Shown piece after piece: positions 1-41,371 of a stretch of 41,371 nucleotides of DNA. A program made the translations under genes and the position numbers. Below the pieces are notes generated by a model that made no database searches, was not told where the DNA came from, and saw only the letters and a program-made list of their open reading frames with translations. The DNA comes from a virus: IMG/VR virus record IMGVR_UViG_3300045988_035840; one strand, given 5' to 3'. Numbering within the stretch: the stretch's first letter is position 1; each line of letters starts with the position of its first letter.

Positions 1-119
1 CGTTCTCCTTGCAGATGTCACGAATCAGCTCGCAGCAGTCATCTTCCGGATTCTCCTCCTGATAAGCTGCCAAAAATACCTTGAGGTCGTCCAATGTTGT
101 AATATCATTCTTTTTCATA
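1..119. repeat. Terminal direct repeat, left copy (identical to 41253-41371); carries the 5' end of CDS 40972..41370
   Basis: Base-for-base identity read at both window ends. The ATG complement (cat) lies at 116-118 and at 41368-41370. Confidence 0.95.
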
Positions 120-171
120 TTCTCATCGCTTAACCGTGATGCGTAGGGCTTAAAGTTACTGAATGTTCATT

Positions 172-226
172 GTGCTTATCTCCTAAACACACCGCAAAGA
201 TATTAATATTTTTCGGTTCTACCAAA
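172..226 (-). promoter_or_regulatory. Promoter P1 with downstream operator-like dyad, driving the acidic-protein operon across the circular junction
   Basis: On the minus strand: TTTG (plus 223-226), a 20-nt spacer, TATCTTTG (plus 195-202), a 4-nt gap, then the dyad GTGCTTATCTCCTAAACAC (172-190). It lies within a 99-nt repeat (128-226) that matches 2360-2458 at 87 of 99 positions. Confidence 0.6.
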
Positions 227-295
227 TTTTTAAACGTTTTTCTTTTTATTTTATTGTTATTTTAATGTTATTTTACATTTGCGGCTTAAAATGGG

Positions 296-338
296 CAAAA
301 AAAATACCCCAGCGGTGAAAAAGTCGAGCCGCTGGGGT
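296..338 (-). terminator. Intrinsic terminator ending the accessory operon
   Basis: 10-bp stem ACCCCAGCGG (306-315) / CCGCTGGGGT (329-338) with a 13-nt loop. On the minus strand it is followed by a run of 8 T (plus A-run 297-304). Confidence 0.7.
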
Positions 339-404
339 AATAAGTGGAGACCACTTTAAACATTCAGTGATGCAAAGGTACGCTTTTCCTTTGAAACCAC
401 CAAA

Positions 405-572
405 TTATTTGCCAAAAAATTTCTTCCTCAACAAGTCATTGATAAACCGTGACTTGTTGGGCAATGCGTTGAGGAAAGGCAGCAGGTCGTTGTCTATCTG
501 TATGCCAACCAGCTTGACCGTTGCGCCAGCACCCTTCTTCGTTCTCTTGATGTTTCTTCTATTATTCTCCAT
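405..572 (-). CDS. Small ribbon-helix-helix (CopG/Arc-like) DNA-binding protein, 55 aa, absent from the ORF track
   Basis: Hand translation gives MENNRRNIKRTKKGAGATVKLVGIQIDNDLLPFLNALPNKSRFINDLLRKKFFGK. The pattern is a basic N-terminus, a beta-strand, then helices with NKSRFIN, as in RHH proteins. The ATG at 572 overlaps the stop of 562..894 by 11 nt, and the gene is the last before the terminator. Confidence 0.55.
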   Translation of the reverse strand: MENNRRNIKRTKKGAGATVKLVGIQIDNDLLPFLNALPNKSRFINDLLRKKFFGK

Positions 573-894
573 ATCCGTGATTCTTTACTGGTTCTCTATT
601 TACTCGCAAAAGGTTGCGCTGCTCGATCCTGCAATCCTTCGAGTACTTGCGTGGAGTGCCATCCTTCTTGCAGGTCTTGCCTTTATATACCAGGCAAGGC
701 AAGGAGTTGTATTCGTAGCTTCTATGTGAAATACCCCAATCTTCAACCCTTATCGTATCGCGGATGTCGCTGATATAATCGCCAACCTTAACTGGGCTGT
801 GTTCCGTGGCAAATTTCCTTGCCAGCATTACTCTTTCCTTCTCTGCCTTCACCCTGATTTCATGCAGGGCTTTTCTATACTCTTGTTCTGTCAT
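562..894 (-). CDS. Hypothetical protein (110 aa)
   Basis: ORF with 4-nt ATGA overlap to the upstream gene and 11-nt overlap to the RHH ORF. No family recognised. Confidence 0.6.
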   Translation of the reverse strand: MTEQEYRKALHEIRVKAEKERVMLARKFATEHSPVKVGDYISDIRDTIRVEDWGISHRSYEYNSLPCLVYKGKTCKKDGTPRKYSKDCRIEQRNLLRVNREPVKNHGYGE

Positions 895-1358
895 TGTCTT
901 CTGTCTTTTTTTAATTGTCTGTCCAACTTCGTTTTCATTCGGTTCATCTTGTGCTCAAGCTTGCCAATCTGCTTGTACGATAACCACTCCGGCTTGATGT
1001 TTAACTCCAGCCATAACTGGCGCATTTCCTTGCAGTGTCCAGCGATACTCGGGAAATAGAGGTGTCGCATGTATGGGTTGCGAAGGAAGTACTCGCAATC
1101 GGACAGTAAACGACCAAGCATCATGTATTTATGCTTTTGTCCTTCTCCTAGACTGACAAGCCTTCCATTGTCCCCGATCCACAGCATTGCGCCTTCTCCC
1201 TTCCAATAAAAGTCGAAAGCCTTGCTTACCGGATAATAATAACCATCGAGCACTGTGCCTTCCTTGATGTCTCGCCCAATCTCTCGCAGGCAGGTTCTTC
1301 CCCAGCTGGTCGTTACCTCGACCACTGCTTGTGCTGGTATCTTGTCGTATTGTTTCAT
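891..1358 (-). CDS. Hypothetical protein (155 aa)
   Basis: Clean ATG ORF in the accessory operon. No family recognised with confidence. Confidence 0.65.
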   Translation of the reverse strand: MKQYDKIPAQAVVEVTTSWGRTCLREIGRDIKEGTVLDGYYYPVSKAFDFYWKGEGAMLWIGDNGRLVSLGEGQKHKYMMLGRLLSDCEYFLRNPYMRHLYFPSIAGHCKEMRQLWLELNIKPEWLSYKQIGKLEHKMNRMKTKLDRQLKKDRRQ

Positions 1359-1373
1359 ATCTTGATATATTGT

Positions 1374-1391
1374 GCAGGGCTTGCGCCCTGC
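1374..1391. repeat. GC hairpin unit, copy 1 (GCAGGGC-TTGC-GCCCTGC), within the ~30-nt repeat TGTGCAGGGC..GCCCTGCTGRTTAATA
   Basis: Perfect 7-bp stem and 4-nt loop, intergenic between 1416..1622 and 891..1358. On the minus strand the loop reads GCAA. Confidence 0.8.
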
Positions 1392-1415
1392 TGGTTAATA
1401 ATTCTGTTGAAATTG

Positions 1416-1622
1416 TTATCTGTTTATTCTCTCAAAGCAATGTTCGGAAGGTGTATATATCTCCATGCCAGTCGCCCAGTTAATGTAAACTTTAAATGCC
1501 CCTACTTTGCGCCCGAACGCCTTTGCTTGCATCATTCTTTGTTTTTTGTTGTCGAACTCAATTTCTTTTATCCCTACAACATTTCTCTTGCGGTCTTCCG
1601 CTCTTAAAAGTGCTAATTCCAT
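1416..1622 (-). CDS. Hypothetical protein (68 aa from the ATG at 1622; the track ORF extends to 1718)
   Basis: The ATG at 1622 lies 7 nt after the stop of the upstream gene (1630). The longer version would overlap that gene by 89 nt. Confidence 0.5.
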   Translation of the reverse strand: MELALLRAEDRKRNVVGIKEIEFDNKKQRMMQAKAFGRKVGAFKVYINWATGMEIYTPSEHCFERINR

Positions 1623-1629
1623 AATTGTC

Positions 1630-1815
1630 TTATTTCTCGATGAAAACCCTGATATTCTGACCTTTTCCTCTTCTGTTCCAGTACCAAGTGCCGTCAACTG
1701 AATAATCGGTATCTCCACCGCTGCAAACGTACTCTGTACCTTCCTTATCCCAGTAGTGCTGACCTTTTGTTCTTACCTTTGCCAGTGTCACCTTTACCAT
1801 ATTTGATGTATCCAT
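1630..1815 (-). CDS. Hypothetical protein (61 aa from the ATG at 1815)
   Basis: The track start at 1866 is a TTG that reads through the hairpin. The first ATG (MDTSNMVKV...) is at 1815, just downstream of the hairpin. Confidence 0.5.
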   Translation of the reverse strand: MDTSNMVKVTLAKVRTKGQHYWDKEGTEYVCSGGDTDYSVDGTWYWNRRGKGQNIRVFIEK

Positions 1816-1831
1816 ATTCTTGTCGTTTTGT

Positions 1832-1849
1832 GCAGGGCGCAAGCCCTGC
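1832..1849. repeat. GC hairpin unit, copy 2 (GCAGGGC-GCAA-GCCCTGC)
   Basis: Same 7-bp stem and flanks as 1374-1391, but the tetraloop is reverse-complemented. It lies immediately after the stop of 1853..2083. Confidence 0.8.
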
Positions 1850-1852
1850 TGA

Positions 1853-2083
1853 TTAATACTTTTCAATCCAATACTCTGTTGTACGATTCAATCCTAAGCA
1901 TGCAAATTCAGTCTTGAAATAACCTTGACGTACCCAGTGAGGATAAAAATTATAGGTTTTTTTATATTCCCTAAACAAGCCGTTCAAGAATTGCTCTGCC
2001 TTATCCTTGCGTGTAAAGTTTGCCAACTCCTCGCTGTCCTTGCCTTCCATCTGTCTCTTGATGTAATATTTTGCTCTTGCCAT
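1853..2083 (-). CDS. Hypothetical protein (76 aa)
   Basis: ATG ORF in the accessory operon. Confidence 0.6.
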   Translation of the reverse strand: MARAKYYIKRQMEGKDSEELANFTRKDKAEQFLNGLFREYKKTYNFYPHWVRQGYFKTEFACLGLNRTTEYWIEKY

Positions 2084-2101
2084 TTCTCTGTCCTCCCTTG
2101 A

Positions 2102-2350
2102 TTACTTAGCATACAATGTTACAATCAATCCTCTTCTGAGTGCGCAGCGGCAAGCGTCCAGACCTGCCTTCAATGCTCGCTTGAGGAACTTGTTGAAAAG
2201 TTCTGCTCCGATGAGCTTCAAGATTCCGCTTACTCCTACGAGTGTGTTTATCTTCTTGCCATCCTCTGTGCGTCCGAAGACCTTAATACGGAAGTTAGAG
2301 TTGATGAACTTTGTAGTGAACTCTAAAATGTTTGAATTTGACTTTTTCAT
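2102..2350 (-). CDS. Hypothetical protein (82 aa), first gene of the accessory operon
   Basis: ATG ORF directly downstream of promoter P2 and its leader. Confidence 0.6.
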   Translation of the reverse strand: MKKSNSNILEFTTKFINSNFRIKVFGRTEDGKKINTLVGVSGILKLIGAELFNKFLKRALKAGLDACRCALRRGLIVTLYAK

Positions 2351-2403
2351 TTTTCTTTGGCTTAACCGTGTTGCCTAGGGCTGAAAGTTACCGAATATTT
2401 AAA

Positions 2404-2458
2404 GTGCTTATCTCTTAAACACGATGCAAAGATATTAATATTTTTCGGTTCTACCAAA
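2404..2458 (-). promoter_or_regulatory. Promoter P2 with operator-like dyad (paralogue of P1)
   Basis: On the minus strand: TTTG (plus 2455-2458), a 20-nt spacer, TATCTTTG (2427-2434), a 4-nt gap, then the dyad GTGCTTATCTCTTAAACAC (2404-2422). A degenerate second copy of the AATATTAATATCTTT box lies at 2467-2485. Confidence 0.6.
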
Positions 2459-2522
2459 ACTTTTCCCGAAAGATATTAATATTTTAACTTTTATTGGCTG
2501 TTTATGTCGTAAGCACGGCTAT

Positions 2523-2553
2523 TTTCGGTCGTTTTCGGTCGTTCTCGGTACGT
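2523..2553. repeat. Tandem decamers TTTTCGGTCG x2 plus the degenerate TTCTCGGTACG
   Basis: Read directly. Intergenic, next to dyad variant GTTTATGTCGTAAGCAC (2500-2516). Confidence 0.8.
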
Positions 2554-2659
2554 TTTCCACGCTCTGTATAATAATAACCTGCACGCATTAGCTAGAATGA
2601 ATATAATCTAACTCTCATATCCCCTACCCCTTTTCTCTCAATGAAAAGTGTTCTTCGCA

Positions 2660-2700
2660 CAAAAAATGGGCAGAAAAACGCTCTCCTGCGCTTCCTGCCC
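2660..2700 (-). terminator. Intrinsic terminator after the lysis cassette
   Basis: Minus strand reads GGGCAGGAAGCGC-AGGAGA-GCGTTTTTCTGCCC followed by ATTTTTTG. It lies 28 nt after the spanin stop. Confidence 0.7.
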
Positions 2701-2727
2701 TTTTAAAGATTGATATTATGATTGAAC

Positions 2728-3249
2728 CTATTGAACTCTCTTCTTGATGCGCTCCTTTATCCAGCAAACCGCAACGAGTGCCAGGAATAGCAATACGCAA
2801 TCGCCAGCGAGTAATCTTATCTTATGCCATGTGCTCGCTGGCTTCTCTACCTCCTTGGTCTTGTATCGGGTCACGTAATACTTTACCTTTACGGTGTCGG
2901 TCACGAATGTGTAAATGTCGCCCACGATGGTGTCCGTCTTGGTTGTCGTCTTCCATCTGGTGGTCGTAAGATTGTGCCACCTTTCCTTGATTACGGTGTC
3001 GCCCTTGATATAGACCAGCACGCTGTCATGCTTGAATATGCTGTCGTGCTGCTGGGTGTCCTGCCAGTGGATCTGTCGCTGGTTCACGCTGTCACGTCTT
3101 ACACTGGTATGTGCGCTATCGTGATAAACCGTGTTATTTGCGGCTGTTTTTGCGCAGGAACACCCCAAAATCAAAAGTGGGGTAATTATAAGCACAGCGA
3201 AAAATAACGCCGCAGAACGCAAATTTCGCCCTTTTCTTGATTTTTCCAT
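2728..3249 (-). CDS. Unimolecular spanin candidate (N-terminal lipoprotein signal plus C-terminal transmembrane segment)
   Basis: The N-terminus MEKSRKGRNLRSAALFFAVLIITPLLILGC has a lipobox-like ILGC. The C-terminus LLAGDCVLLFLALVAVCWI is followed by KERIKKRVQ. It is the last gene of the holin-endolysin cassette. Confidence 0.55.
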   Translation of the reverse strand: MEKSRKGRNLRSAALFFAVLIITPLLILGCSCAKTAANNTVYHDSAHTSVRRDSVNQRQIHWQDTQQHDSIFKHDSVLVYIKGDTVIKERWHNLTTTRWKTTTKTDTIVGDIYTFVTDTVKVKYYVTRYKTKEVEKPASTWHKIRLLAGDCVLLFLALVAVCWIKERIKKRVQ

Positions 3250-3278
3250 ACTCTATAAACGTTAGATTGATATGTTTA

Positions 3279-3815
3279 TTATGCAAGCACCTTGATTTTC
3301 AAGGCTTCCTTGGCTCGCTTCAAATACTTCTCGCAGGATGCCAGTCCGTTGTACCCTCCGTTGATGCGCTTTCGGATAGCCTTCAAGTTGTCTTGGTCTG
3401 CCAGCTCATTGCATCCGAAGGTGTCGAATACCCACATCGAGGATTTCGTTGCTCCGAATGGTCGTTCCAAAAGTTCGGGGCTGTCAACAACATCGAAGCC
3501 GCAATAATTGCCATACTCCCGGTAGTTACCTCTTCCAGTTATCTGGATAAGACCTCTGCCCTTATACTTCACGCCATCGCCCTGCTTGGTGTTGCCGAGG
3601 TCTTTCCTGCCCTCGTATGCCTTTCCGCTTGCAATCTCCTTGGTGTATCTGAGTTCACCGGATTCATGCGCTATCTGTGCGAGATAGTGCGCCATCCTTA
3701 GTGGGGTGTTGATGTGGAAATGCTCTGCCCATCCGTTAATGATTGGAAGGTAGGTGTCTGCCCTGCTGCCTGCATTCGGCATTACCTTTATAAGTTGCGC
3801 TCTAGTTATCCTCAT
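3279..3815 (-). CDS. Endolysin, glycoside hydrolase family 19 (chitinase-like lysozyme)
   Basis: Motifs AHYLAQIAHESGEL, GRKDLGNT and YKGRGLIQITGRGNY are typical of GH19 phage lysins. It overlaps the holin gene by 14 nt. Confidence 0.85.
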   Translation of the reverse strand: MRITRAQLIKVMPNAGSRADTYLPIINGWAEHFHINTPLRMAHYLAQIAHESGELRYTKEIASGKAYEGRKDLGNTKQGDGVKYKGRGLIQITGRGNYREYGNYCGFDVVDSPELLERPFGATKSSMWVFDTFGCNELADQDNLKAIRKRINGGYNGLASCEKYLKRAKEALKIKVLA

Positions 3816-4257
3816 TATCTCCTCCTTTCTTCCGCTCTTCCTTCATTATCTCGACAACCGCCTTCGCAATTTCATCCTTATTTTCAAGGATCACCTGCAT
3901 CGTGCGGTCTTGCTTGCGTATCTCTGCCTTCTCGTATGCCTTCTCCCGGATGCTCTTAAACTCGCACATAAGCAGATACACCGTCCATGCGATAGCGAAC
4001 ATAGGGAAGGGAGAGATAATACACGTAGCCACGTCCATAAGCGAAGCAATACCGAATGTCGGAAAATACTTCTTCGCCTTGTCGCACGTCTTCTTCAACC
4101 CGGTTGACGTTCTTGCAACATGCAGTTCCTTCGCCTTCTGTATGCCTGCTATCAGGTCAATTGTCATCGCTATCAGAATTGTAGCGAAACAGATAAAAAT
4201 TACTAGGGCGCACAAATAAAGGTGGTGCACCTGAAAATCGTGAAATACTTCGCTCAT
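3802..4257 (-). CDS. Holin candidate (151 aa, at least two transmembrane segments and a charged C-terminus)
   Basis: Hydrophobic segments LYLCALVIFICFATILIAMTIDLIAGI and FGIASLMDVATCIISPFPMFAIAWTVYLLMC. Lies immediately upstream of the endolysin. Confidence 0.6.
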   Translation of the reverse strand: MSEVFHDFQVHHLYLCALVIFICFATILIAMTIDLIAGIQKAKELHVARTSTGLKKTCDKAKKYFPTFGIASLMDVATCIISPFPMFAIAWTVYLLMCEFKSIREKAYEKAEIRKQDRTMQVILENKDEIAKAVVEIMKEERKKGGDNEDN

Positions 4258-4276
4258 ATCAATTTATTTTTTTTGG

Positions 4277-4762
4277 TTATTCCAATTTCTCCCAGTCGAT
4301 GGTAACGCCCTTCCCGATGATGTCTGCTGTCCACCTGCAGAATGCCATACCCTCGTATCCGTCCGGATCACTGGCTACGGCAATAGCATACTGTACGCAG
4401 TCGCTCTCGGTCTTGATTACCTTCGGGTAGAAGTCCGCATAAGCCATATTAGCCAAATAGAGAATATCCCCGAGGGTCGTGCCCTTTGAGATTATCTCGT
4501 TGTTTGTTGCCAAACGGATTTCGTCTACCGTCCATCGGTGGCTCGTTCCGTCTACGTTCTTCATCTGCTCGCTTGCCTTGATTGCTAGCTGCTTCGTGAA
4601 GTGGTAGCCGTGCTTGGCAACGTATGCCACATATCCACTGGCTCCCATGAGTGCCTTTGCTGCCTTCTCGTATGGTAAGCCGTGGATGATGTCGCTCTCT
4701 TGGTGCTGGTGTCGCTCTTCCTCGCTATTGCAAGAATGGCGCAAAACGATTATTTTCTTCAT
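4277..4762 (-). CDS. Hypothetical protein (161 aa)
   Basis: ATG ORF, tightly spaced with its neighbours. Confidence 0.65.
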   Translation of the reverse strand: MKKIIVLRHSCNSEEERHQHQESDIIHGLPYEKAAKALMGASGYVAYVAKHGYHFTKQLAIKASEQMKNVDGTSHRWTVDEIRLATNNEIISKGTTLGDILYLANMAYADFYPKVIKTESDCVQYAIAVASDPDGYEGMAFCRWTADIIGKGVTIDWEKLE

Positions 4763-4773
4763 TGTGCGCCCTC

Positions 4774-5244
4774 CTATCCTAGTTTGTCGAGTAACTGTTT
4801 AACCATGCCACGAATGCCGCTTATATCGCCCTCAAGTGCCTTGAAACGCTTTTCGGTTTCCTGCTTTTCCTTGATTGCCGGGTTCAAAGCTGCGAGAAGT
4901 TCTTCGCCCTTGGCTTTCCGCTCCTTGCTTGGCTCGTATGCCTTGATTATCTCATCGGCTTCATTTACCAATTTCCCAACTTCGGGCAAAAGGTCTGCCT
5001 TGTCAGTTGCCAGTACGATTTCGCCTGCAAAGGTAACTCCGAGGTGTTCGGGTATGGTGTAGATGGTCTGCTTTCCCTCCACCTCGATTGTTACGTCTCG
5101 CATTGGCTGTCCGCTGCTGGAAATGGTTGCGATGCCAGTGTTGATGTGAGGCTGGTTGTCTACGACCTTGCCTTCCTTAACTTCCACCGTCTGCTTGTCT
5201 AGCAGATAGACCGGGTGATTTCTCTGTATATTCTTAAATTCCAT
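4774..5244 (-). CDS. Hypothetical protein (156 aa)
   Basis: ATG ORF with a lysine/glutamate-rich helical C-terminus. Confidence 0.65.
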   Translation of the reverse strand: MEFKNIQRNHPVYLLDKQTVEVKEGKVVDNQPHINTGIATISSSGQPMRDVTIEVEGKQTIYTIPEHLGVTFAGEIVLATDKADLLPEVGKLVNEADEIIKAYEPSKERKAKGEELLAALNPAIKEKQETEKRFKALEGDISGIRGMVKQLLDKLG

Positions 5245-5276
5245 GATGCGCTCTTTTTAGATAATTCGATAAATAG

Positions 5277-5317
5277 ACAAAAAGGGGTCTCACTGATAAC
5301 ACAGCGAGTTGCCCCTT
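5277..5317 (-). terminator. Intrinsic terminator of the 5339..6166 unit
   Basis: Minus strand reads AAGGGGCAA-CTCGCTG-TGTTAT-CAGTGAG-A-CCCCTT followed by TTTGTC. The inner stem contains a G.U pair only in the minus-sense RNA; the plus sense would have A.C there. Confidence 0.65.
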
Positions 5318-5338
5318 GATAGATTTTGTTTAGACCTA

Positions 5339-6166
5339 CTACGCTCCAGTTGTGGTTGTGGTGGTCTTCAGCTGCTGGATGATGAAACCAGTCTGCTCTC
5401 TGCGCTTGCTGTCCTCCAGCTGGATGCGAAGGTCTTGCTCCCAGTGGTTGTTCAGAACATCAACGATGCGCTGAGTATTCTCCTTGCCCGAGGTCTTCAA
5501 GTCGCAAACGACCGTCTGGATGAGGTTGCCGAGGTTACTGATACCTCGCTCCAGCCCAGTATTGGTGTAGCAGAACCCCTGCTGCATTGCGTTGATGATG
5601 TCCTTCTGCCCCAGCTGGTTCTCGTAGCCCATACGGTTGATGTTCTGCTGGGTCTGGCAGCAGCAGTCCTTCAACTGCTGGATGATGTTGAGGTTTCCGA
5701 GGTTCGCTGCGTTGATTACTCGCTCTGCGCTGAAACCAACCTTGCCGCCTACATCTTGGATTGCTGCCTGAATGCCGCAAACAGAAGACTGCAAAGCGTT
5801 GAAGTCGCAATTCAAATTAGCCGCCAAGGTCTTCAAGTCCTGGTTGTTGCCCTGGATTGCTCCCATCAACAAGTCGCTGTTGTGGTTGTCGCTCATCTGA
5901 GTGCGAAGGCTGTCAATCTGAGACTGGATTTCGGAACGCTGAACGTTGCCGTTCTGTCCGTTCCAGCCATCACCGTACATGAAGCGGAACATTCCTAACA
6001 TCATCATGTAGGCGAATGGGTTGTTCCAACCTCCACCCATACCACCGTTCATTGCTGCCAGCATAGTCGCTGGATCATTGTCTCTACCTCTAGCGAGCAA
6101 CGCTGCTGCTAGGTTGTCATTGCCACCGTCCCCAGTGCAATAAACTTTCTCGATTGTGTCTGCCAT
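5339..6166 (-). CDS. Orphan Gln/Asn-rich coiled-coil-like protein with a Gly/Met-rich N-terminal segment and several Cys (275 aa)
   Basis: The N-terminus contains NGGMGGGWNNPFAYMMMLGMFRFMYGDGWNG. The rest is Q/N/L/I-rich with a repeated IIQQLK, a CCC triplet and a TTTTT tail. It has its own promoter and terminator. Confidence 0.7.
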   Translation of the reverse strand: MADTIEKVYCTGDGGNDNLAAALLARGRDNDPATMLAAMNGGMGGGWNNPFAYMMMLGMFRFMYGDGWNGQNGNVQRSEIQSQIDSLRTQMSDNHNSDLLMGAIQGNNQDLKTLAANLNCDFNALQSSVCGIQAAIQDVGGKVGFSAERVINAANLGNLNIIQQLKDCCCQTQQNINRMGYENQLGQKDIINAMQQGFCYTNTGLERGISNLGNLIQTVVCDLKTSGKENTQRIVDVLNNHWEQDLRIQLEDSKRREQTGFIIQQLKTTTTTTGA

Positions 6167-6215
6167 AAAATTTTGAGTTAATTACGTTGCGGAAGCCAAA
6201 TATTGGAATCCGCTG

Positions 6216-6247
6216 CAAAGTTACTCTGATTTTTGGAGCGAGCCAAA
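6216..6247 (-). promoter_or_regulatory. Bacteroidota-type promoter for 5339..6166
   Basis: On the minus strand: TTTG (plus 6244-6247), a 20-nt spacer, then TAACTTTG (plus 6216-6223). About 50 nt upstream of the ATG. Confidence 0.6.
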
Positions 6248-6314
6248 AAGTTAGTGCACAGGTATTAATCGAATTATTGTCAAAGAACGCTTTTGGTTAT
6301 TTTCTTTTTGTTTC

Positions 6315-6653
6315 TTAAATGCAAATCGGCTCTACGTCCTTGTTTAGAAGGGTCGCTTGTGCCGTGGCAAGTCGATAAACTCGAGACGTACTGATATAGG
6401 TGTAAGCCATCTTGCTCAGATGTCTCACTGCTGAAACGGTGCGGTTTAATACGGTCGCAGTGGTCGTAATGCTGAATCCTGCGTGTATCATCTGCTCAAC
6501 GACCATACATCGTGTCATTACGAGGTTTTCCGCTCTCGACTTGCCGAGAACGTCTTCTCTCGTAATACTTAATTTTCCGTCCGGAAGTTCAATGGCACAA
6601 CACTTGATTACGTTGTCTATAACTCGCCATAGTTCTTTCTCCTTGTCATTCAT
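6315..6653 (-). CDS. HTH protein resembling DnaA domain IV (112 aa)
   Basis: LGKSRAENLVMTRCMVVEQMIHAGFSITTTATVLNRTVSAVRHLSKMA follows the DnaA C-terminal HTH pattern (R...v..R.iam.l....g.s...ig..l.r.hstV.h). Assignment is from memory of the motif. Confidence 0.5.
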   Translation of the reverse strand: MNDKEKELWRVIDNVIKCCAIELPDGKLSITREDVLGKSRAENLVMTRCMVVEQMIHAGFSITTTATVLNRTVSAVRHLSKMAYTYISTSRVYRLATAQATLLNKDVEPICI

Positions 6654-6710
6654 ATATAATTTATTAAAATTATTGTATATTATTATATATATTTTCGAAC
6701 GAAAATTGTA

Positions 6711-7013
6711 TTATTCTGCCCCCAGCATAGAATCAATCATGCCGTCAATGGCTTCATCGGTCATGCTCTTCTTGATAGAAGGATCTGCGCCAATTGACTT
6801 CATCATCATAGCTACCCAGGGGTTGTCACTCTCCAGAGTGGATTGTATCTGCTCCTTGTATGCTTCGTGAAGTTCGCCCGATTCCTTGAAATCTAAAAGA
6901 ACCGTGCGCAAGGCTTTTACTGCGTAGTTATCCATCAGCAAGGGGTTGTCCCTTGCCGATGATAATTTAGTAAGAAGCACAGCCAGTGCTTCGTGTAATT
7001 GTTTCTTCTTCAT
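6711..7013 (-). CDS. Hypothetical protein (100 aa)
   Basis: ATG ORF in an AT-rich stretch. Confidence 0.55.
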   Translation of the reverse strand: MKKKQLHEALAVLLTKLSSARDNPLLMDNYAVKALRTVLLDFKESGELHEAYKEQIQSTLESDNPWVAMMMKSIGADPSIKKSMTDEAIDGMIDSMLGAE

Positions 7014-7047
7014 ATTGTCTTACTTTTAAATTTCTAAAGTCAGCGAC

Positions 7048-7146
7048 TTAGAGTTCAAGTTTACCACCACAAGCATATCTTCTTGAGGTCTTAGTAACTC
7101 CTGCTTTAGGAGTTACTGGTTTTGCTCTACCTGTTTTATTTCTCAT
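7048..7146 (-). CDS. Small basic ORF (32 aa), absent from the ORF track
   Basis: Hand translation gives MRNKTGRAKPVTPKAGVTKTSRRYACGGKLEL. It fills the otherwise empty gap between 7172..7597 and 6711..7013. Confidence 0.3.
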   Translation of the reverse strand: MRNKTGRAKPVTPKAGVTKTSRRYACGGKLEL

Positions 7147-7171
7147 AATAATTTATTTTATTTATACAATT

Positions 7172-7597
7172 TTATTTGTTTTGAACAAACTCTGCAACAG
7201 TAAGTGTATCATCATCTGTCTTGATTAAGCGTACATAGATATTCCATGCCATAGCCAAATTTTCAATCTTATTAAAAAGTGGACCATGTGATGACAGTTG
7301 CATTTTATACATGTAGTTATTATTATTGGTATAGCAATAAATGTTACCTCCTTGTGCTCCTGCGTAGAATATCTCCAAGATACTTCCTCTCGATGCCTTT
7401 TGAAACCAATTGTATACGTTGATATTCTGTGAAAAATCCATATTAACAATCTGATGATTTGCAACAAATGGAATACTTACATGTCCACTGTTGTCTAGTT
7501 CAGTTCTATAATCCGAAGTATTAACAATAGCTGTGCCAAAACTTGCTTTTATTTTCGTCCAAAGATGGTTTAGTCCATTTTTATCTAAGAAATTCAT
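7172..7597 (-). CDS. Short tail-fibre paralogue or receptor-binding cassette (141 aa)
   Basis: The N-terminus MNFLDKNGLNHLWTKIK parallels MQFLDAIGLASFWEKIK of 7611..8711. The gene looks AT-richer than its neighbours by eye. Confidence 0.5.
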   Translation of the reverse strand: MNFLDKNGLNHLWTKIKASFGTAIVNTSDYRTELDNSGHVSIPFVANHQIVNMDFSQNINVYNWFQKASRGSILEIFYAGAQGGNIYCYTNNNNYMYKMQLSSHGPLFNKIENLAMAWNIYVRLIKTDDDTLTVAEFVQNK

Positions 7598-7610
7598 ATA
7601 ACCCCCCTTT

Positions 7611-8711
7611 CTAATTTAATGCATCAATTACCGATATTGGGATTGCGCTGTCTGCTGTTGCACCAGTGGAGATGCCGTTCAACTTGGTTTTGAGTGCTGC
7701 CGTGAAGTCTTCGGTCGAAAGCCCCTTCCCGCTTACCACGTCTACTTTCTTCGCAAGGGCTGCTTTTACGTCTGCCGTCTTGGCATAAGGCGACAAGTCG
7801 TAGGTGGTGTTCGTGTCAGTCCATGGAACGTTAACATAAGCCTTACCGCTTCCATCTAGCAGGACGGCATAATTACGACCGCTTGTACCATAACCTATAA
7901 GAATACCACCCAACACCGATGCACTGGCAGTAGGCAGGGTGTAATTGTTTGCACCATCCGCAATGCCATCTAGCTTAGCCTTATCGGAGGCTCTCATGAA
8001 GCCGTTTTGACCAGCAAAAGGTCTGTTCCCAGTAGTTCTGGGTTCAGCAAGAGGTACATCCGCTACTTTCTCCCTCCCATCACCTAGTGTATATACAAGA
8101 TTTCGAATTGAAGTGTTTGAAATATAAGACCCATCGGATTCTACACCTCTGAAATCCATTTTTATTACCGATTCCGTCTTTTTGGCGTAAGGCGTTAAAT
8201 CGACCTTCACGGTGTGAGTACCGATTTTTTCCCACGCACCATTGGTATAGTAATACTCTTGATACACATCGTTGGCATCGCTTCCGTCCTTAACGATGTA
8301 TATCTTGTTACTCTCGCCCGATGAAGGAAGGCTGGTTACCATCTTGAACAAAGATGTATCGAGGTTGCCAAGTTGTGTGAGCGGGATTCTTCCGTTGGCA
8401 TCAAGTCCACAAATGCCGTTGGCTGCATTCAAAGGTTTCACACTTCCGTCTGCCATTAACACTTGGGATGCAGTACCTCCAGTCCTCACGATTTTTATAG
8501 CTTCCATTCCATTTTCATCCACAGTGAAAATGTCTATAGTTTCATTTTCATTACCACTTTCTGATACATTTAGTTGTTCACCATCAATTACATACTGTAA
8601 ACCACTAAAAGGAGTAATTTCACCACCTTTTGTGCTTAAAAAACGAGAATCAGCCCATTCCTTAATCTTCTCCCAAAAGGAAGCAAGTCCAATTGCGTCT
8701 AAAAATTGCAT
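7611..8711 (-). CDS. Tail fibre protein (366 aa)
   Basis: The N-terminal FLD..GL..FW.KIK motif, FMRASDKAKLDGIADGANNYTLP, a repeated DL(T/S)PYAK motif and GLSTEDFTAALKTKLNGI are fibre-type motifs. Confidence 0.65.
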   Translation of the reverse strand: MQFLDAIGLASFWEKIKEWADSRFLSTKGGEITPFSGLQYVIDGEQLNVSESGNENETIDIFTVDENGMEAIKIVRTGGTASQVLMADGSVKPLNAANGICGLDANGRIPLTQLGNLDTSLFKMVTSLPSSGESNKIYIVKDGSDANDVYQEYYYTNGAWEKIGTHTVKVDLTPYAKKTESVIKMDFRGVESDGSYISNTSIRNLVYTLGDGREKVADVPLAEPRTTGNRPFAGQNGFMRASDKAKLDGIADGANNYTLPTASASVLGGILIGYGTSGRNYAVLLDGSGKAYVNVPWTDTNTTYDLSPYAKTADVKAALAKKVDVVSGKGLSTEDFTAALKTKLNGISTGATADSAIPISVIDALN

Positions 8712-8730
8712 AATCTATTGTTTTAAATTG

Positions 8731-9240
8731 TTATTTACTAGTAATATCTGTTATCTGTTCCTCCGTGATTGCTGGAGGGAAGTCCTTCGTCACGATGTCG
8801 GTCACTCTGTTTGAAATATCCTTGTAGATGTCCGTGCCGAGTTTTTTTGCTGTCACGCTGCCGTCTCTGATGTTTCCAGTTGATATACAGTCCTCGGTCA
8901 GATGGTCGTGTTTGACCGCTCCCGGTTGTAGCTTATCTGAGGTCACACAATTGGATGCTAGGTGTCTGTTCTTTACAGAGCCATCGGCAAGCTTCGCTGC
9001 CGTTATCGCCCCATCCGCAATTTGCGCTTCCGTTATTGTTATCTTGGCGAGTTCACTCTTGATAATCCTAACGACCGCATCGTTCTCCAGTTTGTCGTCC
9101 ATCATGGCAAGCATCCTGCTTAACTCGACAACGATGTCGTAAATTTCCGTGCCGACACGCACCGCTGTGTTTTCTCCAACCTGCGTTGCATCTCGTATCA
9201 GCTCTGCCATACGGAGCATTTTTTGAATATCCTCGTTCAT
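8731..9240 (-). CDS. Fibre/neck-associated protein with repeated DG(A/S)(I/V)T..KL motifs (169 aa)
   Basis: IADGAITAAKLADGSVKNRHLASNCVTSDKLQPGAVKHDHLTEDCISTGNIRDGSVTAKKL shows about five tandem repeats of 11-12 aa. Confidence 0.5.
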   Translation of the reverse strand: MNEDIQKMLRMAELIRDATQVGENTAVRVGTEIYDIVVELSRMLAMMDDKLENDAVVRIIKSELAKITITEAQIADGAITAAKLADGSVKNRHLASNCVTSDKLQPGAVKHDHLTEDCISTGNIRDGSVTAKKLGTDIYKDISNRVTDIVTKDFPPAITEEQITDITSK

Positions 9241-9253
9241 GTCTTATGTGCTT

Positions 9254-9820
9254 TTAGTTGCCTATTGCGTGAATGTGTGCCCTCGTTCCTCGCTGTGCCT
9301 TCACTTCCCCTTTCGGGGTGAATGCCTTGAGATATTCGAGTGCATCTGATAAATATCTTTCTGCCATGTCCATGATGTCGTTGTATTGCTTGTTGTTCGA
9401 CAAATCTTGAACATGGTCTGAATAATCGTCTCTGTGTCGCATTCCACCTGCTCGGCTTATAATTGTGCCATCGGCACGAAAAAGCCTCGCATACGTGAAA
9501 TAAGCGAGTGCTTTGCGTATTCCGCTGGTGTACTTCTGCACCTTGGTTTCTTCTTGGCTGCAATCGCCCTCCTTCTTGGTGGCGTATTCGCCACCGTCCA
9601 GGAATACCGCAGGCTGGAAATCGGGCAATACTGAATCGCCCCACTCTCCCTGCTCGGTCGCTGCCTTGAACCGCTTATACCCGATGGCTGGTATGATGTT
9701 CGCATCTTCGCATTCCCGAATGTATGCGTTCACATCATCCTCATCTAGGTGTGTGCTGGTCGGTCGTGCCAGTTCTCGGAACTGATCAACCGTGATAAGT
9801 TGTTTTCTCTGTTCTCCCAT
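9254..9820 (-). CDS. Head-tail connector-like protein (188 aa from the ATG at 9820)
   Basis: The track start at 9832 is a TTG. The first ATG lies 8 nt after the portal-like stop. The N-terminus ITVDQFRELARPTSTHLDEDDVNAYIRECEDANIIPAIG resembles gp6-type connector N-termini. Confidence 0.45.
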   Translation of the reverse strand: MGEQRKQLITVDQFRELARPTSTHLDEDDVNAYIRECEDANIIPAIGYKRFKAATEQGEWGDSVLPDFQPAVFLDGGEYATKKEGDCSQEETKVQKYTSGIRKALAYFTYARLFRADGTIISRAGGMRHRDDYSDHVQDLSNNKQYNDIMDMAERYLSDALEYLKAFTPKGEVKAQRGTRAHIHAIGN

Positions 9821-9828
9821 AGGCTCAA

Positions 9829-11007
9829 TCAATCTATCGTGTTGTTCCCTGCCACCTCGCTGCTGATATACTTTAGCGGCTGAAGTTTGGGGTCTAGGTT
9901 CTGAATGGCTGGGTCGTGCCAGTTCTTGAAAATCTTCCTGAAGGCTCGCTCGATGAATCGCTGCTCGGTCGTCACTTCGCCTGCATAGTACTCGTAAGCG
10001 TCCTGCATAACTTGTCCGCTGAATCCCAGCTTTCCAATACGGATGGAGTAGAAGAGTTCTTGATGGAACTGTGCGTAGATGCGCTCGATAACGCTGCTGT
10101 CGGTTACGGAAAACTCCTTGTCGAAGTTCTTCGTAGGGAAAGCCACAACCTTCGGTTCGTCTTCCTCGTTCTCGACCTCTACAGCAAGTATCTTCGCTGT
10201 ATTCTCGTCCCCTTGGAACTGCAAAAGGTCTTCATCGGAAATCATCTGTCCGCTCTCCACCTCTTCGCCTTCCTCGTTGAACTTAGGCACGCCCTTCTTG
10301 GTTACAAGCATACACGATACGAGGAAGTTGTTGCGGACGTTTCTCATCTTGACGTTGCCCAGTCCCTCATCGGTCGAAATCTCCGTGATGGCTGAATCAT
10401 AGCTGGCTGTAGGATAAATGAACTGTCCGTCTAGGCTCTGCCACAGAATCTGCCCCTTGTAGCTGTCGATGCCTCCTGCGTTTTCAATCTGCTCAAGGAC
10501 GATGTCGGGGTCGGGGTTGAATACGTTGATGCGCTCGATAGTCTTGTCGTTCACCATCAACCGCTTTCCGTTCCTCGTTTTCTTCTGTTCCCAGTCTGGA
10601 TGCAGCAAGACGTGCGCCACGTTCCCCTTGTCGTCCGTCTCTTCAAGGCGGCAATTTTCAAAGGGTACGTGGCTCACGCTCGACACCTGCCCTAGAACGT
10701 TGTAGTTTACATGAAGGGCAAAGCCTCCAAAGCGTGCGAGGTCTTGCGCTACGTTCCGGAGCAAATCGTCTGCCGTGTCCCCCTGCTGGTTCATCGCCAA
10801 CGATGCTAGAATGTCGCTATCAAAGCCGTAGCCCTCGATGAATCGAGCATATCGGTTAAGGCAAAGCATTGCCGTACCGCTGGCTTCCGTGATGCGTGCG
10901 AGGTTCTGCGGATATAGATTATCATATCCGTACGCCTGCATCTTGAATCGGCTGACGTAGCCAACATCAACCCTTCGCTTTGGCTTCTTAACTGTCTTAA
11001 CGTTCAT
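9829..11007 (-). CDS. Portal protein candidate (392 aa)
   Basis: Size, acidic stretches, the motif YDNLYPQNLARITEASGTAMLCLNRYARFIEGYG, and a position before a connector-like gene. There is no better portal candidate elsewhere. Confidence 0.45.
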   Translation of the reverse strand: MNVKTVKKPKRRVDVGYVSRFKMQAYGYDNLYPQNLARITEASGTAMLCLNRYARFIEGYGFDSDILASLAMNQQGDTADDLLRNVAQDLARFGGFALHVNYNVLGQVSSVSHVPFENCRLEETDDKGNVAHVLLHPDWEQKKTRNGKRLMVNDKTIERINVFNPDPDIVLEQIENAGGIDSYKGQILWQSLDGQFIYPTASYDSAITEISTDEGLGNVKMRNVRNNFLVSCMLVTKKGVPKFNEEGEEVESGQMISDEDLLQFQGDENTAKILAVEVENEEDEPKVVAFPTKNFDKEFSVTDSSVIERIYAQFHQELFYSIRIGKLGFSGQVMQDAYEYYAGEVTTEQRFIERAFRKIFKNWHDPAIQNLDPKLQPLKYISSEVAGNNTID

Positions 11008-11037
11008 ACTGCTTGTGTCGTTTTACTTGTTGTTTTA

Positions 11038-11547
11038 TTACTCTTCCTTGCCTGCTTTTTCGGCTTGGTCGAGGTCTTTCTTCTTGTCGCTGCCTGCTGC
11101 TTTTTCGGCAGGATCTTTCCCGGTGGTATCATCTGCACCGCTGTCGCTGCCTGCTGGCGGCTGCTTGTTCTCGATGAGTTCATCGCTGGGTATCTTCTGA
11201 AAGTAACTTTCCATGTGTGGGTACTTCGTCAGATATTCGTGCGCTACCTTGTCGGTCAGGTTCTCGTTAGTGAAAATCTTACCATGGTAGAAATCCGGGC
11301 AGGAAATGATAAAACCTGCCTTCATTGCGTAATTACATGTTTTTGGCATTGCCTTTTCTTTTTTGAGTTTTAGATAAATTTCGATTAAAGCATCGTGGTA
11401 ACACTGCTGGCAGGTTGTCGGAACTAACCGCTTGCGTGTTACCTCGAAATATAGAGTTTCAATAACTGCCTTGTCGGTTGCATCAAAGGGACTGTCGAAA
11501 CGTGCCTTCAACTCCCCGACCTTGGCTGTTGCTTCCTTGTATGTCAT
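11038..11547 (-). CDS. Hypothetical virion-module protein (169 aa, acidic/lysine-rich tail)
   Basis: ATG ORF between the structural genes. Confidence 0.6.
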   Translation of the reverse strand: MTYKEATAKVGELKARFDSPFDATDKAVIETLYFEVTRKRLVPTTCQQCYHDALIEIYLKLKKEKAMPKTCNYAMKAGFIISCPDFYHGKIFTNENLTDKVAHEYLTKYPHMESYFQKIPSDELIENKQPPAGSDSGADDTTGKDPAEKAAGSDKKKDLDQAEKAGKEE

Positions 11548-11550
11548 AGG

Positions 11551-12141
11551 CTACGCTGCTGCTTCCGTCAGAAGGCTCTTATACTTGGCTGCTGTGGTCT
11601 CGCTGTCTGTGTCGAAGAAGAAATAAGCTGCCTTCGGTACGCTCTCCTCTTCCAGCGTGATAAGCCAGCCACCCTCGGTGTCGTCTGAGTACTTGTCGTT
11701 CTCGCCTGCACTTGCCTTCAGTGCCTGCGCATATCCGAACACCTGATACTCTGCATTTCCGTCCGCTCCCTTAGAGAGGTTGCGCAGGATGATAACGAAC
11801 TTTCCGTTCGCCAGTCCGTCAATGATATTTGCGCAAACGTCAGGTGTGTTTGCCAATACCACGACTGCTACGGTATTCTTCCAGCTGTTGCGATACGTGC
11901 CAACGGTCAGCTCGGTCTTGGTTCCAGTGAATGGCTTGCTGCCTTCCTGCCGGATAGCGTATGCTTTCTTGCCAGTCTTCAAAACTAATGTTTTAATTAT
12001 ATTGCCCACTACAACGGACTTGGTGAAGTCAATGTCGTCTCGGTTGATGATAAGTCCATCGCCCTCAAGTCCCTTTGTTACCTGGTCTTCGCAAGGGATG
12101 ATGATGTCCTGGGCGATAAGGCTCTCGCAAGTTGTTGTCAT
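11551..12141 (-). CDS. Virion structural protein (196 aa; tail-tube-like or decoration protein, unresolved)
   Basis: ATG ORF directly after the capsid gene, with beta-rich composition. No firm motif. Confidence 0.55.
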   Translation of the reverse strand: MTTTCESLIAQDIIIPCEDQVTKGLEGDGLIINRDDIDFTKSVVVGNIIKTLVLKTGKKAYAIRQEGSKPFTGTKTELTVGTYRNSWKNTVAVVVLANTPDVCANIIDGLANGKFVIILRNLSKGADGNAEYQVFGYAQALKASAGENDKYSDDTEGGWLITLEEESVPKAAYFFFDTDSETTAAKYKSLLTEAAA

Positions 12142-12166
12142 ATTAATTCGTTTTTAATTGTTATAT

Positions 12167-12194
12167 CCCCAACACCGTTTTGTGGGTGTTGAGG
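12167..12194 (-). other. Hairpin downstream of the major capsid gene
   Basis: Minus strand reads CCTCAACACC-CACAAAAC-GGTGTTGGGG (one bulged base). No T-run follows, so it is more likely an RNA-stability or attenuation element than a full terminator. Confidence 0.5.
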
Positions 12195-12237
12195 ATTGTC
12201 AAAAATAACTTAATACTAAACTGAAAATTTGGAGCGA

Positions 12238-13314
12238 TTAGTAAGCTGCATGGATCATGTCCTCTTCGAGGAGAGCCGTGCCAATCTTACCAGTAGCATA
12301 GAGATAGTCTCTGCGCTCCTTCTGGTCGAACCAGATGTCGAGGTCGCTGATGAGATTGTCTGCGTCTGTACCAATCATAAGGTGCTTAGGGTTGCAGAAT
12401 ACCGCACGGTGTGGAAGGTTGACTGTCGTTGCGCCCTTCTCGTATGCTTTAATCATTCTGTCCCAGATGCCGACACGTGCAATCTTCACTCCGTTGTAGG
12501 TCGCTACTTCGAAGCCATCGAACAACTTCTCCCATGGCATAATGTCGTGGTAGGTCTTCTTGAGGTCGTAGGTCAATGCGTCAGCAAGCGAGCGTGTCAT
12601 GAGCAATACGGCATCGCTGTCGTCAACGATACGTGTGTCTGCATCCATCAAAATGGTGTCTACAAGTGTAGTAGCCGCACCACTCTTGCGCAATGCAGAA
12701 ATCTGCAATGCTGCCGTGGTCTCGCTGTTGGCTGCGATGGTGGTATGGTTCTTTGTCGCTGTGGCTGTAAAGATGCGCTTGAACAGACCATCGCAGACGT
12801 TGAAATTACTGACATCTAAGCCTGCCGTCAGCTTGCCGCCACCGCCACCTTCTTCACTTGCCAGTGTTGCTTCCTTGTCGCCAAGCCAGCCGAAACGCCA
12901 AATCATCTGCTGCATGGCTCGCTGGAGTGCATCTGCATAGATGGTCATGAAGTCGGTGCTGGTGAGGTCGCCAATGGCTGTACCAGTCTTTAACGAATAC
13001 TCTGCGATGGTTCCCTTCAATGCCTCGTAGCAAATCTTGAGAGGGATTTCCCACTGTCCGAGTTCCCAACGCTTCTGAGAATTTGCGATACCCTTCTCCT
13101 CATAGGTAGGGTCGCAACCGCCACCCTTCTTACCGACCATTTCCATCTCTCCGAGAAGAGCGATAGGGTCTTTCTCTTTGACCTTCTGAATGTTCACGAA
13201 TGAGGAGAAGTCTTCATCGTTGTAGAAGGTTTCCTGCACGGCATCCTTGATGCTTGCGAGGTTTTCGGGCTCGAGTTTAAGGTTCTCGAGCTGCCGTTTT
13301 GTAAATCCTGCCAT
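12238..13314 (-). CDS. Major capsid protein (HK97-fold type, 358 aa)
   Basis: Size and position immediately after the prohead protease/scaffold gene, with a Gly-rich loop (EEGGGGGKL). Typical capsid-gene context. Confidence 0.7.
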   Translation of the reverse strand: MAGFTKRQLENLKLEPENLASIKDAVQETFYNDEDFSSFVNIQKVKEKDPIALLGEMEMVGKKGGGCDPTYEEKGIANSQKRWELGQWEIPLKICYEALKGTIAEYSLKTGTAIGDLTSTDFMTIYADALQRAMQQMIWRFGWLGDKEATLASEEGGGGGKLTAGLDVSNFNVCDGLFKRIFTATATKNHTTIAANSETTAALQISALRKSGAATTLVDTILMDADTRIVDDSDAVLLMTRSLADALTYDLKKTYHDIMPWEKLFDGFEVATYNGVKIARVGIWDRMIKAYEKGATTVNLPHRAVFCNPKHLMIGTDADNLISDLDIWFDQKERRDYLYATGKIGTALLEEDMIHAAY

Positions 13315-13346
13315 TATTTTCTTTGATTTAATGGGTTAATACTCTA

Positions 13347-14624
13347 TTACTTCTTGCCCTTTTTGTGGAGTTTTGCAAGTCTCTCCTTGATAGCGTTCTT
13401 GCCTTCCTCGACAGCGTTCACGTTGTCGCCTGCGCCCTTGCCGCTTGGCTGTCGCTGTGCTGGCTGGTAGTGGCTGCTGTAGCCTGCCAGCACCTTCTCA
13501 GCACCGCCTGCCATCTTCACGGCATTCAGGATGCGCATGTCTTCCTTGCTCTTTGCGAGTTTCTGTGCGCCTGCTAGCTGTGCCTTGGTGTCGTTCAACT
13601 GCTGTTTGAGTGCTGCTACCTGCTGTTTCAACTTGGCTACGGTTTCGTTGTCGGTGCTTGATGCGCTGCCGCCATCACCGCCTTCACCGCCCTCATTGTC
13701 GGTGTCGTTGTCGGTGTTGTCTGCGGTCTGAATGTCGGTAATTACACCGTCCTCGACAACAATTGTCTTACCGTCCGGCATTTCAAACGTTCCGTCCGGA
13801 CTTGCCTTGTCGCCAACTTGTGGATCTCCCTCTTCACGCTCAACGGTCAGAACTTGACCGTCCGATGTGTTGAGTTCCATCGCCTTTGGCTCTGCCTTGG
13901 CTTGTGGCTCTGCCACCGCCTGCTCTGCTTCCTCCAGTGTCTTCACGCCCAACTTTGCGAGAATCTTGTCTAGGAGAGAAGCCTTTACTTCTGTTTTCTT
14001 CTCCATTGCTTTTGGATTTTGTTGTTTTGAATTAATGAATTGTTCTATGTTGCGTTTCGATGCGCTTGCGCTGATTGGTGCAACGGTGCTGCTGATAAGA
14101 CCTAGGCGCAATGCTTCGCTGGTGTTGATGAAGATGTCCTTATCCATCAAGGTCTGTATCTCTTCCCGGTCGCACTCGCACCGCTCTACGTATGCGTCCA
14201 CAAACTTATCCTGCCACATCTGCATTTCCTCGCCCAGGTTCTTCAAGTCCTTTGCGCTCAGCTGGTCGCCCAACCCCCAGCCAGGAACATACGGATTGTG
14301 CAGCAGGAAGGCAGCGTTCTCGTATGCCTTACGGTTCTCCTTTGGTGCTGCGAGCATGATGATTGTTGCCATGGATGCTGCCTTGCCCTCAACGGTGCAG
14401 GAAATCTTCTTGCCGCTCTGTCGCAGTCGGTCGTAGATTGCCCAGCCTTCAATCACCGAGCCGCCATTGCAGAAGATGCGCATATCGATTGTATCATCGT
14501 CTTTCGGTATGCTTGCCGCAAAAGCATCTATGTCCTGAAAACATACGCAGTCGCCTCCCCACCATTGATACCAAAACTTGTTGTCTTGGCTGTCGATGTC
14601 GTTGTATATTCTGAGTTTTGCCAT
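13347..14624 (-). CDS. Prohead protease (ClpP/S49-like) fused to a scaffold-like C-terminal domain (425 aa)
   Basis: The N-terminal half has IDMRIFCNGGSVIEGWAIYDRL...GKAASMATIIMLAAP...LLHNP, a ClpP-type pattern. The C-terminal half is Ala/Lys/Glu-rich and coiled-coil-like. Confidence 0.7.
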   Translation of the reverse strand: MAKLRIYNDIDSQDNKFWYQWWGGDCVCFQDIDAFAASIPKDDDTIDMRIFCNGGSVIEGWAIYDRLRQSGKKISCTVEGKAASMATIIMLAAPKENRKAYENAAFLLHNPYVPGWGLGDQLSAKDLKNLGEEMQMWQDKFVDAYVERCECDREEIQTLMDKDIFINTSEALRLGLISSTVAPISASASKRNIEQFINSKQQNPKAMEKKTEVKASLLDKILAKLGVKTLEEAEQAVAEPQAKAEPKAMELNTSDGQVLTVEREEGDPQVGDKASPDGTFEMPDGKTIVVEDGVITDIQTADNTDNDTDNEGGEGGDGGSASSTDNETVAKLKQQVAALKQQLNDTKAQLAGAQKLAKSKEDMRILNAVKMAGGAEKVLAGYSSHYQPAQRQPSGKGAGDNVNAVEEGKNAIKERLAKLHKKGKK

Positions 14625-14656
14625 TGAATCGGTATTTTTTAAGTTTTAAAACGCTG

Positions 14657-14697
14657 CAAAGATACGATATTTTTCAATATGTTTATCTCGTAAGCAG
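14657..14697 (-). promoter_or_regulatory. -7 box TATCTTTG with an upstream dyad variant, ahead of the head-gene block
   Basis: Plus caaagata at 14657-14664. Dyad variant GTTTATCTCGTAAGCAG at 14681-14697 sits over the expected -33 position. No clear TTTG at -33. Confidence 0.45.
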
Positions 14698-14722
14698 TTA
14701 ATTTTTCTAAACAAGCCCAAAT

Positions 14723-14799
14723 TTTGCGCTCTAAGCGGCTTTTATTACCTTTGGTGTGTAACTTTACCACCTTTAAGCAAAAACCGCTCAGAACGCAAA
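14723..14799 (-). repeat. Long inverted repeat forming a 16-bp stem in the minus-sense RNA
   Basis: Arms are 14784-14799 and 14723-14738. Minus-sense TTTGCGTTCTGAGCGG pairs with CCGCTTAGAGCGCAAA using two G.U pairs; the plus sense would have two A.C mismatches. The loop is 45 nt. Confidence 0.7.
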
Positions 14800-14822
14800 T
14801 CTTGATAAAATAACTGCAACCC

Positions 14823-17800
14823 TTAGAGCCTGCCGATATTCTCTATCGTCTGCACTCTCCGCTGGGTGCGGTTTATTTCCTCAACGCTCACTACTGGCTG
14901 TGGAGCCATCTGATACCCTCTAGCTACAGCTGCCGCAAGCATATCCATGCCGATGTTGCTGCCTCCGTTGTTCGCTACGATAGGAACACCACCGCCTAGC
15001 TGGTTGAATGCGGATAATATAGGGCTGAACATCGATGTCGCCTTGGCGGTCATTACGCTCTCGCCATTGGAAAGTCTTGCCGGGATGCTGTCGCTGGTTC
15101 CAGTGCCCGAGCCTTGGACGTAGCCGCCAGTGGAGAAGCCCTTGACGAGTGCTTTTGCTCCTGCAAAGGCTGCCTTGATAAGTACCATTAATGCTGCTGC
15201 ACTCGCAACACCTCCCCACGACTTGCTTGCAATCTCCTTGGCGAGGATCTGTGCATAGTAAGCGTTAACTGCTATCTCGATTGCGTCAAGTATTGATGTC
15301 AGCATCGATTTGAGGAATGAGTGCAGCGATTTATCCTCGCTCTCGAAGAACTCGGACAGACCGTCTCCAATGGTCTGTATCATGTCGCTCATCATTTTCA
15401 GTTGCTCTTCCGTCAAAGCTGCCTTTTTCTTGTTGGCTTCCTCTTGCTCCTTGACTTCTGCATCGCTCAAATCCTTCTGTAGCTGGTCCTGAACGGCTGA
15501 ATAGTCCTTGTATGCGTCCAGCTTGCTCTGAAGGAAAGCCTTGTATCTCTCCAGCTTGGCTGTATCGTCTTCCTCTCCAGTGCCACCGTTCATGATGTCC
15601 GCATCCTTGCGTGCCTTCTCTGCGTCCTCGAACTCCTTGTTGAGTTCGTCCACAATCTCCTTCGCTTGGTTCTTGATGTCCGCTTTCGCCTTTATCATGA
15701 TGTCGAGTAGCTTAGCCTGCATTTCTTGCGCCTTTTCCGCTCCTATCTCACCAGCCGCCACGTATGCGTCAATGCTCCTCGCTACCATGTTCTTCTCAAG
15801 CTGTTCGAGGTCGTTGTTGTAGTCTCGCTCGTTGTCGTACATGCCTGCAAGGTATCGCTTCTTTGCGTCCATTACTTGCTCGTTGTACTTGTACTGTATA
15901 AGCGCAATCGCTTCCTGCAATTCCTTTTCCTGCTTCTTCCTGCGCTCGGCTTCCTCCTTTGCCGCCTTGTCGGCTGCTGCCTTCTCCTTCTTGGTCTTAG
16001 GGGTAGTGCTGGCGATATTAGTGCCGTCCTTGAGCTTTGTATTGTCGGTTGTGGCGGTCGCCATGGATGGCGCATCTGCGCTGACTGGTATCTTGATGTT
16101 AGCATGGTTAAAAGTATTCTTCATGCCACCCACGATAGCATCAGCCATTCCGCTGCCGAATTTCTTCAAGTCTCCCCAAGCCTCCATCACGGTATTGCCA
16201 AGACCCGAAAAGATGGAGTTGAAGCCGTCTCGCATCTGCTTCACGTCAAAGGAGAAAAAGCCCTCAAACATCTGCAACAGTCCCCTCACTGGTCTTGCAA
16301 CAAGCTTAATGGCATCTATGATGATGTTGAAGGCAAGCAAGGCAACCTGTCCGACAGACTTAAACGCAAAGCCTATCAACTGAATCAATCCCCTAAATGC
16401 CACGCTTTGGTTATAGAGGTTGATGATAGCCCTCAATAGTTTCGTTAGATGGTTGCTTACGAATGTTGCCGCCTGAGCCTTCATCATTTCAAAGCCGCCA
16501 CCAGTAACGTCAAAGAGTGCACTTGCGGTATCCTTCAAACGCTTGTTGGCTTCCACCTGCTTTTCCTGAGCCTTGGCAACATCACTGGATTGTTCCTTGA
16601 CCTTATCCATGTTCATCTCAATGTCTCCGAGGGTTTCGATGTACTTTAGTCCTGCATCCTCGCCAGGACCTCCAAATATATCTGCGATGGCTGTTCCTAC
16701 CTTGGCTGATGAAGCAGGGAACTCCTTTAGCTTGTTACCGACCTCCTGCATGATGTCGAATGTGGTCTTACTACCGTTTTGCAGTTCTTTCTGAACTTTC
16801 TTGCTTGATATACCTATGCCATCCAATGCGGCTGCTGTTGCGGTAGTCATCTCTCGAAGTCTAAGATTACCCTCCTTGATGGTGTCAAGACCCTTATCAG
16901 AGAATATTCCCTGCTTGGTGGCGTTAGTTGAAATTGCCACGAATTGCTCCGCATTCAATCCAGCCTCCTTCAGGTACGTTGGGTATTCCTTCACGTTCTC
17001 TAGGAACCCATCACTAGCATTCGCACCAGCCACAAAGCCATCTTGCAAGAGCTTTAGCGATTCTGATACACTGATGCCAAACTGCTTGCTCATTACATTT
17101 GCGGATTGCAAGGTTTCGCCAAAATCCACGCCAAACGTCTCGCTGATTGCCAAGGCTTGATTTCTCACTGATTTCATTTCGTCACCGAAAAGCCCAGTGA
17201 ACTGCATGGTCTTGCGTGTGGCTTCCTCTATGCCCTTGTTGTAGTCATAGAACCATTTGAATGCCATTCCTGCGCCTGCCACACCTGCCATAGCGAGGAA
17301 ATAAGGGTTGGTCAATAAGGAAAGAGCCGTATTTTTCAACGCACCAAACTTTACCTTTAGGTCTTCCACGGACTTTCCCATTTCCATAACCTTTCCGATT
17401 CCAGTATCATCAACAACATCAAAACCGAAAAACTCGGTGTTCTGCAGGTCGTCAGCCGCCTTCATCATGGAATCGTAATAGCTGCCGACACTGCGCTGGA
17501 ATCTTCCAGTAGCCTCCTCAGCCTCTTTCAGCTCCTCTATCAAGTCTTGGATATGCTCCTGCATCTCCTGACCCTTGGAACTATCACGCTCGGCACGGCT
17601 CATCTCATCGTAAGCCTTGGTGGCATTGGAAAGCTGGGCACGCAGCTGTTTCAAGCTGCCCTCCTGCTCGTTCTCTGTGCGCACGTTGTTCTGGATCTCC
17701 TTCTGCAGGGCACGCACGTTGTACTGATACTCCTTGATGGTTGCGTTGATGGCTTCCGTCTGAACCTTCATTTCGTTGGTCGTGATGGTCTTGTCTTTTT

Positions 17801-17930
17801 CCTGCTGCTGCAAGTCCTTGATGCTTGCCTTTAGCTGGTCTATCTTTTCCTTGTATCTGATGATGCCATAGATTGCATCCTCGTACTTGACCTTGATGTC
17901 AAGAATCTGCTGTTTGTCTTCACTTACCAT
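14823..17930 (-). CDS. Tape-measure-like protein (1035 aa)
   Basis: Long coiled-coil regions, central hydrophobic stretches, and the C-terminal motif FSTGGYVQGSGTGTSDSIPARLSNGESVMT that is typical of tape measure proteins. Confidence 0.7.
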   Translation of the reverse strand: MVSEDKQQILDIKVKYEDAIYGIIRYKEKIDQLKASIKDLQQQEKDKTITTNEMKVQTEAINATIKEYQYNVRALQKEIQNNVRTENEQEGSLKQLRAQLSNATKAYDEMSRAERDSSKGQEMQEHIQDLIEELKEAEEATGRFQRSVGSYYDSMMKAADDLQNTEFFGFDVVDDTGIGKVMEMGKSVEDLKVKFGALKNTALSLLTNPYFLAMAGVAGAGMAFKWFYDYNKGIEEATRKTMQFTGLFGDEMKSVRNQALAISETFGVDFGETLQSANVMSKQFGISVSESLKLLQDGFVAGANASDGFLENVKEYPTYLKEAGLNAEQFVAISTNATKQGIFSDKGLDTIKEGNLRLREMTTATAAALDGIGISSKKVQKELQNGSKTTFDIMQEVGNKLKEFPASSAKVGTAIADIFGGPGEDAGLKYIETLGDIEMNMDKVKEQSSDVAKAQEKQVEANKRLKDTASALFDVTGGGFEMMKAQAATFVSNHLTKLLRAIINLYNQSVAFRGLIQLIGFAFKSVGQVALLAFNIIIDAIKLVARPVRGLLQMFEGFFSFDVKQMRDGFNSIFSGLGNTVMEAWGDLKKFGSGMADAIVGGMKNTFNHANIKIPVSADAPSMATATTDNTKLKDGTNIASTTPKTKKEKAAADKAAKEEAERRKKQEKELQEAIALIQYKYNEQVMDAKKRYLAGMYDNERDYNNDLEQLEKNMVARSIDAYVAAGEIGAEKAQEMQAKLLDIMIKAKADIKNQAKEIVDELNKEFEDAEKARKDADIMNGGTGEEDDTAKLERYKAFLQSKLDAYKDYSAVQDQLQKDLSDAEVKEQEEANKKKAALTEEQLKMMSDMIQTIGDGLSEFFESEDKSLHSFLKSMLTSILDAIEIAVNAYYAQILAKEIASKSWGGVASAAALMVLIKAAFAGAKALVKGFSTGGYVQGSGTGTSDSIPARLSNGESVMTAKATSMFSPILSAFNQLGGGVPIVANNGGSNIGMDMLAAAVARGYQMAPQPVVSVEEINRTQRRVQTIENIGRL

Positions 17931-17942
17931 AGTTCGTTCTTT

Positions 17943-20285
17943 TTAATTGTTCAACTCTATCATTGTAACCTCGCAATATCCGCTGCTTGTTGTCTTGATT
18001 TCAAGAACCGCAAAATACGCTCCGTACTGGGCAAGGTACACTGGCTTCGTCTCGTCAAAATCCAGAATATCCAAGTCCGACAGATTGAGCCGCTCTGTGA
18101 TTACGTGCGCATTGGCGATGCTTGCTGCAAGCTGCTTGTACTTCGTATCGAATATGTTCTGAAGGTCAATACCGAATCGCAGTGCCGCTTGCTCCTTATC
18201 ATCCCTAAGCGTCATTATCCGCTCCTTGCATCCCTTATACTCGCCACCGTTTTTTATGCCGTAGGAATCCAGCGTTCTTATCGGTATGCGGTTATCATCG
18301 CTAGCTGCAAAAGGGAGCGTCCATGTGTCCTGCTCGTAGTCCAAAGTTTGGTTGTTGATTGCGAGGTCTGCATCATAGTCTCCAGTTGTCTCTTCGTCTT
18401 CCTTCCACTTGTAGCGGTTATGCTGCATGAAGTCAGAAACGGAATACTCGCTTTTTCGTGGTGCACCTTGGCGGTCATACGGAATGAGTTTTCCGCTCCA
18501 GTCGTAGGCATTCGCCTTGTTTGCCCAAACTCTGGTAAACATGATAAACTGCACTTGCGTGCTGTTGGTCAGTTGCCTAGGGAACGAGCCAGTTATCAAA
18601 GCCAGAAACTTAATGAAGTTTGTTACCTCGATTTCTGGCAGATTTATGCCGATAGGGAAACTTCCACCAATTGGCACGCTATCTCCAACCTTGACGCTCG
18701 CTGTGATTTTGCCGCTGTAAACGGATGGTGGGTTAGTTTCTCCCGCATCCGGACCGTACATGATAGTCTCAAACGTCAGTACATCGTCCTTCTTTAGCGA
18801 TATTGTGTTCGTTCCTGCCGAAAGTAAATAAAGATAGCCATCAATAGCATATCTGCGTAGTACGACCGGTAACTTCATCTGCCCATCCTCGTATTTCAAA
18901 TCTCCGAACTCGTATTCCTGCGTGGATGCCTCACCTCCGGTAGTGCTTGGCGTTGTCACGGTCATTTTCACGCCCATAGGCACCTGAATCTCCGCTGCGT
19001 CATCAAACTGATGTCTGACGTAGTATTGCACTTGCACATCAAAGGTCAGTTCGCAATCCTTCGTTATCGTTAGTTTCTGTACATCGCTGCCAGTGCTTGG
19101 TGTGACTGATGTCAATGAGTTGTTGACGGAAAAGGAAAGCGCACCCAGTCCATCACGGCTCTTAACGTCTGCGGTCAGATTACCAATAATTGTCTTGTTG
19201 TCTGCCTTGTTATTGATGATAGGCACAACGAGGTTGTTCAACATCTTCTTTGCTTCATCATCCTGCCAAACGAAAGATACGCCCGACTTCCTCGCTATCC
19301 TTGACAATAGCCAGTTTACGGTCACACATGGCTGCAAGAATTTTGGGGACGTTTTATATTCATCCACCGTCACATCATCGCCTACGAAATCCTCCTTATT
19401 ATCGCCATCTATCATTTCGTGCATAGGTGTTAGCCCGGTAACTGATAGCGACAGAGTGCTGTAATATTCGGCAGGTGCATTCACTACGAGGTATGCAGCT
19501 CTAGCCTCTCCTCTGATGGTGTATACTTCCAGCGTCTCATCTTCTCCGCTCACGGATATAACCCGCATGTACTTATCCAGCACCGCATAGCTTCTGTAAT
19601 CGCCCTTTCCTTGCGCTTGCACATTTGCCGTTGATGATGGCAAGAAAGGGATAAGAGCACAGATCATGTTCGATGCGCTCTCTATATTTCCGCTTATATA
19701 CTTTCCGACCTCTGTGCCTGTTCTGATGCGTCCACGGCTAGGCGAGTATTGTGTCGTGGTATATTTATTCCTCTGCACCAAATTAATGCCAAAGTTATCT
19801 TTGCTCTCAATTCGGTATGGATTGTAATAAGCAAAGAATATCCCATTGCTCACGGCTTCCTCCCTGGTGTTTGGAGTGTTGTACTTTTCAAAAAGCACTC
19901 TGTCTGTCACTCCCAGTTCATTCAGTTTCATTCCGCTCTCCAGTAACTTGGAGAACGCTGGCATTATACCCCAATAGATTGAGGTCTCGATATTTTCCTC
20001 GATGCTCAGAACGTTCAAACGTCCGTCCTTGATAATTTGCACACCTCCACGGAAATAACTGCACTTATGGAAAATATAGGGGTATCTGCTGCCGCTCTTC
20101 GGTCTGTCCGCTTGCTGCAATACTGAAAGATTATGCACCGTCCGTGGTAACTGGATGGTGTACGTGTAGTTTGAGGTCATTTTTGTGACGTCACGAAAAA
20201 GGTTGCTCTTGATGTCGAGCACCACATCGGTGTTCTCCGGCAAGTCCATCAAAACACCGTCAATGTAAAGTTGCTGGTCTATCAT
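17943..20285 (-). CDS. Large virion (tail/baseplate-like) protein (780 aa)
   Basis: Long ORF overlapping its upstream neighbour by 4 nt. No catalytic motif recognised. Confidence 0.6.
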   Translation of the reverse strand: MIDQQLYIDGVLMDLPENTDVVLDIKSNLFRDVTKMTSNYTYTIQLPRTVHNLSVLQQADRPKSGSRYPYIFHKCSYFRGGVQIIKDGRLNVLSIEENIETSIYWGIMPAFSKLLESGMKLNELGVTDRVLFEKYNTPNTREEAVSNGIFFAYYNPYRIESKDNFGINLVQRNKYTTTQYSPSRGRIRTGTEVGKYISGNIESASNMICALIPFLPSSTANVQAQGKGDYRSYAVLDKYMRVISVSGEDETLEVYTIRGEARAAYLVVNAPAEYYSTLSLSVTGLTPMHEMIDGDNKEDFVGDDVTVDEYKTSPKFLQPCVTVNWLLSRIARKSGVSFVWQDDEAKKMLNNLVVPIINNKADNKTIIGNLTADVKSRDGLGALSFSVNNSLTSVTPSTGSDVQKLTITKDCELTFDVQVQYYVRHQFDDAAEIQVPMGVKMTVTTPSTTGGEASTQEYEFGDLKYEDGQMKLPVVLRRYAIDGYLYLLSAGTNTISLKKDDVLTFETIMYGPDAGETNPPSVYSGKITASVKVGDSVPIGGSFPIGINLPEIEVTNFIKFLALITGSFPRQLTNSTQVQFIMFTRVWANKANAYDWSGKLIPYDRQGAPRKSEYSVSDFMQHNRYKWKEDEETTGDYDADLAINNQTLDYEQDTWTLPFAASDDNRIPIRTLDSYGIKNGGEYKGCKERIMTLRDDKEQAALRFGIDLQNIFDTKYKQLAASIANAHVITERLNLSDLDILDFDETKPVYLAQYGAYFAVLEIKTTSSGYCEVTMIELNN

Positions 20286-21379
20286 AGTCTCTGAACGTTA
20301 ATGTTGTTAATAATCATTTCGCACACGAAATCCTGCAAGCAAGCTGTGCTCTTCGTGTAGCTTCCTGCCTTGATTGTTACGCTCATCCACTGGTCTTCCT
20401 CTTGCGTCCAGTCTCCCCCTAGGTACATGTCAACGACTGGGCTGCTGGCTAGGTCTTGTAACATATCGAACGTATCACTGTCAACCAACGGAGCACAAAG
20501 TTTGATTGAGTCCGTACGATCATATCCCTGCCTTCTTCCATTATCGCCATAGTAGCCGTATAGATAATCGGCTAAATTGTTGCGTATGAAACTCAGGTCG
20601 CTGGCTATCTCCCTCGTTTCCTCCCCAGCCGCAAAGAGCCAATAGCGGATGAATCCGTAACGGTCAATCCAACGCAGATAGATACCACTCTCAGCATCGT
20701 CTCTGTCGATGCGTAACAATAGTGACTGCTTACCTCCGGTGGTTAATCTGAAAGTAAGGTCGAAAGTATTGTCAAATGTTCCCTGCTGAATCTCTCCATC
20801 ATAATCGTATATGTTCCAGTATTTTGCGCCACTAGGCAATATGCCTGCGTAGAAATCCACTATACCGTTAACCGGAATCTTCAGTAGCTCATTGGGTGCT
20901 CCCTCGTAACCGATTAGTAGGTTTGCGTTCAACTTGCTTAAGTATATGCCAAAGGTGAACGGATAATGAGTAAACCATGTAAGCCGTTTGTAGCCGTTCC
21001 ACGTCTCACCATACTTTGGTGCGCCCCAAACCATGTTCGTAGTGAAATCGATGCTCGCAAGCTGTCCGTCTCTGTCATCGTATGCGTTGACCTCGATGCC
21101 CACGAGAATGTTTAGAACGCTGGTGTCATAGCCTATTGTCCAATCATAGGCTGCATTGATACGTCCGTCAAAAAGAGCTTGCACGTATGTCTTGAAGTCT
21201 GTTATGCACTCACCGTTGAACGCCTCGACATCGTAGGCTCGTTCCTTGTTGCCACATCTGATTATTACCTCAATCCACGAAAGGTTACTTCCACTTGCTT
21301 TGATAATGCAAGGCAAAAATGCAAAGTATACTTCATCGGGGTAGAAAAAAGAATATCCGTTGTTCACTGTCTGTCTCAT
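20282..21379 (-). CDS. Virion (tail-associated) protein (365 aa)
   Basis: ORF with 4-nt overlaps to both neighbours, aromatic- and beta-rich. Confidence 0.6.
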   Translation of the reverse strand: MRQTVNNGYSFFYPDEVYFAFLPCIIKASGSNLSWIEVIIRCGNKERAYDVEAFNGECITDFKTYVQALFDGRINAAYDWTIGYDTSVLNILVGIEVNAYDDRDGQLASIDFTTNMVWGAPKYGETWNGYKRLTWFTHYPFTFGIYLSKLNANLLIGYEGAPNELLKIPVNGIVDFYAGILPSGAKYWNIYDYDGEIQQGTFDNTFDLTFRLTTGGKQSLLLRIDRDDAESGIYLRWIDRYGFIRYWLFAAGEETREIASDLSFIRNNLADYLYGYYGDNGRRQGYDRTDSIKLCAPLVDSDTFDMLQDLASSPVVDMYLGGDWTQEEDQWMSVTIKAGSYTKSTACLQDFVCEMIINNINVQRL

Positions 21380-21909
21380 ACCGTCTCATTGTTAAGTTTG
21401 ATACTTCCCACCGACTGGTGGATTAAGAAAATAAGTCGCTGCCCCAGCCGCTTCATCGTGTCGGGCACAACATTGCTGTATACGTCAGCCCTGCCGCCCG
21501 TCCGGTGCAGTTTAGAACCCTTATTTGCGATGGCGTGGGCGATGGCTCCTGCCATGCTCATGTCGCCACGCTCTTGTGGTGTATACTTGTGCTGTCGCTT
21601 GGTTTTGTAGGGGATAAGTCTGCCGTGCAGTCCCTTGTCCTTCATCCACTGCCGGATGATGCCAGCAAAGCCGTAGGGTATCTTGCCAGCCCTTCGTCCG
21701 GTCTCGAGAACCCCGAATGGCTTGTGTCCCCAGAGGATGGTTTCGTCCTCGCTGGGCTGCTCCACCTTTAGGCTGGCGATTGTGCGCCCCGATACGTTCT
21801 GTCCGTTGATACGTATGTGGTTGATGATAAGCTGCCGTGCTCTCTCCACTTCCTCCCTCATTATCATCGATGCCGCCTTAGGGTCGAATTGAATACCTCC
21901 CTTGCTCAT
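21376..21909 (-). CDS. Virion morphogenesis protein (177 aa)
   Basis: Translationally coupled ORF in the structural block. Confidence 0.55.
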   Translation of the reverse strand: MSKGGIQFDPKAASMIMREEVERARQLIINHIRINGQNVSGRTIASLKVEQPSEDETILWGHKPFGVLETGRRAGKIPYGFAGIIRQWMKDKGLHGRLIPYKTKRQHKYTPQERGDMSMAGAIAHAIANKGSKLHRTGGRADVYSNVVPDTMKRLGQRLIFLIHQSVGSIKLNNETV

Positions 21910-22337
21910 ACCTCACACCCTCCTATGCTCTGTGTCAGCTGAAGGGAGTACATTACGCCCGACACGATCGTGCTCAGCCGCTCGATGATGGTCTCGTAGT
22001 ACTGCTGCCCTTCCAATGGTTCGAACTGGTGCGACTGGTTGATGGCTCGTATCATCCTTGCCCCTGCCACCTTCATTCGGTCGATGCACTCTCCATTGTC
22101 TTCTCCTTCCGCTGCCCTCGGTACGGTGTCGAGATAAGCCAGGGCAACGTTCACGGTGTCGTATACTCTGCCGTTGCGTATCTCTGTCGTGCCGCTGGCT
22201 GGGATAATGCAGACGATTGCCGGATAGTTCAGTTTCTCTAGCTTGGTGTCTGCTGTGTCCCAGTCCTCGAAAAGGTAGGTGTAGTCTGGTAGCGTGTCTG
22301 CTGCCAACTGCTTTAATGTTTCTCGAATTGTTGCCAT
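21906..22337 (-). CDS. Head-tail joining / tail-completion-like protein (143 aa)
   Basis: Size, position and 4-nt coupling only. Confidence 0.45.
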   Translation of the reverse strand: MATIRETLKQLAADTLPDYTYLFEDWDTADTKLEKLNYPAIVCIIPASGTTEIRNGRVYDTVNVALAYLDTVPRAAEGEDNGECIDRMKVAGARMIRAINQSHQFEPLEGQQYYETIIERLSTIVSGVMYSLQLTQSIGGCEV

Positions 22338-22339
22338 AA

Positions 22340-22888
22340 TTATCTAGATTTACGTTTCATTTCCTCTGCCTGCAACTTCTGCAGGTTCCGCTCGTACACG
22401 CTTCTCTTGTTGTCCATTTCCATGCACTTGTAGATGCGAAGCCATGGTGTTTTTAATACTTGGTCGTGGTCGCTGATGCCCATCCTTACCGCATACCAGT
22501 CCAGCATGCCGAACAGTCCGAACCGCAGGGTATCGATGCCTGCCTCCTTCTCCAGTCGTGTTGGCTTCGCTGTGTCTGTACTCTCGAAGAGTTTATTGAT
22601 GCGCTCCACCTCTGATGTTACCCAACCGATGAGCATAACAACATCAACCGCCCTAGCCTGCTCCACTTCCTTGTGGCTCAGACCGAGGACGGTTGTCACT
22701 ATCTGATACAGACTTTCCTCGCTGTCTGATAGCTGGGAAAGGTCTATTAGCTGCCCGATGGATAGCTGATTGAGATTGTCGGGCACTCGTTTCCCTCCGA
22801 CAAACGCTGGTCGTGGCTGCTTGCCGATTTTGTAGCTGGTGTGCCTAGCAACTGCCAGCCAGTACTTGAATGTAGTGTTATTATCCAT
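22340..22888 (-). CDS. Hypothetical protein downstream of the terminase (182 aa)
   Basis: ATG ORF 19 nt after the TerL stop. Confidence 0.6.
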   Translation of the reverse strand: MDNNTTFKYWLAVARHTSYKIGKQPRPAFVGGKRVPDNLNQLSIGQLIDLSQLSDSEESLYQIVTTVLGLSHKEVEQARAVDVVMLIGWVTSEVERINKLFESTDTAKPTRLEKEAGIDTLRFGLFGMLDWYAVRMGISDHDQVLKTPWLRIYKCMEMDNKRSVYERNLQKLQAEEMKRKSR

Positions 22889-22907
22889 ACGCTTTATAAT
22901 TTTGTCG

Positions 22908-24098
22908 TTATCTTTGTCTCAATACGTGCGCCCTAGCCGTTCCATGGCTTGCTACGGATAACTTTTTTAAGGCTACGTATCGTATTGCGTCTATGCCGTG
23001 GTTAAATGCGTCTATAGGCTGGTTCGTTGTCTCTCCATCCCTTGACTTCTTCCACTTGTATTGCTGCATGTTCCCGATGATGCCGTGGCTGCGTCTTGTT
23101 ATGTTGATGCGGAAACGCTTGAGAATGTCGATGCCGTTGTTGATGCTGTCCGCTCCCTTGGTGCTGCCGATTATCCACAGCCCTCGGTTGTGTATCTCCT
23201 GAATGCTCTTAGGCTCTGCCGAATCCGCAATGATAAGGTCTCGTTTCGTCCGTCCTTGTTCCTTGCATCGGTCTGCGATGTCATCGTTCGTCATTCCCGG
23301 CTGGTAGATTTCTTCGTCCACCCATAACTCTCCGTGTGCCAAAATAACGTGCTCCAGCGCAGTTGGGTCGTTAGTGAATCCGAAGTCCATACCCCTGCAT
23401 TCCATCTTCCACTCATCCCTTGGTGGCAGCTTGTCAACGATGCCCCAGTTAGTGAAGATAAGCCCGGTTATCTTTCCGGTTAATCCTCTTGCATAAACTC
23501 GCCACAGTTCGGGGTCGTCAATCTCTTCAATTTTCTTGTGTTCCTGCTCAGTCAGGAATCGGTTGTTTCGGTGGTCGCTCAGGATTAATCTGCAATCATC
23601 CCTTCCGATGATGTTGTTGTGTACCCAAAACCTTGCGCTTGGATTGTAGTCGATGAACACCTGCTTTCGGGTTCGGATTGCTAGCTGCCAAAACACTTCG
23701 TAGGTCACACCGTTCGCCTCGTTAACAAACAGATAGTCTCGCTTACCGTTCTTGGCATCCTGCGCATCTTGATAACTCTTGAACTCGATGATTGAGCCGT
23801 TCTTACCTCTGTAGCTGCTGTCGCTCTTGTTGTTCTTGAACCAGTCCAGCAGCTCTGCCCTTGTGTGCAGGATGGTGTCGAGGTCTCGCATGGCTCCCAC
23901 CTTTAGATTTGGGAGGTCTTGACCGCACACCGTGATAATTGCCCTTGGGTGTTCAAAAGAAAGCACTATAAGACGCTGCATGATGGTGTATGTCTTCCCC
24001 GAGGACGTGCCGCCCTGGTTCACAAGGAATCTCGGCTTCACGTCCGCATTCGGGTCATACAGTTCACCAATAACGTCAAATAGTGCCATTTCAAACAA
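22908..24098 (-). CDS. terL: Terminase large subunit (PBSX/Terminase_3-like, 396 aa)
   Basis: Walker A motif GGTSSGKT near the N-terminus, acidic nuclease-half motifs (IIADSAEP, DAFNHGIDAIRY), and the size typical of short PBSX-type TerL. Confidence 0.85.
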   Translation of the reverse strand: MFEMALFDVIGELYDPNADVKPRFLVNQGGTSSGKTYTIMQRLIVLSFEHPRAIITVCGQDLPNLKVGAMRDLDTILHTRAELLDWFKNNKSDSSYRGKNGSIIEFKSYQDAQDAKNGKRDYLFVNEANGVTYEVFWQLAIRTRKQVFIDYNPSARFWVHNNIIGRDDCRLILSDHRNNRFLTEQEHKKIEEIDDPELWRVYARGLTGKITGLIFTNWGIVDKLPPRDEWKMECRGMDFGFTNDPTALEHVILAHGELWVDEEIYQPGMTNDDIADRCKEQGRTKRDLIIADSAEPKSIQEIHNRGLWIIGSTKGADSINNGIDILKRFRINITRRSHGIIGNMQQYKWKKSRDGETTNQPIDAFNHGIDAIRYVALKKLSVASHGTARAHVLRQR

Positions 24099-24127
24099 TA
24101 AAACTTAAAACAAAAATTATGGTAAAA

Positions 24128-24733
24128 TTATTCTTTATCCAATCCTTCACGCTCGATTACTTCCTGCTCGCTGGATGCGCACTGGTGTCCCGAGTTGATG
24201 TATCGTACCTCGATGCCGCCTTGGAAGCCTGCGTTCAGGTCGAGCACGACCTTATCAAGTCCGAGCAGCTTGCAAATCTGCGTCTCAGCCTTTAGGATGA
24301 TGTCAAGATACCTTGGGTCTCCTAGTCCTCGCTTCTCAGCATCGAACATTATCGCCTTGACGGTATCCATCGTTACCAACCCAGTGTCTGGATCCTTGTT
24401 AGGCAGTCCGACTTGTGTCTGTGTCTTGCTGTTATAGTCCGCTTTGGATTTCTCCCATGCGTCCCAGGCTTCACGTATCACCAGTTTCAACCTTGCCACC
24501 TCGCTTGTTATCTTTTCGTCCGTGTCGGTCAGTCTCTCTTCCCTCCACTCCTTCAATAACCGCTGAATGTCGCAGTGCGCTTGATTGTATTTCGGTCTGT
24601 CGAGCCGCTTGCGAACCTCTGCCGTGATTTCTCGCTCCGTCCATCCCTTGCGGTATAGGGGTGCGATAATCTGCAGGCGGTTCTCGATGTCGATTTTCTG
24701 CGCTCGATGTTTGTTGTTATTACCTTGTGGCAT
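24128..24733 (-). CDS. terS: Terminase small subunit candidate (201 aa)
   Basis: Lies immediately upstream of terL. It has an HTH-like N-terminus (YRKGWTEREITAEV) and a helical oligomerisation-like middle. Confidence 0.5.
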   Translation of the reverse strand: MPQGNNNKHRAQKIDIENRLQIIAPLYRKGWTEREITAEVRKRLDRPKYNQAHCDIQRLLKEWREERLTDTDEKITSEVARLKLVIREAWDAWEKSKADYNSKTQTQVGLPNKDPDTGLVTMDTVKAIMFDAEKRGLGDPRYLDIILKAETQICKLLGLDKVVLDLNAGFQGGIEVRYINSGHQCASSEQEVIEREGLDKE

Positions 24734-24745
24734 ACGATTCTTGAT

Positions 24746-25990
24746 TTAAAATTTCGCTCCGTTGTACTTGTATACGATGTTTCCCTCGCTGTCTCGTTCG
24801 TCAGCTGGCAACATTGCCCCTTCGAACATCTTGTATGGCGAGTGCGCTGCCTGCGGATTGTTCCAGCACCACTTCATGTAGTCGGCTGCGCTCATCGTGT
24901 AATACTTCGAGTACTTCTCTCTTGTTCCCAGGTTCATCGCCTTCTCAAGTCTCGCCCTCAAAAGGTTCTCTGCATCCAGCTTGATGTCGCTCCACCTCAC
25001 GTATCCCTTGCGCTTGCAAATGTTCAGTGCTTCGCACATCTGCCCCCTGCTGTAGTTCCACGTTGGCGGCAATCCGCAACAACTTCCGTTGTGGCAAAGT
25101 TCCTTGAAGTGTGCGTCCGATACATAAAAGCGCATTCCCAGCTGGTCGCACAGTTCCTTCATGTTCCTGAAGAACGGTTCTTTGACCTTGCGGTTCAGTC
25201 TCAGATAGCCGGACTGTACGCTGTACTTCTTGTAGAATGCGAGAATGTCGAAACCTGCCATCTTGCTGATGGTAGGCAACAATTCCCTCAATGTCGGGCT
25301 TCTCGTTTCGAGACAGAAGAATTCGGTGCTCAAAGCTGTAGCCCCTCTGTTGAATGCTTCCTTGATAAGGTCGAGGTACGTTGGCGTGCTCACTCCGATG
25401 ATGAAGGGTCTCAGTCTCAGCGTTGCACCTCCTGCCCCTGCATTGGCGATGCGCTCGATGGCTTCCAGTCTTGCTTGTGGGCTTTCCACCCCTCGCTCTA
25501 TTACTCTAGCCTTCTCTGCATCGCTGGTGATAATTGAGAACTTGAAGTTCCAGTTCTTCTGCCCTCTGATCAAGTCCATGTATCGCTCATCTTTGGTGAA
25601 CCATGCACCCTTGGTCGAGAAGCAAAGCGGATAGTCTATATCCTTGAAGAAGCGCAAAAGTTCCAGTGTCGTTCCGTACTTACGTTCGAAGTTGTCGAAC
25701 TGGTCGCTCATGCTTCCCCACTGCATAACCTTTCGAGCCTTGATGTATGGCGCAAAGTCTCCACCGTGCTTGTCGGGGTCAATGAACATTCGTTTGATGC
25801 GTTCAACGCTCACGTCCTTAACCTCCTTGTGCAGGTATTCCTTCTTCTTGCTGCCAATACCTCGCTGGTTCTGAGCAAAGCAATACATACAGCCAAAGCT
25901 GCAATTATTGTAAGTATCAAAAGCCATTGGCATTGAGCAGTCGGGAAACTCGTATGTTATTCTTGGCGTGTTGCCATAATGTTCTGCCAT
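24746..25990 (-). CDS. Radical SAM enzyme, SplB/COG1533-like ('DNA repair photolyase' family), 414 aa
   Basis: DTYNNCSFGCMYCFAQ contains the CxxxCxxC cluster in the D.Y..C..gC.YC(Y/F)A context of the spore-photoproduct-lyase-like clade. It starts 4 nt after the stop of the P-loop gene. Confidence 0.7.
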   Translation of the reverse strand: MAEHYGNTPRITYEFPDCSMPMAFDTYNNCSFGCMYCFAQNQRGIGSKKKEYLHKEVKDVSVERIKRMFIDPDKHGGDFAPYIKARKVMQWGSMSDQFDNFERKYGTTLELLRFFKDIDYPLCFSTKGAWFTKDERYMDLIRGQKNWNFKFSIITSDAEKARVIERGVESPQARLEAIERIANAGAGGATLRLRPFIIGVSTPTYLDLIKEAFNRGATALSTEFFCLETRSPTLRELLPTISKMAGFDILAFYKKYSVQSGYLRLNRKVKEPFFRNMKELCDQLGMRFYVSDAHFKELCHNGSCCGLPPTWNYSRGQMCEALNICKRKGYVRWSDIKLDAENLLRARLEKAMNLGTREKYSKYYTMSAADYMKWCWNNPQAAHSPYKMFEGAMLPADERDSEGNIVYKYNGAKF

Positions 25991-25994
25991 ATCC

Positions 25995-26525
25995 TCATGA
26001 ATTTATTTTGTTGATGATAAAGTCTGCGATTCGGTCTGCTGTCTGCTTCGTGGTGTCTATCGCTACAACGTCACAACCCGCAGTTTGCCATTTCTTTGCC
26101 GAGTGTGCCGATTCTCGCTGTCCCCGGATAATATCCTTGCTCAACGTTCCGTTCGACCGTTCTGCGAGCCTTTTTTGGATTTCTTCGAGTGGTGCGTATA
26201 AGAAGATTACAATCTGTCTGTCCGCATTGAACATTGCGTGCGTCAAGTTCGGACCCCAGCATTTAAGTCTCATCCCTTCGCAAATGATGCAGTCGGTGCT
26301 CTCCAGTGCCTTCTTCACGATGTCACGAAGTATGGTCGTACCGTTCAGATTGTCAACACCTCCGTACTTAACATCGTATCGCCCTGCAAATGCAACTCCA
26401 TCCCTGGTGCTGCTTATTCCGTTCGAATAGCTTTCGATTCCACCAAAGCTTTCTATCAGCTTTCGGGCAACGGTGCTCTTTCCGCTGGCGTTGGTTCCAA
26501 TGATAAAAACACAAGTCTTTCTCAT
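25995..26525 (-). CDS. P-loop NTPase / small-molecule or nucleotide kinase-like protein (176 aa)
   Basis: Walker A motif IIGTNASGKST at residues 8-18. Its size and layout resemble AAA_33/zeta-type kinases. Confidence 0.65.
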   Translation of the reverse strand: MRKTCVFIIGTNASGKSTVARKLIESFGGIESYSNGISSTRDGVAFAGRYDVKYGGVDNLNGTTILRDIVKKALESTDCIICEGMRLKCWGPNLTHAMFNADRQIVIFLYAPLEEIQKRLAERSNGTLSKDIIRGQRESAHSAKKWQTAGCDVVAIDTTKQTADRIADFIINKINS

Positions 26526-26630
26526 ATTCGAGTTATTTTTGTTAAATTTCGCCTCTGCCGGATTGAATTGTTCAGAGCGGATAGTTTATCCATTTCAAAC
26601 GTTTCTCCGACTTAAACGCTAAATTTCCGA

Positions 26631-27272
26631 CTATTCGGTTTTTTCTTTGAGTTCGTCCACATCAAAGTTGCGCTTCTCGATTGCGTCAAGTCCCAGCATA
26701 TCTGCCACGGCTTGTGCGTCCTCGCTGCGGTAAACGATGATGATGCGCTGTTCTTCGTCCTCTGCTGGTTCGTAGGTCGTGGCTTCCTGCTGGATTTCCC
26801 AGGGGTTCAATCCCCATCGCTGCATATCGTCAACGTCAAATGCTCCCTTTAGCTTCTCTTCATCCCAGCTGCCAAAATAGACGTTATCCTTGATGATGAA
26901 CTCGTCCGTCTCTTCCTCGGATAGGCTGTCAGCCATAACGACCTCGACCTTTGGTTCTGCCTTCCACTTCTCCCAGTGGCTGCAAAGCTGCTGCTTCTCT
27001 CCATCGGTCAGTTTCACGGCAACGGTCTCTATTGCGTTCTTGATAGCTTCGTCTTCCATCTGCTCGATGTTGAGCAGGGCACGGAAGCGCATGTTTCCTC
27101 CGAGGATAACTCGGTTCTCATTACAGACGATTGGTCTCATCTGCAACATCTTTGGAAACGTCAGAATACTCTCAACGAGTTTCTGCATCTGCTGTGGCTC
27201 AATGCTGCGTGGGTTGTCTTGGTTCTCCACCAGGTCGTGCAGGTTGATGTTCTCGATTTTATTCTTCTCCAT
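26631..27272 (-). CDS. ParB/Srx-fold N-terminal domain protein, paralogue B (213 aa)
   Basis: Motifs ENQDNPRSI, RPIVCNENRVILGGNMRFRAL, IIKDNVYFGSWD and WGLNPW. It is a clear paralogue of 27259..28032 and overlaps it by 14 nt. Confidence 0.7.
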   Translation of the reverse strand: MEKNKIENINLHDLVENQDNPRSIEPQQMQKLVESILTFPKMLQMRPIVCNENRVILGGNMRFRALLNIEQMEDEAIKNAIETVAVKLTDGEKQQLCSHWEKWKAEPKVEVVMADSLSEEETDEFIIKDNVYFGSWDEEKLKGAFDVDDMQRWGLNPWEIQQEATTYEPAEDEEQRIIIVYRSEDAQAVADMLGLDAIEKRNFDVDELKEKTE

Positions 27273-28032
27273 TGTCTTCCTCCTTTCCTTCTTGTCTTGG
27301 TTTCAGTTCGTCAAAGTTCCAGACGATGCGGTCGATATGATCAACTCCCAGAAGCTTGGCAAGGAATGGCTCATCGGCTGGCTTGTAGTGAATGATTACG
27401 TTCTCACGTGGCAAAACGCCATCGCCCATTATCGTTGGCAAGTCGTCAGGAGTTAAGTCTTGCCCTTCGATTTCAGGAGGTAGTTCCCCTGCGAATGGGT
27501 CGCCCTCTTGGTCGTCCTTGTCTTTCTTCTTGCACTTGCTGGTGCTGCTTGCTTCCACTGGTGCTGGGTTCCAGACTGGCATACCCCAGTTCTGAAGCTG
27601 TGCGCTGTCCCATCGGTTCGCAAGGTCGTTGAAGTCCCAGTTGCCGAAGGATAGGTTGTCTTTAATCATAAACTCCTGCTTTTGTGCTTCTGTCAAGTCT
27701 GATGCGCTCACCACGGTAACTGTTGGCTGCTGCTGCCATCCCTGCCAATACTCCATCAATACGGCTTGCTCCTCATCGGACAGACGCTGCTCTGCATCCA
27801 GCTTTACTTGAATGCTTGCTTCGTCCATCGTGACAATGTGCTGCAAGGCTTTCAGTCTCATGTTGCCACCCAATGCGTGGAAGGTCTCATCAACAACAAT
27901 CGGGCGCAGGGTCAACATTCTTGGGAACACAATGATGCTCTGCACAAGCTTCTGAAAGTTCGCTTGACTTATCTCTCTAGGGTTCGCCTCATTCTCGCTG
28001 ACCCTCGATAGTGCGATTTCTTCTGTTTTCAT
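27259..28032 (-). CDS. ParB/Srx-fold N-terminal domain protein, paralogue A (257 aa)
   Basis: Motifs ENEANPREI, RPIVVDETFHALGGNMRLKAL, MIKDNLSFGNWD and WGMPVW, with an acidic C-terminus. It is the first gene after promoter P3. Confidence 0.7.
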   Translation of the reverse strand: MKTEEIALSRVSENEANPREISQANFQKLVQSIIVFPRMLTLRPIVVDETFHALGGNMRLKALQHIVTMDEASIQVKLDAEQRLSDEEQAVLMEYWQGWQQQPTVTVVSASDLTEAQKQEFMIKDNLSFGNWDFNDLANRWDSAQLQNWGMPVWNPAPVEASSTSKCKKKDKDDQEGDPFAGELPPEIEGQDLTPDDLPTIMGDGVLPRENVIIHYKPADEPFLAKLLGVDHIDRIVWNFDELKPRQEGKEEDNGEE

Positions 28033-28059
28033 TTTCTTCTTGTTTTAAGTTCGAAATAC

Positions 28060-28091
28060 GTGCTTATCTGATAAACACTGGCGCAAAGATA
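28060..28091 (-). promoter_or_regulatory. Promoter P3 -7 box plus operator-like dyad, ahead of the ParB/rSAM/terminase operon
   Basis: Minus-strand TATCTTTG (plus 28084-28091), a 5-nt gap, then the dyad GTGCTTATCTGATAAACAC (28060-28078, 9+1+9 with one arm mismatch). No clear TTTG at -33. Confidence 0.5.
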
Positions 28092-28165
28092 CTACTTTTT
28101 TGCTTTAGTTGTTTGTTCTTTGCACACTTTTAACTTTTTCCAACACTTCGTTTTTATCTTATCCA

Positions 28166-28702
28166 TCAAAGGGCTCTGATGGTCTTTTGCAGGGTTGTCT
28201 GCGGTTTCTTCGGCTTCACTCTGACCTTGTATCCTGCGCATACCCATGCGAGGAGAAGTGCGTCTCTCTGGTCTTGGTTCATTCTCGGCATCTTTTCTCC
28301 TGCGCTTACAAAATAAGCAAGTTCGTCTTGCGTGATTTTTCCGTCTTTACCCTTCCAGCACTTCTTTAGTGGCTTGACGATTTCGCAGGGGATATTGTAA
28401 TGTTTACAGCACTCAACAATCAAGATTCCGGTCTGATGGTTCATTCCGGTAGAGCGTCCGATTGCTGCTGCCTTGACTGCTGTCATGAACCGATTAAGCA
28501 CATGCCAGTTGCTTTTGTTGAGCCAGCCGCCTTCAATAACGACCTTAATCTTTTTGCAACTCTCGTTCATAGCCTTGAGGTAATCTATCAAAGCTGGGAA
28601 GTTCATCTTATAAGCGAGAAACTTCTTGTCGTCAAAGACTGCTCCAACTCCGCTTTCCAGGTTGTCGGGGTCGATTCCGATTATAACTGTTCCTTTTTCC
28701 AT
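28166..28702 (-). CDS. RuvC-like Holliday junction resolvase (178 aa from the ATG at 28702)
   Basis: IIGIDPD near the N-terminus, VVIEGGW, and QDQRDALLLAW near the C-terminus match the RNase H-fold D-E-D-D layout of RuvC-type resolvases. The track ORF extends to 28783. Confidence 0.65.
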   Translation of the reverse strand: MEKGTVIIGIDPDNLESGVGAVFDDKKFLAYKMNFPALIDYLKAMNESCKKIKVVIEGGWLNKSNWHVLNRFMTAVKAAAIGRSTGMNHQTGILIVECCKHYNIPCEIVKPLKKCWKGKDGKITQDELAYFVSAGEKMPRMNQDQRDALLLAWVCAGYKVRVKPKKPQTTLQKTIRAL

Positions 28703-28787
28703 TTTTTCTTTAAAGTACTTATTTTGTTCAAATTTCACGCATAAGCGTTTATTTTGTTTTGCTGGTGTAGTTTTACGCAACACCCTT

Positions 28788-28852
28788 TACGTGCGCATAT
28801 ACGTGCGCACATGCGTTATTATCCCTATCTTTCCCCTACCCCTTTCTTTCCC
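28788..28852. repeat. Tandem TACGTGCGCA x2 (28788-28797, 28800-28809) followed by a C-run block that is a G-quadruplex-type motif on the minus strand
   Basis: C-runs at 28823-25, 28833-36, 28839-42 and 28850-52, with loops of 7, 2 and 7 nt. The core CCCCTACCCCTTT also occurs at 2624-2637. Confidence 0.6.
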
Positions 28853-29164
28853 TTCTTTTCGGTTGCGATAGAGAAAGCTGGCAGGGATTCCGGAAGTTGT
28901 GCCTGCGCTTGCAAAATAAATGAATAACAAAATGTATATGTTGCAGGGTTCTTCCTTCTTCCACCGCCAGCCGAATGAATAAAAGCATAATTTCTAACGA
29001 TTTCTTTTTCTTACTTCTTCATGTACCACCTCGCTTTCTTTGTTTGTTGTCAGACTTCGGGAGATGCGTTTCCGGCTCTATATTTTTTCAAGAAATGTTA
29101 TAAGATTTTTACTGAAGAGCCTATCTCCTTCTGTCCTCGCTGGTTAAAAACTCTATTATTGAAC

Positions 29165-29461
29165 TCACGACCGATTATTCTTTTTGTTTTCTAGCAGCCA
29201 TGCCAGATGCGCTGCCTGCTGCGGATTCTTGAACATGGAAAGAGCCTTCTCTACGTCCGGCTTCTTCCTCTCACGCATCGCTCTGTCAGCTACCCGGTTC
29301 TTAGTACCGTAGTTTCTATAGTGCTTACTCCAGTACTCCTTTTGATACGCCCGGTATTTTTCCCGGTTTCTCTTTCGCCACTCTTTCGTGGCTCTGAGGA
29401 TCTGTTCCCGGTGCTCCTGGTAGTACGTTCTGTTCTTCTCCCTTGTTGCGAAATCGCTCAT
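29165..29461 (-). CDS. Basic helical protein (98 aa from the ATG at 29461)
   Basis: Arg/Lys/Tyr-rich repeats (TYYQEHREQILRATKEWRKRNREKYRAYQKEYW). The track start at 29470 is a TTG. Confidence 0.55.
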   Translation of the reverse strand: MSDFATREKNRTYYQEHREQILRATKEWRKRNREKYRAYQKEYWSKHYRNYGTKNRVADRAMRERKKPDVEKALSMFKNPQQAAHLAWLLENKKNNRS

Positions 29462-29577
29462 TGCATTCAAGTATTACCTGATGTTCTACATATTGCTTGC
29501 GTGCCGGGCAGTATATGCCATTTAAGCAGTTTCGCCCGGTATCGCAAGCCTTGCATAATTCACTCGCCATACGTCCA

Positions 29578-30861
29578 CTAGAATGGGTCTGACGTGAAGG
29601 TGAGGTGCTCATTGCCCTCGAATGGGATGCAGAAGGCGAAGTCCGCTACTTTTCCGCTTTGGATGGGCAAGACATTATATCTATAAATTGCTCCCTCTCC
29701 ACGGTCACTAACAAAGAAGGCTGGCTGCCAATTGTATTCCTCTCCATTACTCACCAGCACCTTGTCGAAGGTCTTGAAGGCTGACTGCTCCTCGCTCTTC
29801 TTTTCCTTGCTCTTCTCCCATAGGTAATAAGCCTCTCGGAACGTGCAATATTCGTCATCTGTTGCTTCTCGCAGTTCCTTGTTAACGCTGATACGCAGGT
29901 CGAAGGTTTGGTCGGTCACGAACTTCTCGTTCTCGATTTCGTACTGGTTGCCGAATGTCAGCGTATCTTCGCTTTCGTTCTTGTCGATGAGTTTACCGAT
30001 GATTGTCAACTCTCCGTCCTCGTCTTCCTCTTTGAAAACGTAGAGTTTGCCGATTTCAAACGCTGGCTTCAAGTCCACAATCTGTTTCTTCTCAATATCC
30101 CAGCGTTTGCCTTTCTTTTCTAGAGCTGAGAAGAGCTGTTCTTTCTCTTCTTCTGTGGCAAGGCGAATTTCTACGATACTTTCTTTGCATATTTTTAATT
30201 TACCAGAGGTATCTAATTTCTGCGTTCTAGGGACTAGTGAAACGTGGTCAAATAAGTCACCATTCTTTTTAGAGTATTTAAAGATTTCAATAAAATTATC
30301 GCCCTGGCATTTTACAAACAAAACATCTCCCTCCTTGAACTCAGGCTGAGGTTTCTCAATCTCCAGAGTTTCACGGTTCAACTTACCACCAAATCGCTCT
30401 TCGATTTCTGTTACATAAATTTCAGAATCTGCACGGTTCAATTTTTGGAAGGTATTTGTAGAAAGATTACCTTCGTTCTGATACCATTTGTCTTCATAAC
30501 AATCATGCGCAAACTTTCCCTTAAAAGCTCGGTAAGTGTTGTCCTCAAAACAATCAAAGATTGTATAGTACGGCTTCTTTCCTTCGTAACAAATAAGCAC
30601 GTCTCCCTTCTTGAAGAACTTGCTCCAGTCTCTCATTTCCTTTGATGGGAAAAGCAGGACTTCTCCTTCTTTATAGATTTTTCCGTTCTTGTCGAAAAAG
30701 TGTTCTCTTCCAGCTTCGTCCTCAGTCCAGATTGCTTTCGCACTGTCCTTGTCGTTTGCCATTCCACTGTGCCACACCCTTCCGCATTTTGGCGTGTACA
30801 ACTCTGTACCATACTCTTCATCTTTGAGTATCTCATAAATATCAATATCTTTCTGTTCCAT
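29578..30861 (-). CDS. Repeat-containing hypothetical protein (427 aa)
   Basis: Four or more internal modules each begin with an F(K/E).GD.(V/L)-type motif (FKKGDVLICYEG, FKEGDVLFVKCQG, FEIGKLYVFKEE, FKTFDKVLVSNG). Looks AT-rich by eye. Confidence 0.65.
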   Translation of the reverse strand: MEQKDIDIYEILKDEEYGTELYTPKCGRVWHSGMANDKDSAKAIWTEDEAGREHFFDKNGKIYKEGEVLLFPSKEMRDWSKFFKKGDVLICYEGKKPYYTIFDCFEDNTYRAFKGKFAHDCYEDKWYQNEGNLSTNTFQKLNRADSEIYVTEIEERFGGKLNRETLEIEKPQPEFKEGDVLFVKCQGDNFIEIFKYSKKNGDLFDHVSLVPRTQKLDTSGKLKICKESIVEIRLATEEEKEQLFSALEKKGKRWDIEKKQIVDLKPAFEIGKLYVFKEEDEDGELTIIGKLIDKNESEDTLTFGNQYEIENEKFVTDQTFDLRISVNKELREATDDEYCTFREAYYLWEKSKEKKSEEQSAFKTFDKVLVSNGEEYNWQPAFFVSDRGEGAIYRYNVLPIQSGKVADFAFCIPFEGNEHLTFTSDPF

Positions 30862-30881
30862 TGTCTGAATGTTTTTATTGT

Positions 30882-31007
30882 TTATAACTTAACGTGTCCG
30901 AGTTTAAAATAAAGTTCCAGCAGTTCCTTGGTATTGAGCCAGAAATCGGTGTTGCCAACGTATACGTGATGTCGGTGTTCGTCCGTGATGATTTCTATCT
31001 TTTTCAT
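30882..31007 (-). CDS. Small ORF (41 aa), absent from the ORF track
   Basis: Hand translation gives MKKIEIITDEHRHHVYVGNTDFWLNTKELLELYFKLGHVKL. Its ATG is 6 nt after the upstream stop, and its stop is 20 nt before the next ATG. Confidence 0.45.
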   Translation of the reverse strand: MKKIEIITDEHRHHVYVGNTDFWLNTKELLELYFKLGHVKL

Positions 31008-31013
31008 ATTTTT

Positions 31014-31508
31014 TTATTTAAAAAGTTCCTGCTGTGGATGAATGATGTCTGCTCGCTTCTTCTTAGCTGCCCAGAGAAGTAGGTTGGTGTTCTTGGTTCC
31101 AGCATTCTTCCCGAGGTATTTGATGATGTAGGTCAGAGCATCTTGAACCGCTTCTTTCTCATTACCGTAGAAGATGCCGAGATCGTCATATCTGCTCGGG
31201 TAGCCAACCGGACAAATATTACACTCGGTATTTCCGTTCTGAATATCGCACCCCCATATCCAGCCGAACTGGGTGTTGGCGGTCATTACCTTCCATCCCC
31301 AGTTGTCTGCACCCTCTACGGCATACTCGATTATGTGCGGATTGATGCAAGTATCATTAATGTTGTATTGGAAGCCTTCATGCTCTGCGACCGGCTTCTT
31401 GATGTCGTAGCTGTTATCAGTCAGCCATTTGAACCAGTCGTCTGAGGTCTTGAATACAAGCCCTGCGGCTCTGCATTCGTGGAAAAACAACTCATTCATG
31501 GCTTTCAA
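31014..31508 (-). CDS. Hypothetical protein (164 aa)
   Basis: ATG ORF, Trp- and Cys-containing. No family recognised. Confidence 0.6.
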   Translation of the reverse strand: MKAMNELFFHECRAAGLVFKTSDDWFKWLTDNSYDIKKPVAEHEGFQYNINDTCINPHIIEYAVEGADNWGWKVMTANTQFGWIWGCDIQNGNTECNICPVGYPSRYDDLGIFYGNEKEAVQDALTYIIKYLGKNAGTKNTNLLLWAAKKKRADIIHPQQELFK

Positions 31509-31716
31509 TCTCTATAAAGTGACAATCTCCGCATAATGCACAAGCACAATACTCGCCCAGTTCCTCGGCATCAAGGGCACACACATTGCAACCACTTTCG
31601 TCACAAGTATCATTCTTAACTTTGAGAACCTTGCCTTCTACATTCAGAAGCGTACCTTCCTCGAAATCCTTGGCTATTTCATACGGTTCATTAATTACAA
31701 TTACTTCTTTTGCCAT
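31492..31716 (-). CDS. Small Cys-rich (putative zinc-binding) protein (74 aa)
   Basis: CDESGCNVC ... CACALCGDC contains seven Cys in CxxxxCxxC and CxCxxCxxC spacing. Confidence 0.55.
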   Translation of the reverse strand: MAKEVIVINEPYEIAKDFEEGTLLNVEGKVLKVKNDTCDESGCNVCALDAEELGEYCACALCGDCHFIEIESHE

Positions 31717-31812
31717 AATTCTTTTGTTTTAAGTGTTTAAAATCTGTTTGCCTTATAATTTACCGCCCGAAGCGTGAAAACGTCCCAGAGCGGCTATTTT
31801 TGCCCTCATTCG

Positions 31813-32874
31813 TTATTTTTCGGGCTTCCAGTCGATGCCCAGCCGTTGAAGAACTCCACGTTCGTAATATCTTGTCAGCGAATCCTTTGCAGGCTTGTTG
31901 TTCGGGTTCTTCTTAAGGTCTTCGAGGTTCTGCTGGATTACCCACCGGAACTTGCTGTCTTGGCTCTGCTGGCTCGCTGGCTGCTGGTGCTTGGCTTGCT
32001 CGTAGAGTTCCCCGATGCTCGGACGTGCTGTTGCCGCAGGATCCTGCGCCTTGACTGCTGCCGATTGCGGCTGCTGGCTTGTGGCTGGCTCGTTGTTAAA
32101 GTTGCCTTCCAGCACCTTTGCAAAGTTCTGCTCATTGCCGAATATCCAATCAAACTTTCCGAGCCACCCATGCTTGTTGTTTCCGTTCATGAAGTCAGAT
32201 GCCATCGCAATGTCAATTACCCGGTACAGAGTTTTCACGTCTCCCTTGCATTGACGAACCCTTGCCTTGACCATCACCTTGCGGTTCTCGGTCATGAGCG
32301 TAATAGGCGGCATCGCACTCTTCGTTTCATTATGCTTGCGGTTCCAGTATTCCTTTACGGCAGCGTAGTCTATCTTTTGAGATTTCGAACCCTTGCCGCC
32401 ACCGGGTGCTTCGGGCTTGACCGATGCACTCTGAATACCTTCTTTAGAAGGTTTATTATCTGTTTCTTTAGAAACATCATCTACATTATCATAAACATTA
32501 TCATTTACATATACATTATCATTATCATATAAGGTTTTTGAAAAAACCTCTTGGTTTTGTTTGGTTATTTCTGAAACCTCTTGGTTTTTATCTAAACCAA
32601 GAGGTTTTTGTTTATCCTCTTGGTTTTTTCTTGGTCTGCCACCCTTTTTGCCATTGGCTCGCCATCGTTCTACCTTCTCTTCATACTTGGCTTTATTCCG
32701 TTTCATATCGTCAACGATAAAACCGAAAGCCATACGCACGACTGGTTCGAGACTAATAGTCTCTCCATCCCTTGCGTAGAGAAATATCGCTCTCGTCAGT
32801 TGCCCGAGTTGTTCATCGGTCAGCCCCTCGATAAGAGCGTAGTATGATGTGTATAAGATGAATGAATCGTTCAT
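31813..32874 (-). CDS. Replication initiator / replisome-organiser-like protein (353 aa)
   Basis: The N-terminus FILYTSYYALIEGLTDEQLGQLTRAIFLYARDG and the C-terminus ITLMTENRKVMVKARV...FDWIFGNEQNFAKVLEGNF resemble conserved phage replication-protein end domains (from memory). The central linker is encoded by DNA repeats. Confidence 0.5.
   Translation of the reverse strand: MNDSFILYTSYYALIEGLTDEQLGQLTRAIFLYARDGETISLEPVVRMAFGFIVDDMKRNKAKYEEKVERWRANGKKGGRPRKNQEDKQKPLGLDKNQEVSEITKQNQEVFSKTLYDNDNVYVNDNVYDNVDDVSKETDNKPSKEGIQSASVKPEAPGGGKGSKSQKIDYAAVKEYWNRKHNETKSAMPPITLMTENRKVMVKARVRQCKGDVKTLYRVIDIAMASDFMNGNNKHGWLGKFDWIFGNEQNFAKVLEGNFNNEPATSQQPQSAAVKAQDPAATARPSIGELYEQAKHQQPASQQSQDSKFRWVIQQNLEDLKKNPNNKPAKDSLTRYYERGVLQRLGIDWKPEK
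32483..32627. repeat. Origin-like repeat block inside the replication gene
   Basis: ACATTATCAT x3 (32483, 32495, 32513) in an AT-rich stretch. Then CCTCTTGGTTT-type boxes at 32546-58, 32576-88, 32594-605 (inverted) and 32615-27. Boxes 2 and 3 form a 14-bp-arm palindrome. Confidence 0.55.
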
Positions 32875-32880
32875 GATGCT

Positions 32881-41371: not shown

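What the first reader, a model, noticed from the sequence alone, without database searches (positions are those of the whole stretch)
24746..28091. Radical SAM (SplB-like) + P-loop NTPase + tandem ParB/Srx paralogues as one operon upstream of the terminase: candidate DNA-directed system
Four tightly packed genes follow the dyad-bearing promoter P3.
- Two paralogous ParB/Srx-fold proteins share the motifs NPR, LGGNMR(L/F)(K/R)AL, IKDN..FG.WD and WG..(V/P)W, and overlap by 14 nt.
- A 176-aa Walker A protein carries GTNASGKST.
- The radical SAM gene starts 4 nt after it. Its cluster context DTYNNCSFGCMYCFAQ is that of the spore-photoproduct-lyase-like COG1533 clade, whose characterised members act on DNA.
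- The operon continues into TerS and TerL.
From established knowledge, P-loop kinases and radical SAM enzymes take part in phage thymidine hypermodification pathways. ParB/Srx domains are nucleotide-dependent DNA clamps or nucleases and are often fused to phage DNA methyltransferases. No hydroxymethylase, glycosyltransferase or methyltransferase is present, so the block does not match a known pathway. My inference is a DNA modification, repair or packaging-coupled anti-restriction function that has not been described. This is the strongest candidate in the window for a novel system.
Basis: partly seen in the sequence, partly recalled or inferred. Interest (0 to 1): 0.7.

Follow-up and report, generated by a model that had tools for sequence, protein, structure and literature searches.

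The report
Radical-SAM DNA hypermodification cassette in gut prophage
A Segatella copri prophage carries, just before its DNA-packaging genes, a four-gene cassette that most likely decorates thymines in phage DNA, and in which an oxygen-independent radical SAM enzyme occupies the place normally held by an oxygen-requiring TET/JBP-type oxidase.

Summary
In detail: four co-oriented, tightly packed genes (ParB-A, ParB-B, P-loop kinase, radical SAM enzyme) lie directly upstream of the terminase genes in a temperate Segatella copri phage.

**What the comparisons show**
- The rSAM family is large (about 1,200 clusters at 50% identity) and comes almost only from gut and rumen anaerobes. No GenBank phage carries it.
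- Its closest solved structure is spore photoproduct lyase.
- In 22 dereplicated loci, ParB accompanies the rSAM in 20.
- The genes between ParB and rSAM are swapped among enzymes of thymidine hypermodification: 5-hmdU-DNA-kinase-like kinases, amino-acid:DNA transferases, GNATs, GATases, TET-associated glycosyltransferases (TAGT) and a heptose-nucleotide cassette.
- At least eight cluster representatives fuse the rSAM to TAGT. One fuses kinase, rSAM and TAGT.
- No TET/JBP oxidase or thymidylate-synthase-like hydroxymethylase was found in the window or in nine other contexts.

**Interpretation**
This mirrors the recently published ParB-dependent phage thymine dioxygenase clusters, with the rSAM replacing the dioxygenase. 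I infer a post-replicative pyrimidine hypermodification pathway primed by an O2-independent rSAM. ParB would act as its activator and the kinase would act on the product. The chemistry is inferred, not shown, and the end product in this minimal cassette is unknown.

It is a new variant of a known kind and of high interest.

The parts
28084..28091 (-). Bacteroidetes-type -7 promoter box (TAtcTTTG) about 50 nt upstream of the ParB-A start. It is the likely start of the late operon.
   Evidence: Read directly from the sequence. It matches the TAnnTTTG consensus as I know it. The sigma-70 scan gave only chance-level hits. No significant dyad was found.
27259..28032 (-). ParB-A. It has a ParB/Srx-fold nucleotide-binding domain (aa 1-125), a disordered acidic linker carrying the conserved LPPEIxGxDLxPxxLP motif, and a small C-terminal domain. 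No HTH DNA-binding domain is apparent. It is the orthologue of the ParB found next to the rSAM in relatives.
   Evidence: PHROG ParB-like families, E 1e-15 to 1e-19. AF2 followed by Foldseek: top hits are M. xanthus ParB-CTPgS, Noc, B. subtilis and C. crescentus ParB, KorB and Srx. It is 40-54% identical to ParBs adjacent to rSAM genes elsewhere. N17, R19, S32 and R59 are invariant and spaced as N14, R16, S29 and R56 of ParB176.
26631..27272 (-). ParB-B, a shorter paralogue of ParB-A. It keeps the same N- and C-terminal domains but lacks the acidic linker motif.
   Evidence: 34% identity to ParB-A, E 6e-44. PHROG ParB-like, E 4e-20. A second ParB also occurs in L090, L118 and L141.
25995..26525 (-). 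P-loop kinase. It is a divergent relative of the phage 5-hmdU DNA kinase and Ploopntkinase3 families.
   Evidence: Walker A GTNASGKST. Pfam AAA_18 and SKI, with weak HMUD2. A profile of its orthologues against a kinase scoring as HMUDK_HMUD1 gives hhalign 98.3%, E 1e-14. Against a Ploopntkinase3 kinase it gives 95.5%, E 2e-8. A similar kinase is fused N-terminally to the rSAM in P0130.
24746..25990 (-). Radical SAM enzyme of a phage-specific, SPL-like clade. It is the invariant component of the cassette and the proposed base-priming enzyme.
   Evidence: C30xxxC34xxC37 is invariant, and further Cys residues are conserved (C18, C226, C304, C305). PF04055. AF2 pLDDT 94.6. Foldseek top hit is spore photoproduct lyase, E 3e-8. 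It is a remote homologue of M6 gp53. Fusions to TAGT, a kinase and FkbM exist.
24128..24733 (-). Putative small terminase subunit. It is the downstream neighbour in the same transcription unit and not part of the modification chemistry.
   Evidence: Position between rSAM and TerL. Homologues (34-43% identity) hold the same position in relatives. No Pfam hit; the PHROG label is uninformative.
22908..24098 (-). Large terminase subunit (context).
   Evidence: Pfam Terminase_3 and Terminase_3C; TIGR01547.

Best explanation
The four genes form a post-replicative DNA-base hypermodification cassette. It is expressed with the late packaging genes of a temperate Segatella copri phage.

**Proposed mechanism**
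- The radical SAM enzyme is the priming enzyme. It resembles spore photoproduct lyase, which handles a thymine-methyl radical in DNA.
- It abstracts a hydrogen atom from the C5-methyl group of thymine in duplex DNA. 5-methylcytosine is a less likely substrate.
- It converts the methyl group into a functionalised form, most simply a hydroxymethyl group (5-hmdU). The conserved extra cysteines may serve as an auxiliary cluster or radical relay.
- In doing so it would perform, without O2, the job that Fe/2OG TET/JBP-type dioxygenases (5mYOX) do in phages of aerobes.
- ParB-A, perhaps as a heterodimer with ParB-B, acts like the ParB activators of ParB-dependent thymine dioxygenases. It would load or hold the enzyme on double-stranded DNA.
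- The P-loop kinase phosphorylates the new hydroxyl, as 5-hmdU DNA kinase does.
- In related phages the phosphorylated or hydroxylated base is further converted by AADT, GNAT, GATase or TAGT enzymes.
- This phage has the minimal version, so its end product is unknown. It could be a phosphomethyl base or a derivative made with host factors.
- The biological role would be protection of packaged DNA from host restriction.

**Shown**
- Gene content, folds, homologies, synteny, fusions and the absence of alternative priming enzymes.

**Inferred**
- The substrate, the chemistry, the ParB role, the timing and the anti-restriction function.
For: **1. Fold**
- The rSAM AF2 model (pLDDT 94.6) matches spore photoproduct lyase best: E 3e-8, TM 0.48/0.58. 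That is about 200-fold better than any other rSAM structure.
- It is a remote homologue (hhalign 97%, E 6e-11) of M6 gp53, which PMC8989533 describes as the first rSAM enzyme shown to install a DNA modification.

**2. Fusions**
- Of 20 multidomain cluster representatives scanned, 8 fuse the rSAM to the TET-Associated Glycosyltransferase domain, in both orders: P0123, P0126, P0129, P0130, P0133, P0135, P0138 and P0149.
- P0130 is kinase-rSAM-TAGT.
- P0131 carries an FkbM-type methyltransferase domain.

**3. Neighbourhood**
- In 22 dereplicated loci: ParB 20, kinase 12, AADT 10, GNAT 4, TAGT 3, SAM synthetase 3.
- Pfam on 150 neighbouring ORFs is led by ADDT (best E 5e-18), ParB_N, AAA_18, GNAT and HMUDK_HMUD1 (1e-10), followed by SAM synthetase, TAGT, Ploopntkinase3 and GATase_6.

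**4. Cassette swapping in phages with the same backbone**
- ParB-ParB-kinase-rSAM (window; L141).
- ParB-GNAT-rSAM (L138-145).
- ParB-AADT-kinase-GNAT-rSAM (L092, L104).
- ParB-heptose cassette-TAGT-rSAM (L078-84).
- TAGT-rSAM (L088).
- Only the rSAM is constant, and ParB nearly so.

**5. No other priming enzyme**
- No TET/JBP or thymidylate-synthase-like gene is present in the whole window.
- None appears in the precomputed Pfam of nine other contexts.
- The window phage encodes no DNA polymerase, so a pre-replicative route is unlikely.

**6. Literature parallel**
- ParB-dependent phage thymine dioxygenases are 'consistently linked' with GATases, P-loop kinases and AADTs. Across 5mYOX contigs generally, GTs co-occur in 31%, ParBs in 27% and terminases in 19% (PMC13229309).
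- ParB176 has an NBD, a disordered linker and a CTD, without a DNA-binding domain. Its closest structures are M. xanthus and C. crescentus ParB. ParB-A matches on all these points, including the spacing of four key residues.

**7. Ecology**
- Hosts and sources are almost all strict anaerobes of gut and rumen, where an O2-dependent dioxygenase could not work.

**8. SAM supply**
- Phage-encoded SAM synthetase lies next to the cassette in several relatives. This fits stoichiometric SAM consumption.
Against: - There are no biochemical data for any member of this rSAM family.
- I know of no precedent for rSAM-catalysed hydroxylation of a DNA base. The oxygen source and the electron acceptor are conjecture.
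- The window lacks AADT and any glycosyltransferase. In the known pathways a kinase product would be only an intermediate.
- Sister phages carry ParB-GNAT-rSAM without a kinase. GNATs usually acetylate amines, so the primary product may not be a simple hydroxymethyl group.
- The only characterised relative, M6 gp53, is a tailoring isomerase and not a priming enzyme.
- The window kinase scores below Pfam thresholds for the 5-hmdU kinase families (HMUD2 17.7 bits against a 25-bit cut-off). Its link to them rests on profile-profile comparison.
- Absence of TET/JBP was tested only with Pfam or PHROG models on a limited number of contexts. PMC13229309 notes that many phage 5mYOX escape the Pfam model.
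- Co-occurrence counts rest on iterated BLAST from my own seeds, which can drift.
Confidence: 0.55

Rival explanations
1. The cassette is a DNA hypermodification pathway, but the rSAM is a downstream tailoring enzyme like M6 gp53, which rearranges an amino-acid-thymine adduct. The hydroxymethyl base would come from an unrecognised enzyme or from the host.
For: - Remote homology to M6 gp53 (hhalign 97%, E 6e-11).
- About half of the loci contain AADT plus kinase, as the M6 cluster does (PMC8989533).
Against: - The rSAM occurs without AADT in the window, in the ParB-GNAT-rSAM and TAGT-rSAM cassettes, and in TAGT fusions. There a gp53-type substrate could not exist.
- No hydroxymethylase, TET/JBP or phage DNA polymerase is present in the window.
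- The rSAM is the only invariant enzyme.
- Identity to gp53 is only 18%, and a tblastn search of GenBank phages does not retrieve the M6 genome.
Confidence: 0.13
2. The rSAM primes thymine, or another base, but not by hydroxylation. It would couple the base radical directly to a co-substrate such as an amino-acid-derived acceptor, the SAM-derived 5'-deoxyadenosyl group or the aminocarboxypropyl group. The variable transferases would then decorate that appendage.
For: - ParB-GNAT-rSAM cassettes lack both kinase and AADT, and GNATs typically N-acetylate.
- In the mechanism proposed for it, gp53 forms a C-C bond from a thymidyl radical (PMC8989533).
- SAM synthetase lies in the neighbourhood.
Against: The fused or adjacent partners are TAGT, kinases of the 5-hmdU DNA kinase type, AADT and FkbM-type methyltransferase. 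The first three are enzymes whose known or predicted substrate is a hydroxymethyl pyrimidine or its phosphate.
Confidence: 0.15
3. The pathway acts before replication, on nucleotides. The rSAM would modify dTMP, dUMP or dCMP. The P-loop protein would be a dNMP kinase feeding the modified nucleotide to the host replisome. ParB would have a separate DNA-handling role.
For: The kinase also resembles thymidylate, cytidylate and deoxynucleoside kinases at weak E-values.
Against: - The phage has no DNA polymerase, no dNTP-pool-remodelling enzymes and no dUTPase or dCTPase in the window.
- The rSAM's nearest structure is a DNA-acting enzyme.
- ParB pairs with the rSAM in 20 of 22 loci, and ParB is known to be needed by the analogous dioxygenase specifically on double-stranded DNA (PMC13229309).
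- TAGT and AADT act on DNA.
Confidence: 0.07
4. The genes are functionally unrelated neighbours: an SPL-like DNA repair lyase, a nucleotide kinase, and ParB proteins serving partition or terminase-linked DNA recognition.
For: - Databases name the rSAM 'DNA repair photolyase'.
- The block abuts TerS and TerL.
- As far as I know, ParB-like genes are common near phage terminases.
Against: - The rSAM has repeatedly fused to TAGT, in both domain orders, and to a kinase in one case.
- ParB stays with the rSAM when the pair lies in a replication module, with the terminase gene starting about 9 kb downstream (L136).
- UV photoproduct repair has no obvious value in gut anaerobes.
- The ParBs lack an HTH DNA-binding domain.
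- Cassette swapping occurs at one fixed site in otherwise syntenic phages.
Confidence: 0.04

Closest known systems
ParB-dependent phage thymine dioxygenase clusters (5mYOX176/ParB176 type; O'Toole et al., PNAS 2026, PMC13229309)
   Same: - A ParB-like protein with a nucleotide-binding domain, disordered linker and C-terminal domain but no DNA-binding domain.
- The ParB is paired with a base-priming enzyme.
- The pair is linked with P-loop kinases, AADTs, GATases and glycosyltransferases, often beside terminase genes.
- The same closest ParB structures (M. xanthus and C. crescentus ParB).
   Different: - There is no Fe/2OG TET/JBP dioxygenase. A radical SAM enzyme holds its position.
- Two ParB paralogues are present.
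- Hosts are strict anaerobes.
- Activity and ParB dependence are untested here.
Pseudomonas phage M6 thymidine hypermodification pathway (5-HMUDK gp54, AADT, PLP decarboxylase gp52, rSAM isomerase gp53; Lee et al. 2018 and 2021, PMC5889632 and PMC8989533)
   Same: - An SPL-like rSAM together with a P-loop kinase, and in relatives AADT and acetyltransferase.
- All act on the C5 substituent of thymidine in DNA.
- gp53 is a detectable remote homologue.
   Different: - M6 makes 5-hmdU before replication and needs AADT before the rSAM can act.
- The window has no hydroxymethylase, no AADT and no PLP enzyme.
- Identity to gp53 is only 18%.
- ParB is not among the M6 pathway components named in the parts of these papers I read.
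Spore photoproduct lyase (SplB; PDB 4FHC)
   Same: - Best structural match.
- CxxxCxxC with a Tyr at the position equivalent to SPL Tyr96 (CxxxCxYC).
- An enzyme that acts on DNA and stabilises a thymine-methyl radical.
   Different: - No sequence-level match: phmmer and profile searches of the PDB find nothing.
- About 110 extra C-terminal residues carrying family-specific CCG and WNxP motifs.
- Phe at the SPL Tyr98 position.
- The gene context is modification, not repair or sporulation.
Base J synthesis (JBP1/2 + JGT) and phage 5mYOX + GT-A/TAGT glycosylation clusters (PMC8256090; bioRxiv 10.1101/2023.12.21.572611)
   Same: - A priming enzyme plus a JGT-related or TET-associated glycosyltransferase. 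Here the two are even fused in one polypeptide in relatives.
- The cassette in L081 (phosphoheptose-isomerase-like ORF, cytidylyltransferase-like ORF, TAGT) resembles contig 53 of the preprint, whose enzymes install heptose on 5hmC.
   Different: - The priming enzyme is a radical SAM protein.
- The window phage itself has no glycosyltransferase.
Cellular COG1533 radical SAM families (PA0069, Rv2578c)
   Same: Weak homology over the rSAM core (E 3e-15 and 2e-10). Both groups contain intein-bearing members.
   Different: - Scores are far below the family cut-offs (56 against 360 bits; 41 against 430 bits).
- The C-terminal half differs.
- The distribution is restricted to phages and prophages.

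Membership tests
Radical SAM superfamily | CxxxCxxC cluster motif and a Pfam PF04055 match above the gathering score | tested here: met
   C30, C34 and C37 are invariant in 35 diverse homologues. PF04055 scores 31.5 bits against a 29.5-bit cut-off.
Radical SAM superfamily | Partial TIM-barrel rSAM fold | tested here: met
   AF2 model with pLDDT 94.6. Nearly all of the Foldseek PDB hits listed with E<=1e-3 are entries described as rSAM enzymes.
Spore photoproduct lyase (SplB) | Sequence-level membership (a match to SPL sequences or models) | tested here: not met
   phmmer and a 35-sequence profile against all PDB chains do not retrieve SPL. No SPL model appears among the NCBIfam hits.
Spore photoproduct lyase (SplB) | SPL is the closest known fold | tested here: met
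   The top five Foldseek hits are all SPL entries: E 2.5e-8 to 1.4e-7, TM 0.48/0.58. The next family scores 6e-6.
Spore photoproduct lyase (SplB) | Catalytic H-atom relay (Cys140, Tyr96, Tyr98 in G. thermodenitrificans SPL) | tested here: inconclusive
   By motif register, Y36 (34/35 conserved) sits at the Tyr96 position and F38 at the Tyr98 position.
PA0069 / Rv2578c COG1533 rSAM families | NCBIfam score above the curated cut-off | tested here: not met
   56.3 against 360 bits and 40.7 against 430 bits.
M6 gp53-type rSAM isomerase | Close homology to gp53, with AADT and a PLP decarboxylase in the same cluster | tested here: not met
   Homology is only remote (18% identity, hhalign E 6e-11). 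No AADT or PLP enzyme is present in the window.
ParB/Srx superfamily | ParB N-terminal fold with the conserved phosphate- and base-binding residues | tested here: met
   PHROG ParB families, E 1e-15 to 1e-20. Foldseek top hits are ParB-CTP, Noc, KorB and Srx. N17, R19, S32 and G55-G56-N57-M58-R59 are invariant. Pfam ParB_N itself does not reach E 0.01 for the window proteins, though it does for proteins in the corresponding position beside rSAM genes elsewhere.
Chromosome- or plasmid-segregation ParB | Central HTH DNA-binding domain, with a parS site and a ParA partner | tested here: not met
   No HTH region appears in the alignment or in the model, where residues 126-185 are disordered. No ParA-like gene turned up in the Pfam or PHROG scans of the window's other ORFs.
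ParB-dependent 5mYOX thymine-hypermodification system (PMC13229309) | ParB activator with an NBD and a CTD, lacking a DNA-binding domain | tested here: met
   Architecture. The four residues mutated in ParB176 (N14, R16, S29, R56) have the same spacing as N17, R19, S32 and R59.
ParB-dependent 5mYOX thymine-hypermodification system (PMC13229309) | Fe(II)/2OG TET/JBP-family dioxygenase | tested here: not met
   No TET_JBP or 2OG-oxygenase hit in any window ORF or in nine related contexts.
ParB-dependent 5mYOX thymine-hypermodification system (PMC13229309) | Linked tailoring enzymes (P-loop kinase, AADT, GATase, GT) | tested here: met
   The kinase is in the window. AADT, GATase, GNAT and TAGT occur in relatives at the same site.
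ParB-dependent 5mYOX thymine-hypermodification system (PMC13229309) | Post-replicative oxidation of T in DNA, ParB-dependent on dsDNA | not testable with these tools
   Needs nucleoside LC-MS or in vitro assays.
5-hmdU DNA kinase (HMUDK / HMUD2 / Ploopntkinase3) | Pfam match above the gathering score | tested here: not met
   The window kinase scores 17.7 bits for HMUD2 against a 25-bit cut-off. Kinases from other loci, in the same cassette, do pass: L119 HMUDK_HMUD1 30.8 against 27, and L092 Ploopntkinase3 41.8 against 27.
5-hmdU DNA kinase (HMUDK / HMUD2 / Ploopntkinase3) | Full-length homology to bona fide members | tested here: met
   hhalign of the orthologue profile against the L119 kinase gives 98.3%, E 1e-14 over 181 columns. 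Against the L092 kinase it gives 95.5%, E 2e-8.

The most novel reading that the evidence does not exclude
The radical SAM protein is an oxygen-independent 5-methylpyrimidine (thymine) C5-methyl oxidase or hydroxylase. It would work on duplex DNA with a ParB-type activator. That would make it an anaerobic functional analogue of TET/JBP dioxygenases, and it would seed a whole family of DNA hypermodifications (phospho-, aminoacyl-, acetyl-, glycosyl- and heptosyl-) in phages of gut and rumen anaerobes.
Probability: 0.4. Interest if true: 0.92.

Novelty: new variant of a known kind. Interest (0 to 1): 0.8.

Why it matters
**A possible missing priming enzyme**
- In the papers read here, post-replicative hydroxymethyl-pyrimidine routes in phages and eukaryotes all start from an O2-dependent TET/JBP dioxygenase.
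- How phages of strict anaerobes could prime such modifications is unaddressed in the papers I could search.
- About 65% of phage DNA-glycosyltransferase-like contigs have no recognised priming enzyme nearby (bioRxiv 10.1101/2023.12.21.572611).
- A radical SAM enzyme fused to, or encoded next to, the same tailoring enzymes could fill part of that gap.

**If the chemistry is confirmed**
- It would be a new DNA-directed radical SAM reaction.
- It would be a second, independent recruitment of ParB as a cofactor for a DNA-modifying enzyme.
- It could supply enzymes for oxygen-free, sequence-context-specific conversion of T or 5mC.

**Practical consequences**
- The carrier is a very common prophage of Segatella copri. 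Its protein clusters have thousands of members in human gut metagenomes.
- Modified DNA could bias sequencing, restriction-based methods and phage-host inference in microbiome work.

Tried and rejected
**Searches that gave nothing useful**
- Single-sequence and profile searches of PDB sequences returned nothing meaningful for the rSAM, ParB-B or the kinase. Only structure comparison was informative.
- blastn and tblastn against 50,697 GenBank phages found no real homologue of the rSAM. No cultured phage can therefore be used as a reference.
- The BFVD structure search found only remote viral rSAM proteins at 14% identity or less.
- The sigma-70 promoter and terminator scan was at chance level.

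- A 35-sequence alignment was too diverse for locus finding. A 9-sequence alignment worked.
It was redone with database homologues.
- The C-terminal half of the ParB-A model has low confidence, so the dimerisation domain is inferred from the alignment only.

**Literature limits**
- I looked for sequences of 5mYOX176 and ParB176, or of phage TETs, in paper supplements so as to compare them directly. None are held.
- Iyer et al. 2013 (NAR) could not be read. I cannot exclude that this rSAM-TAGT linkage was noted there.
- Full-text searches for 'radical SAM' together with '5mYOX' or 'TET-associated glycosyltransferase' gave zero papers.

**Explanations rejected**
- A repair function.
- An independent packaging role for ParB.
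- Membership of SPL, of the PA0069/Rv2578c families, or of segregation ParBs. See the membership tests.

Full report
**1.

All four genes lie on the minus strand with the reported spacing.
- ParB-A is at 27259-28032 and ParB-B at 26631-27272, overlapping by 14 nt.
- A 176-aa Walker-A protein (GTNASGKST) is at 25995-26525.
- Four nucleotides after its stop codon, a 414-aa radical SAM protein (FDTYNNCSFGCMYCFAQ) starts, at 24746-25990.
- A 201-aa ORF follows, then TerL at 22908-24098 (Pfam Terminase_3/3C).
- The two ParBs are paralogues: 34% identity, E 6e-44.
- A Bacteroidetes-type -7 box (TAtcTTTG, 28091-28084) precedes ParB-A.
- The reported dyad is weak and was not recovered.
- The 'TerS' label rests on position only.

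**2. The element**

The window is a temperate siphophage of about 41 kb.
- It encodes an integrase (39319-40485), an HTH regulator, a YqaJ exonuclease, a DnaD/O-like initiator, a RuvC-like resolvase, a ClpP-type protease, a tape measure protein and a GH19 lysin.
- The rSAM gene is 100% identical to a gene in the chromosome of the cultured strain Segatella copri HDE04.
- IMG/VR holds 195 relatives. Of the 80 kept, 78 are 97-100% identical and come from human-gut data sets.
- The window has no DNA polymerase, thymidylate-synthase-like hydroxymethylase, TET/JBP oxygenase, methyltransferase, glycosyltransferase or amino-acid:DNA transferase. This was checked by Pfam and PHROGs and by six-frame tblastn with seeds from relatives.

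**3. The proteins**

*Radical SAM enzyme*
- It passes the Pfam rSAM threshold.
- It falls far below the NCBIfam cut-offs for the cellular COG1533 families PA0069 and Rv2578c.
- With a 35-sequence alignment AlphaFold gives a confident model, pLDDT 94.6.
- Its best matches in the PDB are the five spore photoproduct lyase entries: E about 3e-8, TM 0.48/0.58. That is about 200-fold better than any other rSAM enzyme.
- Sequence searches do not see SPL.
- Besides the invariant C30/C34/C37 triad, C18, C226, C304 and C305 are conserved in 30-33 of 35 sequences.

*ParB-A*
- It has a confident N-terminal domain, residues 1-125.
- The closest structures to that domain are the CTP-bound ParBs of M. xanthus, B. 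subtilis and C. crescentus, together with Noc, KorB and sulfiredoxin.
- The remainder is an acidic disordered linker with a conserved LPPELxGxDLxPxxLP motif, followed by a small C-terminal domain. There is no HTH domain.

*Kinase*
- It is a generic P-loop kinase by Pfam.
- A profile of its orthologues aligns end to end with kinases from other rSAM loci that pass the Pfam thresholds for 5-hmdU DNA kinase (hhalign 98.3%, E 1e-14) and for Ploopntkinase3 (95.5%, E 2e-8).

**4. The family and its company**

*Size and distribution*
- The rSAM has 2,216 homologues (E<=1e-5) among 90% clusters.
- It has 1,187 homologues (E<=1e-3; 160 at <=1e-30) among 50% cluster representatives.
- None is in GenBank phages.
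- Genome hits are nearly all from gut, rumen or termite anaerobes: Bacteroidales, Clostridia, Victivallales and others.

*Fusions, among 20 long representatives scanned*
- Eight fuse the rSAM to the TET-Associated Glycosyltransferase domain, on either side.
- One is P-loop kinase-rSAM-TAGT.
- One carries an FkbM-type methyltransferase domain.
- Several contain inteins.

*Neighbours, in 22 dereplicated loci with enough upstream sequence*

| Neighbour | Loci |
|---|---|
| ParB | 20 |
| Kinase | 12 |
| AADT | 10 |
| GNAT | 4 |
| TAGT | 3 |
| SAM synthetase | 3 |

- Pfam on 150 neighbouring ORFs is led by ADDT (best E 5e-18), ParB_N, AAA_18, GNAT and HMUDK_HMUD1 (1e-10). SAM synthetase, TAGT, Ploopntkinase3 and GATase_6 follow.

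*Cassette variants at this site (the first two are in phages sharing the window's backbone)*
- ParB-ParB-kinase-rSAM.
- ParB-GNAT-rSAM.
- ParB-AADT-kinase-GNAT-rSAM.
- ParB-(heptose-nucleotide enzymes)-TAGT-rSAM.
- TAGT-rSAM.

*Two further observations*
- Where the module sits in a replication region, ParB still sits directly upstream of the TAGT-rSAM fusion (L136). An AADT gene sits directly upstream of the kinase-rSAM-TAGT fusion (L131).
- None of nine distinct contexts with precomputed Pfam annotation shows a TET/JBP or thymidylate-synthase domain.

**5. Link to published work**

- O'Toole et al. (PNAS 2026, PMC13229309) describe phage thymine dioxygenases (5mYOX) that need a ParB-like activator on double-stranded DNA.
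- That activator has a nucleotide-binding domain, a disordered linker and a C-terminal domain, but no DNA-binding domain. M. xanthus and C. crescentus ParB are its nearest structures.
- The ParB-dependent clusters are 'consistently linked' with GATases, P-loop kinases and AADTs. Across the 5mYOX contigs they mined, GTs co-occur in 31%, ParBs in 27% and terminases in 19%.
- ParB-A fits this description. Its invariant N17, R19, S32 and R59 have the same spacing as the ParB176 residues N14, R16, S29 and R56.
- Lee et al. (PMC5889632, PMC8989533) established the biosynthetic route 5-hmdU, then 5-HMUDK, then AADT, then tailoring enzymes.
- They also showed that M6 gp53, an SPL-like rSAM, rearranges glycinyl-thymine on DNA. 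gp53 is a remote homologue of the present family: hhalign 97%, 18% identity.
- A preprint on phage DNA glycosyltransferases reports a bifunctional-enzyme/cytidylyltransferase/GT cassette that installs heptose on 5hmC. It notes that about 65% of GT-containing contigs have no recognised priming enzyme nearby.
- Full-text searches found no paper connecting radical SAM with 5mYOX or TAGT.

**6. Most likely mechanism**

*Shown*
- The rSAM is the constant element.
- It is accompanied by ParB and by interchangeable enzymes that transfer a group to a hydroxyl, or substitute an activated hydroxymethyl group, on a pyrimidine in DNA.
- No other priming enzyme is encoded.

*Inferred*
- The rSAM abstracts a hydrogen atom from the thymine C5-methyl group in duplex DNA. 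This is the radical that SPL handles.
- It yields a hydroxymethyl, or otherwise nucleophile-bearing, base without O2.
- ParB-A, possibly with ParB-B, loads or holds it on dsDNA.
- The kinase phosphorylates the product.
- Expression from the promoter ahead of ParB-A, together with the terminase genes, would modify replicated concatemers just before packaging. This would protect the DNA from restriction in the next host.
- I give the whole statement about 0.55. The narrower claim that the block is a DNA-base hypermodification cassette gets about 0.85. The specific claim of T to 5-hmdU by the rSAM gets about 0.4.

**7. What does not fit**

- The window has no AADT or GT, so in the known schemes a kinase product would be only an intermediate.
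- ParB-GNAT-rSAM cassettes lack a kinase, and GNATs usually N-acetylate.
- The reason for having two ParBs is unknown.
- I know of no precedent for rSAM hydroxylation of a DNA base.
- These points keep three alternatives alive: the tailoring-enzyme rival (0.13), the direct-coupling rival (0.15) and the nucleotide-level rival (0.07).
- Unrelated neighbours or a repair function is unlikely (0.04), given the repeated fusions and the ParB linkage away from terminase.

**8. Classification**

- It works like the ParB-dependent 5mYOX hypermodification clusters.
- It is not a member of that system as defined, because the defining dioxygenase is absent.
- It is not a member of SPL, PA0069/Rv2578c, the gp53 group or the segregation ParBs by the tests listed.
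- I therefore file it as a new variant of a known kind: a phage post-replicative pyrimidine hypermodification cassette with a new class of priming enzyme.

**9. Limits**

- Everything about the chemistry is inference from context.
- Co-occurrence counts used a crude ORF caller and iterated BLAST from my own seeds.
- Absence of TET/JBP was tested with Pfam models that are known to miss divergent phage members.
- Iyer et al. 2013 could not be consulted.

Noticed in passing
window 1-41371 (integrase 39319-40485 +; HTH 36908-37264 +; YqaJ 33066-34007 -; initiator 31813-32874 -; RuvC-like 28166-28783 -): The window is essentially a complete temperate Segatella copri phage. Its rSAM gene is 100% identical to one in the S. 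copri HDE04 chromosome, and near-identical contigs are very frequent in human-gut viromes.
   Followed up: partly
window 29578-30861 (-): A 427-aa ORF with internal repeats (K[EK]GDVL-type) has no Pfam or PHROG match. A 237-aa homologue sits upstream of the ParB-GNAT-rSAM cassette in a sister phage with the same backbone (L138:6694-7407).
   Followed up: no
window 27436-27486 (ParB-A aa 183-199); alignment A6: A short linear motif, LPPE[LI]xGxDLxPxxLP, lies in the disordered acidic linker of ParB-A. It is conserved in ParBs adjacent to rSAM genes down to about 21-25% identity but is absent from ParB-B. It may be a docking peptide for a partner, such as the rSAM.
   Followed up: partly
window 24746-25990 (-); rSAM residues C18, C226, C281, C304, C305: Four to five cysteines beyond the SAM-cluster triad are conserved in 26-33 of 35 diverse homologues. 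They could bind an auxiliary Fe-S cluster or form a radical or redox relay.
   Followed up: partly
window 26526-26630: The 105-nt non-coding gap between ParB-B and the kinase is the largest gap between adjacent genes of the block.
   Followed up: no
P0125, P0132, P0138, P0154, P0173, P0219 (rSAM homologues): Several homologues carry inteins and/or LAGLIDADG homing-endonuclease domains, apparently inserted within the rSAM. The cellular Rv2578c family also has an intein-containing variant (NCBIfam model name).
   Followed up: no
L098:2156-3208, L095, L106, L115: A phage-encoded SAM synthetase lies immediately upstream of ParB in several relatives. This fits heavy SAM consumption by the cassette.
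   Followed up: partly
L134:4874-8586: A 930-aa rSAM-family protein with an unassigned 500-aa C-terminal extension is followed by a second rSAM-SPASM gene. An N6/N4 DNA methyltransferase gene lies about 1.8 kb upstream, with two other genes between. This may be a more elaborate variant.
   Followed up: no
L138-L145 compared with window 24746-28032: Phages sharing the window's replication and structural backbone carry different cassettes at this one site (ParB-GNAT-rSAM against ParB-ParB-kinase-rSAM). The site looks like a hot spot of module exchange, as expected for an arms-race locus.
   Followed up: partly
L081:3119-3871 and neighbours: The heptose/TAGT-type relatives also encode a DUF4417 protein (PHROG 'nuclease'), DUF1064 and a dUTPase just upstream of the cassette. 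Whether they are linked to the modification pathway is unknown.
   Followed up: no
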